The notes under the pieces: generated by a model
What the model was told of the DNA's origin: nothing
The model's database searches: none
The model's input: only the letters and a program-made list of their open reading frames with translations
Part shown: positions 1 to 64,000 of the stretch, piece after piece
Layout of the letters: each line of letters begins with the position of its first letter
How positions within the stretch are numbered: the stretch's first letter is position 1
Assembly: GCA_045563025.1 (NCBI GenBank)
Contig: JBJKUS010000005.1
Coordinates: 34,718-98,717 of the forward strand
DNA: 64,000 nucleotides
Direction: 5' to 3'
Source of the DNA: Alphaproteobacteria bacterium
Lineage (GTDB): Bacteria > Pseudomonadota > Alphaproteobacteria > Methylaequorales > Methylaequoraceae
Translations under genes and position numbers: made by a program

Positions 1-560
1 ATCCCATCATTAAAAAATCCTGAATCACCGCTTCCATATTTTATTAAAATCTTGCCCTTCACAGGCCAAATGAATTTTTGGGTATTACTAGACTTTGATA
101 TACTCTTTACTTTAACAACTTTTTTTTTCTTTTGGATTGTTTTTTTTTTAAGTGTTGGATTATTTTTTTTTTGTTCAAAATATTCAGGAATTAGGATTCT
201 TTGACCAACTTTAATTTGATTTATATCTTTAAGTTTATTCAGTTTTGAAATTGAGTAAACATTACTTTTTAATTTCCTTGAAATAGAATACAGTGTGTCA
301 CCTTTTTTTACTCTATAGTAGACATTTTTTGGTAAAAATATTCTTTGGTTTGGATAGATTTTAAAAGGTTCTTTAATTCCGTTATGTTTAATAATCTTTT
401 TGATTGAAATATTAAATTTTTTTGAGATCGAATATAAATTATCTCCTTTTTTAACTTTATAAAAATCAGTTTTTTTTGGTTCTATTTTAGGATATTTAAT
501 CGTAAATTCATCATAAAAAATTGATTCACAACCATATAAAAAAAATATTAGTAATATAAT
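1..560 (-). CDS. nlpD: LysM-domain peptidoglycan peptidase (NlpD/M23 family), N-terminal part; the gene continues beyond the window start
   Basis: The minus-strand ORF begins at an ATG near 558-560 (MKIIILLIFF..., signal/lipobox-like). It has two LysM repeats (YKVKKGDNLYSISKKF..., YRVKKGDTLYSISRKL...) and the start of an M23 domain (FIWPVKGKIL). Its position beside pcm matches the conserved alphaproteobacterial pcm-nlpD order. Confidence 0.7.
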   Translation of the reverse strand, partial: MILLIFFLYGCESIFYDEFTIKYPKIEPKKTDFYKVKKGDNLYSISKKFNISIKKIIKHNGIKEPFKIYPNQRIFLPKNVYYRVKKGDTLYSISRKLKSNVYSISKLNKLKDINQIKVGQRILIPEYFEQKKNNPTLKKKTIQKKKKVVKVKSISKSSNTQKFIWPVKGKILIKYGSGDSGFFNDG

Positions 561-565
561 TATTT

Positions 566-1213
566 TCATTGATTTTCTTTTCCTTCTACTAAAGGTACAA
601 ATCTGACTTTCATTAAATTTTCTATTTTTATATCATTATCATTTTTTATTATTTTTTTTAAGACTTGTTCGTTATAATCATCACCAATCGGAATTATCAT
701 TATACCTTTATTTGCAAGTTGTTTTAAAAGATTGTGAGGAATCTCTGGGGCATTTGCTGTTACTAAAATCCTGTCAAAAGGTGCTTGCTCTTTCCAACCT
801 AGACCTCCATCAGCATGTTTGAAAAATATATTTTTCGTTCCAAGTTGCCTTAAAAGGTTCTCGGCTTTTTTTTTTAAGCTATTGTACCTTTCAATAGTGT
901 AGACGAATCTGCATAATTTTGATAAAATATATGACTGATAACCGCTTCCAGTACCTATCTCTAACACTCTTAAATTTTTATTTAATTCAAGTGACTGCGT
1001 CATATGAGCCACTACCAAGGGTTGGGATATTGTTTGGCCACAGTCTATCGGCAAAGCAATATTCAGATTTGATTTTTGCTTTAAATTCTCATCAACAAAA
1101 AACGATCTATCTGCTGATTCGATTATATTTAAAACTGATCTATCAACAATACCATTTTTCTTTAATTCCATTAACAAGTCAAACTTTTTACTTTTTTTAA
1201 TTTTCTCAAACAT
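566..1213 (-). CDS. pcm: protein-L-isoaspartate O-methyltransferase
   Basis: 215 aa with the PCMT motif VLEIGTGSGYQSYILSKL. Its start overlaps the serS stop by 8 nt. Confidence 0.9.
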   Translation of the reverse strand: MFEKIKKSKKFDLLMELKKNGIVDRSVLNIIESADRSFFVDENLKQKSNLNIALPIDCGQTISQPLVVAHMTQSLELNKNLRVLEIGTGSGYQSYILSKLCRFVYTIERYNSLKKKAENLLRQLGTKNIFFKHADGGLGWKEQAPFDRILVTANAPEIPHNLLKQLANKGIMIIPIGDDYNEQVLKKIIKNDNDIKIENLMKVRFVPLVEGKENQ

Positions 1214-2489
1214 TAAGCTGTAATTTTTTTATACCATTCATATATTTGCTTATTACTTGTGGTATTTCTATTGTTCCCTCCTCATTTTGAAAGTTCTCAA
1301 TGATTGCAATTAATATTCTTCCGACTGCAAGAGATGAACCATTTAAAGTATGAGGGAAAAAAATTTGACCATTCTCGTAATTTTTGACTCTTGTTTTCAT
1401 TCTTCTGGATTGAAAGTCTTTACAGTTTGAACAACTTGAGACCTCTCGGTATTTATTTTGTCCTGGCATCCAAACTTCAAAATCAACAGTATATGAAGAT
1501 GAAAAGCCAATATCTCCTGCGCAAAGCTCAATCATTCTAAAAGGTAAATTTAAATCCGTAAGAATTTTTTCAACACAATTCAGCATATGCGATAGTTCTT
1601 TCTTTGAATCATCGGGGTGAGTTATAGAAACCAATTCAACTTTTCCAAATTGATGTTCTCTCATTAAACCTCTAGTATCCTTTCCAGCTGCACCTGCCTC
1701 TGCTCTAAAACAATTTGTAAAAGCCGTATATCTTAGAGGTAGATCTTTTATGTCAATAATTTCTTCCCTATGAAAATTTGTCAAAGGAACCTCACTAGTA
1801 GGTATCAACCATAATTCGTTAAAATTAGTTTTGAAAAGATCTTCTCCAAATTTTGGAAGTTGACCTGTACCGTAAAGACATTCCTCTTTTACCATTTCAG
1901 GAACTGTACATTCAATATAATCAAAAACTTGTGTATTAATATCAATCATAAAATTCATTAAAGCCCTGTGTAATTGAGATAAACTTGATTTCAAAACTGA
2001 AAATCTTGTTCCAGACATCTTAATTGCTTTTTTGTAATCAATCAGATTCAAATTTTCTAATAATTCTAAGTGATCTTTAGGCTTAAAACTAAACTTTTTT
2101 TTATCACCTTTCTGTTTTATAATCTTATTATTTTTTTCAGTTAAACCCTCTGGCGTTTGTTCATCAATTAAATTAGGAATTTCTGAAAGCAATTGATCCA
2201 AAATTTTTTTCTTATTCAATGATTCTTCTTTACATAATTCAAGGTCAGCCTTCAAAGTCTTAACTTCCTTTGAAATTTTTGAAAATTCTTCAGAACTTTT
2301 ATCATTAATCGAAGATACTTTTTTTGATAAACTATTCTTTTTTTCTTGATAATTTTGAACTTTATTAAGCGACTCAAGATAGCTGTTATGTAAATCAATT
2401 AATTTTTTAGAATCTACAAAACAGTTTCTTTTTTTTAGAGATTTTTCAAAATTATCCGGGTTTTCTTTGATAAATTTAATATCATGCAT
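1206..2489 (-). CDS. serS: seryl-tRNA synthetase
   Basis: 427 aa with an N-terminal coiled-coil arm and class II motifs (FRAEAGAAGKDTRGLMREHQFGKVE, GSSLAVGR). Confidence 0.95.
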   Translation of the reverse strand: MHDIKFIKENPDNFEKSLKKRNCFVDSKKLIDLHNSYLESLNKVQNYQEKKNSLSKKVSSINDKSSEEFSKISKEVKTLKADLELCKEESLNKKKILDQLLSEIPNLIDEQTPEGLTEKNNKIIKQKGDKKKFSFKPKDHLELLENLNLIDYKKAIKMSGTRFSVLKSSLSQLHRALMNFMIDINTQVFDYIECTVPEMVKEECLYGTGQLPKFGEDLFKTNFNELWLIPTSEVPLTNFHREEIIDIKDLPLRYTAFTNCFRAEAGAAGKDTRGLMREHQFGKVELVSITHPDDSKKELSHMLNCVEKILTDLNLPFRMIELCAGDIGFSSSYTVDFEVWMPGQNKYREVSSCSNCKDFQSRRMKTRVKNYENGQIFFPHTLNGSSLAVGRILIAIIENFQNEEGTIEIPQVISKYMNGIKKLQLNV

Positions 2490-3213
2490 TTTTATCTTTT
2501 AAAAATATTTTTATAAACAATATTGAGAATTCATAAAAGATTATTAATGGAATAGCAATCCCTATCTGGGAAATAACATCTGGAGGTGTAAAAATTGCCG
2601 AAAAAATAAGAATTCCTATAAAAAAATATTTTCTATTTCTTGATAAAAATTTTTGATTAAATATTTTCAATTTTGTTAACAATATAATTAATACAGGGAA
2701 CTCAAATGACAATCCACTTGCTAATAACAAAAACATTGTTAACTTTACGTACTCTGAATATTTTGACTCTAACTCCACAGGCAGTGATTCATTTAAAAAG
2801 TTTTCATATGAAATAAAAAAATTCCAAATGACTGGAATTAAAAAATAATAAGCAAAAAGCAAACCAGCAAAAAAAAAGAAAGGACTTAAAATAACTAATG
2901 GTATAAATATTTTCTTTTCTTTTTTATAAAGTGCAGGAGATGCAAACAAAATAACCTGTATTAGGAGGAAAGGTATAGAAACTAAAAAGGAAGCAAAAAG
3001 TGAAATTTTTAGATTAGAAACAAAAACCTCTGGTAAAGCAGTAAATATCATTCTCTGATTAGATGAATCAGATAGTAAGTTAAAAAGTGGTTTAGTTAAA
3101 AAATTCCCAATATATTCGACATTATATAAAAAAAAAAAAAAACATAAAAAGAGAAATAAAAAAGAAAACAATAGTCTGTTTCTTAGTTCTTTCAAATGAT
3201 CTAAGTATTTCAT
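2482..3213 (-). CDS. tatC: twin-arginine translocase subunit TatC
   Basis: 243 aa polytopic membrane protein. The N-terminus MKYLDHLKELRNRLL is typical of TatC. It overlaps the serS start. Confidence 0.9.
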   Translation of the reverse strand: MKYLDHLKELRNRLLFSFLFLFLCFFFFLYNVEYIGNFLTKPLFNLLSDSSNQRMIFTALPEVFVSNLKISLFASFLVSIPFLLIQVILFASPALYKKEKKIFIPLVILSPFFFFAGLLFAYYFLIPVIWNFFISYENFLNESLPVELESKYSEYVKLTMFLLLASGLSFEFPVLIILLTKLKIFNQKFLSRNRKYFFIGILIFSAIFTPPDVISQIGIAIPLIIFYEFSILFIKIFLKDKNA

Positions 3214-3461
3214 TTTTTTAAATTTTTTTTACTAGGTTTTAATTGTTTTTTATTTTGTCTATCAAAATCAAGTTTTATTTTTTTTAATTCCTCTATGCTG
3301 TCATATTCATCTAGCTCGTATTTAAAGTTTAATAAATATCTACTTATTTTCCTGTAAAATAGACCAAAATTCTTTGTGATTTTTGGGATTTCTTCAGGTT
3401 TAATAAATAATACTAAAAAGAAAAAAATGATTAAGAGTTCAATAATTCCAATGTTGAACAT
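3210..3461 (-). CDS. tatB: twin-arginine translocase subunit TatB
   Basis: 83 aa with an N-terminal TM helix then an amphipathic, charged tail (MFNIGIIELLIIFF...). It lies between tatA and tatC, and its ATG overlaps the tatA stop (TAATG). Confidence 0.75.
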   Translation of the reverse strand: MFNIGIIELLIIFFFLVLFIKPEEIPKITKNFGLFYRKISRYLLNFKYELDEYDSIEELKKIKLDFDRQNKKQLKPSKKNLKK

Positions 3462-3625
3462 TATTTTTTTTTATCGTTTTCTTTTTTTTCATCTTTCAGT
3501 CCTTCTTTAAAAGACTTTATACCTTTTGCAAGTTCACCAGCCACCTTTGGAAGTTTTCCAGCTCCAAATACGATTAAAACAATCAAAAGTATTAAAATTA
3601 TTTCCCAATGCCCAAGTCCAAACAT
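3461..3625 (-). CDS. tatA: twin-arginine translocase subunit TatA (54 aa; absent from the ORF track because it is under 60 aa)
   Basis: Manual translation of the minus strand gives MFGLGHWEIILILLIVLIVFGAGKLPKVAGELAKGIKSFKEGLKDEKKENDKKK, which carries the canonical TatA/E motif. The stop TAA overlaps the tatB ATG. Confidence 0.8.
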   Translation of the reverse strand: MFGLGHWEIILILLIVLIVFGAGKLPKVAGELAKGIKSFKEGLKDEKKENDKKK

Positions 3626-3645
3626 AAAAAAGCTCCAGTTAAATA

Positions 3646-4167
3646 TTACAAGATTATGGATTCTAATTCATCAACTTTCGGAAGATCTTTAATTGAAGTC
3701 AAACCAAAATGCTTTAAAAATTCATAATCAGTTATCCAAGTTACTGGTCTTCCAGGTGTTTCCCTACGACCACTTGGTTTTATCCACTTTAGTTCCAAAA
3801 GTGAATCTAAAGTACCTCTAAAGACTGGTTTACCTCTAATTTTTTCTATCTCAGCCCTAGTAACAGGTTGATGATAAGATATTATAGCCAAAGTTTCAAC
3901 AGCTGCTCCAGAGAGATTCTTTACTTTTTTTGTTTGGATACTCAAAAAGTCTTTTAAACTATTCGAGGTTTTAAAAAAGAATCTGTTATCAGCACTATCC
4001 AATAAAATCCCTCTATCTTTATAGTCCATCTTTAATTCATCTAGAATTTTATCTAAATCAAAATCTCCATATTCGGATAACATTTTTTTTAAATCTTTTT
4101 TATTCAAGGGTTCCAAAGATGAGAAAATTAAAGACTCGACGTAATTTTTTGCAATTTCATAATTCAT
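3646..4167 (-). CDS. scpB: segregation and condensation protein B
   Basis: 173 aa with ScpB winged-helix motifs (LEPLNKKDL, AIISYHQPVTRAEIEKIRG). Overlaps scpA. Confidence 0.85.
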   Translation of the reverse strand: MNYEIAKNYVESLIFSSLEPLNKKDLKKMLSEYGDFDLDKILDELKMDYKDRGILLDSADNRFFFKTSNSLKDFLSIQTKKVKNLSGAAVETLAIISYHQPVTRAEIEKIRGKPVFRGTLDSLLELKWIKPSGRRETPGRPVTWITDYEFLKHFGLTSIKDLPKVDELESIIL

Positions 4168-4877
4168 TCTTTAACCTTTATCATTATTTTATCATAATGG
4201 TCCTTTTGGTTCATTAATAATTTGCCCTGAGAAACTTTATTAAGAGAGGCTAAAAGTAATGATATAATTGCAGATTTTTTTTTATTGTCACTAACGGTAA
4301 CATTAGGTAAAAAATTGAAAAGAAAGAACCAGTCTTTTTCACTTTTTTCAAATAATCTACCCAACCACCTTATACCATCTTCCATTGAAAATAAATCTGT
4401 TTCATCAGAAAGTATTTTGATAGTATTTTTTTTTTTATATATTTCAGAGTATTTAAGTATTATGTCGTGAAGACTTATCTTAGGGACAATTTTACTACTA
4501 ATTACATATTCATTCTTAATATTTACAGAATGAAAGTCTTTTCCATCTTGCGGTAAATTAAATATTTTTTTTGCTAATTGTTTTATGGCATCATAGTGAA
4601 TCAACCTCTGTGTTAGATCCTCTTCAATATTTTCAGTTTCTTCTTTTTCGTCCTCCGGAAGTAAAAGTTTCGATTTTAAATAAGCTAATAGTGATGCCAT
4701 AACCAAATAATCAGCAGAAAGTTTAATCTGATTAATATTTTTATCTATAAAACTTAAGTACTGATTAGCTAACTCAAGAATAGAGATCTTTTTAATATCA
4801 ACTTTCTGTTTTTTTGATAAATCTAACAAAAGATCTAAAGGTCCTTCATATCCGCTAATATTTAAATTTAGTTGCAT
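4164..4877 (-). CDS. scpA: segregation and condensation protein A
   Basis: 237 aa; the N-terminus QLNLNISGYEGPLDLLLDLSKKQKVDIKKISI is typical of ScpA. Confidence 0.85.
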   Translation of the reverse strand: MQLNLNISGYEGPLDLLLDLSKKQKVDIKKISILELANQYLSFIDKNINQIKLSADYLVMASLLAYLKSKLLLPEDEKEETENIEEDLTQRLIHYDAIKQLAKKIFNLPQDGKDFHSVNIKNEYVISSKIVPKISLHDIILKYSEIYKKKNTIKILSDETDLFSMEDGIRWLGRLFEKSEKDWFFLFNFLPNVTVSDNKKKSAIISLLLASLNKVSQGKLLMNQKDHYDKIMIKVKE

Positions 4878-4881
4878 AACT

Positions 4882-5886
4882 TTATATTATACCCTCATTT
4901 TTTAGTTCTCGTCTAATATTTTCTATTTGCATTACTTTAGGATCTATTTTTTTTAATTTCTTTTGAAAGAAATTTAAGTATTTTTGAGAAATTGGTTTTG
5001 ATAATGGATAAATTCTTTTCATCTCATCTATTTTTCCATTACAATGTAAAATAATATCACAACCAGCGTCATATGATCTTTTCACAATTGTCTCTAGATT
5101 ATCTGTCAAACCCTTCATAGAAATATCGTCAGTTATTATTAAACCTTTAAAACTATTATAATCTCTTAACAATTTGTTAATTTTTTTTGAATACGTAGCT
5201 ATTTCCGAGTCAATGCCTGGATAGGTTATATGAGCTAGCATAACGAAAGTCTCTTCCTTTAAACATACAAATGGAATTAGATCAGTTTCTTTAAGAGTCT
5301 TTAAATCAGTTCTGATGCAAGAAACATCATTGTGCGTATCTTTCTTTGATCTCCCGTGACCAGGATAATGTTTTAACACAGGAAATACACCAGAATCCAT
5401 CAAGCCTTTACAATATTGACTAACGAGTTTATTTGCAGTTTCAGGATTTTTACCAAAAGATCTATTACCAATGATTTTATGAGCATTATCAAAAACAAGA
5501 TCACAAACTGGCGAAAAGTTTACATCAATTCCAATTTCTTTAAGTTCATTGCCAATTAAATATGAAGTAAGGTAACTTAAAGTTAAAGCTTTATTTTCAT
5601 TAACTTCACACAAGTCTCCAAAGATTTTTTGAGGTGGAAAATCGGTAAAATTATTACCTCTTAATCTTTGAACTTTACCTCCTTCTTGATCAATAAAAAT
5701 CAAAGGAGATCTATTAATAGTTGAAACTTTAAGTTCTAATATTAAATTCTTAATTTGCAAATAATTTTTAAAATTCCTTTTAAACAGAACAAAACCAAAA
5801 GGTTTAGTTTTTTTAAAAAATTTTTTTTCTACTGCAGTTAATTCTGTGTTGTTAACAGATAATATGATTCCATCAGGATTGTCCAC
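4882..5886 (-). CDS. nagZ: beta-N-acetylhexosaminidase (glycoside hydrolase family 3)
   Basis: 334 aa with GH3 N-terminal domain motifs (FIDQEGGKVQRL, KHYPGHGRSKKDTHND). Confidence 0.85.
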   Translation of the reverse strand: MDNPDGIILSVNNTELTAVEKKFFKKTKPFGFVLFKRNFKNYLQIKNLILELKVSTINRSPLIFIDQEGGKVQRLRGNNFTDFPPQKIFGDLCEVNENKALTLSYLTSYLIGNELKEIGIDVNFSPVCDLVFDNAHKIIGNRSFGKNPETANKLVSQYCKGLMDSGVFPVLKHYPGHGRSKKDTHNDVSCIRTDLKTLKETDLIPFVCLKEETFVMLAHITYPGIDSEIATYSKKINKLLRDYNSFKGLIITDDISMKGLTDNLETIVKRSYDAGCDIILHCNGKIDEMKRIYPLSKPISQKYLNFFQKKLKKIDPKVMQIENIRRELKNEGII

Positions 5887-6414
5887 TTAATTATCTTTCA
5901 ATACAATACAGTTTATCTTATTTTTTTTTAGTATTTTGCAATTACTATTAGCTTCTCTGTAGGAGAATACATTTTCTGAAACAACTCTAAAATACGTATT
6001 ATTTTTTTCTAAATTAAATTCTTTTATTTTTAAATTTATTTTATTTTTTTTAAAAAAATCGTTTTGTATTATCTGTTTAGAAATTTTTTCACTTTTTTTG
6101 TAATTTCTAAATGATGCCAACTGAAGCCTGTACTCTTTTTTCTCATTAAGACTTAAGCTTTGATCTTTTTCTTCAAGCTTTTCTTCAATTAGCTCATCAA
6201 TATTTTTTGGCTTATCTTTTTCAAGAATTTGATAAATACCCTCTTCATTGTATTGAAAGTTATTTTCTACTTTCTTTATAATAGACCTTTGATTCTCCAG
6301 TATTATTAATTCTTCATTTGGAACAATCGAAATATAAGACAAAATTATAAGAGCTATTAAAATAAGATAACTAAAAAAAATTATAGAAACTTTTAATTTA
6401 AAATTTTTCATCAC
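5887..6414 (-). CDS. SPOR-domain membrane protein (DedD/FtsN-like septal peptidoglycan-binding)
   Basis: 175 aa with an N-terminal TM helix and a C-terminal SPOR-like segment (YRLQLASFRNYKKSEKI...YFRVVSENVFSYREANSNCKILKKNKINCIVLK). Confidence 0.6.
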   Translation of the reverse strand: MMKNFKLKVSIIFFSYLILIALIILSYISIVPNEELIILENQRSIIKKVENNFQYNEEGIYQILEKDKPKNIDELIEEKLEEKDQSLSLNEKKEYRLQLASFRNYKKSEKISKQIIQNDFFKKNKINLKIKEFNLEKNNTYFRVVSENVFSYREANSNCKILKKNKINCIVLKDN

Positions 6415-8135
6415 ATTTTATTTGGACATTTAATTTTTAATAAGCTCAGACCTTTATTTAAAACTTTTTTAACTGCAAAAACCAAATAAGTTCTAGCCCG
6501 TGTAGTATCGTCATCATTTTCAATTAAAATTCTTTTTTTGGCATCAATATTACCAATACTCCAATAATTATGAAATATTTTTGCCAAATCATACAAATAA
6601 GCAGATATTCTATGGGGTTCATAATGTATAGCGGAATTTTTAATTATATCATAAAAACTACAAATATGTTTAATTATCAATTTTTCTTCCTCAAGCATTA
6701 ATTTGTTTAACTTAAGTGAATCAGTATTTTTTTCATCAATACTAATCTCTTTTCTTTTCTCTTTTACAATTTGAATTATTGACATACATCTGGCATATGC
6801 GTACTGAATATAAAAAACCGGGTTTTCCTTATTTTTTTGAAAAAAAATATCTAAATCAAAATCAATTTTTTTATCTGCATTTCTAGATATCATCATATAT
6901 CTTATCGCATCAGAACCTACTTCAGATACGACTTCGTTCATCGTAATAAAATTCCCAGACCTTTTTGACATCTTTATTTGTTTATTTTTTTTCAAAAGGT
7001 TAACTAGGGAGGTTAATTTAATTTCTAAGTTCACATTTTCTTTATTCAATGCATTTAACACATTTTTAAGCCTCTTAACATAACCAAAATGATCAACTCC
7101 CCATATATTAATCATTAAATCAAACTTCCTTGATATTTTGTTTTGGTGATACAAAATATCTGACATAAAATATGTTAGAGATCCATTTGGTTTAATAAGG
7201 GCTCTATCAGAGTCATCCCCAAATTTTTTAGAACGAAATAAGAAATGCTTTTTTTTTATCCAATCCTTCTCCTCAATATTCTTTGGTTTTTCCTGAAATC
7301 CGTAATATGCTAATTCCATTTCCAAAAGTTTTTTTTTTAGTTTTTCTATATTTTGTAAAGATGAAATCTCTTTTTCAGAAACAAAACTTTGATGAAAAAC
7401 GTTTATTAACTCTAAATCAGCTTTAATATCATTTAGTATATTTTCAATTATTATTTTTTTGTACTTTTCATTAAGAACATTAATCTTTTCTTTCTTAAAA
7501 ATTTTTTTTGTTAAGTTCTTTAGATAATCGCCAGGATATAATGTGTCAGGCATCTCATCTTCAACTCTTCTTGTATTAGTGAGATGAAATTTAACTGTTT
7601 CTATTAATTTATTTATTTGCTCACCAGCATCATTTATGTAGTACTCACCAGTAACTTTATGTCCAACCTCACATAGAATTGAAAATAAGCTGTCACCCAA
7701 AATAGCTCCTCTGGCATGACCAATATGCATTTGTCCAGTTGGATTTGCCGATACATATTCAAGACAAATTTTTCTTGATTTAATTTTATAATCAAATTTG
7801 TCCGGTAAATCTAAAAACTCTTGTAATTGATTCTGCCAAAATATACTTTTAAAAAAAAAATTTATAAAACCAGGTTTAACAATCTCTAATTTTAGGATCA
7901 TTTTATTCTTATTTAATTGATTTACTATTTTCTCAGCTAACCTAATGGGAGACAATTTTAATATCTTACAAGCGACCATAGCGATATTACTAGAAAGATC
8001 TCCAAATTCTTTCCTGGGTGAAATATCTATTGAGAAATTCAAATTATTAGAGAGGTTTTTGTTTAAACAATTCTCTGAAAATATTTTTTTTAAAATTATC
8101 TCCAGTTCATTTCTTAGGTATTCTTGATAAAGCAT
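6411..8135 (-). CDS. argS: arginyl-tRNA synthetase
   Basis: 574 aa with the class I HIGH (MHIGHARGAILGD) and KMSKS (KMSKRSGNF) motifs and a DALR-like C-terminus. Confidence 0.95.
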   Translation of the reverse strand: MLYQEYLRNELEIILKKIFSENCLNKNLSNNLNFSIDISPRKEFGDLSSNIAMVACKILKLSPIRLAEKIVNQLNKNKMILKLEIVKPGFINFFFKSIFWQNQLQEFLDLPDKFDYKIKSRKICLEYVSANPTGQMHIGHARGAILGDSLFSILCEVGHKVTGEYYINDAGEQINKLIETVKFHLTNTRRVEDEMPDTLYPGDYLKNLTKKIFKKEKINVLNEKYKKIIIENILNDIKADLELINVFHQSFVSEKEISSLQNIEKLKKKLLEMELAYYGFQEKPKNIEEKDWIKKKHFLFRSKKFGDDSDRALIKPNGSLTYFMSDILYHQNKISRKFDLMINIWGVDHFGYVKRLKNVLNALNKENVNLEIKLTSLVNLLKKNKQIKMSKRSGNFITMNEVVSEVGSDAIRYMMISRNADKKIDFDLDIFFQKNKENPVFYIQYAYARCMSIIQIVKEKRKEISIDEKNTDSLKLNKLMLEEEKLIIKHICSFYDIIKNSAIHYEPHRISAYLYDLAKIFHNYWSIGNIDAKKRILIENDDDTTRARTYLVFAVKKVLNKGLSLLKIKCPNKM

Positions 8136-9275
8136 TTAAAAATTATATAAATCAAAAAACTTTTTGTGAGTATTAATAGCATATTTGTCAGTCATACCTG
8201 AAATATAATCGCAAACTACAAAATATCTTTGTTCTTTATTATTAAATTTCTTCCATTTTTCTGGAAGAAGGTCAGATTCACTAATAAACAGATCAAATAA
8301 ATCTGAAATGATTCTTTTAGCCTTTAAAGTCATTGTTCTTATTTTGGGATGCATATACATTTTTTCTTTTAAAAATTTTTTAAGTTCAATTTCATTTTTT
8401 TTCATTGAATCACTGAAACATACTACACTTTTATCTAATGAGACAATATCGTTAGCAGATAATATTTTAAATTTCTTTAAATTTTCTTGAGTATTTTTGA
8501 TTAAATCATCTATCATCAATTTTATAAGTTTCCTAACCAGCTCATATCGTAATCTTGCATTATTAGGTCTTTGTATCTTAAATGAACCCAAAGCTTTTTT
8601 TACAAGCTTTAGTTGTTCTAATTCCTCTAAATCAAAGAATTTAGCATACAGTCCATCATCGATATCATTATTATTGTATGCTATATCATCACAAATTGAG
8701 GAAAGCTGTGATTCAAAAGAACCAAATTTATTCAAGTCGCCTTTAAAGAAATTAATAAAGTTTTGAATATAAATTGGAACTTTTTGATTTTTGATTGGAC
8801 CATTATGTTTAAGAATCCCGTCTAAAGTTTCAAAAGTAAGATTTAATCCGTCAAATTTTAAATACTTTTTTTCCAGGGAAGTTAAAATCTTTAATGCCTG
8901 ATAATTATGATTAAAACCACCGTATGCCTTCATTTTCTTACTAAGCTCATCCTCCCCCGCATGTCCAAAAGGTGTATGCCCAAGATCATGAGACAATGAT
9001 ATTGACTCAGCTAGATCATCATTAACTTTAAAAACTTTAGCAATTGATCGAGCTAGTTGAGACACCTCAATACTATGAGAGAGTCTTGTTCTGTAATAAT
9101 CTTCTTTATTGTAAACAAATACTTGTGTTTTATATTTTAGCCTTCTAAATGCTGAACTATGAATGATTCTATCTCTGTCTCTCATAAAACAAGATCTATT
9201 TACATCTTCTTCTTCAAGAAACATTCTTCCTTTTGATTTTTTTAAATCAGATGAAAAGATTGAATAATCTGTCAT
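8136..9275 (-). CDS. dgt: dGTPase-like HD-domain triphosphohydrolase
   Basis: HD motifs HSIEVSQLARSIA and HDLGHTPFGHAGE are present. The start is placed at the internal MTDYSIF Met, because the ORF-track start (9341) would overlap the divergent erpA. The RDRDRIIHSSAFRRL motif follows. Confidence 0.85.
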   Translation of the reverse strand: MTDYSIFSSDLKKSKGRMFLEEEDVNRSCFMRDRDRIIHSSAFRRLKYKTQVFVYNKEDYYRTRLSHSIEVSQLARSIAKVFKVNDDLAESISLSHDLGHTPFGHAGEDELSKKMKAYGGFNHNYQALKILTSLEKKYLKFDGLNLTFETLDGILKHNGPIKNQKVPIYIQNFINFFKGDLNKFGSFESQLSSICDDIAYNNNDIDDGLYAKFFDLEELEQLKLVKKALGSFKIQRPNNARLRYELVRKLIKLMIDDLIKNTQENLKKFKILSANDIVSLDKSVVCFSDSMKKNEIELKKFLKEKMYMHPKIRTMTLKAKRIISDLFDLFISESDLLPEKWKKFNNKEQRYFVVCDYISGMTDKYAINTHKKFFDLYNF

Positions 9276-9316
9276 AATATATAATATATTGATAACATAA
9301 AAAAAAAAATAGTATA

Positions 9317-9637
9317 ATGTTTGATGTATCAAAAAGTGCACTTGACAGAATAGAAAGCGTTTGTAAGGAAAAAGAATCTGATAACTTTTTTCGTATATCA
9401 GTAGATGGAGGGGGATGTCAGGGTTTTTCCTATAAATTTACATTTGATAACAAAGTAAATAAAGACGATAAGATTCTAAATTTTGATAAAGTAAAGGTTT
9501 TAATAGACGAAACTTCACTTGGATTTGTGCAAGGATCAAAACTTGATTTTGTTGAAGATATGATCGGATCATATTTCAAAATATCCAATCCTAATGCCAC
9601 TTCTACTTGTGGTTGTGGAACTTCCTTCTCCGTATAA
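9317..9637 (+). CDS. erpA: A-type iron-sulfur carrier (ErpA/IscA/HesB family)
   Basis: 106 aa with GGGCQGFSY and the C-terminal CGCGTSFSV motif of the A-type carrier (ATC) fold. Confidence 0.75.
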   Translation: MFDVSKSALDRIESVCKEKESDNFFRISVDGGGCQGFSYKFTFDNKVNKDDKILNFDKVKVLIDETSLGFVQGSKLDFVEDMIGSYFKISNPNATSTCGCGTSFSV

Positions 9638-9640
9638 TCT

Positions 9641-10423
9641 ATGAAAATTTGTTCGTGGAACATTAATTCAGTTAGGATTAGGACTGAGATGCTTGAACTA
9701 TTAGTTGAAAAACACCAACCAGAGATTATTCTTCTTCAAGAGATCAAATGTGAAAATTCTGAATTTCCAGAATTTTATAAAACCTTAAACTATAACTTAG
9801 AAGTTAATGGTCAGAAAGGTAGACATGGAGTAGCAATATTATTGAAAAAAGATCTAACTTATAAAAGGATTGATTTCGAATCGCAAATACTAAATTTAGA
9901 ATCTAGAATAAATGGGGTTTCATTTAAAAATTTGAATATAGTTAATGTTTATGTTCCAAATGGTAATCCAGTTGAAGATAAAAAAAAATTTGACTTTAAG
10001 TTAAAGTGGCTAAATGAATTAAAGAGGATTGTAGAAAGTTTTATAAATAATTATGAAAATCTTTTAGTTGCCGGAGATTTTAACGTTTTGGAAAATGAGT
10101 CTGATGTGAAAGATTTTGATAAATGGAAATTAGATGCCCTCGGAAAAATTGAAACGAGAGAGTATTTTAGAAAAATTTTAGAAAAAGGACTTTTCAACAT
10201 TGAAAGACTATTTAACAGTCCTGGCACAAATTATTCATTTTGGGATTATCAAAAAGCTTCTTGGGAAAGAAATTATGGTTTACTTATTGATCATTTTTTA
10301 GCTTCACCATTTATAATTCAAAATACTAAAAGTATTTTTTTTGATAAAGAATTTAGAGGTTTGGAAAGACCCTCTGATCATATTCCAGTAATTATTGAAA
10401 TTGAAAAGAATTTAAATATCTGA
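9641..10423 (+). CDS. xthA: exodeoxyribonuclease III (AP endonuclease)
   Basis: 260 aa; [14 protein letters not shown] at the N-terminus and SDHIPV at the C-terminus are typical of ExoIII/APE1. Confidence 0.9.
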
Positions 10424-12127
10424 AAAACTCCTCTTTTCTTTTTTAGCACCAGGATGTGTGACTGCCCCAAACCTAGCAGAACCAACACTTTGGGAAAATT
10501 TCCACAAGGCACCTGAGCCAAAATCATTTTCTCTTTCTCTAATTTTTTTTGATCTTTCTTTCAATTTTGATTCAGGTACTAATAACTCTATTATTCCTTT
10601 TTCAGCATCAAGTATTATTTCATCATCATCCTCGATCAAAGAGATTGGTCCTTGAACAGCTGCCTCAGGACTTATATGTCCAACACAAAAACCTCTAGTT
10701 GCTCCAGAAAACCTTCCATCAGTAATCAATGCAACTTTATCTCCCATACCCTGACCATAAATCGCAGCTGTTGTTGCGAGCATTTCTCTCATTCCAGGAC
10801 CGCCCTTCGGGCCTTCATATCTAATAACAATTACATCCCCTTCCTTATATTTCTTTTTACTTACAGCCTCAAATGCATCCTCTTCACAATTGAAGCACCT
10901 TGCTTTTCCTTTAAAAGATAGCGATTTCATTCCTGCAACTTTTACTATTGCTCCGTCTGGTGCCAAATTACCCTTTAAACCGACCACCCCACCTGTTTTT
11001 GTAATAGGTTTTTTTACTGGATAAACTACATTTTGAGATGAATAATTAACATCAATTTCTCTAAGGTTGTCTTTTATACTTTTACCATTAACATTAATAC
11101 AATCATCGTAGAGTAATCCCCCTTCTTGAAGTGCTTTCATTATTATTGGAACACCGCCTATTTCATATAAATCCTTAGCTAAATATTTTCCTCCAGGTTT
11201 AAGATCAACAATATAGGGAGTCTCCTTAAAAATTTTAGCTACATCAAGTAAATCAAAATCAATCCCAATTTCATTCGCAATTGCTGGTAGATGAAGTGCA
11301 GCATTTGTTGATCCTCCACTACATGCAACAACTCTAGCAGCATTAACTAAAGACTTTTTATTCACTATTTCTCTTGGTTTTATTTGTTTTTCTATTAAAT
11401 TCATAACAGCAACGCCTGATTGATAAGCATATTTATCTCGTGATTCAAATGGAGCAGGAGTCGAAGAAGACCCTGGAATTGCTAGGCCTATAGCCTCTGC
11501 TACACATGCCATAGTATTTGCCGTAAATTGTCCTCCGCATGAACCTGCAGATGGACAAGCAACTTTTTCTAATTCGCATAACTCTTTCTCTGAAATTTTG
11601 TTGGCATCAAACTTCCCTACAGCTTCAAAAACATCTTGAACAGTTACTTCTTTATCTTTGTATTTTCCTGGCAAGATTGAACCTCCATATAAAAAAACTG
11701 ATGGAACATTCAAACGTAACATAGCCATCATTAATCCTGGTAACGATTTGTCGCAACCTGCAATACCTACAAGACCATCATAACAATGTCCTCTCATTGA
11801 TACCTCTACTGAATCAGCGATTATTTCTCTTGATACTAAAGATGACTTCATACCTTCATGGCCCATAGCTATGCCGTCTGTTACAGTAATAGTTGTAAAC
11901 TCTCGAGGGGTACCATCACTTTCCTTAACACCTTTTTTTGTAGACTGAGCTTGCCTAGAAAGGGATATATTACAAGGTGCTGATTCATTCCAACAGGTTG
12001 CGACACCTACAAATGGTTGATTTATTTCTTTTTCAGTCATACCCATTGCATAGTAGTAGGATCTATGTGGTGAGCTTTTTGCACCTAAACTTACATGTCT
12101 GCTAGGTAGTTTAGATTTATCAATCAT
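10412..12127 (-). CDS. ilvD: dihydroxy-acid dehydratase
   Basis: 571 aa with IlvD/EDD motifs ([31 protein letters not shown]). Confidence 0.95.
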
Positions 12128-12897
12128 TTAAAATTCCTTTCATTAATTGACTTATTGAAGATTTTTCTAAATTCATAAGAGTTTTCGTAAAAACTAAAAT
12201 GACCACAATCATATATCTTATATCTTATTGAACCAAATAAAAATTCTGAAAAAAAAAAATTTGACTTTTCTCCATACAAATAAATTCTTTTGTTAAAAAA
12301 TGATTTATAAAACCTCATAAGATCACCAGAATTGCTATATGAAACAGCATCTTTTGATATATTATAAAATGAATCTGGCGATGTTTTTTTTAGAGATTCT
12401 GACCATTTCCTCAAACCAACTTCTTTAGAAGATGAGCAAATCGAAATTAAATTATTATATTTTTCATTAAATATTTCTTTTGAATATGAAACAGTTTTCT
12501 TTGTAATAGTTGAAGTATCATAATGAGTTAAATTTCCTTCATAATTTATAAAGTTTTTAAAAATCTTTTTTTTTAAAAATCTTTTAGCAAGAAGAATGGG
12601 TATTATACCTCCAACAGAATGAGCAAAAAAAATAATTTTTCTTAATTTTTTTTTTTTTATAAATAAAAAAATTTTTTTTGTATAACTATTTAGATTACTA
12701 TTTCTTGAGTTAGTTTTACGGTGATGTCCGGGTAATTCCGGAATTAGTATTTGAAATTTTTTATTTATTGACCTAATCAGAAAATTAAAGTCATTGCTAC
12801 AACAACCTAAACCGTAAAAAAAAAGAATTGTTTTTTTTTTTAATACCTTCCTATTGTTAGAATTTATAATTAGATCATCAAATTTAATTTTATACAT
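12124..12897 (-). CDS. alpha/beta-fold hydrolase
   Basis: 257 aa with a nucleophile elbow AHSVGG (GxSxG), an HGxxxxS/T-like oxyanion region (FFYGLG) and a C-terminal His. Confidence 0.55.
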
Positions 12898-12915
12898 TAA
12901 TTTCTTTTGTATAAT

Positions 12916-15513
12916 TTACTTTTTAAGGAGAATAAGATTTTCCTCAGCTTCTTTAAGCTTACTCTTATTTTCATTTACAATTTTAACAGGAGCGTTAGAA
13001 ATAAAATTTTTGTTACTAAGTTTATTTTTGAAAAATTTTACTTCTTCCTCGTAAAATTTTATTTTCTTTGCTTTTTCGATATTTGTACTTTCTACATCAT
13101 TTTGTGAGTGAATAATAAATTTTATTCCTGATGAAATAAAGTCGATGTTGTCTTTTGTTTTAATGTCATATTCCAGTGAACTCAAATTAAAGAAAGAAAT
13201 TATTAATTCTTTGTTACTTTCTATCCATTTAACTTTTTTAGAATTAACAATAACTAAACTTATAGTTTGTTTTTTTCCTTCAGTTATTGATCTTAGGTTT
13301 CTAAGAAGCTGAATAATTTTTTTAAATTCAGCAACCTTTGATTTTTGAACCAACTTTGATTTGACGGTTACAAACTTATTATCAAATAAACTTTTTGTGG
13401 TGTATCCCAAATCCTTAGATATTTTTTCAGATACAAAAGGTATTATAGGATTAATTAGATTTAAAATATTTGCAAAGATAAAATTAAAGTTATAAGAAAT
13501 TTCATAAAAGTTTTTTTTATCTTTTAAGTAAATTTTAGATAATTCAATATAAATATCGCAAAAATCATTCCAAATGAAATGATAAAGCTCTTTGACTAAA
13601 AGATTAAATTTATAATTTTTTAAGTGTTTGATAACAATTTGCTGTGTTTGATTTAATCTTTCTAGTATCCAATCATTAATAATAAGTTTATTTTTTTTTA
13701 AGCTATGTTTATTTGTTTCTGAGAATTTATGAAACTGCGAGAATCTTGCAGCATTCCAAAGTTTAGTTATGAAATTTCTGCTATTTTCGACTAGTTTATT
13801 AGACAATTTTATATCTCTACCTTGAGTAGATAAATTCACTAAAGTAAATCTTAATGCATCAGCACCATAAATATTTATTAAATCTAGTGGGTCAATTACA
13901 TTACCCTTTGATTTTGACATTTTATTTCCCTTTTCATCTCTTACCAACGGATGAATATAAACATTTTTAAAGGGAACTTTTTTCATAAAATATGAGCCCA
14001 TCATAACCATCCTCGCAACCCAAAAAAAGATTATATCAAATCCTGTAACTAAAACATTTGTGGGATAAAATTTTTTTAGGAATTCATTTTTTTTTGGCCA
14101 ACCCAGTGTTGAGAATGGCCATAGTGCCGATGAAAACCACGTGTCCAAGACATCCTCATCTTGATGAGATATATATTCATTTGGCTTTTTTTTCTTTAAA
14201 ATTTCTCTGGCATTCTTTTCATTCAAAGCTGCTACTTTGAAACCTTTATTAGAATACCAAACTGGAATTCTATGTCCCCACCAGATTTGTCTCGAAATAC
14301 ACCAAGGTTCAATGTTTTTAACCCAATGCTTAAATGTTTTCATCCAAGATGATGGAAAAAAAACAAGTTGATTATTTTTAATAATCTTTTCTACATGAAT
14401 ACAGAGTTTTTTTGAGTCAACAAACCACTGTAAAGTCATAAAAGGCTCAATTACTGCTCCACTTCTATCACCAACGGGAATAGTCATCTTTTGATCTATT
14501 TCTTTTTCTATCAAACCAAGGTTTTTTAAAGAATGGAGTAACTTTTTTCTAGCTGTATTTCTATCTAATCCAATAAAATCATTGCTAGCATTTTCATTTA
14601 ATTTCGCATTTTTATCAAAGATATTAACAAATTCTAAATTATGTCTTTTGCCAACTAAAAAATCGTTAAAATCATGTGCAGGTGTTATTTTTACAGCTCC
14701 CGATCCTTTTTCTGGGTCAGCATATTCATCTGCTATTATAGGAATTTGTTTATTTTTAAAAGGAATTATTGCAAATCTTCCAATAAAATCTTTTAGTTTT
14801 TTATTTTTAGGATGAATTGCTATTGCAGTATCACCAAACATAGTTTCTGGCCTAGTTGTTGCTACTGTTAAGTACTTTTCACTATCTTGGATTTTGTATT
14901 TAATATACCATAGTTTGCCGTTAATTTCTTTCTGGTTAACCTCAAGGTCAGATACTGCTGTTTCCAGAACGGGATCCCAATTAACCAGTCGGTTATCTTG
15001 GTAAATAAGGTTGTTATTAAATAAATCAATAAATACTTTTTTTACAGATTCACTTAAACCTTCATCCAATGTAAACCTGCTAATTGACCAATCAACAGCT
15101 GTACCTAATTTGTTTAGTTGATCAATAATTTTATTTCCAGAAATTTCTTTCCATTCCCAAATCTTTGCCAAAAATTTTTCTCTACCAATACTTTTTTTTG
15201 ATAATCCGTGCTCATTATTAAGTTTTTTTTCAACAATTATTTCAGTAGCAATCCCTGCGTGATCTGTTCCGGGTTGCCATAGAACATTCTTCCCTAGTTT
15301 CTTATAATATCTTACTAAAATATCTTGAAGTGTAAAAGTAAGCGCGTGTCCCATATGTAGGCTTCCAGTCACATTTGGAGGTGGCATCATTAAACAAAAA
15401 GGTTTTTCTTTTTGTGAATTTTTAAATTTAAAGACATTATCATTCTTCCAATTTAAAATTAAATTTTCTTCTGTTTCCTTAAAAGGGAATCTTTTTTCTA
15501 GTTCATTGTTCAT
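12916..15513 (-). CDS. valS: valyl-tRNA synthetase
   Basis: Contains the HIGH (PPPNVTGSLHMGHA) and KMSKS motifs and a C-terminal coiled coil. The start is taken at the internal Met (MNNELEKRF) that immediately follows the tolC stop; the ORF-track extension to 15531 overlaps tolC. Confidence 0.93.
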   Translation of the reverse strand: MNNELEKRFPFKETEENLILNWKNDNVFKFKNSQKEKPFCLMMPPPNVTGSLHMGHALTFTLQDILVRYYKKLGKNVLWQPGTDHAGIATEIIVEKKLNNEHGLSKKSIGREKFLAKIWEWKEISGNKIIDQLNKLGTAVDWSISRFTLDEGLSESVKKVFIDLFNNNLIYQDNRLVNWDPVLETAVSDLEVNQKEINGKLWYIKYKIQDSEKYLTVATTRPETMFGDTAIAIHPKNKKLKDFIGRFAIIPFKNKQIPIIADEYADPEKGSGAVKITPAHDFNDFLVGKRHNLEFVNIFDKNAKLNENASNDFIGLDRNTARKKLLHSLKNLGLIEKEIDQKMTIPVGDRSGAVIEPFMTLQWFVDSKKLCIHVEKIIKNNQLVFFPSSWMKTFKHWVKNIEPWCISRQIWWGHRIPVWYSNKGFKVAALNEKNAREILKKKKPNEYISHQDEDVLDTWFSSALWPFSTLGWPKKNEFLKKFYPTNVLVTGFDIIFFWVARMVMMGSYFMKKVPFKNVYIHPLVRDEKGNKMSKSKGNVIDPLDLINIYGADALRFTLVNLSTQGRDIKLSNKLVENSRNFITKLWNAARFSQFHKFSETNKHSLKKNKLIINDWILERLNQTQQIVIKHLKNYKFNLLVKELYHFIWNDFCDIYIELSKIYLKDKKNFYEISYNFNFIFANILNLINPIIPFVSEKISKDLGYTTKSLFDNKFVTVKSKLVQKSKVAEFKKIIQLLRNLRSITEGKKQTISLVIVNSKKVKWIESNKELIISFFNLSSLEYDIKTKDNIDFISSGIKFIIHSQNDVESTNIEKAKKIKFYEEEVKFFKNKLSNKNFISNAPVKIVNENKSKLKEAEENLILLKK

Positions 15514-16868
15514 TCGATAATATCCAACCACCTCTTTTTAACTTTATTATAATTTTTTTCATCATCAAAAATTTCAACATTTAAGCTAAGGTCTTTTGCA
15601 TTCAATTTTCCTATAAAAAACATAACTTCGTAATAAGAAATGAAATAGTCTTTGTATGCTTTGATAAGATCAAGTTCTGATTCAAGAAGTTCCTGTTCAC
15701 CATCTAAAACATCTAATGTCGTTCTCTCGCCGAGTTGAAATTCTTGTTTTAATCCATCTAAATAAATCTTATTTGATTCAATCTGTTTTTTATATGCAAT
15801 TATTCTTGAAAAAGAGTAATCATAAGATGACTTTGACGAGACAATACTAGCAGTAAGATTTTCAGTTTCTAATTTTAACAACTCTTGTTGTGCAAAAAGC
15901 TTTTCCTTGGCTTCTCTAATTTTTGAAGAAGCCATTCCTGACTGATAAATTGGTATATCAACTTTTGCAAAAGCAGACAAAACTTCTCTTTCACTATCTG
16001 TCCTAAAATAACCCTGATTAATTTTAGCCTCAGCCTCAAGTTTCAAGGAAGGAAGTCTTTTTCTTTTTAAAGAAGATATTTCGTTTTTTAAAGACGCTAA
16101 AGTAAATCCAACACTTCGAATCTTAGGATTATTATTTTTTCCCTCAGCAATTAAATCTTCCTCATCAAATTGTTTTTCTTCAAGTGGAATAATTATTTCT
16201 GGATTAGTTGGACTTACTCCAAAAATTGATAAGTATTTTGCTTTTATTGAGTTTATTATATTTAGTGATTCCATCAACTCTGACTCAGCTAATGTAAATC
16301 TAGCTTCGGATATTGAAACATCTGTCAGTGTTACTTCTCCTATCTCAAATTGTTCTTTTGTGAGCTCTAGTTGTCTTTTTAAAACTTCAACGTTTTTTTC
16401 TTTAACTTTTAAGTTTGATTTTTCTGTTGCTAAGTCAGCATAAAGTTTTATAGCTTCAAGAAAAACTTCCTGCTCAACATTTTTTAAATTACTTCTTTGA
16501 GATAATATTTCATTTTTTGCAACCTTAATTTTACTTAAACTACTTCCTCCCTCAAAGATACTTTGAGAAACAACAACACCTTTATTCGTTTCAGTTCTTA
16601 TGCCATCGGAGGTGATATTAAAGCCTTCGGAATTTGTATCAACCTTACCTTTTTGATAGTAACCTCTAATTTCTGGTCTAAACTCTGACAAAGCCATTGG
16701 CATTAACTCGTCCTTTACCATAAGATTTTTTCTTTCGTACTTAAGTTTAGGATTAAAAATATATAATTTCTGTAGTGAATTAGATAAATCTTGGCTTATA
16801 TAGATTTCTGTGCTCAATACTCGAGAGTCAATAAAGAAAATAAAAAATAATAAAATAAGTTTTTTCAT
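15510..16868 (-). CDS. tolC: TolC-family outer-membrane efflux channel
   Basis: 452 aa with a signal peptide (MKKLILLFFIFFIDSRVLS) and the two-repeat coiled-coil/beta-barrel architecture typical of OMF proteins. Confidence 0.8.
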   Translation of the reverse strand: MKKLILLFFIFFIDSRVLSTEIYISQDLSNSLQKLYIFNPKLKYERKNLMVKDELMPMALSEFRPEIRGYYQKGKVDTNSEGFNITSDGIRTETNKGVVVSQSIFEGGSSLSKIKVAKNEILSQRSNLKNVEQEVFLEAIKLYADLATEKSNLKVKEKNVEVLKRQLELTKEQFEIGEVTLTDVSISEARFTLAESELMESLNIINSIKAKYLSIFGVSPTNPEIIIPLEEKQFDEEDLIAEGKNNNPKIRSVGFTLASLKNEISSLKRKRLPSLKLEAEAKINQGYFRTDSEREVLSAFAKVDIPIYQSGMASSKIREAKEKLFAQQELLKLETENLTASIVSSKSSYDYSFSRIIAYKKQIESNKIYLDGLKQEFQLGERTTLDVLDGEQELLESELDLIKAYKDYFISYYEVMFFIGKLNAKDLSLNVEIFDDEKNYNKVKKRWLDIIE

Positions 16869-16877
16869 AAAACTAAC

Positions 16878-17525
16878 TTAGATTATAGTATCTAATGAAT
16901 CTTTTAGACTTGTATTGAAAAACTTTTCTATTGATAGGTTCGATTCTATCTTCAATGCTCTTACAAAATCTCCGATGTAGTCCTCATTTTTTAAAATTAC
17001 AAATATTTCTCCTTTACTTTTTAATTGTTTAACCAGATGAGAAGGTATGGATTTTACTGACCCTTCGATAAATATTTTATCGTAAGGAGCATTTTTGCTT
17101 AGACCTTGAGATAGTTCTTTTTTAAAAAAAATTGAACAATTAAGGATATTTAAATCATTAATGTTTTTAGATGCAATCTCTGTTATTTCTTTATCATTGT
17201 CTATTCCAAATACATAATTTACCATCTTAGAAACAACGGCCAAAGAATAACCAGTTAAACAACCGATAAATAAAATTTTGTCATCTTTATTAAAGTTACA
17301 TCTATCTAACATTTTTGCCACAATGAAAGTTTTCATCATAAATCTATTTTTAGATATTTTTATTTCAGCATCACTGTATGTAAGGTCATATTGCTCTTTT
17401 GGAACAAAATTCTCTTTTTTTACATTATAAAAAGCATCAATCAACTCTTTATTTTTTACATTATTTGGAAGAATTTGATTCTTTACCATATTTAATCTTG
17501 CTTTTTGAAAAAATTTATCGTGCAT
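16878..17525 (-). CDS. protein-L-isoaspartate O-methyltransferase-like protein (second, divergent PCMT homolog)
   Basis: 215 aa; the PCMT fold is present but motif I is altered (ILFIGCLTGYSLAVVSKM, versus VLEIGTGSGY in the pcm at 566..1213). Confidence 0.7.
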   Translation of the reverse strand: MHDKFFQKARLNMVKNQILPNNVKNKELIDAFYNVKKENFVPKEQYDLTYSDAEIKISKNRFMMKTFIVAKMLDRCNFNKDDKILFIGCLTGYSLAVVSKMVNYVFGIDNDKEITEIASKNINDLNILNCSIFFKKELSQGLSKNAPYDKIFIEGSVKSIPSHLVKQLKSKGEIFVILKNEDYIGDFVRALKIESNLSIEKFFNTSLKDSLDTII

Positions 17526-17530
17526 TTTTT

Positions 17531-17558
17531 TTAGTTAATGTATAAGTATTGCTATAAT
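17531..17558 (+). promoter_or_regulatory. putative sigma70-type promoter for the tRNA-Cys/tRNA-Asn pair (extended -10 TGcTATAAT at 17550-17558; weak -35 TTAGTT with a 17 nt spacer)
   Basis: Hexamers read directly about 45 nt upstream of tRNA-Cys. An AT-rich genome gives many chance TATAAT matches. Confidence 0.3.
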
Positions 17559-17601
17559 ATATTTAGTATTAATATTTATTACAATAGATTAGAAATTTAA
17601 T

Positions 17602-17675
17602 GGTGCGGTGGCGGAGAGGCTACGCACCGGCCTGCAAAGCCGAGTACACCGGTTCGAATCCGGTCCGCACCTCCA
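17602..17675 (+). tRNA. tRNA-Cys (GCA)
   Basis: Cloverleaf read by hand: acceptor GGTGCGG/CCGCACC, anticodon stem CGGC/GCCG with loop CTGCAAA (anticodon GCA), T-arm GGTTCGAATCC, and an encoded 3' CCA. Confidence 0.9.
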
Positions 17676-17726
17676 AAAAATAAATGTTTTTACAAATTAA
17701 AAAATTAAACTATTATAGCTCTAATT

Positions 17727-17802
17727 TTCCGGCGTAGCTCAGTTGGTAGAGCAAGCGACTGTTAATCGCTGGGTCACAGGTTCGAGTCCTGTCGCCGGAG
17801 CC
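17727..17802 (+). tRNA. tRNA-Asn (GTT)
   Basis: Acceptor TCCGGCG/CGCCGGA, D-arm AGCTCAGTTGGTAGAGC, anticodon loop CTGTTAA (GTT), T-arm GGTTCGAGTCC, discriminator G, and an encoded CCA. Confidence 0.9.
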
Positions 17803-17840
17803 ATCATAATAATAAACGTTTATAAGTTATCGCAAAGTTT

Positions 17841-18767
17841 ATGGTTAAAGTCAGTTTCGTTTGTCCTATTTTTAATAAATCCAAATATTTAAAAGATGTG
17901 CTTAATGCACTTAATAAACAGACAGGAAATTTTGAAAAAGAATTCATTTTTGTCAATGACGGCTCATCAGATAATTCATTAGAATTACTCAAATCTTTGA
18001 CAAAAGGTTGGAAAAATAAAAAAATTTTAAGTCAAAAAAATAAAGGTCCAGCAAGTGCTACTCAGCGAGGCATAGATTTTTCTACTGGGGATTACATTAA
18101 ATTAGTTGGTGGAGACGATGTATTGTCGCCTAACTGTACAAAAACACTATTAGATGTTTTAAGACAAAGTAATGCTGTTGCTGTTTTTAGTCGTTACAAA
18201 TTAGTTGAAAATATAAAAAAATTTGATTTTGAAAATAAACCTCTTCAAAATTTAAGAGTTTTAAAAGATCCCCTTCAAAAAACTATCTTATCTAGTTACT
18301 CTGGAACGTCTCCTAACCTTTATTGTAGAAAAACAATTGAAAAATCTGGGGGGTGTGATCTCAGACTTTTCATTGAAGATTTTTCTTTAGTTCTTGGACT
18401 TTCAAAACTTGGAAAATTTAGTTTTATTGATAACGTCACTTCAATAGGTCCAGCTGACGATCCAAATAGAATTATGTTAGGAAAACAAACACAACTAATC
18501 CATGACTTTAACGCAGCACTTTATTATTTCTTTATTGAAAATGATTCACTGCCTAGTAATCTAAAAAAATTAGCCTGTTTAAAGGCTATCGGAAGAGCAG
18601 AAAAATGGGCCAGAAGGATTAAAAATCAATCTTTTTTTAATAAAATGAACCTTCTTAAACTTAAACTCTATATAGGTGACAAAAATTATTTAAAATTCCT
18701 TAAAATGTCATGTTTATTTTTTTACGATGACTTTAATGATGAAAAAATAAGATATAAGATTTCTTAG
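17841..18767 (+). CDS. family 2 glycosyltransferase
   Basis: 308 aa; the GT-A N-terminus (VSFVCPIFNKSKYLKDVLNALNKQT...FIFVNDGSSDNS) and DxD-like GGDD are present. Confidence 0.8.
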   Translation: MVKVSFVCPIFNKSKYLKDVLNALNKQTGNFEKEFIFVNDGSSDNSLELLKSLTKGWKNKKILSQKNKGPASATQRGIDFSTGDYIKLVGGDDVLSPNCTKTLLDVLRQSNAVAVFSRYKLVENIKKFDFENKPLQNLRVLKDPLQKTILSSYSGTSPNLYCRKTIEKSGGCDLRLFIEDFSLVLGLSKLGKFSFIDNVTSIGPADDPNRIMLGKQTQLIHDFNAALYYFFIENDSLPSNLKKLACLKAIGRAEKWARRIKNQSFFNKMNLLKLKLYIGDKNYLKFLKMSCLFFYDDFNDEKIRYKIS

Positions 18768-19559
18768 TTATTCACCTTGATTTATTAAAATTCCGTGTTT
18801 TCTTGAGGATTTTATCATCAACATAAAAAAGAGAATTGAAGAACTCAAATATAAAAAGTTAAGTAATAAAATCTTGCTTAAGTTCTTAAAGTCAATTATT
18901 TGTTCTATAAGAATCATTCTCATAGATTCAAAAACGTAAACTGGTGGAAGAAGTTGAGAAATCTTTTGCATTATTGGAGGAAGTGAATCTAACGGATAGT
19001 AAACGCAAGAAAAGGGTAATAAGATAAATATAATTGCCCAAGCCAACTCTTCAAAAGAATGACCATACCTTAGAACTAGCCCAGATACTATAAATCCTAT
19101 AGACCATCCTATGGCTATAAGATTAAAAAAAAAGAAAATCAAATAAAAACCCATTTCAAAAAGATGAAAATTAAAAAAATAATTTGCCAAAAAAACTGCT
19201 GGAGTGAGACCAACCAAAGTTCTTAATGCACTTATTATTATTAGGCTTGAAACAAGCTCATACTCTTTAAGTGGGGTAATAAATAAATTAGTTAAGTTTC
19301 TAGACCATATTTCTTCTAAAAAAGACATCGTTAAACCTAATTGTCCTCGAAATAAAACATCCCAGAGAACAACAGCAGATAAAATTATACTTAATACATT
19401 AAAAACAGAAGATGAATTATTCTGAATCAAGAAATTGCTAAAAAAACCCCAAAATAATATTTGTACAGAAGGCCAATAAAAAATACTCAATAACCTTGGA
19501 AAAGAACCAAAAGATATAGTTTTATATCTAATTATTAGTGCAAATATTCTTCCAAACAT
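18768..19559 (-). CDS. ABC-2 type exporter permease
   Basis: 263 aa with six predicted TM segments. It is translationally coupled to the ATPase (the stop/start overlap by 1 nt at 19559). Confidence 0.65.
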   Translation of the reverse strand: MFGRIFALIIRYKTISFGSFPRLLSIFYWPSVQILFWGFFSNFLIQNNSSSVFNVLSIILSAVVLWDVLFRGQLGLTMSFLEEIWSRNLTNLFITPLKEYELVSSLIIISALRTLVGLTPAVFLANYFFNFHLFEMGFYLIFFFFNLIAIGWSIGFIVSGLVLRYGHSFEELAWAIIFILLPFSCVYYPLDSLPPIMQKISQLLPPVYVFESMRMILIEQIIDFKNLSKILLLNFLYLSSSILFFMLMIKSSRKHGILINQGE

Positions 19560-20266
19560 TAGCCTTGCCCTAAAAAAAATTCTTCAAGTGAAGAATACTT
19601 GTTTTTTTGTAATAAAAATTCAAGATTACCATGCGAATCAATTTCTCCTGATTTAAGTAATATGATTTCAGAACATATACTTTGAATCTCATCTAAATTA
19701 TGAGATGTAATAATTATTGATGACTTATGTAATCTTTTATAATTAACTAAAAAATCCCTGATAAAAATTGAAGTTTCCGGATCCAATGATGCTGTTGGTT
19801 CATCAAGTAAAAGAAGTTTTGGTGTATTTAACAGTGCTTTACACAAATTTACTTTTGTTTTTTGTCCAGCAGACAAAGACCCATAATTTTTCTTTAACAA
19901 ATCATTCATTTGAAGGTTTTTAGCTAAATCATCAATAACATCTTTAAAATACATTACTCCATATAACCTAGAATAAAAAAAAAGATTTTGTTGAACAGTC
20001 ATTTTTTTTGGGAGGTCAATGTAAGGACTCTGGAAATTTATTTTTTTAAGTATTTCATTTTTATATTTTTTAAGATTTTTCCCAAAAACATTTATCTCAC
20101 CAGATGAAGGTGAAATCAGACCCATTAACATTCCTAGTAGTGTAGTTTTTCCAGCACCATTCTTTCCTAAAACTCCAACTATTGAATTATCAGTTACATT
20201 AAACGAAATATTCTTAATAATCATCTTGTTATTAAAGCTTTTAAAAAGCTTAGAAACTTTTAACAT
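19559..20266 (-). CDS. ABC transporter ATP-binding protein
   Basis: 235 aa with Walker A (GKNGAGKTT), the ABC signature (LSAGQKTKV) and Walker B (LLLLDEPTASLD). Confidence 0.9.
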   Translation of the reverse strand: MLKVSKLFKSFNNKMIIKNISFNVTDNSIVGVLGKNGAGKTTLLGMLMGLISPSSGEINVFGKNLKKYKNEILKKINFQSPYIDLPKKMTVQQNLFFYSRLYGVMYFKDVIDDLAKNLQMNDLLKKNYGSLSAGQKTKVNLCKALLNTPKLLLLDEPTASLDPETSIFIRDFLVNYKRLHKSSIIITSHNLDEIQSICSEIILLKSGEIDSHGNLEFLLQKNKYSSLEEFFLGQG

Positions 20267-20385
20267 AATACTTATGGATATTTAAATTCTATTACAATTT
20301 AACTGTTTAAATATTTATAATTTTTTATATATCATTATAAAGTAATAACATTACAATTAAAAAAAAATCTATAATTATCAATCAA

Positions 20386-21387
20386 ATGAAAAAAGTTTTA
20401 TTAAAAAAAAATTTTAATGAATGTATAGGTAACACTCCTCTTATAAAACTTAACAGGGCCTCAGAATTATCAGGAAACAACATATACGGAAAATGTGAGT
20501 TCTTGAATCCTGGAGGATCAGTGAAAGATCGACCAGCACTTCAAATAATTAAAGATGCATTAAATAAAAAAGTTATAACTAAAGGTGGAACAATTGTCGA
20601 AGGTACAGCTGGAAACACAGGTATAGGCCTATGTCTCGTAGGAAATACATTTGGTATGAAATCAGAAATTGTAATGCCAAAAACTCAGAGTGAAGAAAAA
20701 AAAAAAATGCTTCAAATTTGTGGAGCAAACCTCCACTTAGTTGAGGCAGTTCCATACAAAAATCCAAAAAATTATGTTAGGTATTCAGAAACATTAGCCA
20801 AAAGTATAAAAAATGATAATGGTGTGCTTTGGGCGAATCAATTTGACAACCTTTCAAATAAAAAAGCCCATTATACTTCAACAGGCCCAGAAATATGGAG
20901 TCAACTTGAGGGTAAAGTCGATGGCTTTATATGCTCAGTAGGAACGGGTGGGACACTTGCTGGGACATCTGAATATCTTAAAGAAAAAAATAAGAATGTT
21001 ACTATTGGACTTGCAGACCCATTTGGGTCTGCAATGTATAATTATTTTAAGAATGGAATACTTAAGTCCGAGGGCGATTCAATTACTGAAGGAATTGGTC
21101 AAGGAAGGATTACCAAAAATCTAGAGAATATAAAAATTGATGAAAGCTTTCAGATCTCGGATTTTGATGCATTACACATTGTTTTTAAAATGATTGCAGA
21201 GGAAGGTTTGATATTAGGAGGTTCTTCTGGAATCAATGTTATGGGTGCTATAATGTTAGGTAAAAAATTAGGTAAAAATAAGAATATTGTGACCATATTA
21301 TGTGATTATGGAACAAAATACGAAAGTAAAATCTTCAATAAAAAATTTTTATTAGAAAAACAATTACCTATTCCTGAATGGTTATGA
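20386..21387 (+). CDS. cysteine synthase / cystathionine beta-synthase family PLP enzyme (fold type II)
   Basis: 333 aa; contains the PLP lysine motif (NPGGSVKDRPAL) and GTGGT/SSG loops. Confidence 0.85.
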   Translation: MKKVLLKKNFNECIGNTPLIKLNRASELSGNNIYGKCEFLNPGGSVKDRPALQIIKDALNKKVITKGGTIVEGTAGNTGIGLCLVGNTFGMKSEIVMPKTQSEEKKKMLQICGANLHLVEAVPYKNPKNYVRYSETLAKSIKNDNGVLWANQFDNLSNKKAHYTSTGPEIWSQLEGKVDGFICSVGTGGTLAGTSEYLKEKNKNVTIGLADPFGSAMYNYFKNGILKSEGDSITEGIGQGRITKNLENIKIDESFQISDFDALHIVFKMIAEEGLILGGSSGINVMGAIMLGKKLGKNKNIVTILCDYGTKYESKIFNKKFLLEKQLPIPEWL

Positions 21388-22202
21388 ACAAAGAAAAAAA
21401 TAACTTAATAAGCGCTTCAGAGCTTAAAAAAAAATTAAACAATAAAAAAATAAAAATCTTGGATGCTAGATGGTTTCTAGAAGATTCGCAAAAAGGGAAA
21501 AAACTATATGATAAACTGCATATTCCTCAAGCCATTTTTTTTGATATAAACAATCTTTCTGATAAAACCTCAGACCTTCCTCATATGCTTCCTAAGAAAG
21601 AGATTTTTAAAAAATACTTAGATGAAAATGGAATATCCAAAGAAAATGAAATTATAGTTTATGATCAAATCGGTTTTTTTTCCTCAGCAAGAGTATGGTT
21701 CATTTTTAAATATTTTAGTTTTGATAAAGTAAAGATTTTAAATGAAGGTTTTTTAATGTGGGAAAAAAAAAATTATCCAACAGACAATAAAATTCATAAG
21801 AAAGAAACTACAAATAATAAACTTACTGAAAATAAAGATTTACTGGCAAACAAGGCCCTCATTGAAAAAAATATTAAAAGTAAAAATATTTTAGTTATAG
21901 ATGCAAGATCTAAAAAAAGATTTCTTGGAGTTGAAAAAGAACCAAGAAAGAATTTAAAATCTGGAAATATTCCAGGCAGCATTAATATTCCCTACTCATT
22001 ATTATCCAAAAACGGTAAATTTTTAAATTATGGAGATCTTAGTAAAGTTTTTAATACTAAACTCAATTTAAAAAAACAAAAAATTATTTGTAGTTGTGGA
22101 TCTGGTATAACTGCTTGCAATTTAATTTTTGCTTTAGATATTTTAGGTTATAATAATGTTAAACTTTACGATGGTTCTTGGGCAGAATGGGGAAAAAAAT
22201 AA
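21378..22202 (+). CDS. sseA: 3-mercaptopyruvate/thiosulfate sulfurtransferase (tandem rhodanese)
   Basis: 274 aa with two rhodanese domains and the active-site loop CSCGSGITAC. Confidence 0.85.
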   Translation: MVMNKEKNNLISASELKKKLNNKKIKILDARWFLEDSQKGKKLYDKLHIPQAIFFDINNLSDKTSDLPHMLPKKEIFKKYLDENGISKENEIIVYDQIGFFSSARVWFIFKYFSFDKVKILNEGFLMWEKKNYPTDNKIHKKETTNNKLTENKDLLANKALIEKNIKSKNILVIDARSKKRFLGVEKEPRKNLKSGNIPGSINIPYSLLSKNGKFLNYGDLSKVFNTKLNLKKQKIICSCGSGITACNLIFALDILGYNNVKLYDGSWAEWGKK

Positions 22203-23344
22203 AAACACGAATTATCCACACTGGATCAGAACCGAAAAAACACTTTGGTTCAATAAGCGACCCAATCTATAGAAACTCAACTCTTGTTTTTGAATCCTAC
22301 AAGAGGTTTATCGAAGCAAAAAAAAATCGATTCATCCTTCCTTATTACGGAAGAATTAGCACTTACTCGACAAGAAGCTTTGAAAAAGTTATCACATCGT
22401 TATATAAATCAAGGCATACTATACTTACAAGCTCAGGTTTATCAGCCATAACAATTACTCTAAAAAGTCTTTTAAAGTGTAATGATCAAATATTAGTAAC
22501 TGAAAATTGTTATGAACCTGTTTTTAATTTTTCTAAACTTGAATTATCAAGGTTTGGAATTAAAACAACTTTCTATCCAAACAACTTTAAGAAACTAGAA
22601 AATTTAATATCAAAAGAAACTAAAATTTTATATGTTGAATCTCCTAGCTCTCTCAATTATGAAGTTGAGGACTTATTAAAAATTACAAAAATTGCTAAAA
22701 AAAATAAAATTATTACTGTCATTGATAATACTTGGTCAACTTTTTTAGGCTGTAATCCTCTTGATTATAATTTTGATATAGTTATTGAATCTGCAACAAA
22801 ATATCTGTCTGGTCATTCAGATAACTTCTTAGGTATAATTACAACAAATTCAGATAATCTCTGGAAAAAAATTAAAAAAACCGCGGTATTAAATGGAGAC
22901 TTCGTTTCTTCAGAAAGCTGTTTTAATGCTATGAAAGGTTTGAAAACACTTGAGGTTCGAATGAGTAAACATAGTGACAACGCAAAGAAGATTTTTGATT
23001 ATTTGAATTCAAAGAATTCTGTCGAGCAAATAATATATTTACCTGATCCAAAAAATAAAAATCATAAACTATGGAAAAAATATCATAAAATGAGTAATGG
23101 GCTGATTACTTTTTCATTAAAAAAAAAACGTAAAATTGAATACTTCTTAGACAAATTAAGTTTATTTAAGATAGGGTTTAGTTGGGGTGGTTATGAAAGT
23201 TTAATTTTACCGTTAAATAATTTAAAACCTTCAAAAAAATTGGCGACAAATTCGAATTATTGGTTTAGAATTCATATTGGTTTAGAGGATGTTAGTGATT
23301 TAATCAATGATTTAGAAACAGCAATTAAAAATTATGAAAAATAA
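22178..23344 (+). CDS. metC: cystathionine beta-lyase (Cys/Met metabolism PLP enzyme family)
   Basis: 388 aa; the PLP lysine context ESATKYLSGHSD matches the MetC/MetB family. Confidence 0.85.
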   Translation: MGRMGKKIKTRIIHTGSEPKKHFGSISDPIYRNSTLVFESYKRFIEAKKNRFILPYYGRISTYSTRSFEKVITSLYKSRHTILTSSGLSAITITLKSLLKCNDQILVTENCYEPVFNFSKLELSRFGIKTTFYPNNFKKLENLISKETKILYVESPSSLNYEVEDLLKITKIAKKNKIITVIDNTWSTFLGCNPLDYNFDIVIESATKYLSGHSDNFLGIITTNSDNLWKKIKKTAVLNGDFVSSESCFNAMKGLKTLEVRMSKHSDNAKKIFDYLNSKNSVEQIIYLPDPKNKNHKLWKKYHKMSNGLITFSLKKKRKIEYFLDKLSLFKIGFSWGGYESLILPLNNLKPSKKLATNSNYWFRIHIGLEDVSDLINDLETAIKNYEK

Positions 23345-23639
23345 AGAAAAATTTTTAATTTTCCAACCTGCAAAATCCGCAATGCAATCCGGTCTCTTTA
23401 ATACAAATAAATGGTGTCTTTCGAATTGTGAAATGCAAGAATCATATTTAAGCAGTAAGTTTTGTTGGAACGGAAGCTCAAACCCTGAAAAAAAAATAAA
23501 AATATTTTTCAAGACCCTTGATGAAGCAAAAAAATTTGCTGAAAAGAAAAATATAAGCTTTGAGATAGTTCTTCCAGGTAAAAGAAAAATTCTAAAAAAA
23601 TCTTATTCACAAAATTTCTTCAGAAAAAAAAATGCCTAA
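23334..23639 (+). CDS. NDUFS4-like ETC complex I subunit-family protein (PF04800-type)
   Basis: 101 aa. It aligns by eye to the eukaryotic NDUFS4 core (FQPAKSAMQSGLFNTNKW ... WNGSSNP ... FKTLDEAKKFAEKKNISFEIV ... KSYSQNF, versus NDUFS4 PARNNMQSGVNNTKKW ... GWASTADP ... KEDAVSFAEKNGWSYDI ... KSYGANF). Confidence 0.75.
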   Translation: MKNKEKFLIFQPAKSAMQSGLFNTNKWCLSNCEMQESYLSSKFCWNGSSNPEKKIKIFFKTLDEAKKFAEKKNISFEIVLPGKRKILKKSYSQNFFRKKNA

Positions 23640-24132
23640 AATTGATAAATTTTGTCCCCTTTGGTTATATAAAGTTGTAATATCAGTTACTGTATATGAT
23701 TACATTGTTAGAGACGTTGCAATTTTTGTATCTACAAAAAAATTTGAAAGTTTTTTCAGTAAATACTATAAAGATTTAACTGTGGATGAAATAGAAACCG
23801 GAGCAACTTCATTTATCCAATTTTTAGGAGAAGTAAAGACAAAAGATCCCTTTTTACTGCTAAATCATTTTACATACAATCTAGTGGAAGAAACAAAAGC
23901 TAAGTTAGGAAAGCTCTTCAAAAAAGATCCATATGAAGGTGACTCTGAAAAAGAATACAGCTCAGAAGTTGCTCTAAAAGACTTTAAAGTTTTTTCATTT
24001 TCATGTAGATCTGGTTTAACAAAAAAAGCTCCTGTCGGATGGGAGATAAGAAATGAGCAAGATTTAGGTATACTAAATAAAGCAATTGAAAAAGAGTTTT
24101 CAATTGATGATATGATAGATAGTGTACTTTAA
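23632..24132 (+). CDS. hypothetical protein
   Basis: 166 aa; no recognisable motif. It is translationally coupled on both sides (8 nt and 11 nt overlaps) within the same co-directional string. Confidence 0.4.
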   Translation: MPKIDKFCPLWLYKVVISVTVYDYIVRDVAIFVSTKKFESFFSKYYKDLTVDEIETGATSFIQFLGEVKTKDPFLLLNHFTYNLVEETKAKLGKLFKKDPYEGDSEKEYSSEVALKDFKVFSFSCRSGLTKKAPVGWEIRNEQDLGILNKAIEKEFSIDDMIDSVL

Positions 24133-24922
24133 TATGAGAAATCTATTTATATTTGTATTTTTGTTTAGTTTAATATTTGAAGCTAAAACTGCTGAAAGCG
24201 ACGATTTATTAATTAGCTCAATTAAGAACGAAAAAAGAAGTGAAAAAAATATTAAAAGAGACAAATACAGAAACCCTTTTGAGACACTAACATTTTTTGA
24301 AATTGATCGGAAAAAAAAAATTTTGGAAATTTCACCCGGCGGCGGTTATTATTCAGAGATAATTTCACATTATATGAAAAAAACAAATAACTTTTTTTCA
24401 ACCGAATATCTTGTCCCACCAGTTGAAGCTGTTAGAAAAGCTCAAGAAAGATATAACAAATTCTTTGAGGAAAATAAAAAAGATTTTGGTCAGATTAATA
24501 AGATATACTTTTTAAAAAATAATAAACTAGAATTTGAAGAAAAAAACTTTGACCTAGTTCTTACATTTAGAAACACTCATAACTGGCTAGGGTCAAATTC
24601 AGCAGGAAATGTATACCAAACTATTTATGATGTAATGAACAAAGGCGGGATTTTAGGTATAGTACAACATAGAGCTGATGAAAAATCAAAATTCAATTTT
24701 AAAAATGGGTATGTTAAAGAATCATTTCTTATAAGCTTTTTAGAAGATATTGGATTTAAACTTTTAGATAAATCCGATATCAATCAAAATACAAAGGATA
24801 AGAAAGACTATAAAAATGGAGTTTGGACACTTCCGCCAAGATTGGTTCTGGGTGATCTTGATAGACAAAAATATCTGGACATTGGTGAAAGTGATAGAAT
24901 GACATTAAAATTTATAAAATAA
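24122..24922 (+). CDS. putative class I SAM-dependent methyltransferase with an N-terminal signal peptide
   Basis: 266 aa with a cleavable-looking signal (MRNLFIFVFLFSLIFEAKTA) and a Rossmann motif I-like ILEISPGGGYYSEI, followed by an acidic residue (LVLTF). Confidence 0.5.
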   Translation: MYFNMRNLFIFVFLFSLIFEAKTAESDDLLISSIKNEKRSEKNIKRDKYRNPFETLTFFEIDRKKKILEISPGGGYYSEIISHYMKKTNNFFSTEYLVPPVEAVRKAQERYNKFFEENKKDFGQINKIYFLKNNKLEFEEKNFDLVLTFRNTHNWLGSNSAGNVYQTIYDVMNKGGILGIVQHRADEKSKFNFKNGYVKESFLISFLEDIGFKLLDKSDINQNTKDKKDYKNGVWTLPPRLVLGDLDRQKYLDIGESDRMTLKFIK

Positions 24923-24923
24923 A

Positions 24924-25715
24924 GTGATACACTTCATAGTTGCTACAACCTCTGAGGCAAGACCGTTAATCGACTTTTTTAAACTAAAAAAAAAAAATTC
25001 TATTTCTAATTTTGTTTTTTTTGATAATGATGAAATCTCTCTTACTATTAGTGGAATTGGAAAAATAAACGCAGCAATGAGCGTCACGCACACCTATTAT
25101 GAATTTAACAAAATTAAAAATAATGTTTGGGTAAACTTTGGGATTGCAGGACATATTAGTCATAGTATAGGAAAAATTTTTCTTATAAATAAAATAGTTG
25201 ATAAAGAAACTAATTATAAATATTTTCCTCACATAATCAAAAACTGCAAATTAGACCAAAAAAGCTGTATAACTTACAGTGAACAAAATTTTTTTTATAA
25301 TGATGATTTATCAGATATGGAAGCTAGTGGTTTTTTTATGGCTGCAGACAAATATTCAACTAAGGAACTGATTCATTCAATAAAAATTATTTCTGACAAT
25401 AAAGAAGAAAAAATTGATTTTTCTGATAAAAAAAAATTATATGACATAATTAAACCTAATGAAAAAATGATAACTTCATACATAGAAAATATATATAAAA
25501 TTTGGAAGAAGTTTTACTTCTACAAAAAAACAATTGATGAAAAAGTAAAAAAAGTTCTTCAAAATAAAAATCTTTCATTTTATCAAAAAAAAGAATTTGC
25601 AAAAGTTTTAGAATATTACTTTCTAAATAGTGAAAAAAATTCATCTAAAACATTAGATTTTTCAAATAATTTTGCTGAAAAAATAAAATTAATTAAACGA
25701 AATCTGAAAATATGA
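24924..25715 (+). CDS. nucleoside phosphorylase/nucleosidase family 1 protein (MTA/SAH-nucleosidase-like) with a C-terminal extension
   Basis: 263 aa. The N-terminal 150 aa align to the Pfs/MTAN fold: IVATTSEARPLI (cf. IGIIGAMEEE), LTISGIGKINAAMSV (cf. KSGIGKVAAA), VNFGIAGHI (cf. NTGSAGGL), SDMEASGFFMAA (cf. VEMEATAIAHV). Confidence 0.65.
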   Translation: MIHFIVATTSEARPLIDFFKLKKKNSISNFVFFDNDEISLTISGIGKINAAMSVTHTYYEFNKIKNNVWVNFGIAGHISHSIGKIFLINKIVDKETNYKYFPHIIKNCKLDQKSCITYSEQNFFYNDDLSDMEASGFFMAADKYSTKELIHSIKIISDNKEEKIDFSDKKKLYDIIKPNEKMITSYIENIYKIWKKFYFYKKTIDEKVKKVLQNKNLSFYQKKEFAKVLEYYFLNSEKNSSKTLDFSNNFAEKIKLIKRNLKI

Positions 25716-26680
25716 AATTTGAAAATATATATATAGAGGATGAAATTAAAAGTTTGAAAAAAACAAAAAGTATTTTGAGTAGAATTAAATATAAAAATAT
25801 AATTTTTTGCGACAAATACACTGAAATATTTAATCCAAAAAATCAAAACTTTCGAATCCAAAAAATAAATCCAAATATAATTTTAGCAAAAAAATATGGA
25901 AAGTTTATTTTAAAAACACCCCCAAAATTTAATATTGGATTCAAATACAACTATTATTTTTCACATATGCTTAATTGTGTTTATGATTGTAAATATTGTT
26001 TTTTACAAGGAATGTTTAATTCAGCTAATTTTTTAGTTTTTGTTAATTATGAGGATTTTTTTAAGGAGATTGACTGTATTTTAACAAAAAATCCAAATAA
26101 GAAAATTTGTTTCTTCTCCGGTTATGATTGTGATAGTTTGGCCTTGGAGAAAATAACGAATTTTCTTAATTCTTTTTTAACTTTTTTTGAGCAAAGAAAA
26201 AACGCATTCTTAGAAGTCAGAACCAAAAGTACTAATATAGAAGTTTTCAAAAAAATTAAACCAATTAATAATGTAATCATTGCATATAGTTTGAATCCAG
26301 AAGAAATTATTCAAAAGTATGAGCAAAAAACTCCAACTTTTGCAAAAAGACTTGAAAGTTTGCACTTATTACAGAGTCTAGGTTGGAGGGTTGGTATTAG
26401 ATTTGATCCAATTTTTGTTTCACATAATAATGTTAATATTTACAATCGCTTCGTAGAAAATATTTTTTTAAAGATAAATCCAAATACCTTGCATTCAGTA
26501 ACAATTGGTGAATTTAGAATGCCGAATAATTTTCTTAACAAGATACTCAAGATTAGAACTAATGACTCACTTGAATTTTTAGAGTTGCATAATAACAAAT
26601 TAAAGAAAAAAGAGAGTTATAGTTTATTTAAGAAAAAATTAAGAACCTTTGTAAGTGCAAGAAAAATTTATGAAAATTAA
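25712..26680 (+). CDS. spore photoproduct lyase-family radical SAM protein (SplB-like DNA repair lyase)
   Basis: 322 aa. The CxxxCxxC cluster sits in the SPL context NCVYDCKYCFLQ (cf. SplB C..HC.YCYLQ). The ATGA overlap with the upstream nucleosidase gene indicates coupling. Confidence 0.75.
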   Translation: MKFENIYIEDEIKSLKKTKSILSRIKYKNIIFCDKYTEIFNPKNQNFRIQKINPNIILAKKYGKFILKTPPKFNIGFKYNYYFSHMLNCVYDCKYCFLQGMFNSANFLVFVNYEDFFKEIDCILTKNPNKKICFFSGYDCDSLALEKITNFLNSFLTFFEQRKNAFLEVRTKSTNIEVFKKIKPINNVIIAYSLNPEEIIQKYEQKTPTFAKRLESLHLLQSLGWRVGIRFDPIFVSHNNVNIYNRFVENIFLKINPNTLHSVTIGEFRMPNNFLNKILKIRTNDSLEFLELHNNKLKKKESYSLFKKKLRTFVSARKIYEN

Positions 26681-27057
26681 AACTTCTTTTGTTTTACCTC
26701 AAACTTTTTACAGTTAAATGTTAAAGAGGTAATTTTTCCATCATCATGTTTCTCAAAATTTAATACGAGCTGTCCACTATATCTTCCAATAATACCTGAA
26801 ACATCACCATTGGAATCAGGATACAAAGGTATATCTTTTGCAGTCCACGAAATATTTGAATCAGTATTTTTGAATCTATCAGCAAAAAAACTTAATCCAC
26901 CTATGTCAATTTTTTTTTTATCTGTATCAATTATTAAGAAAACATCTTTTACATCAAGACTTCGTACATCTATATAATTATTTGTACATATTAGATTTAG
27001 TTCATTTGAAAAAGAAATTTTGGGAAGAAAAAGAAGAAATAATAACAGCCTGATCAT
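26677..27057 (-). CDS. secreted hypothetical protein
   Basis: 126 aa with a signal peptide (MIRLLLFLLFLPKISFS) and two Cys; no known motif. Its stop overlaps the SPL stop, in convergent orientation. Confidence 0.4.
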   Translation of the reverse strand: MIRLLLFLLFLPKISFSNELNLICTNNYIDVRSLDVKDVFLIIDTDKKKIDIGGLSFFADRFKNTDSNISWTAKDIPLYPDSNGDVSGIIGRYSGQLVLNFEKHDDGKITSLTFNCKKFEVKQKKF

Positions 27058-27216
27058 AATTTGATAATTTCAAAAAAAAAGAAAATGTCAATTTTATTTT
27101 TATATAATTGTTATAAAGTTATTAACAAAATATAAACTTTTAATTTGAAAAAATTTTCATAAAAAGTTTTTAACTGATAATAATTTTTTTTTTTGTTAAC
27201 ATAACTTAATAAGTGT

Positions 27217-27951
27217 ATGTGGAAAAAGAAAGTTTACATAAGTGATTCCGCTCAGCCATTCAGATTAAATAGAACAAAAATTGATTTATTTTTTGATTGC
27301 GAACGTTGTTTTGTCCTTGATCAAAAATTTGGTATAAAAAGACCTTTTGGGACTCCTTTGGTAATGAATAATAAAATAGTAAATACGCTTAAGGATGAAT
27401 TAGAGATTTGCAGAGAAAAAAAACAAATTCATCCTCAAGTTTTGGAGAATAATCTGAATTATATTCCCAATAACTTTGAGCTTCTGAATGATTGGAAAAA
27501 TCCATTTAAGGGTGTAAAATATACTCACAAGAAAACTAATTTTTTACTTAATGGGACTATTGATGATGTTTGGATAAATAAAACTACAAAAAAAAACTAC
27601 TGTTTAATTATTAAAAGTACTTCAAAAAAAGAACAACTGTCATATGAGCAAATATGGTCTGGATATTGGAGGCAATTATCTTTTTATACATATCTTCTGG
27701 AAAAAAACTCAATTGAAATGTCAAAAACTGGAATTCTTGTATTTATAAAAACTTTTGACAATTCTGAAAAATTCTCCAAAAGTTTATCATTTAATTTAAG
27801 TATCTTTGAAAAAATATTAGATCTTGATTGGATTGAACCAACACTGTTAAACATACATAAGATTTTAAATAGTAACGAAATTCCAAAAAATTCAAACTAT
27901 TGTAAATATTGCAAATATTATTTTAACATTAAAAACAAAATTAATGAATAA
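27217..27951 (+). CDS. putative PD-(D/E)XK-type nuclease, Cas4/RecB-like, with four Cys (possible Fe-S or Zn site)
   Basis: 244 aa. A CERC pair lies at residues 28-31 and CKYC at 229-232. A QxxxY motif (RQLSFY) follows a candidate active-site Asp (GTIDDVW). The gene is coupled to the ligase by an 8 nt overlap. Confidence 0.45.
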   Translation: MWKKKVYISDSAQPFRLNRTKIDLFFDCERCFVLDQKFGIKRPFGTPLVMNNKIVNTLKDELEICREKKQIHPQVLENNLNYIPNNFELLNDWKNPFKGVKYTHKKTNFLLNGTIDDVWINKTTKKNYCLIIKSTSKKEQLSYEQIWSGYWRQLSFYTYLLEKNSIEMSKTGILVFIKTFDNSEKFSKSLSFNLSIFEKILDLDWIEPTLLNIHKILNSNEIPKNSNYCKYCKYYFNIKNKINE

Positions 27952-29263
27952 TGCAGAGATTATAAAACTTATTGAATCATCGAATTCAAGACTTTTTAAA
28001 GAAAATATAATTCTTGAGCAAATGAAATTGCAAAATAATATACTTTTCTCTGGTTTGTCATTAGCTTACAACAAACTACTGACCTTTGGTGTTAAGCAGC
28101 TTCCAATCTCTGATAATGATGGCACTGGAATAAATTGGTTAGAATTTAAGGAATTATGTGACCAATTAATTAAAAGAAAGCTGACCGGTCATGCTGCACG
28201 AGATAGAATCATTGAATTAAAAGATAAATCTGGGAAAGATGAATGGAATTTTTTTTATAAAAGAATTTTGCAAAAGGATATGAGATGTGGACTTTCGGAA
28301 AAAACGATTAATAATGTTGCAAAAAAAAATAATTTTGAAAATTACACAATTCCTGTTTTTTCATGTCAATTAGCGCAGGATTGTGAACTTCACAAAAAAA
28401 AGTTAAGCGGAAGAAAAATCTTAGAAGTAAAACTTGACGGAGTCAGGGCAATAACTGTTGTATACCCTAATGGTAAAATTGATATTTTCAGTAGAAATGG
28501 TAAAGAATTAAATAATTTCGACCATCTTAAAAATGAAATTAATAGATTACTAGACATAAATCTAGTTTCAAAACCTATTATTTTTGATGGTGAAATCGTG
28601 AGTGAAGACTTCCAATCATTAATGAAACAGATCCATAGAAAGAATTCATTGCAAAACAAAGATGCAAAACTTTTTATTTTTGATTTTTTACCACTTGAGG
28701 ATTTTAAAAATGGAATTTACAAAAAAACTTTTGAAGATAGAAAAAATCTTTTAAAAAAATTTTACGAAAAGTTATTTTCAGAAAGTAAACTTATCAGACT
28801 TATGGATTCATTAAGTGTAGATCTTGATACTGAAAATGGGAAAGATGAATTTAAAAAATTTAATAGTGAATCTATCATAAATGGCTATGAGGGTATAATG
28901 ATCAAAGACCCAAGCTCTTTTTATGAATGTAAAAGATCTACAACTTGGTTAAAATCAAAACCATTTATAGAAGTTTCACTAGAAGTAAAAGACTATGAAG
29001 AAGGTACCGGAAGAAATCAAGGTAAATTAGGAGCTATCATTGCTGAAGGAACTGATAACAATAAATATTTCAAAACTAATGTAGGGTCAGGTTTTTCTGA
29101 TATTCAAAGAGAAAACTTTTGGATAAAAAGAGATGAACTTATCGGGCAAATAATAGAAATTCGCGCAGACTCTGTAAGTAAGGCTCAAGACGGAAAATAT
29201 TGGAGTTTGAGATTCCCTCGTTTTAAAACGTTTAGGGGTTTTGAAAAAAAAGAAAAATTATAG
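27944..29263 (+). CDS. ATP-dependent DNA ligase
   Basis: 439 aa with nucleotidyltransferase motifs I (EVKLDGVRA), III (FDGEIV), IV (EGIMIKD) and V (WLKSKP), plus an OB-fold C-terminus. No signal peptide is present. Confidence 0.85.
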   Translation: MNNAEIIKLIESSNSRLFKENIILEQMKLQNNILFSGLSLAYNKLLTFGVKQLPISDNDGTGINWLEFKELCDQLIKRKLTGHAARDRIIELKDKSGKDEWNFFYKRILQKDMRCGLSEKTINNVAKKNNFENYTIPVFSCQLAQDCELHKKKLSGRKILEVKLDGVRAITVVYPNGKIDIFSRNGKELNNFDHLKNEINRLLDINLVSKPIIFDGEIVSEDFQSLMKQIHRKNSLQNKDAKLFIFDFLPLEDFKNGIYKKTFEDRKNLLKKFYEKLFSESKLIRLMDSLSVDLDTENGKDEFKKFNSESIINGYEGIMIKDPSSFYECKRSTTWLKSKPFIEVSLEVKDYEEGTGRNQGKLGAIIAEGTDNNKYFKTNVGSGFSDIQRENFWIKRDELIGQIIEIRADSVSKAQDGKYWSLRFPRFKTFRGFEKKEKL

Positions 29264-29283
29264 TATATTAAAAATCAAGGCAT

Positions 29284-29751
29284 ATGCAAAAAATTAAGAA
29301 AAAAATAGTTGTACTTTTATGTATTTTTTTAATTGGATGCTCATCCCAAGAAGATAATAAATTTATCGGGCAAATACTCGGATCAGCTGCGGGTGCGTAT
29401 TTGGGTTCTAAAGTTGGAACAGGAGTGAGTAATAATTTGGCAATTATTTTAGGAGGTGCAGTTGGTTTACTTGTTGGGGGCAAAATTGCTGAGGCATTGG
29501 ATAAAGATGAACAATTAGACCTAAGCAATAATGTTAATGAATCTCTTGAAGAAAATGAAGATTATGAGATCAAAGAGTGGAAAAGTAAGAAAAACATAGA
29601 AAAGACTGCAAAAATTATTCCTCTGAACAAATATGATATAGATGAAGAGACATGCAGAGATTTTAAAAAAATTGTTACTTCTGAAGGTAAAGTTATCGAA
29701 GAAAATTCTACAGCTTGCAGAGATGAAAATGGCAATTGGAAAATTATCTAG
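29284..29751 (+). CDS. 17 kDa surface antigen-family lipoprotein (glycine-zipper 2TM)
   Basis: 155 aa with a lipobox (LIGCSS) and a glycine zipper (GSAAGAYLGSKVGTG...GGAVGLLVGG). The C-terminal ACRDENGNWKII resembles the Rickettsia 17 kDa antigen terminus (ACRQPDGQWQVV). Confidence 0.7.
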   Translation: MQKIKKKIVVLLCIFLIGCSSQEDNKFIGQILGSAAGAYLGSKVGTGVSNNLAIILGGAVGLLVGGKIAEALDKDEQLDLSNNVNESLEENEDYEIKEWKSKKNIEKTAKIIPLNKYDIDEETCRDFKKIVTSEGKVIEENSTACRDENGNWKII

Positions 29752-32248
29752 AAGAAATTTTAAACATCTTTATAATTAATGGGAGAAAAATCAATGAAGA
29801 AATTAATGTCATTGTTAAACTTATAAAAAGTAAAATACCCATAGAAGATGTTCCTTGATGACCTGAAATTGCTAAAGTACTAAATGAACAAATTGTTGTC
29901 GATGCACTAAGTAATATTGCTGGTGGAGTTTTACTTCTGATCACTTTGTTAAGGTTTCCTAACTCCCTATACCTTCTTAAAAAATATACAGGATATGAAA
30001 CTCCCAGACTAAATAATAATGGCAACGAAATCATATTTGCAAAATTAAAATTCAAATTAAACAAAATCATAAAAAAAAGTGTAAAAATTACACCTATTAG
30101 GAGACAAGAAAAAGTAATTAAAACAAATTTTAAATCTTTAAAAATAAAAAATAGAAAAATAAAAAGAAATGAAATAGATACTAATATTGCAAATAAAAAA
30201 GAATCTATTACAACCTCACCAGCAAAGTATTGAACAATTGGCATTCCAGTGGCATTTGGAAATACATCTAATGCATCATTGACAAATTCTTTTAAATTTT
30301 CTTTTTTACTTACGTCCTTGGATGGGAATATTTCCACTCTATATTTTCCGTTAACAGATAAATACCTATCTTTATAAAAAAAAGGTAAATTTTCTAAAAA
30401 TAAATCATCTTTAATCCCAAGTCCACTTAGAATAACAACTAAGTCATCAAATTTTCTAAAGTATCTTTCCTCAATATCTCTAAAATCATTTTGAGAAAGA
30501 ATTTGTTTTTCCAGTTTATCTAACAGTAGTTTTGCTTCAAATGAAATTGACAATTCATCGAGAGATTTTATTGATTTAAGTAAACTTTTAAACCTATCAA
30601 ATTCCTCAATATTTGAATAAAACTTATTACTATTTTCAGATGAAACTAAAAATTTAAAGTAATCTAATTCTTCATTTTTATAATCCTGAGTTAATTCAGA
30701 ATATGAAAAAGTTGATTTAATTAATTTCTTTGAGTTTAAATTTTCAAAAAGAGATCTATTTTTTAATTGCGTTTCATCTAATATAACTGAAATAACATAA
30801 TCTGAAGTTGGATTCTGCTCGATTAATTCTTTAGCTAATTTTACTGACCCTAAACTGTTATCCTTAAGATTTAATGGATCTGAATCAAAATTTAGTGATT
30901 TATAATGCAATACATTATAACTCACAATAATTAACAAAATTAAAAGTATAAACTTTTTTTTCTTTTCAAAATACCAAAATAGTTCTTCGTATTTATTTAT
31001 ATTTTTAGATTCGTATTGTTTATCAAAACTACCAAATTGTTTTTGTAGTGAAGTGAATAAAAAAATATTTGTCAATAACCCCACCACTAAACCAAAAAAA
31101 GATATGATGCCCAGTTCAGATAAACCAATATAATCAGTTGGAATAAAAGAAATGAAACCAACCATTGACGGCACTGAGGCCATCAATAATGTTGTTGAGA
31201 TACTGGAGGTATCGTTATCCATTTTTTTTTTTAAATTAATTTTTTTTGAGCCATTTTCTAAGAATCTTGAATAAATTTGAATACCAAAATCTACAGAAAG
31301 TCCTATAAACAAAACAGCAAAAGCTACAGAAATAAGATTTAAGTGGCCTATTAAAATAGTCGTCAAAGCCATCGTTATCGAGAGTCCTGACAAAATTGTC
31401 AAAATAATAAAAAATATATTTTTAAAATTTCGAAAAGCAAATAATAATATTATCGCCACCAAAATTATACTTAGAATGCCTGCTGTAGATGCACCATCTG
31501 CCACTGATGATATCTCTTCATAATCTATTACAATTCCACCAGTGTAGTTAATCTCAACAGTCTTATATTTAGAAGAAATTGAGGTTAAGTAATTATAAAA
31601 ATCCAAAAAACCATTTTTTTTCAGTCCCTCCTCCTCAAAACCAAGAATTATATAATTATTTAAATCAGAGTTTAATAACTCAGTCCAATCAACATACTTT
31701 TTATTATCAAGTGATAAAATAAAGCTTTTAAATATTCTTTGAAAGCCCTCAAAATCCTCGTTGTTTTTATTCTCTGATTTAAGAATTAATTCTAACAAGT
31801 TATTCAATCCAGTAAATTTAGTATTAGAGTTTAATTCAGAGATAAAGGGTTGAAATTGATAAAGTTTAGAAATCAATTCATTTTTTTGTTCAGAATTTAA
31901 GAAAGTAAAAAAATTTTTTTTAAACACTGGATCAGTTTGAGGTGAATAAAAGAAATTTAGTTCTTTTTTATCTTTTAAATCAATTAAAATTTCATTTGAA
32001 ACTCTGTTAATTTCTTCTTTATTTGTCCCGGATATTCTAATAAGGATATTATTGTCTAAAATTTTAAACTCTTTTTTCAAATTTGCTTGATCAATTTTGA
32101 ATTTAAGATCCTTATTAATTAATCCATCAGTCGAAGTATCGATTTTCAAATAATTCAAACTAACTATCAGTGAACAAAAAGTTAGAAAAAGAAAAAAAAG
32201 AATGATCGTTCTCGGAAAACCTAAGGTAAATCCAACAATTTTTTTCAT
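29744..32248 (-). CDS. RND-superfamily exporter (MMPL/HpnN-like, COG1033)
   Basis: 834 aa with two blocks of about six TM helices (roughly residues 250-400 and 690-830), each preceded by a large soluble loop. Confidence 0.65.
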   Translation of the reverse strand: MKKIVGFTLGFPRTIILFFLFLTFCSLIVSLNYLKIDTSTDGLINKDLKFKIDQANLKKEFKILDNNILIRISGTNKEEINRVSNEILIDLKDKKELNFFYSPQTDPVFKKNFFTFLNSEQKNELISKLYQFQPFISELNSNTKFTGLNNLLELILKSENKNNEDFEGFQRIFKSFILSLDNKKYVDWTELLNSDLNNYIILGFEEEGLKKNGFLDFYNYLTSISSKYKTVEINYTGGIVIDYEEISSVADGASTAGILSIILVAIILLFAFRNFKNIFFIILTILSGLSITMALTTILIGHLNLISVAFAVLFIGLSVDFGIQIYSRFLENGSKKINLKKKMDNDTSSISTTLLMASVPSMVGFISFIPTDYIGLSELGIISFFGLVVGLLTNIFLFTSLQKQFGSFDKQYESKNINKYEELFWYFEKKKKFILLILLIIVSYNVLHYKSLNFDSDPLNLKDNSLGSVKLAKELIEQNPTSDYVISVILDETQLKNRSLFENLNSKKLIKSTFSYSELTQDYKNEELDYFKFLVSSENSNKFYSNIEEFDRFKSLLKSIKSLDELSISFEAKLLLDKLEKQILSQNDFRDIEERYFRKFDDLVVILSGLGIKDDLFLENLPFFYKDRYLSVNGKYRVEIFPSKDVSKKENLKEFVNDALDVFPNATGMPIVQYFAGEVVIDSFLFAILVSISFLFIFLFFIFKDLKFVLITFSCLLIGVIFTLFFMILFNLNFNFANMISLPLLFSLGVSYPVYFLRRYRELGNLNKVIRSKTPPAILLSASTTICSFSTLAISGHQGTSSMGILLFISLTMTLISSLIFLPLIIKMFKISSR

Positions 32249-32318
32249 AATACGAATATAAATAACAAATATTTTTTTTTTTGTTTGAAAAAAATAAACT
32301 TTTTAGTAATTAAGTATT

Positions 32319-32516
32319 ATGGAGTTATTTATAGATAATATTTTAGAAAGAATTTCGGACGGTGATTTTCCACCTAAAAGATTCAAAATAAGACGTCTAA
32401 AAACTATCTCAGGCCTTATACATGCTGTCATTGTAGATTTAAAAGATGAACAATCAGAAATGTTGGTTGCATTATCTGTCCTAGAGGATAAAAGTAAGTA
32501 TAAGATAATTAAATAA
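32319..32516 (+). CDS. small hypothetical protein (65 aa)
   Basis: An ORF in the only sizeable gap upstream of the SRPBCC gene; no homology recognised. It could be a leader peptide or non-coding. Confidence 0.25.
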   Translation: MELFIDNILERISDGDFPPKRFKIRRLKTISGLIHAVIVDLKDEQSEMLVALSVLEDKSKYKIIK

Positions 32517-32532
32517 CGATGAAAGCAAGCTA

Positions 32533-33060
32533 ATGAAATCTGTAAAAATTTTTTTGATTCTATCTATATTTTTTTTAACCCCTTTTGAAAGCTTTTCACA
32601 TGGTCCTTCTAGGCAAAAGGTTTCTGAATCAATCATAGTAAATGCTAGCGCCGAAACAGTTTGGGATATTGTAAAGAATTTTAAAGACTTTAAGTGGAAT
32701 GAAGATGTGAAAAATTGTTTAGCTACAGACAACAAGATTGGATCCGAAAGAACAATTGAATTTAACAACGGCAGTAAATTAAAGCAAAAACTAGAAAAGT
32801 TAGATGATGAAAAACTTATGATTGGTTGGAGAGTAACAGAAACAGATAATAAGATGCTCCCGGTTAATAGTTATGCAGCTAAAATTTTTATTTCATCAAA
32901 GGATGATAATACAGCTCAGGTTAAATATAAGGCTGGTTTTTATAGAGGTTTTATGGGAAATGATCCTCCCGAAGAGCTAAATGACGAAAATTCAAAGAAA
33001 AAAGTTGAAAATTTCATTAAAAAATCTCTTGACGGTTTGAAAAAATTTGCTGAGAAATAA
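32533..33060 (+). CDS. SRPBCC (START/Bet v1/polyketide-cyclase-like) family protein, secreted
   Basis: 175 aa with a signal peptide and an SRPBCC-type N-terminus (ESIIVNASAETVWDIVKNFKDFKWN). Confidence 0.65.
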   Translation: MKSVKIFLILSIFFLTPFESFSHGPSRQKVSESIIVNASAETVWDIVKNFKDFKWNEDVKNCLATDNKIGSERTIEFNNGSKLKQKLEKLDDEKLMIGWRVTETDNKMLPVNSYAAKIFISSKDDNTAQVKYKAGFYRGFMGNDPPEELNDENSKKKVENFIKKSLDGLKKFAEK

Positions 33061-34012
33061 TATCTACCTCTTTTTTTTCTTTTTTGTATTTTTAGTGTGC
33101 TCAAATGCTAACTCTAAAACAGACATAGCCATAATCACTAATCAAGAAGCCAATAAAGTTGATATTATTGATTTGAAAAATCAAAAAGTAATTTCACAAA
33201 TTCTAGTTGGTAAAAAACCTGCAGGTATCATTGTGGATTCATCTGACAATACTATTTATACTTCAAATCCTGGTAGTAATAATATTTCTCAAATCAATTT
33301 GACAAACTTTGATCAAAAATTACTGTTTGCCGGAAAAAGTCCAATGGGCATCCAACTGGAAAGAACTGAAAAAATTTTATTTGTTAGCAATTGGTTCGAA
33401 AATCAAATTTCTGTAGTTAATACATTAACAAACGAAATTATTTCAAAAATAAATGTTGGAAAGTTTCCTGCAGGAATGTATTTAACAGACGCTAATTTAC
33501 TTTTTGTTGCAATTAAAGGAGAAAATAAATTAACAGTAATAAATTCAAAATCCCTTGAAATAGTTAAAAGAATTAGTGTTGGAAAAGCGCCTTATGGAGT
33601 TTTTTCGAGTTCTGAAACAGATCTATTATTTGTCACAAATGTTCAATCAAACACAGTTTCAATTGTAAACAAAAAAACCTTAGAACTTATCAAGGAAGTT
33701 GATGTTGGAAGTTGGCCATACCAAACAGCATTTAATAAAAACACTAAATTGTTATATGTAACTAATCAAAGAGATAATAGTATTTCCATTATTGATACCA
33801 AAGAATACACAAACATCAAAACACTTTATGATGTATGTGAATATCCAGAAGGAATTGACATTAGTTACAACGAAAATTTAATTGTTGTTGCTTGTTGGTT
33901 TGAAGATAATATTATTTTACTAGATTTAAAAAATTATAATTTAATAAAAAAAATTAAGGTTTCCGGTGGTCCAAGATCATTCGGGAATTTTATTTTAGAG
34001 GGTTATGAATAA
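33047..34012 (+). CDS. YVTN-family beta-propeller repeat protein, secreted
   Basis: 321 aa with a signal peptide and about seven 40-residue repeats of the form (VGK.P.G..................YVTN......SV...). Confidence 0.7.
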   Translation: MLRNNIYLFFFFFVFLVCSNANSKTDIAIITNQEANKVDIIDLKNQKVISQILVGKKPAGIIVDSSDNTIYTSNPGSNNISQINLTNFDQKLLFAGKSPMGIQLERTEKILFVSNWFENQISVVNTLTNEIISKINVGKFPAGMYLTDANLLFVAIKGENKLTVINSKSLEIVKRISVGKAPYGVFSSSETDLLFVTNVQSNTVSIVNKKTLELIKEVDVGSWPYQTAFNKNTKLLYVTNQRDNSISIIDTKEYTNIKTLYDVCEYPEGIDISYNENLIVVACWFEDNIILLDLKNYNLIKKIKVSGGPRSFGNFILEGYE

Positions 34013-35960
34013 AGAAAAACTTAAAATAATGTCTAATGCCATTAGAGCTCTTTCAATTGATGCAATAGAAAAAGCCAACTCAGGGCATCCTGGGCTCCCT
34101 CTAGGTATGGCAGATGTTGCAACAGTATTGTTCTCAAAGTTTCTTAAATTTGATCCCTCTAAACCTGATTGGCTAGATAGGGATAGGTTTGTTTTATCAG
34201 CAGGTCATGGCTCAATGCTACTTTACGCTTTATCTTACTTAGTTGGTTATAAAGATTGCTCATTAAATCAACTCAAAAATTTTAGACAACTTGGGAGTAA
34301 AACAGCCGGGCATCCTGAATTTGGTTTACTAAAAAGTATTGAAACAACAACAGGACCACTTGGTCAAGGATTAGCAAATGCTGTTGGGATGGCAATCTCT
34401 GAGAAAGTACTAAATCAAAAATACGGTAATATTTTTAATCATAAGACTTGGGTAATTGCTGGGGATGGTTGTCTAATGGAGGGAATCTCACAAGAAGCTA
34501 TATCAATGGCAGGTCACTTAAAATTAAAAAATTTAATAGTTTTTTTTGATGATAATAAAATCTCAATCGATGGACCAACAAATCTTACTTGTTCGGATAA
34601 TCAAAAAGAAAGGTTTGAAGCATCTAACTGGCATACCATTGAAATTAATGGTCATTCATTTAAAGAAATAGAAAAAGGTATCAATGAAGCTTTAAAATCA
34701 TCAAAACCATCACTTATCATTTGCAGAACCATTATTGGTTTTGGATCACCTAATAAATCAGGTAAAGAAACAGTTCACGGCGCTCCATTAGGAGCTGAAG
34801 AGTTAAAACTTACAAAAAAAAGGCTTGATTGGCCATATGAAAGTTTTTTTATTCCAAATATAATTATCAAAAATTGGAGAAAAATTGGAATTAATGGGAA
34901 AAAAAAAAGATTAAATTGGGAAAAAAAGTACAATAGCTCGAAACATTTTTTGGAAATAAAAAAACAATTTAAACAAAGAAAAGTTACTCGAGACAATAAT
35001 TCAATAAGTTTTCTATCAAATATTCTTAAAAATAAAAAAGATGAAGCTACAAGGAAATCATCTCTAAATTCTCTTGAATTTTTTTCTTCAAAAATTGAAA
35101 ATTTTATGGGAGGCTCAGCAGATCTTACTGGCTCAAATTTGACTAAAACAAAAAATTCTAGAACAAATAAAAACATAAATTATATTCATTATGGTGTAAG
35201 AGAGCATTTAATGGCTGCCGCAATGAATGGCATTGCAGTACACGGAGGGTTTATTCCATATGGAGGGACTTTTTTAGTTTTTTCGGATTATTGTAAAAAC
35301 GCAATAAGACTCTCTGCAATGATGAAACAACAAGTGATTTATGTGTTTACACATGATTCAATTGGTTTAGGAGAAGATGGTCCCACTCATCAACCTATAG
35401 AACATTTAGTAGCACTTAGATCAATTCCAGGACTTACAGTTTTAAGACCAAGCGATGCAATAGAAACCTTTGAGGCATGGGAAATCGCCTTAAATAACTT
35501 CAGTGGACCAAGTGCAATTATTTTAACAAGACAAAACCTTCCTCTGATAAGAAATAATTTCAAAAATAATGAATCAATAAAAGGCGGATATCTAATTAAG
35601 TCAAATACAAATTCAAAATTTACAATTCTTTCCACGGGATCAGAAGTAAGTTTAGGGCTTGAAGTATTAAACCATATAAAACAAAAATTTAATATTGAAT
35701 CAAATTTAGTTTCTATGCCTTCCCTTGAACTTTTTGACAATCAAAATAAAAGTTATCAAAAAAAAATTTTAGGTAATAAACCCAAAATTGTTATCGAGGC
35801 AGCATCCGGACATAGTTGGTATAAGTATCTTGAACAAAAAGATTTAATTGTTTGTATTGATAAGTTTGGTGAATCTGGGAAAGCAAAGGATCTTTATAAT
35901 TACTTTGGTTTTAATTGTAAAAATATAGTAGAATTAATTAAAAAAAACAATTTTTTGTGA
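34005..35960 (+). CDS. tkt: transketolase
   Basis: 651 aa with the TPP-binding motifs (ANSGHPG, GDGCLMEG) and pyrimidine-binding and C-terminal domains. Confidence 0.95.
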   Translation: MNKEKLKIMSNAIRALSIDAIEKANSGHPGLPLGMADVATVLFSKFLKFDPSKPDWLDRDRFVLSAGHGSMLLYALSYLVGYKDCSLNQLKNFRQLGSKTAGHPEFGLLKSIETTTGPLGQGLANAVGMAISEKVLNQKYGNIFNHKTWVIAGDGCLMEGISQEAISMAGHLKLKNLIVFFDDNKISIDGPTNLTCSDNQKERFEASNWHTIEINGHSFKEIEKGINEALKSSKPSLIICRTIIGFGSPNKSGKETVHGAPLGAEELKLTKKRLDWPYESFFIPNIIIKNWRKIGINGKKKRLNWEKKYNSSKHFLEIKKQFKQRKVTRDNNSISFLSNILKNKKDEATRKSSLNSLEFFSSKIENFMGGSADLTGSNLTKTKNSRTNKNINYIHYGVREHLMAAAMNGIAVHGGFIPYGGTFLVFSDYCKNAIRLSAMMKQQVIYVFTHDSIGLGEDGPTHQPIEHLVALRSIPGLTVLRPSDAIETFEAWEIALNNFSGPSAIILTRQNLPLIRNNFKNNESIKGGYLIKSNTNSKFTILSTGSEVSLGLEVLNHIKQKFNIESNLVSMPSLELFDNQNKSYQKKILGNKPKIVIEAASGHSWYKYLEQKDLIVCIDKFGESGKAKDLYNYFGFNCKNIVELIKKNNFL

Positions 35961-37144
35961 TTACTCTTAAAAAAAAATTTACTGATATAACTAACTTTGT
36001 TTTTAAAAAAAAAGTTATTGTCAGAGTTGATTTAAACTTACCTTTCTTCGAAGATAAAGTTTCAGATTACACTAGATTAGAAAAAATAATTCCTACTATT
36101 GATTTTCTTTTAAAAAACAACTCAAAAATTATTTTAATTTCTCACTTTGGAAGACCGAATGGAGAAAAAAAAAAAGAACTCTCATTAGAACTAATCAAAG
36201 ATGAAATTCAAAAATTTTTAAAAAAAGAAATATATTTTTGTGCAGACAATTTAAAAATAATAAAACGAGACAAAATTAATAAAATTCTTGAAAGAAATGA
36301 CATCATATTGCTTGAAAATATTAGATTCTATCCAGAAGAAGAATCGAATGATGACGTTTTTGCAAAAAAAATTGCAAGCTTAGGTGATATCTATATAAAT
36401 GAATGTTTTTCTGTGTCTCATAGGGAGCACGCCTCAATTGTTGGTATTCCAAAATATCTACCTGCTTTTCCTGGGATGCTTCTTGAAAATGAAATTTCTA
36501 ATTTAAAAAACTTAATTACAGTTAACAATACATCTTCCATTGCGATTTTTGGAGGAGCTAAGATTTCATCTAAGCTAGAAATAATAGAGTTTTATTTGAA
36601 TAAATTTCAAAGAGTAATAGTTGGTGGAGCTATGGCAAATACATTTTTGAAAGCTCAAGGTATAGAAATTGGTAATTCTATGTATGAAAAAACTATGTTA
36701 AAAACAGCTAGCTCATTCATCGAGAATTACGCAGATAAGATTCTTCTGCCTGAGGATGTAATTGTTTTAACTAAAGATCAAAAAAAAACTGAAGCTAAAC
36801 CCACTGGGGTAATTGATAAAAATGATAAAATTTTTGATATTGGTCCGAAAACAAGGTTGAAATTTTTCAATCATATAATAAATTCTAATAAACTATTATG
36901 GAATGGTCCACTTGGATTTTTTGAAAAAAAACCATTCGATGAAGGCACAAACTTTGTAGTAAAAGCTGTAAAGAATAACAAAAATAAAAATTTCTTTTCT
37001 GTTGCGGGTGGAGGTGATACTATATCGGCATTGAAACAGATGAATGCCTTTCAATTTTTTTCATTTATATCAACAGGTGGTGGAGCATTTCTTGAGTTCA
37101 TTAGAGGCCAGGGCCTACCTGGTCTTGATAGTTTAAATGAATGA
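35957..37144 (+). CDS. pgk: phosphoglycerate kinase
   Basis: 395 aa with PGK N- and C-domain motifs (RVDLNLP, ISHFGRP, GGGA.LE). Confidence 0.95.
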   Translation: MITLKKKFTDITNFVFKKKVIVRVDLNLPFFEDKVSDYTRLEKIIPTIDFLLKNNSKIILISHFGRPNGEKKKELSLELIKDEIQKFLKKEIYFCADNLKIIKRDKINKILERNDIILLENIRFYPEEESNDDVFAKKIASLGDIYINECFSVSHREHASIVGIPKYLPAFPGMLLENEISNLKNLITVNNTSSIAIFGGAKISSKLEIIEFYLNKFQRVIVGGAMANTFLKAQGIEIGNSMYEKTMLKTASSFIENYADKILLPEDVIVLTKDQKKTEAKPTGVIDKNDKIFDIGPKTRLKFFNHIINSNKLLWNGPLGFFEKKPFDEGTNFVVKAVKNNKNKNFFSVAGGGDTISALKQMNAFQFFSFISTGGGAFLEFIRGQGLPGLDSLNE

Positions 37145-37153
37145 AGACAAAGT

Positions 37154-38185
37154 ATGAATAAAGAAAATTTAAAAATAATTGCAGAAAAATTATGTGCAGA
37201 CTCAAAAGGTATCCTTGCCGCAGATGAGAGCACTAATACCATTAAAAAAAGATTTGATTCAATAAACGTAGACTCAAATTTTGAAACTAGAAGAACCTAC
37301 AGGGAAATTTTATTTAAAACACCAGATCTAAATAAATATATTAGTGGTGTAATTTTATTTGATGAAACACTAAGACAAAAAGGTTCAGATGATGTTTTAC
37401 TCTCTGAATATCTTATCAGTAAAAATATTATTCCTGGAATAAAAGTCGATATTGGTGCTATTGAATTAGAAAAAAACTCCGAAGAAAAATTAACAGAGGG
37501 CTTAGATGGACTAGGTAAAAGGTTAGAAGAATATAGAAAGTTTGGTGCTGCTTTTACAAAATGGAGAGCAATAATTAACATTGACACAAAGAAAAAACAG
37601 CCAAGTGAATATTGTATCGAAGCAAATTCTTATAATTTAGGAAGGTACGCTAAAATTGTCCAAGACTATGGGATGGTTCCAATAGTAGAACCAGAAGTTA
37701 TTATGGATGGTGAGCATTCAATCAAGGATTGTTTTGATGTGACATCAAAAACTTTAAAAAGTGTTTTCAAACATCTTAACATTCACAAAGTCTACATAGA
37801 AGGCATTTTATTAAAACCCAATATGGTTATATCTGGAACAAAAAATGAAAAACAGGCATCTGTGGGTGAGGTTGCCAGTATGACAATAAAATGTTTAAAA
37901 GATAATGTACCTGATAATCTCCCGGGTATAGTTTTTTTGTCAGGAGGTCAAAGTAATGAACTAGCTACTCAGCATCTAAATGAAATGAATAAAGAAAACA
38001 CTGATTTACCGTGGAAACTTAGTTTTTCATACGGAAGAGCATTACAACAACCTGCTTTGAGCAAGTGGTTAGGAGAAGATAGGAATATCGAATCATCTCA
38101 AAAAGCTCTTTTCCATAGAAGCAAATTAAATTCAGATGCCGCCTCAGGTATTTATAAACCAGAGGACGAAAAATTAATATTATGA
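37154..38185 (+). CDS. fba: fructose-bisphosphate aldolase, class I
   Basis: 343 aa; GILAADESTNTIKKR and the Schiff-base lysine region (LLKPNMV) indicate a class I aldolase. Confidence 0.9.
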   Translation: MNKENLKIIAEKLCADSKGILAADESTNTIKKRFDSINVDSNFETRRTYREILFKTPDLNKYISGVILFDETLRQKGSDDVLLSEYLISKNIIPGIKVDIGAIELEKNSEEKLTEGLDGLGKRLEEYRKFGAAFTKWRAIINIDTKKKQPSEYCIEANSYNLGRYAKIVQDYGMVPIVEPEVIMDGEHSIKDCFDVTSKTLKSVFKHLNIHKVYIEGILLKPNMVISGTKNEKQASVGEVASMTIKCLKDNVPDNLPGIVFLSGGQSNELATQHLNEMNKENTDLPWKLSFSYGRALQQPALSKWLGEDRNIESSQKALFHRSKLNSDAASGIYKPEDEKLIL

Positions 38186-38832
38186 GTAGCAATATAAAAA
38201 TTGCTCCATCAATTTTATCAGCTGATTTTTCAAAACTTGGGCAAGAAATCAAAGTTTTAGATAAAAGCAACTGTGAATATATTCATATTGACGTTATGGA
38301 TGGACATTTCGTACCAAACCTTACTATTGGGCCTGATGTTGTAAAGTCACTAAGGAAATATACAGCAAAAGTTTTTGATGTTCATTTAATGATTGATCCA
38401 GTCAAAGAGTTCATTCCTCAGTTTATAGAAGCTGGAGCAGATATAATAACAATCCACCATGAAATTTCAGATGAAGTAATTAAGTCATTAGAATTAATAA
38501 AAAAAAATAAAAAAGAAGTTGGAATTTCAATTAAACCACTAACGCCTGCAAAAGTTATACATAAATACTTAGAAATAATTGACTTAGTTTTAATTATGAC
38601 AGTCGAGCCAGGTTTTGGTGGACAACAGTTGATTAAAAGTCAAATTGAAAAAATTAAAGAAATAAGAAAAATTATTGCAAATAGAGATATTGACATTGAA
38701 GTAGATGGTGGAGTGAATTTAAATAATGCCAAAGAGCTCAAAAACGCTGGCGCCAACATTTTGGTATCAGGTTCAACCATATTCAAATCTGAAAATTATC
38801 AGGAAACAATTGATATACTTAGAAAATTATGA
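38182..38832 (+). CDS. rpe: ribulose-phosphate 3-epimerase
   Basis: 216 aa with the motifs HIDVMDGHFVPN and MTVEPGFGGQ. Confidence 0.95.
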   Translation: MSSNIKIAPSILSADFSKLGQEIKVLDKSNCEYIHIDVMDGHFVPNLTIGPDVVKSLRKYTAKVFDVHLMIDPVKEFIPQFIEAGADIITIHHEISDEVIKSLELIKKNKKEVGISIKPLTPAKVIHKYLEIIDLVLIMTVEPGFGGQQLIKSQIEKIKEIRKIIANRDIDIEVDGGVNLNNAKELKNAGANILVSGSTIFKSENYQETIDILRKL

Positions 38833-39818
38833 AGATAATTTCCTTTATTTTTTTCTTTATATCTAGCGCTGTTTACTCACAACAAATCATTACCGTTGGA
38901 GCAAACATACCAACAACTAAAATTATTGAAGATACGTTAAACTTACCTGCGTCAGTTATAGCAAATGAAAGCGTAAAAATAACACCTGTTGTATCAGAAA
39001 AAATAAAAAAAATTTTTTTTCAAGAAGGAAAGTTTGTCAAAAAGGGCCAACTTTTAGTTGAATTGGTAGATCTTGAGGAGCAGGCTGTTCTAAAACAATT
39101 TGATGCTGAATTGGATGAAGCGAACCTTAACTATGAAAGAGCAAAAAAACTTATATCTAAAGGTAATATATCCCAATCAATTCTTGACAATAGAATTATG
39201 ATTAGGGAAAAATTGATAGCTAAAATTGAAGAAATTGAAGCAAAAATTGATGATCTGAAAATAAGAGCCCCCTTCAACGGAATAACAAGCGTGAGAAACT
39301 TCAGCGAAGGCTCCTTTATAAAACCCGGAGACATAATAACAGAATTATATGATATCAAAACATTAAAGATCCAAGCGTTTGTTCCTGAAAGCTTTATAAC
39401 AAAACTTAAAGAAGATAATAATTTCATTGTAACTTCAGATCTGATTGAACGTTTAAATATTTCAGGGAAGATATCAGTTATAGATCCTTTGATTGATACT
39501 AAAACAAGAACTTTTAAGATCCAGGGGAGGATTGCAAATAAAAATAATATTATTAAGCCTGGAATGATGGTTAAGTTAAAACTTTTATTTGAAAAAAGAG
39601 AAAGTTTATTAATAAGAGAGAACTCAGTTTTTAATCAAGATGACATAAGTTTTGTTTATTTAGTCAATAAAAATAAAAAAATTGAAAAGAAACAGATTAA
39701 GGTTGGTTTAAAGTTCGATGGAATGATTGAAGTAAAAGATGGAATTAAAGCTGATGATCTAATTGTTTATGAAGGCATAAATAAAATTAGAAATGGTGTT
39801 GAAGTAAAAATAAAATGA
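38829..39818 (+). CDS. RND efflux pump periplasmic adaptor (membrane fusion protein)
   Basis: 329 aa with a signal peptide and the lipoyl/coiled-coil/beta-barrel organisation of the HlyD/AcrA family. It overlaps the rpe stop. Confidence 0.8.
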   Translation: MKIISFIFFFISSAVYSQQIITVGANIPTTKIIEDTLNLPASVIANESVKITPVVSEKIKKIFFQEGKFVKKGQLLVELVDLEEQAVLKQFDAELDEANLNYERAKKLISKGNISQSILDNRIMIREKLIAKIEEIEAKIDDLKIRAPFNGITSVRNFSEGSFIKPGDIITELYDIKTLKIQAFVPESFITKLKEDNNFIVTSDLIERLNISGKISVIDPLIDTKTRTFKIQGRIANKNNIIKPGMMVKLKLLFEKRESLLIRENSVFNQDDISFVYLVNKNKKIEKKQIKVGLKFDGMIEVKDGIKADDLIVYEGINKIRNGVEVKIK

Positions 39819-42800
39819 ATATTTCAGAGTTTTTTATAAAAAAACCAGTTTTTTGTTTAGTTCTTTCCATTTTTTTAATTTTAGTTGGCTATCTCTCTCT
39901 TGAAAAACTCCCTCTTAGACAATTCCCAGATACTGAACGTTCGGAGATAACAATTGATACTGTTTATCCAGGAGCCTCTTCAAGCATAGTTGAAACTAAG
40001 ATTACTGAAATAATAGAAGCACAAATAAGTGGTATTGATGGAATTGAATCAATTTCTTCAGTAAGTAGAGACGGTAGATCAAAGATTACAATAGAATTTA
40101 TTGTAGATAAAAAAATTGATGAAGCTGCTAATGATATAAGGGATGCAGTTTCAAGAATTTTAGAAAACCTTCCTAAAGATTCAAATCCCCCAGAAATCTC
40201 TAAAATTGATTCAGACAGCAATCCTGTGATGTGGCTAAATTTAACCTCTGATGACATAAATCAATTAGAATTAACAGATTATGCGGAAAGATATTTAGTA
40301 GATAGATTATCAGTGATTCCTGGTGTTGCAAAAGTGAGAATTTCAGGAGGGAAAAAAAAATCACTCAGAGTATGGTTAGATCCAATCGCCCTTTCACAAT
40401 ATAAAGTTTCTGTGATAGATATTGAAAAAAAACTGTTAGAAGAAAATGTCGAAATCCCAGCTGGAAGGCTTGAATCAAAATACAGAGATTATACCGTAAA
40501 ATTAGAAAGTGGTTTTAAAACAGTTGAAGACTTTAGAAACTTGGTAATCAAAAAAGGTGAAGGATTTTCTTTTGTAAAATTAGGAGATGTTTCAAAGATT
40601 GAAATTGGTCCTGAGGAGACCAGACAATTATTTAGAGGAAATGCAGAAGAAATGATTGGTTTGGGTATATTAAAACAAACCTCTGCAAATCTAATAGATG
40701 TAACAGATTTAGTTAAGAAAGAATTTGAATTAATTGAAGAAAGTTTGCCATCAAACATAAAAATTTATAAAAGTTATGACACGTCATTATTTGTGGCTGA
40801 AGCTTTAAGGGAAGTTATTTTTACTTTATGTTTTGCAATAATCTTAGTAACGATAATTATTTTAATTTTTCTCAAAAATTTTAAAAGTACACTCATTCCT
40901 TTTTTAACAGTTCCAATATCAATTTTATCAACTTTTATTTTTTTAAATTTTTTCGGTTTTTCAATTAATCTTATTACGTTATTAGCACTAGTTTTATGTA
41001 CTGGACTAGTTATTGATGATTCAATTGTTATGTTAGAAAATATATATAAAAAAATTGAAGCAGGAGAGACAAAGTTAAATGCTGCAATAAATGGAGCAAA
41101 AGAAGTTTTCTTTGCAATCATCTCAACCTCGATTGTACTAATAAGTATTTTCATCCCAATAGTTTTCTTAGATGGTGACACTGCAAAACTTTTTAAGGAG
41201 TTGGCAATAACTATCATTGGAGCAGTATTTTTTTCAACACTTATTTCTTTAACTTTGACACCTATGCTTTGTTCAAGAATTATTGATAAAAAAATAAAAA
41301 ATAATAAAAGTAATTTTGAAAGTTTTTATCTAAATTCTCTTGAATTTTTTTTAAGAAGAGACTTCTTGATAATTTCTCTTATTGTAGGAATTATTGTTGG
41401 AATCTTTTATCTTACAAAGAATGTTTCAAAGGAATTGTCACCTCGAGAAGATAGAGGTGCTTTTTTTATGATTATGGAATCTCCAGAAGGAAGTACCTAT
41501 GAAAATACGGTTAATCAAATGTTAATCCTTGAAAGTAAATTAATGAAATTTAATTCAAACAATGAAGCTAATAGAATTCTTCTGAGGGTCCCAAGAAGTT
41601 TCTCAGGCACAGAAAATTTTAGTGATGGCATTGGTATTATTGTTTTAAACCATTGGGACAAAAGAAGAAGCATTTGGGAAATTATCGAAGAAATAAAAAA
41701 GATATCTACTGAGATTACTGATTCTAAAATCATTATTTTTCCTCCTAGAGGCCTTGGTCAACGAAGATCTGGTTCTCAACTTCAATTTGTTATTTCTGGT
41801 GATACTTATGAAAAAATTTTTGAGAATGTAAGTATTCTTATGGAAGAAATTGAAACGAATGATAATTTCTTGTTTTCTAGAATTGATTATAAAAAAAATA
41901 GGCCACAGTTGGAAATTCAAATAGATAAAGAGAAATCATTCGATCTAGGAATTTCTAATTACGAAATTGGAAGAACGCTTGAAATATTATTAGCTGGTAG
42001 AAAAATAAATACATTTATTGAAGATGGAGAAGAATATTATGTTATCCTTCAAGCAAAAAAAAGCAGTAGAGAAAATATAAAAGATCTCGGTTCATTTGAA
42101 GTAAAAACAATCGATGGAAACTTTGTTAGATTAGAAAATATTCTCCATTTCAAAGAGGTCGTTGAGGCAAAAGAATTAAATAGATTTAATAAAATGAGAT
42201 CAATAACAATTAGTGCTGGTCTAAAAAAAGGATATGCATTAGGAGAAGCAATTAAATATTTAGAAAATATTTCTGATGAAAAATTAAAAGGTGAATTCTT
42301 AATAGATTATAAAGGACAAAGTAAAGAGTATAAAAAATCAACTAATCAATTTAATTTCCTCTTTATAGTGTCACTTCTTTTTGTTTATCTTGTTTTAAGT
42401 GCTCAATTTGAAAGTTTTCGTTATCCTTTAATAATAATGCTATCAGTTCCCCTAACCTTGATATTTCCACTTTTGTCACTTTTTATATTCGAAAATTCAT
42501 TAAACATTTTTAGTCAAATTGGAATTATTATTTTAATGGGTATTGCAGCTAAAAACGGAATCTTAATTGTAGAATTTGCTAGACAGTTAAAAGTTAAAGG
42601 CGAAAGTTCCTATAATGCTTTGATCTCATCTTGTAAAAAGAGATTTCGACCAATTGTTATGACAGGTTTGTCGACAGTAGTTGGGATATTTCCTCTCATT
42701 ATTGGCTCTGGTGCTGGTTATGAGTCTAGACTAACAATCGGTATAGTTCTTATATCAGGAATAATTTTTTCTATTTTTTTAACTTTGTTTTTGACACCAT

Positions 42801-42832
42801 ATTTTTTTAAAATATTAGACAAAAAAGATTAA
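39815..42832 (+). CDS. RND efflux pump permease (AcrB/HAE1 family)
   Basis: 1005 aa with a 12-TM topology, two large periplasmic loops, and conserved TM4/TM10 Asp-containing segments (TGLVIDDSIVMLENI). Confidence 0.9.
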   Translation: MNISEFFIKKPVFCLVLSIFLILVGYLSLEKLPLRQFPDTERSEITIDTVYPGASSSIVETKITEIIEAQISGIDGIESISSVSRDGRSKITIEFIVDKKIDEAANDIRDAVSRILENLPKDSNPPEISKIDSDSNPVMWLNLTSDDINQLELTDYAERYLVDRLSVIPGVAKVRISGGKKKSLRVWLDPIALSQYKVSVIDIEKKLLEENVEIPAGRLESKYRDYTVKLESGFKTVEDFRNLVIKKGEGFSFVKLGDVSKIEIGPEETRQLFRGNAEEMIGLGILKQTSANLIDVTDLVKKEFELIEESLPSNIKIYKSYDTSLFVAEALREVIFTLCFAIILVTIIILIFLKNFKSTLIPFLTVPISILSTFIFLNFFGFSINLITLLALVLCTGLVIDDSIVMLENIYKKIEAGETKLNAAINGAKEVFFAIISTSIVLISIFIPIVFLDGDTAKLFKELAITIIGAVFFSTLISLTLTPMLCSRIIDKKIKNNKSNFESFYLNSLEFFLRRDFLIISLIVGIIVGIFYLTKNVSKELSPREDRGAFFMIMESPEGSTYENTVNQMLILESKLMKFNSNNEANRILLRVPRSFSGTENFSDGIGIIVLNHWDKRRSIWEIIEEIKKISTEITDSKIIIFPPRGLGQRRSGSQLQFVISGDTYEKIFENVSILMEEIETNDNFLFSRIDYKKNRPQLEIQIDKEKSFDLGISNYEIGRTLEILLAGRKINTFIEDGEEYYVILQAKKSSRENIKDLGSFEVKTIDGNFVRLENILHFKEVVEAKELNRFNKMRSITISAGLKKGYALGEAIKYLENISDEKLKGEFLIDYKGQSKEYKKSTNQFNFLFIVSLLFVYLVLSAQFESFRYPLIIMLSVPLTLIFPLLSLFIFENSLNIFSQIGIIILMGIAAKNGILIVEFARQLKVKGESSYNALISSCKKRFRPIVMTGLSTVVGIFPLIIGSGAGYESRLTIGIVLISGIIFSIFLTLFLTPYFFKILDKKD

Positions 42833-44469
42833 CAATATTTGAAGTTACTATTTCTAAAGAAATCAGTATTTACTTTAAAATCATCTACATCTAAAGAATA
42901 AAATCTATTAACCCAGCTCTGAAGGTCTTTGGTAATTGACCTTTCATATCTTATATCAACAGCTATTGTTGATGACTTGTGATATTTTAAAATCTTTCCG
43001 TTTCTTACAATTTCATTTCCATTTTTAAAAACATATTTAGCACTTTGAAACATCTGGTCTATTTTTTTCTTGGGATCATATACTGATATATCAGCAATAC
43101 AACCATCTCTTAGAGAGCCTCTATCTTTTAATCCCAAAATTTTTGCAGGAGATGATCTAGTCATTATTGCAATATCATACATTGAATAAGTTCTTTTAAT
43201 ATCTTTTAGAAAAGAAAATTTGAGAGATTCTTGGTTTATTTTACTTATTTTTTCAAGTCTAAATTCGTAATCCATTAACAATCTAAACAACTCTGGATAA
43301 CTTGTGAATGGAGCACCATTTGGGTGATCAGTAGTAAAAAATACTTTGGATGGATCTTTTATCATTAAAAAAATCTCAAGTCCTATTAACCATTGAAGAG
43401 AGTTTACAAAATTTTTGCTTTTGTATTCATACGGAACTATACCTCCTCCTCCGTCTTCCACCTCATTAATTATCCATTTTTTGGGATTAGCATTATTTCT
43501 AGCTTCATACTGTCTAAGAATATCTGATGAAATCGTAACAGTTGGTTTAAACATAACCTGACCAACGTCAACAGTAATATTTTTATTTTTGTTAACTGCG
43601 TCAGCAAGTTGAACAGACCCTGATGAAAAACCTCTTTTTCCCTCATTATCGTATCCATAAAATTGGACATGTGCCAAATGCATTCTTCTACCCTCTGCAG
43701 TTTTTATTGTTTCGAGAATTGTTTTAATATTTCCTGGCACTCCTAAGTTATTGCAATGAACATGCAGGGGGTGTTTAATTTTTAAATCTTCATTAGCTTT
43801 ATTTAGTGCAGTTAAGATTTGTCTCGATGTGACACCATAACTTGGAACCACATCATCTAAGTCAAAAGTTTCACCACCTTTTTTAAAAAATTCTGCTCCT
43901 CCTGCATTAATTACCTTTAAACCCAGACACTTTGTTGAGTTTAATGTGTAGGCGACATAGTCATTTAAAAAATTTTGACCTTTCTTTTTGTGCATACTTT
44001 CAAGTAAAAAACTATCATTACCAAGGATAGCCAAGCCTGCCTTGTCAATCATCGGTATTTTCTCAAGTTCTAAGTGAGTTAAAAATGAGTTTATAGGAAG
44101 CACTGCTGGCTCTACTACAGTTGTAAAACCCATTTCAGCATATCTATACCCAGTTCCATCTGACGTCCAACGAGAATTAAATCCAGGAAGATTTTTTTTT
44201 CTATTTAGATTCTGCTTTAAAAAATTTGAATGAATTTCAGGTGATAATAATCTGGCATTATTAACATTTCCTCCAGCAATATGTGAATGTATATCAATTG
44301 CTCCAGCCATTACTATTAAATCCGTTGCATCATATACTGTTTTAAACTTATAAAATTCAGACGGATTTGGTTTAACAATTATTCCGTTATCGACATAAAT
44401 ATCAGTTTTGTTTCCATTTAAATTTTGGGTAGGGTCAAAAACTTTTCCGTTGATGATTTTAAATTTCAT
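42829..44469 (-). CDS. amidohydrolase-superfamily protein, formylmethanofuran dehydrogenase subunit A (FwdA)-like
   Basis: 546 aa; the metal-binding HxH motif (IDIHSHIAGG) lies in a TIM-barrel amidohydrolase context typical of FwdA-like proteins. Confidence 0.7.
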   Translation of the reverse strand: MKFKIINGKVFDPTQNLNGNKTDIYVDNGIIVKPNPSEFYKFKTVYDATDLIVMAGAIDIHSHIAGGNVNNARLLSPEIHSNFLKQNLNRKKNLPGFNSRWTSDGTGYRYAEMGFTTVVEPAVLPINSFLTHLELEKIPMIDKAGLAILGNDSFLLESMHKKKGQNFLNDYVAYTLNSTKCLGLKVINAGGAEFFKKGGETFDLDDVVPSYGVTSRQILTALNKANEDLKIKHPLHVHCNNLGVPGNIKTILETIKTAEGRRMHLAHVQFYGYDNEGKRGFSSGSVQLADAVNKNKNITVDVGQVMFKPTVTISSDILRQYEARNNANPKKWIINEVEDGGGGIVPYEYKSKNFVNSLQWLIGLEIFLMIKDPSKVFFTTDHPNGAPFTSYPELFRLLMDYEFRLEKISKINQESLKFSFLKDIKRTYSMYDIAIMTRSSPAKILGLKDRGSLRDGCIADISVYDPKKKIDQMFQSAKYVFKNGNEIVRNGKILKYHKSSTIAVDIRYERSITKDLQSWVNRFYSLDVDDFKVNTDFFRNSNFKYC

Positions 44470-44552
44470 TTTGTACTTTTTAAAATTAGTAGTATTAAAT
44501 ATATAGCTTTTTGTTTTAATAATACATATATTAATAACTTACAAGTAAGAGA

Positions 44553-45161
44553 ATGGATTCAATAGTTACAAAAAAAACGCTTAGAGACGCTTTGGATAAA
44601 AGAGTATCTAGAGAAGATGCTGAAAAAGCTGTTGAAACACTTATCAAATGGGCTGGGGATAATCCTAAGAGAGAAGGTCTTAAGGAAACCCCAAAAAGAG
44701 TTATCAAAGCTTTTGAAGAGTTTTTCTCTGGATATAAAGAGTCTCCAGAGGATTATTTATCCAAAACCTTTGAAGATGTTCAGGGGTATGAGGATATTGT
44801 TATGCTTAAAGACATTGCCTTTAATTCTCATTGCGAACATCACATGGTTCCAATCGAGGGAAAAGTTCATCTAGCATATATTCCAGTAAAAAAAGTTGTT
44901 GGAATTTCAAAATTAGCAAGGGTAGTTGACATCTTTGCAAAACGCCTCCAAACTCAAGAAACAATGACCCAACAGATTGCTAATTGTGTTTTTAACGCCT
45001 TAAAACCAAAAGGTGTTGCTGTTTACATCGAAGCTATCCATCAATGTATGACAACAAGGGGCGTGATGAAACCTAATGTCTCAACAATCACTAACTGTTT
45101 TTTAGGAAATTTCAAGGAACAGATAGATCTTCAAGAAAGATTCAATAATTATTTCAAATAG
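44553..45161 (+). CDS. folE: GTP cyclohydrolase I
   Basis: 202 aa with the CEHHMVP zinc-binding motif and a QERL-like C-terminus. Confidence 0.95.
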
Positions 45162-45635
45162 ATGAAAATTATTTTTGGGAACAGGAAGTCAGTCGAAGAA
45201 GTTGAAGAAGGAAATGAACTTCAACCCAAATTTGACAATCAGGGTCTAATTCCAGCTATCACTGTTGAATATAATTCGAACGAAATCCTTATGCATGGAT
45301 ATATGAATGAAGAGGCTTTAAGGTTGTCTATAGAAACAAAAAAAGCACATTATTGGTCAAGAAGTAGAAAATCTATCTGGAAAAAAGGTGAAGTTAGCGG
45401 ACTTTATCAAACTATAAAACAAATTAAAATCGATGACGATCAAGATTGTATTATACTTTTTGTGGATCTTGAAGGACTTCAGGCGAGTTGTCATGTTGGA
45501 TATAAATCTTGTTTTTACAGAGAAATATCAAAAAAAAATGATAACTTCTCCGGTAAATTAAAGTTTACTGAAAATGAAAAGGTATTCGATCCAAAGAAGA
45601 TCTACGGTGATACTCCTAATCCAACAAAACTTTAA
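45162..45635 (+). CDS. hisI: phosphoribosyl-AMP cyclohydrolase
   Basis: 157 aa; the HisI core (LIPAITVEY..., DCDQD-like DDDQDCIILFVDLEGLQASCHVGYKSCFY) has a roughly 25 aa N-terminal extension. The start abuts the folE stop (TAGATG). Confidence 0.85.
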   Translation: MKIIFGNRKSVEEVEEGNELQPKFDNQGLIPAITVEYNSNEILMHGYMNEEALRLSIETKKAHYWSRSRKSIWKKGEVSGLYQTIKQIKIDDDQDCIILFVDLEGLQASCHVGYKSCFYREISKKNDNFSGKLKFTENEKVFDPKKIYGDTPNPTKL

Positions 45636-45721
45636 TATTTTAACAGAAGTTTTAATCTAAAACTTTAAAAATACTTTGAAAATGTCAATTTCCTGATATT
45701 ATTAGATATGCATAAACTATT

Positions 45722-45727
45722 AGGAGG
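45722..45727 (+). promoter_or_regulatory. canonical Shine-Dalgarno sequence (AGGAGG), 7 nt upstream of the aldehyde dehydrogenase ATG
   Basis: Read directly as tAGGAGGaaattaaATG. Strong SD sequences are uncommon elsewhere in this window. Confidence 0.55.
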
Positions 45728-45734
45728 AAATTAA

Positions 45735-47252
45735 ATGGATGCTTCAGTATTAAACTATACAGTTAATGATAATGTTGGTGAATTTTTAAATAAAACTAAA
45801 CAACTATATATAAATGGTAAATGGGTAGACTCCGCTTCTGGTAAAACATTTGATGTTGAAGACCCCGCTACTGGAAAAAAAATTGCTACATGTTCAGCTG
45901 GTGACAAAAATGACATAGATGCCGCAGTTAAAGCAGCTAGGACAGCATTTGATTCAGGTGTTTGGACAAATATGCCAAATAACGAAAGAGGTAAAATTAT
46001 ATGGAAGATGGGAGATTTGATTGAAAAGCACGGTCAGGAATTAGCACAACTTGAGTCTTTAGATAATGGTAAACCTGTGGCCGTTGCTGGAGCAGCAGAT
46101 GTTCCATTATCTGCTGATATTTGTAGATATATGGCTGGTTGGGCGACCAAAATTGAAGGGAATACAATCCCATATTCTTGTCTTTATACTCCAGGAACGC
46201 AATATCATAGCTATACATTAAGAGAGCCTGTTGGTGTATGTGGTCAGATCATACCTTGGAATTTTCCACTTTTAATGGCCGCCTGGAAAATTGCTCCAGC
46301 ATTAACCGCTGGTTGCACGGTTATTATGAAACCTGCAGAACAAACCCCTTTATCCGCCTTAAGATTGATGGAAATAATAAATGATGCTGGTATATTACCA
46401 GATGGTGTACTTAATATGGTTACTGGTTTTGGTGAAGAAGCCGGAGCACCTTTGGCCGAACATCCAATGGTTGATAAGGTAGCTTTTACTGGTTCAACAG
46501 AAGTTGGAAAGATTATTACAAGAGCTGCATCCGGTAATTTGAAAAAAGTATCTTTAGAGCTTGGTGGTAAGTCACCTACAATTATATTTCCTGACGCTGA
46601 CATTGATGCTGCAATAGCTGGTGCTGCATCAGCAATATTTTTTAATCATGGTCAATGTTGCTGCGCCGGCTCAAGGTTATTTGCTCATGAGAAAATCTTT
46701 GACAAAGTGTCTGAAGGTATAGCAAAAATAGCAGAGAATATTAAAGTTGGACCAGGCATGGATACATCAACTGAAATGGGTCCTCTAGTTTCTGACGAGC
46801 AGTTCAAAAAAGTCTCAGGATATATTGAGTCAGGGAAATCTGAAGGTGGCGAAATTGTTGCAGGAGGCAAATACGATAACTCGAGTGGAGGACATTTTGT
46901 TCATCCAACAGTATTTGCTAAAACTAATGCAGATATGACTCTTGTCAAAGAAGAAATTTTTGGCCCAGTAGTATGCGCGCAACCATTTTCTGATGAGAAT
47001 TTAGAAAAAATTGCCGCAGAAGCCAATAATACATCCTTTGGTCTTGCAGCAAGTGTTTGGACTAAAAATATCAGTGTTGCACATAAACTTGCATCTAAAA
47101 TCCGAGCTGGAACAGTTTGGGTTAACTGCCATAATATTTTTGATGCCTCTCTTCCATTTGGTGGTTATAAAGAGTCAGGTTGGGGCAGAGAAATGGGTCA
47201 TGAAGTTCTAAAAAACTACACTGAAGTTAAAGCTGTTACTGTTAGCTTATAG
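45735..47252 (+). CDS. NAD(P)-dependent aldehyde dehydrogenase
   Basis: 505 aa with the catalytic Cys (FFNHGQCCCAGSR), the Glu motif (ELGGKSP) and the GxGxxxG-like NAD site (FTGSTEVG). Confidence 0.9.
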   Translation: MDASVLNYTVNDNVGEFLNKTKQLYINGKWVDSASGKTFDVEDPATGKKIATCSAGDKNDIDAAVKAARTAFDSGVWTNMPNNERGKIIWKMGDLIEKHGQELAQLESLDNGKPVAVAGAADVPLSADICRYMAGWATKIEGNTIPYSCLYTPGTQYHSYTLREPVGVCGQIIPWNFPLLMAAWKIAPALTAGCTVIMKPAEQTPLSALRLMEIINDAGILPDGVLNMVTGFGEEAGAPLAEHPMVDKVAFTGSTEVGKIITRAASGNLKKVSLELGGKSPTIIFPDADIDAAIAGAASAIFFNHGQCCCAGSRLFAHEKIFDKVSEGIAKIAENIKVGPGMDTSTEMGPLVSDEQFKKVSGYIESGKSEGGEIVAGGKYDNSSGGHFVHPTVFAKTNADMTLVKEEIFGPVVCAQPFSDENLEKIAAEANNTSFGLAASVWTKNISVAHKLASKIRAGTVWVNCHNIFDASLPFGGYKESGWGREMGHEVLKNYTEVKAVTVSL

Positions 47253-47264
47253 TAGGTTTAAAAA

Positions 47265-47294
47265 AGCCAGATTCACAAAGTCTGGCTTTTTTTA
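47265..47294 (+). terminator. rho-independent terminator
   Basis: A stem AGCCAGA/TCTGGCT with a 9 nt loop is followed by T7 and preceded by A6, 12 nt after the aldehyde dehydrogenase stop. The symmetric A/T flanks suggest it could act in either direction. Confidence 0.6.
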
Positions 47295-47299
47295 ATGCT

Positions 47300-47578
47300 A
47301 TGGATAATTCAAATTCTTCGTCCAACTTTAAAAAACTTGTCTTTTTCAACCAATTAGTAAGTTTTTCTCTTTCTTTTATTATACTAACACTTTATTTTTC
47401 ATTCATTTTAATCATAGGTTTTTACCCAAATATTTTTCATATTTTTATTTTCAAAAGCTCCATAACTTTTGGAATTGCACTTGGGTTATTCATAATTTTA
47501 ATTTCAATTTTTTTAACTCTTATTTATGTAATTATTTCAAATCTCTTTTTGGATAAATTAAAAGAGCATAATGAGTAA
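47300..47578 (+). CDS. DUF485 (YjcH-like) small membrane protein, companion of ActP
   Basis: 92 aa with two TM helices; the pattern resembles YjcH (YF.FIL.I.F.P......IT.GI..G...I..S.FLT.IYV). It overlaps the actP start by 8 nt. Confidence 0.7.
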
Positions 47579-49175
47579 AGTTTTCTTAATTTTCACTTTA
47601 TTACTAACTTTTCCAAATCTAAGTTTTGCTTCAGAAAATATAAGCGCAAATTATGCTGGAGTAATTTTTGCTTTATTTGTTTTTGTAACGCTATTAATCA
47701 CTTTTTTTGCATCAAAAAAGTCAAGTAGTAAAAGCAATTATTATGCAGCCGGTGAAAAAATATCTGGATTTCAAAATGGTTTAGCAATTGCAGGAGATTA
47801 TATGTCTGCAGCTTCATTTCTTGGCATTTCAGGATTAGTATTTTTTTCAGGTTTTGATGGTTTAATCTATTCAATAGGTTTTTTGGTTGGCTGGCCAATA
47901 ATTTTGTTTTTGATTGCTGAAAAATTAAAAAATTTAGGTAAATTTACATTTGCTGATGTAACGTCCTTAAGACTCAAACAATCAAAAATCAGAATTCTTG
48001 CAGCAGCTGGGACACTTTTTACTGTAATCTTTTATTTGATTGCACAAATGGTTGGTGCTGGATCCTTAATTCAAATATTATTCGATCTTCCTTATTCTTT
48101 TGCTATTTGGATTGTTGGAATTTTAATGATAATTTATGTAAGCTTTGGAGGAATGATTGCAACTACTTGGGTTCAAATTATAAAAGCTTTTTTGTTATTA
48201 TTTGGAGCCTCAATTCTCGCATATTTTGTCTTGGATAATTTCTCATTTAGTCTTAACAATTTATTGAATGAAGCTACAAATATACATCCAAGTAAAGATC
48301 TAATTCTATATCCAGGAAAATTAATATCTGATCCAATTTCAGCAATTTCTTTGGGTGTAGCCTTGATTTTTGGGACAGCTGGCCTGCCTCATATTTTAAT
48401 GAGATTTTTTACCGTTCCTGACGCTAAAAGTGCTAGGGTCTCAGCATTTTATGCAACTACTTTTATTGGTTATTTTTATATTTTAACATTTGTAATAGGT
48501 TTTGGTGCTATAGTATATTTGACCAACAATCCTATATATATTGATCAAAATAATAACCTTATTGGTTCAAATAATATGGCAGCTGTTCACTTATCACATG
48601 CCTTGGGTGGAGATATTTTCTTGGGCTTCATTTCAGCAGTTGCCTTTGCAACAATTTTGGCAGTAGTTTCAGGTCTCACTTTAGCAGGTGCTTCAGCAAT
48701 TGGAAGAGATCTTTATGTTTATGTATTGAACAATGGTGAGGCAGATGAAAACAAAGAAATTTTTGTTTCAAAACTCTCTTCAGTCTTCATTGGAATTTTA
48801 GCAATTATTTTAGGTATTATTTTTCAAGGTCAGAATGTAGCCTTTCTTGTTGGGCTAGCATTTGCTATTGCAGCAAGTACAAATTTTCCAATTTTAATAC
48901 TTTCAATTTTATGGAAAGGCTTAACAACCAATGGTGCTTTTTATGGAGGGCTTATTGGACTCTTTACTGCAATTATTTTAGTTGTATTAAGCCCTACAAT
49001 ATGGGTTGAAATATTTAAATTTGAAAATGCAATTTTTCCTTACAAATACCCTGGTCTATTCTCAATGACAGCCAGCTTTCTTTCAATTTTTTTAATTTCT
49101 AAAATTGATAAGAAAAATATTGATGAGAATAAATTTTATTTGCTAACAAAACAAGCTTACTTTGGAAGAAAATAA
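47571..49175 (+). CDS. actP: cation/acetate symporter (sodium:solute symporter family)
   Basis: 534 aa with long identical stretches to E. coli ActP ([64 protein letters not shown]). Confidence 0.9.
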
Positions 49176-49451
49176 TTGCTTTTTTTTGATCTAGATAAAC
49201 CCAATCCACAAGAAATAAAAAAATGGATGGAAAAAAATGAATTTTCTATTAAAAGTGCTTCAGATGCATTAGGAGTCAGCAAACGTCAATTTTCTAGGTT
49301 TTTATCAGGAGAAACTGAAGCTAAAAGAGTACACTCACTGGCTATGCAAATGATATGGTTAATTAATGAAAATAAAAAAAATATCTTAGATGAAAGTGAA
49401 AAAAAGAATAATGCCAAAGGTTCAAAAAGGATTTCTATTCCAATAAAATAA
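49176..49451 (+). CDS. small helix-turn-helix protein, putative regulator
   Basis: 91 aa with an HTH-like segment (SIKSASDALGVSKRQFSRFLSGE). It starts 1 nt after the actP stop. Confidence 0.4.
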   Translation: MLFFDLDKPNPQEIKKWMEKNEFSIKSASDALGVSKRQFSRFLSGETEAKRVHSLAMQMIWLINENKKNILDESEKKNNAKGSKRISIPIK

Positions 49452-49456
49452 ATGTA

Positions 49457-50374
49457 TCAATCCTTAAACAATAGAAAGTTTAACCGTTTATTTTCGAATC
49501 TTATTTTTTTTATACTATCCAGAATTAAACCACAAAAAAAACTTAAGAATGATATGACCATTAATAATCCAGATAAAATTGCTGATGGAAACCTTTCAAC
49601 TAGACCAGTAATATAAAACTCAAAAATTATTGGGAGTCCAATGGACAATGAAAAAATAAAGAAAAATAAACTAAATAATGAAAAAAATAAAAGAGGCTTC
49701 TCATCCTTAATCATTATTAAAATAAGTCTAAGTATTTTAAAACCGTCTTTGTATGTATTTAGTTTACTTAATGATCCTGGAGGACGAGCTTTATATTTAC
49801 AATTAAATTCTCCCACTCTAGTTTTTTGTTCAAGAGCATGAATTGTAAGCTCAGCCTCAATCTCAAATTCTGAAGAATTCTGGGGAAATGTTTTTACAAA
49901 TCTTTTTGAAAAAATTCTAAAACCAGAAAAAATATCTGAAATTTTATTACCAAAACAAAAATTAACGAATTTTGTAAAAAAAAAATTTCCGACAACATGT
50001 CCCTTTCTATATGCTTCAGAATCAGTATGTATTCTTTTTGCAACTAACATATCAAACTTCTCGCTTATCATTTTTTTTAATGCTTCAGAAATTTGACTAA
50101 CATCATAGGTGTTATCAGCATCTATCATAATAAAATAATTAGCATCAATTTCATCTGAAAACATTCTTCTAACAACATTCCCTTTTCCTCTTTTTTTTTC
50201 AATAACAATTACTGCTCCACTTTTTTTTGCCACAGTTATCGAATTATCTGAAGAATCATTGTCATAAACGATAATTTTTGCAGATGGCAGTTTTTTTTTT
50301 ATATCCTTAACTACAATTCCTATTGTCTTTTCCTCGTTTAAGCAAGGTATCTGGACAACAACTTTATTCCTCAT
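49457..50374 (-). CDS. family 2 glycosyltransferase (polyprenyl-phosphate sugar transferase-like) with C-terminal TM helices
   Basis: 305 aa; the GT-A N-terminus (VQIPCLNEEKTIGIVV, YDNDSSDNS, IDADN) is followed by two C-terminal TM helices, as in the GtrB/DPM1/ArnC family. Confidence 0.8.
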   Translation of the reverse strand: MRNKVVVQIPCLNEEKTIGIVVKDIKKKLPSAKIIVYDNDSSDNSITVAKKSGAVIVIEKKRGKGNVVRRMFSDEIDANYFIMIDADNTYDVSQISEALKKMISEKFDMLVAKRIHTDSEAYRKGHVVGNFFFTKFVNFCFGNKISDIFSGFRIFSKRFVKTFPQNSSEFEIEAELTIHALEQKTRVGEFNCKYKARPPGSLSKLNTYKDGFKILRLILIMIKDEKPLLFFSLFSLFFFIFSLSIGLPIIFEFYITGLVERFPSAILSGLLMVISFLSFFCGLILDSIKKIRFENKRLNFLLFKD

Positions 50375-51129
50375 TTTTTTACAAAAATAAAATTATTTAG
50401 CTTCTCATCAAAAGTATAAAAACTAAAACCTAAATCTGAATAGTCCTTAATATCATTTAATTTTTTTATTTGATTCTGTATTAGAAATTTTGCCATAGAC
50501 CCCCTACACTTTTTGATGGTCATACCTATATTAATCAGCTTTCCTTTTTCAATTTTTTTAAAATCAAAATTTACAGTAGTCGTTCCTAAAATTGATTCAT
50601 TTATTGAAGAAAAATATTCTTTTGAAGCCAAATTAAATAGATATTCAGAATCATTTTCTAAAATATCTTTTTTCAATGAAGTCGTTATATCTTTTTGCCA
50701 AAATTCTAGTAGAGATTGCCCTAAAATAGACTTGGTATTAGTACCCATTTCAAGTCTGTATGGACTTATTAAATCTAAAGGTTTCAATATTCCATATAAA
50801 CCAGATAAGATCCTTAATCTCTTTTGAGCTAAAATTAAGGAATTCTTGTCGAAAGAATTTATAGACAAACCATTAAAAGTATCGCCAGAGAATAAAAAAA
50901 CGGCAGGCTTTCTTAGAACATTATCATCTGAGAAATCAGAAAATCTTTTTGAATTTAAATCTGCTAGAGAGTCACTGATATTCATAAGACTCTTTATGTC
51001 TTGTACATTAAGTTTGTCTAGAACACTTATTAATTTTTTAGTTTTTTCTTTGAAAGCCGGAATACTATTCTGAATCTTAAATTCAAAAGGTTCAAGATTT
51101 AAGTTTTTAGCAGGTGAAATTAATATCAT
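50371..51129 (-). CDS. yaaA: YaaA-family (UPF0246/DUF328) peroxide-stress protein
   Basis: 252 aa with the N-terminus MILISPAKNL and conserved SGLYGILKPLDLISPYRLEM. Confidence 0.8.
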   Translation of the reverse strand: MILISPAKNLNLEPFEFKIQNSIPAFKEKTKKLISVLDKLNVQDIKSLMNISDSLADLNSKRFSDFSDDNVLRKPAVFLFSGDTFNGLSINSFDKNSLILAQKRLRILSGLYGILKPLDLISPYRLEMGTNTKSILGQSLLEFWQKDITTSLKKDILENDSEYLFNLASKEYFSSINESILGTTTVNFDFKKIEKGKLINIGMTIKKCRGSMAKFLIQNQIKKLNDIKDYSDLGFSFYTFDEKLNNFIFVKK

Positions 51130-51172
51130 TATGTAATGATATAATGAATTTAAAAAAAAAATAAACTTTAAA

Positions 51173-51640
51173 TTATTTTATCATAGCCCATTGCCCACTT
51201 TCCTTTCTACAAGCTGTATCAAAGGTATTTTGAGCAATATCTTTTCTATTAATGTAAATATGTTCAATTAATCTACAATTTGGTTTTCCGTAATATCCTT
51301 TTATCTTGACAACACCCTTGCTTCCACTTTTAGGGTTTCTCCAATAACCAGTCAAAAGAGAATTATCATAATCATTTAATTCTAAAGTTCTAAGAGTCTC
51401 CTGTTTGTAAAAATAATAATCATCTTGTCCCAAAAAATCTGCTAGGTATGAACCAATGATTAATCCAACAGTCGAACCTATTGATGTTGAGAATAAATCA
51501 CCATCCGATAGATGATAACCTATATACCCACCGCCAGCAGAGGATGTTGTCTTTACAAGATTATTTTGATTAAAATCTGATAATGTACAACTTTCTGAAG
51601 AAAAAATTAGTGTTAAAATTAATAAAAATCTTTTAATCAT
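51173..51640 (-). CDS. 17 kDa surface antigen-family lipoprotein (paralog of 29284..29751)
   Basis: 155 aa with a lipobox (SSESC), a glycine zipper (SSAGGGYIGYH...GSTVGLIIGS), and a C-terminal ACRKESGQWAMIK that matches ACRDENGNWKII of the paralog and the Rickettsia 17 kDa antigen. Confidence 0.7.
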   Translation of the reverse strand: MIKRFLLILTLIFSSESCTLSDFNQNNLVKTTSSAGGGYIGYHLSDGDLFSTSIGSTVGLIIGSYLADFLGQDDYYFYKQETLRTLELNDYDNSLLTGYWRNPKSGSKGVVKIKGYYGKPNCRLIEHIYINRKDIAQNTFDTACRKESGQWAMIK

Positions 51641-52109
51641 TCAAATACCTGCTAATAAGTTGATCTCTTTCACTTAGATTATAAATACTTTTATTAAAGT
51701 TTCCATTATTCCTAAATTCTATAGATTTAAAAGAAAAAGCATTATTATTCATTTCATTTCTAAAATTATTGACTAAATTTATCTGATCTGATTTTGCCTT
51801 AACTGAAAGCATATTTGCATTATGAGTGTTTGTTGAAAAATAATCCTTATAACCAAGAGGCGAGAGATTTATTATCTCATCTGGAACAATATTGAAGGGT
51901 GAAAAAAAACCAGAGTCAAACAATTGTTTTCCCAGGTATCCGATTGATCCTGATAATGTTAAGTATTGAAAAGCATAACTTAAACTTCTTATTTTAGGAT
52001 TATTTATTCCAGCAGCACCTTCACTTCCAAAAATTTCTGTAAAAGCACTTGCCTTTAAATTTGAACTAAAGAAAAATAAAATAAAGTAAAAAATAAAAAA
52101 ATATCTCAT
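51633..52109 (-). CDS. secreted hypothetical protein
   Basis: The start is placed at the internal Met (MRYFFIFYFILFFFSSNLKASA, signal peptide); the ORF-track start is 52145. No known motif. Confidence 0.4.
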   Translation of the reverse strand: MRYFFIFYFILFFFSSNLKASAFTEIFGSEGAAGINNPKIRSLSYAFQYLTLSGSIGYLGKQLFDSGFFSPFNIVPDEIINLSPLGYKDYFSTNTHNANMLSVKAKSDQINLVNNFRNEMNNNAFSFKSIEFRNNGNFNKSIYNLSERDQLISRYLND

Positions 52110-52169
52110 TACATTAACTTGCATTATAAACTTAAAACGACACATCTCTAAAAAATTTAGAAAAAATTT

Positions 52170-52460
52170 CTAATTATTTAGATAATTAATTTCTTCAATA
52201 ATCAGCATTTGTTGTTGTATAGGAAGGCTTTCAAAGCTCCTAAAAGAAATATCTTGTGATTTATTTTGATAGAAATTTGAAAGGATCTTATTTTTTTTGT
52301 AGAGATCGCTCTCATAATTTAGTGATTTGTCAAAATACTGATCATAAACCATTGCAGCACCAGTTTTTATAAGGAAAAATTCAAATAAATTCAAAGAACT
52401 TACCGATCCAGGAATAAAAACAATGAGGTTAGTAAAAAGAATTATTTTTTTTAAAATCAT
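52170..52460 (-). CDS. small secreted hypothetical protein
   Basis: 96 aa with an N-terminal signal-like helix (MILKKIILFTNLIVFIPGSVSS). Confidence 0.35.
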   Translation of the reverse strand: MILKKIILFTNLIVFIPGSVSSLNLFEFFLIKTGAAMVYDQYFDKSLNYESDLYKKNKILSNFYQNKSQDISFRSFESLPIQQQMLIIEEINYLNN

Positions 52461-52547
52461 ACTGTAACATTACAGAAAAAACATTTATTTAACAAGTTTA
52501 TGATATGAAATACAATTAATAAATAAGTAATTCTTTAATAATTAGAA

Positions 52548-53576
52548 TTAATTTTGTCCAAATCCAAACTGCCATCCAATCATAATTTTATATGTTTCAG
52601 ACATTTGAATTCCTCTTACTTTTTGATAAATGGGTAGAACTATCTCTAATCCTAACCTATGATTTCTTAAAAAGTCCTTGTTATTAATATAATTTATTCC
52701 GAAACCTAAATTTATTTTCTGATGACCAACATTATTTGAATCCATTGATGGGTTCATTCTTTTATTCATTTCATCATCACTTCCATTAATTTGTCCAAGA
52801 TATTTATAATTAAATTTGATAGCAGTACTGACATTCTCCAGCCATCTGTAAGAAGACCAAATTGTTGTATCTATTGATGTACCATAGTGATAACCATTTC
52901 TATTATATCCTGAAACTGGTTTTTTAATAATAAATTGCTCACCTACTTTAACTTTGTCAAAATTATTCACATTATTAATTAAAAAATATGGATCAAATGT
53001 TCCGGTTCCATTCTGCATACCATAACCTAATCTAGCACTTGAAGACATAGGAGTAGAGTCTCGCTTATCAATTCCCCCCATTGGAAAGCTTACTCCAAGA
53101 CCAATATGTGATTTTAAGAAATCGCTTTTATATAATCGGATAAGAGCTGATAATCTCGTATCACTAATACCATTTGAATTAACATTGAATCTAGTTCCTC
53201 CAGACATTCTCATTCTTTCTGAAGTCATTTCTTTTTCAAGATAACCTGTCATTAACATAAAAGTTAAATTATCTGTAGGTGCATACATTCCCCCAAACAT
53301 ATGCATATTCATATTCATTAAAGTTGGTGAATTCATATATCTACCAGAACTATCCGAAGCGCCATTAGGTGCAGACATTACTGAATCTATTGAAATTTTA
53401 TTTTGTCCTTGTAACATGCCACCCATCTTCATTTTGCTTAATCGATATGAAAACATAAATTCATTTTTTTTATGCAGATGATCACCAATAACAGAGATTG
53501 GTCCGTGACTATCTGCGAATATAATTTCGTCTGATAAAGCCGAACTTGAGTAAATAAATAATAAAAAACAAAACAA
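52548..53576 (-). CDS. putative outer-membrane beta-barrel protein, methionine-rich (CopB-like?)
   Basis: 342 aa with a signal peptide and Met/His-rich segments (DHLH, MNMNMHMFGGM, MTSERMRM). Alternating hydrophobic strands end in an aromatic-rich C-terminus (IMIGWQFGFGQN). The CopB assignment is tentative. Confidence 0.4.
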   Translation of the reverse strand: MFCFLLFIYSSSALSDEIIFADSHGPISVIGDHLHKKNEFMFSYRLSKMKMGGMLQGQNKISIDSVMSAPNGASDSSGRYMNSPTLMNMNMHMFGGMYAPTDNLTFMLMTGYLEKEMTSERMRMSGGTRFNVNSNGISDTRLSALIRLYKSDFLKSHIGLGVSFPMGGIDKRDSTPMSSSARLGYGMQNGTGTFDPYFLINNVNNFDKVKVGEQFIIKKPVSGYNRNGYHYGTSIDTTIWSSYRWLENVSTAIKFNYKYLGQINGSDDEMNKRMNPSMDSNNVGHQKINLGFGINYINNKDFLRNHRLGLEIVLPIYQKVRGIQMSETYKIMIGWQFGFGQN

Positions 53577-53630
53577 CTGATCTAAGCATAAGATCTCTCC
53601 TTCAAAGTGTTAAATTAAAATTAGATTAGA

Positions 53631-53951
53631 TTAAATTAAATTTGCAGTTGGAGGAGAGTTGTTTTTTTGTTCAATATATAATTGGTATTCTTCTTTTTTT
53701 AATTCAATGTTGATTTGAAATCTTGATATATTGTATTCAACATTATTGAAAGTTTTAAAAGAGGTATCTTCAGATGCAAAACAATTAAATTTACAACACT
53801 CATAGTTTTTTTCTGAATTTTTATTTTGGTTCTCTGTACAAAACTTTATGGGAAAAATTTTAACAATATCGTTTGCAATAGAGACTTGTAAAAAGAAACA
53901 GTAAAATAAAGTGGTGAAAAAACTTGAGAATAATAAATTTCTTTTTTTCAT
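53631..53951 (-). CDS. small secreted Cys-rich hypothetical protein
   Basis: 106 aa with a signal peptide and five Cys in the mature part (FCTEN...YECCKFNCF). Confidence 0.35.
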   Translation of the reverse strand: MKKRNLLFSSFFTTLFYCFFLQVSIANDIVKIFPIKFCTENQNKNSEKNYECCKFNCFASEDTSFKTFNNVEYNISRFQINIELKKEEYQLYIEQKNNSPPTANLI

Positions 53952-54064
53952 CTTAAATTTTATTTTAGTAATCTGTAATAAGTACTATATTTAATAATTA
54001 TTTAATATATATTTTTTTATTTGTAGTATAAGAGTTTAAGTTTAGGGTTTTATAAATTATAAAT

Positions 54065-54436
54065 ATGGAATTTTTCTTAGAGTCATTTCTTAATCAATAC
54101 TCAGGTAATCTAAGGGGGTTTATTTTTGGATTTGTCCACGTAGGTATAATGTTGTTAGGGTATTATTCAGGATGGAGTATAAATAGATTTTTAAAAATAG
54201 TTTCCAATGGATATATTGCAGGAATTGTAGGCGCAGCAATGTCGCATATCATTGCCGATCTCATAGCAAGTTATCTAGATCCGCACTTAAGAACTATGAT
54301 AATTGGAATAGTTTTAGGTGGAGTAGTTCCTTTATTATTTATACCTCTCCTTGAAACCTTAATTAAAACAAAGAGTAAACATCACATTGTTACAGGAGAC
54401 CACGAAGATGTTAAAAAGGACCTTGACTCCCATTAA
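54065..54436 (+). CDS. hypothetical small membrane protein (3-4 TM)
   Basis: 123 aa; hydrophobic segments (GFIFGFVHVGIMLLGYY, IAGIVGAAMSHIIADLIA, MIIGIVLGGVVPLLFIPLL) and a His-rich C-terminus. Confidence 0.4.
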   Translation: MEFFLESFLNQYSGNLRGFIFGFVHVGIMLLGYYSGWSINRFLKIVSNGYIAGIVGAAMSHIIADLIASYLDPHLRTMIIGIVLGGVVPLLFIPLLETLIKTKSKHHIVTGDHEDVKKDLDSH

Positions 54437-54472
54437 GATTTCAACTTAACACCCTGCCCTCTTCGAGTTTTA

Positions 54473-54549
54473 TGGTAGCGGAGGAGGGACTTGAACCCCC
54501 GACACGCGGATTATGATTCCGCTGCTCTAACCACCTGAGCTACTCCGCC
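54473..54549 (-). tRNA. tRNA with CAT anticodon (elongator tRNA-Met or lysidine-modified tRNA-Ile2)
   Basis: The minus strand reads GGCGGAGTAGCTCAGGTGGTTAGAGCAGCGGAATCATAATCCGCGTGTCGGGGGTTCAAGTCCCTCCTCCGCTACCA. The anticodon stem is GCGGA/TCCGC with loop ATCATAA. It is not an initiator (no three-GC anticodon stem). CCA is encoded. Confidence 0.85.
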
Positions 54550-54673
54550 ATTATTCTAGTTATCATATGCAAAAAGAAGTGACATATTCAATGCATCATC
54601 TAAATAAACGTAACTAAATTTAATATTAAGAACTAATTGATATAAATTAAATTGTAAAGTCTCTTTTTTAAAT

Positions 54674-55828
54674 CTATGAAAGTCTTTTTTCACCAGATAT
54701 AATCCATCCACCACCAATCAATTTATTCAGATTATCATAAAAAACACAGGCTTGCCCAGGTGCTATTCCAAACTCTGGTTTAAATAATTCTACAATGCCT
54801 GTTTTTTTTTCTTTGTCAGAAATTTTTACTTTTGCAGATATAAGACTCCTTCTAGATCTTACTTTTACATATGCATTAAAATTTGTAGACGGAAATTTTT
54901 TTGAAAAGAAATTTAAATCTTTAACATAAACATAATACTTTCTAAGTTGTTCTTTTGGACCAACAACAATTTTGTTTTGCTTTGAATCAATATCAACAAC
55001 GTAAAGTGGCTTTTGTTCAGATTCTCCTTTAATTCCTCCTACACCGATCCCTCTTCTTTGACCAATGGTAAAATCATAAATGCCCTGATGATCTCCTAAT
55101 ACTTTACCATCATAAGTCACAATCTTTCCTTTTTTTGGTTTATAATTGAGTGTTTTTTTTATAAAATCTCTATAATTACCGTCTGGAACAAAACATATGT
55201 CTTGACTGTCAGGCTTTAAAGCTACATCAAGCTCGTATGATTGTGCTATCTCTCTTATCTGTTTTTTACTAAAATGACCAAGAGGAAACCTTAAATACTT
55301 TAATTGATCTTGAGTTGTAGCAAATAAAAAATAGCTTTGATCTTTCTGACCGTCATTAGCTTGATGAAGCTGAATACCATCTTTAGATTCTATTCTTTTT
55401 ACATAATGCCCTGTGACTAACACGTTGGAATTGAGTTTTTTACTAAATTCTATTAGATCTCTAAATTTAACAGTTTGGTTACACGTGATGCATGGAATTG
55501 GAGTTTGCCCATTTAGATAACTTTCGACAAAATCATTTATCACGGAATCTTTAAAGTTGTTTTCGAAATTTAGAATAAAATGTTTTATTCCAATTTTTTT
55601 GCAAACATTTCTTGCATCTGCTATGTCAATACCTGCGCAACACGTTTTTGTACCTTTTTTTTTTGCCTCATAGAGTTTCATAGTTACTCCAATTACCTCA
55701 AATCCTGCATTATGAAGTAAAACTGCCGTTACAGAGGAATCAACTCCACCTGACATCGCAACTACAACTCGTGAGCCCCTTGGTGGTAAATTGTTTATAC
55801 TAATTAATTTATCGTAATCAATATTCAT
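54674..55828 (-). CDS. mnmA: tRNA 2-thiouridine(34) synthase MnmA
   Basis: Contains the PP-loop SGGVDSSV and a catalytic Cys region. The start is taken at the Met whose ATG overlaps the iscX stop (TAATG); the ORF-track start is 55849. Confidence 0.9.
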   Translation of the reverse strand: MNIDYDKLISINNLPPRGSRVVVAMSGGVDSSVTAVLLHNAGFEVIGVTMKLYEAKKKGTKTCCAGIDIADARNVCKKIGIKHFILNFENNFKDSVINDFVESYLNGQTPIPCITCNQTVKFRDLIEFSKKLNSNVLVTGHYVKRIESKDGIQLHQANDGQKDQSYFLFATTQDQLKYLRFPLGHFSKKQIREIAQSYELDVALKPDSQDICFVPDGNYRDFIKKTLNYKPKKGKIVTYDGKVLGDHQGIYDFTIGQRRGIGVGGIKGESEQKPLYVVDIDSKQNKIVVGPKEQLRKYYVYVKDLNFFSKKFPSTNFNAYVKVRSRRSLISAKVKISDKEKKTGIVELFKPEFGIAPGQACVFYDNLNKLIGGGWIISGEKRLS

Positions 55829-56028
55829 TAATCTCTTTCCTCTATCCAAGCCATCTGAATAGCTTCTAATATCTTTTCATTTGATTTCTGAGGATCATCA
55901 TCAAAAGATTCTAAATCCGTTACCCATTTATGCAAATCTGTATATCTGAGATTTACATTATCAACCGTCGGGTACTTTTCCTCCAACATTATGGCGATAT
56001 CAGTGTAATCACTCCATTTTAAACTCAT
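55828..56028 (-). CDS. iscX: Fe-S cluster assembly protein IscX
   Basis: 66 aa with near-colinear identity to E. coli IscX (LKWSDYTDIA..YP.VD....RYTDLHKWVTDLESFDDDPQKSNEKILEAI). Confidence 0.8.
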   Translation of the reverse strand: MSLKWSDYTDIAIMLEEKYPTVDNVNLRYTDLHKWVTDLESFDDDPQKSNEKILEAIQMAWIEERD

Positions 56029-56030
56029 AA

Positions 56031-56360
56031 TTAAACACTCATATTTCTGGTACCGGAGGGAACTTTTACCCTCATACCATCATGTGATCCATCAATTATT
56101 ATTTGACAACCCAGACGTGATGTATGTGTTAGGCCCCACGCCAAATCTAACATATCTTCTTCTTCTTCTGATGGTTCAGGAAGTTTATCAAAGATTTTTT
56201 TTTCTAAAATTATATGACAAGTTGAACATGCTAGTGAGCCCTCACATGCACCCTCAAGAGAAATACCATTAGTATGAGCTACCTCTAACAAAGAAAGACC
56301 ATTTTGCGCGTCTACTTCTTTTTCTGTCCCATCAGCTTCAATAAAAATAATTTTGGTCAT
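56031..56360 (-). CDS. fdx: ISC-system [2Fe-2S] ferredoxin
   Basis: 109 aa with a Cys ligand pattern (CEGSLACSTCH ... C) typical of adrenodoxin-type Fdx. Confidence 0.9.
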   Translation of the reverse strand: MTKIIFIEADGTEKEVDAQNGLSLLEVAHTNGISLEGACEGSLACSTCHIILEKKIFDKLPEPSEEEEDMLDLAWGLTHTSRLGCQIIIDGSHDGMRVKVPSGTRNMSV

Positions 56361-58147
56361 TTTTGCTCCAGTATATCTATGTCTTTACCAACAAAATTTT
56401 TAAAATTTTTATTAACAATTTTTTCCGCAAAAGATTTCGTTATTTCATTAAGATCTTCAACTAAGTTATCAATTTCAACCTTATTATTTTTTTTAAGTTC
56501 ATTATTAAGCATATTAGTAATATTGTAAATTTTTTCTATATCTTTTTTTGAACAAAGATTTTGTATCTCTATTTTCGCATTATTTACTTCGTTAATTAGT
56601 CTTGTTGCCTTAATTTTTGATTCAATTAGGGATCGTGTATCCATATCTTCTTTTGCATTTTCAATACTTGACTCAACAATCTTCTTCATTTCCTCAACAC
56701 TAAGATCAATGCCAGTTTTTATTACAGAATTTTGTTCATTTCCTGTTGATTCGTCAATTGCAGAAACAAATAAAATACCATCAGCATCTAGAGAAAACCT
56801 TACCCTTACTCTCGGTATCCCTGCCGGTTTTGGTTCTAAGTTTGATAGAATTAATTCACCTAGAAAAGTATTATTTTTTGATATTTCTCTTTCACCTTGA
56901 AGAACACTAATTTTAATTGAAGTTTGTCCATTTTCATTAGTTGTAAAAACCTGCTCTTTGACTATGGGAATATTTGAGTTTCTTGGTATAATTTTCTCCA
57001 TCAAACCACCCATTGTTTCAATACCTAATGATAAAGGGGTTACATCTAATAAAAGGTTATCTGAACCATTTAACAACTCAAAACCATGTAAACTTGCTCC
57101 ATGTGAAACTACGTGATCAGGGTCTAATTCATTAAAGATTTTTTTTCTAAATTTTTCTTCTAGTTTCTTTGTTATGAGCTTTACCCTAGTTGAACCTCCA
57201 ACTAATATAAAACCATCGATTTCATTAATCTCTGCCTCACAGTCATTTAGTAATTCAGATGTAATTGAAATCGTTTTTTCAACCAATTCCTCTAATATCT
57301 CATCAATTTTGAACGAATTTACATTAATTTCTTTTTTTTCTCCATTTATAATCAATGAGGCAGTAAAGTTTTTAGTTTCTTGAGATTTTTCTTTTATTAG
57401 CTTAGCTTCTTTGAGCAAAACTTTAAGATTATTATCTGCAATATCTTCTTTTTTAATTTTTAAATCTTTTAAAATTAGTTCCTCTAAAATTAGGTTATCA
57501 AAATCATCCCCTCCTAGGTTTGCATCTCCACTAGTACCTACTACCTTAAATAATTTATCCTTTAATTTTAAAAGTGAAACATCAAATGTCCCTCCTCCTA
57601 AATCGTATACCAGAAAACTACCTCTTTTTTTTTCATCTAGTCCGTAAGCAAAAGCAGCAGCGGTTGGTTCATTAATCAACCTTCTGACGTTAAAGCCGGC
57701 CATTAAAGCTGATCTCATAATTCCTGATCTAGCTCTTTCATCAAAATATGCTGGTACGGTAAGTACACAATCACTTAAATCCTCTTTAAGATAATTCTTG
57801 GTCATTTTTTTTAAATATAAGAAAAATTCTTTAGATATTTCAACAGGTGACATTTCCAAATTATTGCTCAAAATCATTTTTTTATCAGGATTTTCTACAA
57901 AGTTTCTTTTGATAGAAAAAACACAATCTTGAATATTTTTCTTGAAATCAATATCATTACCTACAACTATTTCCTTCTTAAATAATAATGCAGTAGGAAT
58001 TAAAGTTTTCTTATTAGAATCCTCTATAAAAATCACTTTGTCATCTAGCTTCATTGAACAAACTGAATTTGTGGTTCCAAAGTCTATACCTAAACACTTT
58101 GAGATGGTCTGATTCTTGTTTGGTTCTTCTATATTTACCAGGCTCAT
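56357..58147 (-). CDS. hscA: Fe-S protein assembly chaperone HscA (Hsp70 family)
   Basis: 596 aa with the Hsp70 ATPase motifs (IDFGTTNSVCS, DLGGGTFDVSLL) and a substrate-binding domain. Confidence 0.9.
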   Translation of the reverse strand: MSLVNIEEPNKNQTISKCLGIDFGTTNSVCSMKLDDKVIFIEDSNKKTLIPTALLFKKEIVVGNDIDFKKNIQDCVFSIKRNFVENPDKKMILSNNLEMSPVEISKEFFLYLKKMTKNYLKEDLSDCVLTVPAYFDERARSGIMRSALMAGFNVRRLINEPTAAAFAYGLDEKKRGSFLVYDLGGGTFDVSLLKLKDKLFKVVGTSGDANLGGDDFDNLILEELILKDLKIKKEDIADNNLKVLLKEAKLIKEKSQETKNFTASLIINGEKKEINVNSFKIDEILEELVEKTISITSELLNDCEAEINEIDGFILVGGSTRVKLITKKLEEKFRKKIFNELDPDHVVSHGASLHGFELLNGSDNLLLDVTPLSLGIETMGGLMEKIIPRNSNIPIVKEQVFTTNENGQTSIKISVLQGEREISKNNTFLGELILSNLEPKPAGIPRVRVRFSLDADGILFVSAIDESTGNEQNSVIKTGIDLSVEEMKKIVESSIENAKEDMDTRSLIESKIKATRLINEVNNAKIEIQNLCSKKDIEKIYNITNMLNNELKKNNKVEIDNLVEDLNEITKSFAEKIVNKNFKNFVGKDIDILEQK

Positions 58148-58148
58148 T

Positions 58149-58727
58149 TTATTTCAAATCTTTTCTTATTTTTTCTAGGTAAGATAACTTAATACTTAGA
58201 TCTTGAGCCTTAGAAAATACTTTTTCTTTTATATTTTTTTCGATCTCATTTTCTAATGAACCAATCTGAAGCTTAATTTCATTTTTTATTTTTTGTTTCT
58301 CATTTTCATGTTCAATGGACATACACTTGCTTTGTAAATCCATTATTTCCTCTAATAAATCTGGATCTTTGAAAGATTTTCCTTCTTTATCATCTTGTTT
58401 AAAACCATAAAAGTCTAGAAGAACCTTCAATCTATCAACATTATTCATAAGCACATTATATGCATTGTTTATCTTTGCTGATTCAGCTATCGAAATTTGC
58501 TTTTGATTACTGTCTGCATTTACAAACTTATCTGGGTGAAAGATACTTTGAAGTTTCAAGAACTTCTCTTCAAGGTCATCAAAGTTTAAAATAAATGTTT
58601 TTTCTGTATCAAATATGTCATAAGGGTTGGCTTCCTTTATTTTTTGGATTTTGTTACAGGTCTGACATTGAAAGTTTATAACTTCTGTCCTTTTTTGACA
58701 GTACCAACAAGTTTGATTTGGTCTCAT
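58149..58727 (-). CDS. hscB: co-chaperone HscB (J-domain) with an N-terminal Cys4 zinc finger
   Basis: 192 aa with a CWYCQ...CQTC motif, then a J-like helix with HPDK (FLKLQSIFHPDKF) and a C-terminal helical bundle. Confidence 0.8.
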   Translation of the reverse strand: MRPNQTCWYCQKRTEVINFQCQTCNKIQKIKEANPYDIFDTEKTFILNFDDLEEKFLKLQSIFHPDKFVNADSNQKQISIAESAKINNAYNVLMNNVDRLKVLLDFYGFKQDDKEGKSFKDPDLLEEIMDLQSKCMSIEHENEKQKIKNEIKLQIGSLENEIEKNIKEKVFSKAQDLSIKLSYLEKIRKDLK

Positions 58728-58735
58728 TTATTTTT

Positions 58736-59059
58736 TTATATATGAAAAGATTCGCCACACCCACATCTGCCTTTTTCATTAGGGTTTATGAACTTAAAGC
58801 CTGATTCTAATTCACCTTTGATATAGTCCATTTGTGTTCCAATCAGAAAAAGAGAGGCTTTTTTATCTATAAAAATTTTTACATCATCGAAAACAAACAT
58901 TTCATCGTTTTGATCAACCTTATCGACGAACTCCATAGTGTATGACAACCCCGAGCATCCCTTGGTACTTATCCCTATTTTAATTCCAGATGTATTTTGA
59001 TTTCTGGAAGCAAATAAGCTTTTTATATGATCAACTGCGGAGGATGTTAAAGTTATCAT
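58736..59059 (-). CDS. iscA: iron-sulfur cluster assembly protein IscA
   Basis: 107 aa with the ATC-fold motifs (GCSGLSY, CGCGESFHI). Confidence 0.85.
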   Translation of the reverse strand: MITLTSSAVDHIKSLFASRNQNTSGIKIGISTKGCSGLSYTMEFVDKVDQNDEMFVFDDVKIFIDKKASLFLIGTQMDYIKGELESGFKFINPNEKGRCGCGESFHI

Positions 59060-59439
59060 TTTTTATTTTTATCTTTATAATCTGCTATTGCCGCTTTAAT
59101 CGCATCTTCAGCTAAAACAGAACAATGAATCTTTACTGGCGGTAAAGCTAAATGATTTGCTATCTCCGTATTTTTTATAGAGTCAGCTTCATCAACACTT
59201 TTTCCTTTAACCCATTCGGTAATCAACGAACTGGAGGCTATCGCCGAACCACATCCAAATGTTTTAAATTTAGCGTCTTCAATTATACCGGAGTCATCAA
59301 CTTTTATTTGGAGTTTCATTACATCACCACAAGCTGGCGCACCAACGAGTCCTGTCCCTACTTCCTTTGATTCTTTATCCAAGGAACCAACGTTTCTTGG
59401 GTTTTCATAGTGATCGACAAGTTTTTTACTATAAGCCAT
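59056..59439 (-). CDS. iscU: Fe-S cluster assembly scaffold IscU
   Basis: 127 aa with the motifs GAPACGDVMKLQIKV and LPPVKIHCSVLAEDAIKAA. Confidence 0.95.
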   Translation of the reverse strand: MAYSKKLVDHYENPRNVGSLDKESKEVGTGLVGAPACGDVMKLQIKVDDSGIIEDAKFKTFGCGSAIASSSLITEWVKGKSVDEADSIKNTEIANHLALPPVKIHCSVLAEDAIKAAIADYKDKNKK

Positions 59440-59464
59440 AATTTAGTATTCCTTTCAAATTAAA

Positions 59465-60700
59465 TTAATGTGCTGCCCAGTTAATTTTAGTCAAATCAAC
59501 TCCTTCTTGAGCCATCTCCCATAAAGGACTTAATGCTCTGAGTCTATTAACTTCATTAACAATTTTTTCAACTGCTTCGTTTACATCCTCTTCAGAAGTA
59601 AATCTTCCAAGTCCAATTCTAAGACTCGTATGAGCAAGTTCTTCTTCAACACCCAACGCTTTTAAGACGTAGGATGGCTCTAAAGAAGCTGATGTACAAG
59701 CCGAACCAGATGAAACAGCTAAATTTTTTATACCCATCATTAAGGATTCACCTTCTATATACGCAAAGCTAAGATTAAGGTTTCCTGGAACTCTTTCAAC
59801 TTCTGAACCATTTAGATAAATTTCATCACATTTACTTCTAATTCCATCTAACATCAAAGTCCTTAATTTTTCAAGTTTCTTGGATTCTTGATTCATCTCG
59901 CCAGAATAAATTTTACAGGCCTCTCCAAGTCCTACGCATAATGCAGGAGAAAGTGTGCCAGATCTCATACCTCTTTCTTGACCTCCACCGCTCATCATAG
60001 CTGCTATCCTTACCCTTGGTTTCCTTCTAACATAAAGCGCACCAACACCTTTTGGACCGTAAATTTTGTGACCTGATATGCTCATTAGATCAATATTCAT
60101 GTTATTAACATCTAAATCAATCTTTCCAACAGCCTGCGCACAGTCTGTATGAAAAAAAACATCATTTTCTCTACAAATCTTTCCAATCTCAGAGAGTGGT
60201 TGGATTACACCGATTTCATTGTGCACACCCATAATTGAGACTAAAAGAGTTTTTGGTGTTATGGACTTCTTCAATACTTCGAGGTCAATTAAGCCATCTG
60301 ATTTTACTGGGAGATAGGTAACATCAAAGTCCTTTTTCTCAGAAAGAAACCTGCAGGATTCTAGAACACACTTATGCTCAGTTACACAGGTAATAATGTG
60401 ATTTTTTTTGTCACCATAAAAATCGGCTAAACCTTTGATAGCAAGGTTATTAGACTCGGTAGCCCCTGAGGTAAAAATAATTTCTTTTGGGTTGGCCTTT
60501 ATAATTTTAGCTACATTTTCTCTAGCAACTTCAACAGCCTCCTCTGCTTCCCAACCAAAAGGATGGTTTCTTGAATGCGGGTTACCATATATCTCGCCGA
60601 AGTAAGGAATCATTTTCTTAATTACTCTTGGGTCGACAGGTGTAGTGGCTTGATAATCAAAGTAAATATTCTTTATCATAACGGTGAACTCCTTATACAT
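59465..60700 (-). CDS. iscS: cysteine desulfurase IscS
   Basis: 411 aa with the PLP-Lys motif ([15 protein letters not shown]) and the catalytic-Cys loop (SSGSACTS). Confidence 0.95.
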
Positions 60701-60751
60701 ACCTTAATTTGGTTAGAGAGGATATTAATTGCAAATAAATTCTTCATTTTT

Positions 60752-61237
60752 TTAAGAATAATTACTTCTTGAACTATGATTAACATACTCGTTTCCTTCA
60801 TTAAATTTAAACATAGAGTCATATCTATTATTTGACACATCCTGAATTGAAATAGAATTAAGAAAAAACGAAATATGATTAGTTAAATTATTCCATAAGT
60901 TGTGAGTACAACACTTTGTTTTCCTTTTTGTTGAAAAACAGCTAGAACCCTCTCCGTTACACCTCGTTATTTTTAACTCCTCATCAATTGCATTTATTAC
61001 ATCGTAAATCATTATAAACGACGGATCTTTGGCAAATATATAACCACCTGATGGCCCTCTGATGCTCCTTACAATTCCATTTTTCTTTAAAGAAGAAAAT
61101 ATCTGTTCCAAGAAAGCTGAAGAAATATTTTGTCTTTGAGAAATTTCAGATAAGCTTATTGGTTTATTTCCTCTCGAATTAATTGCCATATCCACCAATG
61201 AGGTAACAGCAAATCTTCCTTTTGATGTTAATTTCAT
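60752..61237 (-). CDS. iscR: Rrf2-family transcriptional regulator IscR
   Basis: 161 aa with the Rrf2 HTH (MKLTSKGRFAVTSLVDMA) and a Cys cluster (CNGEGSSC ... CC). It is the first gene of the isc operon. Confidence 0.85.
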   Translation of the reverse strand: MKLTSKGRFAVTSLVDMAINSRGNKPISLSEISQRQNISSAFLEQIFSSLKKNGIVRSIRGPSGGYIFAKDPSFIMIYDVINAIDEELKITRCNGEGSSCFSTKRKTKCCTHNLWNNLTNHISFFLNSISIQDVSNNRYDSMFKFNEGNEYVNHSSRSNYS

Positions 61238-62001
61238 TTTCCTCTACTTTCCTTTGATTTAACCGCTTTTTCTTTTTTTAATTTTAATTCAAATCGTTCT
61301 TTTTTATTTTCAGAATCAGATAGTTTAGATTCTAAGATCTTTACTTTTAAGTGTAAATTATGAAGTTCTTCAAACAATGCTAGTATACTTTTTTTATTTG
61401 GATCATCTATTTTTCCTTTGGAGATACCATACGCTTCAAAACATTCTTTATTAATTGATGATTCAAGTTTTCTAGCTGGAACCCCAACGTAAGTCATATT
61501 TTCAGGAACATCTCTTATGACAACAGCATTAGCACCTATTCTAGAGTTATTACCAATATGGATTGGTCCAAGGATTTGGGCACCTGATCCAACAATTACA
61601 TTATCACCTAAAGTCGGGTGTCTTTTAGAATTTCTTTGAGAAGCAGAATCAATTGAAGGAGAAATACCACCTAAAGTGGCTTGTTGATAGATTGTTACAT
61701 TCTTTCCAATAACGGCTGTTTCACCGATAACTAATCCAGCACCATGATCTATAAAAAAACCTTCAGCAATTATGGCAGCAGGATGTATTTCAACAGATGT
61801 AATAATTCTGGAGATATTACTAATGAACCTTGCAATAAACTTAAGTTTAAAGTTCCACAATAAATGGCATACCCTATGGAAACACAAGGAGTGAAAACCA
61901 GAATATGTAAATATTACTTCGAGTAAAGACCTTGCAGCAGGATCTCTCTCTTTTGCAGCTTTGAGATCTTTAAATATGAGGTAAAATATTCCTTTTGACA
62001 T
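61234..62001 (-). CDS. cysE: serine O-acetyltransferase
   Basis: 255 aa with the SAT N-terminal domain and left-handed beta-helix hexapeptide repeats (IDHGAGLVIGETAVIG, IGANAVV). It overlaps the iscR start (ATGA). Confidence 0.9.
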   Translation of the reverse strand: MSKGIFYLIFKDLKAAKERDPAARSLLEVIFTYSGFHSLCFHRVCHLLWNFKLKFIARFISNISRIITSVEIHPAAIIAEGFFIDHGAGLVIGETAVIGKNVTIYQQATLGGISPSIDSASQRNSKRHPTLGDNVIVGSGAQILGPIHIGNNSRIGANAVVIRDVPENMTYVGVPARKLESSINKECFEAYGISKGKIDDPNKKSILALFEELHNLHLKVKILESKLSDSENKKERFELKLKKEKAVKSKESRGK

Positions 62002-62064
62002 TTTTTAAAATTTATAATATATAATGATATAATTAATATATCCTACCAAATTAGTCAAGTATAA

Positions 62065-62697
62065 ATGCCAGAAATTTTATTAAACGGTCCGGTTGGTCGA
62101 CTTGAGGCTCATTACACTCACAATAATGCGGTAAACTCGCCTTCCATATTAATTTTACATGCGCATCCGGGTCATGGAGGTAATATGAACAACCCATTAA
62201 CTTTAAAACTTCACAAACTTTTTTCTGATAATGGTTTTTCTAGCTTAAGATTTAATTTCAGAGGTGTTGGAAAATCTGATGGTGAACATGATGGTAGTGA
62301 AGGAGAATTAGCAGACTCTGCCATAGCACTTGATTGGTTACAAAATCAAAACCCTGAATCAAGTGAATACTGGATTTGTGGAATTTCATTTGGTGCTTGG
62401 ATAGGAATGCAACTTTTAATGAGAAGACCAGAAATCCCAAAGTTCATTTTAATTAGCCCCCCGGTTGGAAAGTATGATTTTAATTTCTTAGCACCTTGTC
62501 CAGCCTCAGGTGTTATCATCAATGCTGATAAAGATAGCCTTATTGAAGTAGATCTCATAAAAGATGTTGTAAAAAGGTTAAATCAACAGAAATCAATTAA
62601 TGTACAGCAGGAGGTGATTAAATCCTCTGATCACTTTTTTACTAATATTGAAAATAAAGTAATAGAGAAAGTTAAAAACTACTGTAAAAATCAATAA
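62065..62697 (+). CDS. alpha/beta-fold hydrolase (COG2945-like)
   Basis: 210 aa with the nucleophile elbow GISFGA and an N-terminal HPxxGG region; the family is widespread in proteobacteria. Confidence 0.6.
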   Translation: MPEILLNGPVGRLEAHYTHNNAVNSPSILILHAHPGHGGNMNNPLTLKLHKLFSDNGFSSLRFNFRGVGKSDGEHDGSEGELADSAIALDWLQNQNPESSEYWICGISFGAWIGMQLLMRRPEIPKFILISPPVGKYDFNFLAPCPASGVIINADKDSLIEVDLIKDVVKRLNQQKSINVQQEVIKSSDHFFTNIENKVIEKVKNYCKNQ

Positions 62698-62698
62698 T

Positions 62699-63811
62699 CT
62701 AGGGTTTGAATAAATTGCCACAAATATTTTGTTTCTTGCATCCAGTTGTATTTGGAAAAGCCGAGGGTAGTTTTTTAAATGTTCTAATTGATATAAAAGC
62801 AAAGGCACAAGACTCTACGAAACTGGAATCAAAACCAAATTCGTCGGAAACGAAGACATTTTTTCTACCCAAAAGATCCTTTATGTCTTCCATCAAAATA
62901 GGATTTTTTGTACCGCCGCCAGTAAAGATCCAATAATCAATTTTTGCATTAATTTTATATTGCAACTCACTTATAAGTTTAGCAGAAAAGAAAGTTAATG
63001 TTCTCAATAAATCCTCATTTTTCTTTTTATTTTCCTGGCAAAAATCAGAATATTTAAAATTTTTAATATCAAAGGAAATAGGGGTTTTTTTATGAAAAAT
63101 TCTTTTATTAATCCATCTATTTACTAAATTGTAATCAATCTTACCTCTAGATGCCAACAAACCATTCCTATCATAAAATTTATTAAACTTTTCTATACAA
63201 AACCTATCAATCAAAGTGTTTCCAGGTCCAATATCTGAAGCTAAAACTTTATTTCTTCCTTCTAGAAAACTATAATTTGAAATCCCTCCAATATTAACAA
63301 CAATAATTTTTTTTTTTGATTTAGCAAAGATTGCTTTATGATAAACAGGAACTAACGGCGCTCCTTGTCCACTCATCTTAATATCTCTAATTCTAAAATT
63401 AGCTACAACAGGAGTATTAGTCTTCCTAGCAATAAAAAATGGATCACCTAATTGAATAGAAATTTTCTTTTTTGGATTATGGATTATTGTATTACCATGA
63501 AGTCCAATAATATCAAGTTTCTGTCGATTTATATTTGAATCAGAAAAGAAACTCTGAATTTTTTTATTAACATAATTGCTAAAGTTATTATTAGTTTTTT
63601 TGAAAATATCACAGCCACCTATTGCTTTATTTAGATCTGAAAACTTAATTAAATTACTTAGCTCTTCTCTTATTTTTAGACTAAATTTATAATATTCACT
63701 TTTTATGATTTTAACATAATTTAATCCATCTGATCTAATTAAAGAGAAATCTAAACCATCAAGTGATGTTCCACTCATTATACCTAAAGCATAAAATTCT
63801 TTTCTTTTCAT
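62699..63811 (-). CDS. anmK: anhydro-N-acetylmuramic acid kinase
   Basis: 370 aa with the N-terminus GIMSGTSLDGLDFSLI and an ASKHA-fold ATPase. Confidence 0.85.
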   Translation of the reverse strand: MKRKEFYALGIMSGTSLDGLDFSLIRSDGLNYVKIIKSEYYKFSLKIREELSNLIKFSDLNKAIGGCDIFKKTNNNFSNYVNKKIQSFFSDSNINRQKLDIIGLHGNTIIHNPKKKISIQLGDPFFIARKTNTPVVANFRIRDIKMSGQGAPLVPVYHKAIFAKSKKKIIVVNIGGISNYSFLEGRNKVLASDIGPGNTLIDRFCIEKFNKFYDRNGLLASRGKIDYNLVNRWINKRIFHKKTPISFDIKNFKYSDFCQENKKKNEDLLRTLTFFSAKLISELQYKINAKIDYWIFTGGGTKNPILMEDIKDLLGRKNVFVSDEFGFDSSFVESCAFAFISIRTFKKLPSAFPNTTGCKKQNICGNLFKP

Positions 63812-63840
63812 ATTAAAATATTATAACCACACTATAAAGT

Positions 63841-64000
63841 ATGAAGAATGATTTTTTAAAATATATCAAATCTCGAGGATATTTACATCAATGTACAAAT
63901 GATAAAGTCCTGGATGAAAAACTTAACCATTCTAAAGTTGGCTACATTGGGTTTGATTGCACTTCAGATTGTTTACATGTTGGCTCCCTTCTTCCATTGA
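63841..64000 (+). CDS. tyrS: tyrosyl-tRNA synthetase, N-terminal fragment; continues beyond the window end
   Basis: MKNDFLKYIKSRGYLHQCTN ... VGYIGFDCTSDCLHVGSLLPL contains the class I HIGH-equivalent (HVGSL). It sits divergent from anmK, as in many alphaproteobacteria. Confidence 0.8.
   Translation, partial: MKNDFLKYIKSRGYLHQCTNDKVLDEKLNHSKVGYIGFDCTSDCLHVGSLLPL

Follow-up and report, generated by a model that had tools for sequence, protein, structure and literature searches.

A candidate copper-sensing leader ORF and its outer-membrane barrel gene in an alphaproteobacterial genome

In a 64-kb stretch of alphaproteobacterial DNA (the window), we identified a compact module of ~1.4 kb in which a 106-aa ORF, cys106, is followed after 41 nt, on the same strand, by the gene for a Met/His-rich outer-membrane barrel. 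We propose that these genes form a two-gene copper module, with cys106 as regulatory leader of the barrel and the barrel as a copper-repressed uptake channel; taken whole, this reading is the best explanation of the locus, with a probability that we put at roughly 0.68. Five ORFs occupy positions 51633-54436, encoding 170, 96, 342 and 106 aa on the minus strand and 123 aa on the plus strand. None of the five matched a Pfam or NCBIfam model at threshold, in keeping with the low annotation that an earlier note on this DNA had remarked on. That note had also described a patch of six proteins at 51633-54549, reaching to a tRNA; its placing of the ORFs and the tRNA(CAT) is correct, but only five ORFs fall within this interval, the sixth being a 17-kDa-like lipoprotein gene at 51173-51640. 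The source MAG annotation carries the same six ORFs as consecutive 'hypothetical' loci (ACJ0G5_04760-04785).

The leader ORF and its pairing with the barrel gene

The ORF call for cys106 covers positions 53631-53951 of the minus strand. Its product has exactly five cysteines (C18, C38, C52, C53 and C57), the number given previously. By inspection, the N-terminus consists of MKKRN, an 18-residue hydrophobic stretch and then SIA/ND, a Sec-type signal peptide, and hydrophobic N-termini were common to all aligned relatives (n = 23). The signal peptide is followed by the semi-conserved Cys38, by C53xxxC57, by N98SPP101 40 residues further on, and by a 5-residue tail. The codons of C53-x3-C57 (53781-53795, minus strand) would encode a copper-binding motif of the nascent chain, and CxxxC was present in 26/26 close relatives. 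Those of N98-S99-P100-P101 (53649-53660, minus strand) form a putative ribosome-arrest site; all 26 close relatives had [NQH][SA]PP at this place, 1-6 residues ahead of the stop and 40-43 residues after CxxxC. Relatives were 94-117 aa long. In the alignment of 23 relatives only C38, C53, C57, P100 and P101 were invariant, with S99 conserved in at least 90%, and overall identity was about 20-30% (mean 30% in this alignment). Such high motif conservation and fixed spacing amid low identity suit a leader peptide and not a folded protein.

Two copper-sensing leader peptides offer a comparison. CutF of Rhodobacter capsulatus (cutFOG) has a Sec signal, a CxxxC motif and a Pro-rich end; cutO's Shine-Dalgarno (SD) sequence is hidden by a stem-loop that would be opened by ribosome stalling at the prolines, the downstream gene is induced by copper, and the signal peptide is essential (Ozturk et al., bioRxiv 10.1101/2022.11.11.516240, 10.1101/2025.02.05.636593). 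In CruR of Bordetella pertussis (Bp2923, DUF2946), CXXC and RAPP motifs lie 45 residues apart, with a spacing conserved to within 1-2 residues, and both are required: CXXC for responding to copper, and in RAPP the Arg and Ala; behind the leader, CruR-type operons carry a TonB-dependent copper importer, in many cases along with PCuAC or PepSY_TM (Roy et al. 2022, PMC9426467).

We tested membership of this class against the rule-based definition of CutF-like/CruR arrest peptides of Ozturk et al. At 106 aa, cys106 is below the limit of 150 aa; it has C-terminal prolines (P100-P101 of 106), an N-terminal signal peptide (by inspection), where the rule also admits an N-in/C-out anchor, and a Cys metal-binding motif of the CxxxC or CxxC kind (C53-x3-C57). 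Its family keeps the Cys-to-arrest spacing fixed, and a short gap with an SD-hiding stem-loop, established computationally only, precedes a same-strand gene. With CutF it thus has in common a small Sec-signal ORF, CxxxC, C-terminal prolines and the stem-loop, but it carries N-S-P-P where CutF has a PPP stretch, its target is an outer-membrane barrel and not the multicopper oxidase CutO, and there is no detectable sequence similarity. With CruR it has in common a Cys that is semi-conserved, a motif of the CxxC type, xxPP within a few residues of the C-terminus, and a position at the head of an operon for an outer-membrane transporter, often with PCuAC/PepSY_TM, copper transport by the barrel being our proposal. 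It differs from CruR in having N-S-P-P and CxxxC in place of CXXC and a RAPP with essential Arg, a gap of 41 nt in place of a 162-nt intergenic region with Rho-dependent termination, and a 12-stranded barrel as target in place of a 22-stranded TonB-dependent transporter. Neither cys106 nor the L001 and L002 sequences matched Pfam DUF2946 (PF11162) at E <= 1; DUF2946-type RAPP with Arg was absent in 26/26 close relatives, in which Asn, Gln or His takes the Arg position; and hhalign between NSPP-type and RAPP-type leaders was not significant (E = 0.11), so that cys106 shares only its architecture with CruR/CutF and homology is unsupported.

The arrest-site codons are joined to the SD of the barrel gene by a predicted mRNA hairpin (53590-53665, minus strand; MFE -17.7 kcal/mol, z = -2.6), in which the anti-SD CUCUCC (53653-53658, Ser-Pro codons of cys106) pairs with the SD GGAGAG (53595-53600). 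The pairing probability between SD core and arrest window was 0.79 at the window locus and 0.59-1.0 in 22/22 non-redundant loci. Across these 22 loci, native SD duplexes averaged -9.65 kcal/mol, compared with -4.43 and -3.64 for controls, and shuffling of partners between loci gave a permutation p = 2e-5, a value that is optimistic because the loci are phylogenetically related. Compensatory anti-SD/SD pairs were clear in both sequences and duplexes, as in L102 (AAUCCCUUU/AAAGGGAUU), L090 (AAUACCU/AGGUAUU), L098 (AUUUCUC/GAGAAAU) and L004 (ACCUCCU/AGGAGGU). SD pairing with the arrest window therefore covaries among loci. Proline codons of the form CCU-CCN look like an anti-SD in their own right, and the pairing could partly be a by-product of them; this origin is disfavoured by the between-locus shuffle and by loci with an anti-SD that is not within the Pro codons.

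Could cys106 instead be a stable periplasmic Cys-rich copper-binding chaperone or redox partner of the barrel, with incidental SD pairing? The signal peptide, the four Cys of the mature part and the conservation of the gene beside the barrel would suit such a protein. However, conservation across 23 sequences is confined to three Cys, one Ser and two Pro, at fixed spacing and with a tail of 1-6 residues, the SD pairing covaries, and CutF itself escapes detection in vivo and works solely in cis (bioRxiv 10.1101/2022.11.11.516240, 10.1101/2025.02.05.636593); we consider a stable protein very unlikely. Cys106 appears, from its motifs and alignment, to be a copper-sensing regulatory leader peptide of the CutF/CruR type. 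It had been described earlier as a secreted protein; motif spacing, low identity and SD pairing fit a regulatory leader ORF and not a stable secreted protein.

The outer-membrane barrel and its family

The barrel gene (52548-53589, minus strand) has its true start at ATG 53587-53589, and its frame is broken at 53563-53568, where a homopolymer contains one extra base (A6 on the plus strand, T6 on the coding strand; T5 in relatives). The base was located by DNA comparison with L082, at 98% barrel identity, and L081, and the resulting frameshift falls within the signal peptide. Elsewhere in the barrel's 90% cluster, every member is 346 aa long and starts at the ATG corresponding to 53589; the MAG annotation starts at TTG 53576 and arrives at 342 aa. 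By this comparison, the 342-aa length of the ORF is an artefact of the +1 base in the homopolymer.

The 342-aa product is rich in Met (24 residues, 7.0% vs 1.84% for the window's long ORFs) and, to a mild degree, in His (2.3% vs 1.35%), which bears out what had been said of its composition. Ten Met and three His are invariant in sequences down to 36% identity, among them M41, M51, M87, M93, M97, M107, M109 and M117, and H24, H33 and H35. The three His form His-x8-His-x-His in the N-terminal segment before strand 1, and the invariant Met ladder, with the motif MxMxMHMFGxMYAP, occupies strands 2-3.

The protein has the COG4313/PF13557 outer-membrane channel fold, as a 12-stranded barrel of the COG4313/FapF kind, and its best structural match was the COG4313 channel Pput2725. 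It had been tentatively labelled CopB-like, and PcoB/CopB (PF05275; PDB 7PGE) is likewise a Met-rich outer-membrane barrel linked to copper; the label had to be dropped, since there was no PF05275 sequence match and the closest structure was not PcoB. The window barrel gave no match to PF13557 (Phenol_MetA_deg) even at E <= 1, relatives reached 18-20 bits (cut-off 22), and some database homologues bear a precomputed PF13557 tag. Compared with Pput2725 (4RL8) and FapF (5O65), the barrel is 10-12% identical, without a Pfam match at threshold, and ~75 residues longer; it has the His segment and Met ladder, and it lies in a copper context rather than one of aromatic catabolism or amyloid secretion. 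Within the COG4313/PF13557 fold, it is best placed in a subfamily of its own.

Solved COG4313 relatives such as Pput2725 (PDB 4RL8) are linked to hydrophobic substrates (PMC4493636). The structural match to a family implicated in hydrophobic uptake, together with the weak PF13557 matches of relatives, would accord with a COG4313 channel of the ordinary sort, transporting a hydrophobic or aromatic compound, in which Met and His are structural and metals play no part. Such a channel is most improbable here, given the invariant Met and His, features unreported for the COG4313 family, the tight linkage of the barrel to Cys/PP leader ORFs and PCuAC, and the failure of the window barrel to match PF13557.

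This linkage was seen across the barrel family, which groups into ~1,300 clusters at 50% identity, is present in at least 589 species and has members in Alpha- and Gammaproteobacteria, cyanobacteria, Bacteroidota and other groups. By a strict CutF-like criterion, a uORF lay directly upstream in 63/152 barrel loci, compared with 2/3347 background ORFs; by a loose PP criterion, the figures were 94/153 loci and 7.5% of background. A leader ORF thus precedes the barrel-family gene in 41-61% of loci, depending on the criterion. The commonest gene downstream was the PCuAC copper chaperone (10/93), followed by PepSY_TM (3 plus 3 PepSY_TM-like); no PCuAC gene was found within the 64-kb window. In other phyla, the barrel has a CruR-like leader on its upstream side and PCuAC or PepSY_TM on its downstream side. 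Some gammaproteobacterial upstream ORFs gave full-length DUF2946 matches below threshold, and RAPP-type leaders ahead of distant barrels scored only 14-20 bits against this model (cut-off 23.7). Together, these neighbourhood data support a tie of the barrel family to Cys/PP leaders and PCuAC, and the copper handling at which the earlier note had hinted gains support by another route, from leader-ORF architecture and family linkage.

Neighbouring genes and the tRNA

Downstream of the barrel gene lie h96 (52170-52460, minus strand), a small exported protein that is lineage-restricted and that part of the clade conserves at this place, and h170 (51633-52145, minus strand), a lineage-restricted exported or membrane protein with 115 homologues, none with a Pfam domain. 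The true start of h170 is most likely Met13 (52109, 158 aa), as in most homologues; its AF2 model was all-helical and of low confidence (pLDDT 68.6, pTM 0.25), and an 8-nt overlap joins its stop to the start of the 17-kDa gene. The latter (51173-51640, minus strand) encodes a 17-kDa-antigen-like lipoprotein that is syntenic in relatives and matched PF16998 below threshold (E = 1.6e-4, 21.9 bits, cut-off 26.6). On the other side, the divergent tm123 (54065-54436, plus strand; no Pfam domain) encodes a small membrane protein with 7 His, four of them in its last 21 residues, so that its His-rich tail was correctly described. In marine Alphaproteobacteria it belongs to the highly conserved core genes and not to island cargo: it has 3,365 homologues, the best 120 of which are 68-99% identical and include Puniceispirillum, and it stands at the same position in L081, L084 and L086. 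The CAT-anticodon tRNA that had been placed at the edge of the patch was recovered by ARAGORN and as an Rfam tRNA (63 bits) at 54473-54549 on the minus strand, and in relatives, too, tRNA(CAT) lies between mnmA and the module.

We found no metal-related features in h96, h170 or tm123. The suggestion of a metal-handling patch holds for cys106 and the barrel but not for these neighbours, which are kept in part of the clade and are not demonstrably involved in the copper module.

A genomic island inserted at the tRNA with metal-handling cargo, as had been suspected, would fit a block that adjoins the tRNA 3' end and a tRNA-leader slot that differs in L001 and L002, where an adhesin-E-like gene and an FkbM methyltransferase gene fill it. 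Against it, and by the very criterion set in the earlier note, the order uORF-barrel-h96-h170-17kDa-yaaA-GT-actP was kept in synteny by at least 10 related contigs, at barrel identities as low as 55%, and only the slot adjoining the tRNA varies among relatives. The GC content of the block is 0.275, compared with 0.289 for the window, and does not indicate a shift. No integrase-like ORF was found in the window, and a search for a second copy of the 25-nt tRNA 3' end, with up to 3 mismatches allowed, was negative; the only repeats recovered were AT-rich and due to chance, which confirms the absence of integrase and direct repeat reported at the outset. With tm123 as a core gene besides, an island is scarcely credible, and by synteny and composition the stretch is conserved core genome.

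Proposed copper-dependent control of the barrel

We infer that a ribosome translating cys106 would pause at the C-terminal N-S-P-P and would then cover the Ser-Pro codons that are otherwise base-paired with the barrel SD; since the pause covers the anti-SD codons, the SD would be exposed and the barrel translated. CxxxC lies 40-43 residues upstream, so it would be just out of the exit tunnel with the ribosome at PP, where it may serve as a copper sensor, copper binding altering the length of the pause. The protein so regulated would be the 12-stranded COG4313/FapF-fold barrel. The equivalent of its invariant-His segment before strand 1 plugs the lumen in a solved relative, and lumen-facing His and Met are putative here; the barrel is probably a small copper gate, its 12 strands combined with a Met ladder and a lumen segment rich in His.

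In its family context, the barrel follows a CruR-like leader and precedes PCuAC/PepSY_TM, the place where a TonB-dependent copper importer sits, and we therefore propose that it is a copper uptake channel. It would work independently of TonB, feeding periplasmic copper chaperones and oxidases, and copper would repress it, as in the CruR logic. The copper-importing TonB-dependent transporters OprC, CrtA/BfrG, PcuB and TccA have the same operon position and are presumed to provide the periplasm with copper; unlike these 22-stranded, plugged and TonB-energised proteins, the small barrel would act passively.

The same module could also run on CutF logic, with copper prolonging the stall, the barrel switched on and copper exported from the periplasm as by PcoB/CopB. 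A short gap with an SD-masking hairpin is how CutF is built, and there copper acts as inducer of the downstream gene; cys106 has the signal peptide that is essential in CutF; Met-rich outer-membrane proteins are classically copper-resistance proteins; and in L028 and L074 the barrel has multicopper-oxidase-like genes upstream of it (by sequence inspection only). We regard export as rather unlikely.

In its full form, our proposal is that the barrel family represents the first copper-specific non-TonB outer-membrane uptake channel, controlled in streamlined marine Alphaproteobacteria by a previously unrecognised N-S-P-P arrest peptide that unmasks its ribosome-binding site; we advance it tentatively, at somewhat less than even odds. 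Since each element of the module lends itself to mutation in a heterologous reporter, the hypothesis can be put to a direct test. Descriptions of copper-sensing arrest peptides (CruR, CutF) date only from 2022-2025 and cover a few model proteobacteria, and a 2026 paper gives TonB-dependent transporters as the only known copper-specific outer-membrane importers, porin leakage being assumed otherwise. If our proposal is true, a large uncharacterised barrel family would be a dedicated, regulated copper gate of different architecture, and the arrest-peptide switch, in a divergent leader form (NSPP, CxxxC, 28-49-nt gap) missed by Pfam, would extend to abundant low-GC ocean bacteria. The module would then give a handle on the copper supply for the oxidases of oligotrophic bacteria.

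Gene order and the tRNA flank

The MAG annotation lists six consecutive hypothetical loci (ACJ0G5_04760-04785) in this part of the window, whose G+C content is about 29%. On the minus strand between yaaA and mnmA, a gene for a 17-kDa-antigen-like lipoprotein (51173-51640) is adjoined by ORFs for the small proteins h170 (170 aa, 51633-52145) and h96 (96 aa, 52170-52460), for a 342-aa putative outer-membrane protein, hereafter the barrel (52548-53576, or 52548-53589 counting the ATG at 53589), and for the 106-aa protein cys106 (53631-53951). The ORF for tm123, a 123-aa protein, lies on the plus strand (54065-54436) and precedes tRNA(CAT) on the minus strand (54473-54549). None of the six proteins matched a Pfam or NCBIfam model above threshold, the sole weak match being PF16998 for the 17-kDa-like lipoprotein, and the tRNA was the only match in an Rfam scan of 51000-54800. 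Terminator and promoter scans gave no clear signal, the latter returning 30 promoter-like sites compared with 24.5 expected, and a PCuAC HMM search over the ORFs of the window found no match. MAGs under the labels 'Rickettsiales bacterium' and 'alpha proteobacterium MED-G10' contain near-identical proteins as well. What the earlier note had observed here was largely correct, including the unusual compositions: the 342-aa protein contains 7.0% Met versus a background of 1.84%, cys106 has five Cys, and tm123 ends in a His-rich tail.

That note had also raised the idea of a genomic island at the tRNA. We found that the order hscA-fdx-iscX-mnmA-tRNA-...-cys-barrel-h96-h170-17kDa-yaaA-GT-hyp91-actP is kept in two single-cell genomes (L001 and L002, with barrel identities to the window of 66% and 58%), and that cys-barrel-h96-h170-17kDa(-yaaA...) is also preserved in eight metagenomic contigs with barrel identity down to 55%. 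The position of tm123 is identical in three related loci (L081, L084, and L086). The lack of an integrase or direct repeat, which had been noted from the start, was confirmed: an attL/attR search allowing up to three mismatches revealed no further copy of the 25-nt tRNA 3' end, a general direct-repeat search gave AT-rich chance matches only, and no integrase was found. With synteny in relatives and a G+C content of 0.275, compared with 0.289 for the window, the stretch is not an island. The slot beside the tRNA is the only part that varies among relatives. In L001 (3594-5083), the stretch from mnmA/tRNA(CAT) to the leader ORF carries an adhesin-E-like gene and two ORFs of no known function. 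In L002 (2777-5604), genes for a cytochrome c and for a glucose/sorbosone dehydrogenase precede the tRNA, and an FkbM methyltransferase gene follows it. The slot is small and flexible and contains neither an integrase nor repeats. At the other end, a 91-aa ORF on the plus strand (49176-49451), directly after the actP stop codon, encodes a helix-turn-helix-like segment (SASDALGVSKRQFSRFLSG) and has the same position in L001 (72% identity) and L002 (59%).

Both h96 and h170 have signal-like N-termini, no domains, no enrichment in Cys, His, or Met, and a narrow distribution. All 115 homologues of h170 come from marine contigs or MAGs, and its predicted structure is all-helical at low confidence (pLDDT 68.6, pTM 0.25). 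The annotated start of h170 is probably 12 codons too early, as most homologues are 158 aa long and start at the Met corresponding to 52109. With its stop, h170 reaches 8 nt into the start-codon region of the 17-kDa lipoprotein gene, a sign of possible translational coupling. Of about 22 close contigs with enough downstream sequence, 10 have h96 and h170 after the barrel and the remaining ones (e.g., L003-L006 and L095-L097) lack them; the leader ORF is found in all. Therefore, the conserved functional unit consists of leader and barrel, and h96, h170, the 17-kDa lipoprotein, and tm123 are neighbours. With 3,365 homologues, the best 120 listed being 68-99% identical (including Puniceispirillum) and none having a Pfam domain, tm123 is therefore a core gene. 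This membrane protein bears an S-H-I-I-A-D motif besides its His-rich tail and is conserved far above its neighbours.

A leader ORF resembling copper-sensing arrest peptides

DUF2946 proteins are recently described copper-sensing arrest peptides, and CruR of B. pertussis requires both a CXXC and a RAPP motif, 45 residues apart; copper relieves its stall, resulting in Rho-dependent termination ahead of a TonB-dependent copper importer (PMC9426467). In CutF of R. capsulatus, a Sec signal is combined with CxxxC and a proline-rich end, and copper lengthens the stall, so that a stem-loop masking the cutO Shine-Dalgarno (SD) sequence melts (Ozturk et al., 10.1101/2022.11.11.516240, 10.1101/2025.02.05.636593). 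Like these, cys106 possesses a signal, a Cys motif, and a PP end: MKKRN, a hydrophobic stretch, and SIA|ND are followed by C53-x3-C57, N98-S-P-P101, five residues, and the stop, 41 nt before the barrel ATG. Unlike CruR, in which the Arg of RAPP is essential, cys106 lacks that Arg.

Among 160 barrel loci fetched for a survey of upstream genes, the gene directly upstream was very often a 90-190-aa ORF with a hydrophobic N-terminus, an 'IC' Cys, C-x2/3-C, and, within a few residues of the stop, xxPP. Under a loose criterion (PP among the last 16 residues), 94 of 153 loci qualified, compared with a background of 7.5%; under a strict CutF-like one, 63/152 did, versus 2/3347 background ORFs. In 26 close relatives of cys106, CxxxC and [NQH][SA]PP are universal, 40-43 residues apart and with a tail of 1-6 residues, while overall identity is only ~20-30%; such a pattern marks a nascent chain with a function of its own, not a folded domain. 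Leaders in distant phyla end in RAPP, RGPP, or RSPP, and some of them give full-length, sub-threshold DUF2946 matches. The DUF2946 HMM did not match cys106, and an hhalign comparison of NSPP-type with RAPP-type leaders was not significant (E = 0.11); therefore, we do not file cys106 under DUF2946. We describe it as a putative leader that would work like CutF/CruR and fits the rule-based 'CutF-like' definition, with no claim of homology.

In the predicted fold of the window, CUCUCC within the cys106 Ser-Pro codons UCU CCU pairs with the barrel GGAGAG, forming a hairpin of -17.7 kcal/mol (MFE; z = -2.6 versus shuffles). We compared this pairing across 22 non-redundant relatives, in most of which the leader-barrel gap is 28-49 nt. 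In 22/22, the SD core was predicted to pair with a 36-nt window around the first Pro codon at a probability of 0.59-1.0. The mean predicted duplex energy between arrest window and SD was -9.65 kcal/mol. Control windows of equal length averaged -4.43 kcal/mol when placed further 5' in the leader and -3.64 kcal/mol when placed in the barrel gene (Wilcoxon p about 1e-5). When partners were shuffled between the loci, which are related, p was 2e-5. The paired sequences are AAUCCCUUU/AAAGGGAUU in L102, AAUACCU/AGGUAUU in L090, AUUUCUC/GAGAAAU in L098, CUCCUAA/UUAGGAG in L100, ACCUCCU/AGGAGGU in L004, and, right after the stop codon, CUUUC/GAAAG in L002. Since differing sequences reach complementarity in each lineage, the pairing is more than the anti-SD look of CCU-CCN codons. 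On these predicted energies, a ribosome paused at PP would cover the anti-SD arm and free the barrel SD, the same design as in CutF and SecM.

Gammaproteobacterial leaders of the same barrel family (e.g., L022 5422-5844, L038 5352-5795, and L075 5361-5792) contain long His runs (HHHH, HQHHHHQH) besides Cys and a RAPP end, and appear to lie roughly 100-300 nt from the start of the barrel match, compared with 28-49 nt among the low-GC marine loci. The difference is a hint that the former group may be controlled by CruR-like termination and the latter by CutF-like SD unmasking.

The barrel family

Database searches returned 356 barrel homologues (E <= 0.001), those near full length being mostly 340-346 aa with the N-terminus MLRSVV... 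The gene in the window has an extra T in a T-run of the signal peptide (A6 at 53563-53568 on the plus strand, T6 on the coding strand), whereas the run is T5 and the frame unbroken in L082 (98% barrel identity) and L081 (92%). Translation from the ATG at 53589, well placed after GGAGAG, thus ends at a stop 26 codons on; the annotation therefore uses the TTG at 53576, yielding 342 aa; every other member of the 90% cluster has 346 aa. The extra T could be an assembly or sequencing error, a pseudogene lesion, or a slippage-prone site.

An alignment of 24 members, with identity down to 36%, has 46 invariant columns, including three His (H24, H33, and H35, in HGPIxVMGDHxHKK) and ten Met, among them the ladder MxMxMHMFGxMYAP and T105-x-M107-x-M109. 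Searching 1.84 billion representative proteins with a profile gave 1,304 clusters of the family (E <= 1e-30). In a genome scan, at least 589 species had relatives; they belong to the Alpha- and Gammaproteobacteria, cyanobacteria, Bacteroidota, Planctomycetota, and other groups. No NCBIfam model matched, the barrel profile had no match among PDB sequences, and PF13557 appeared in relatives at sub-threshold scores only. Supplementary files of the CruR and CutF papers contain no mention of PF13557; the barrel could still appear in their figures. In the 12-stranded barrel Pput2725, the N-terminal ~14 residues fold into the lumen (PMC4493636). The segment preceding the first strand of our barrel, which bears the three invariant His, corresponds to that N-terminus, and by analogy these residues may be located in the lumen. 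We rejected identity with CopB/PcoB, and with it the tentative CopB-like label given earlier, as well as homology to B. japonicum PcuB, which is a TonB-dependent receptor (TBDT).

Copper context and direction of transport

BLAST clustering of neighbours in the first 80 loci gave a weak signal, which became clearer with a Pfam scan. Among the genes that immediately follow the barrel (93 loci), PCuAC was the commonest family (10 loci, best E = 2e-39), followed by PepSY_TM (3 loci, plus 3 PepSY_TM-like). Both are reported partners in CruR-headed operons (PMC9426467). There, a TonB-dependent copper importer (BfrG/CrtA, OprC, or PcuB) stands between leader and chaperone, the place taken here by the barrel, which thus replaces the TBDT in a familiar copper-supply operon. 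The suspicion of copper handling was therefore right in spirit, given the leader type and the PCuAC/PepSY_TM neighbours, apart from the CopB-like label.

According to a 2026 study, TBDTs are the only known copper-specific outer-membrane transporters. By analogy with CruR operons, from which we infer both regulatory sign and transport direction, we favour the reading that the barrel is a TonB-independent copper channel, probably for uptake, repressed by copper. The CutF-like hairpin design fits induction of the barrel by copper equally well.

By sequence inspection only, some distant loci (L028 4773-5807, L074 4846-5784, and L005 3773-5283) have a multicopper-oxidase-like or cupredoxin-like gene immediately 5' of the barrel. 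An FkbM-type methyltransferase gene adjoins the leader-barrel pair in L002, L005, and L006, despite the differing genomic place of the pair.

Together, these sequence comparisons support the view that the module combines a divergent copper-sensing arrest-peptide switch with a widespread, uncharacterised Met/His-rich 12-stranded outer-membrane channel: a recently discovered kind of regulation in a new variant, tied to what may be a copper gate of a new kind.
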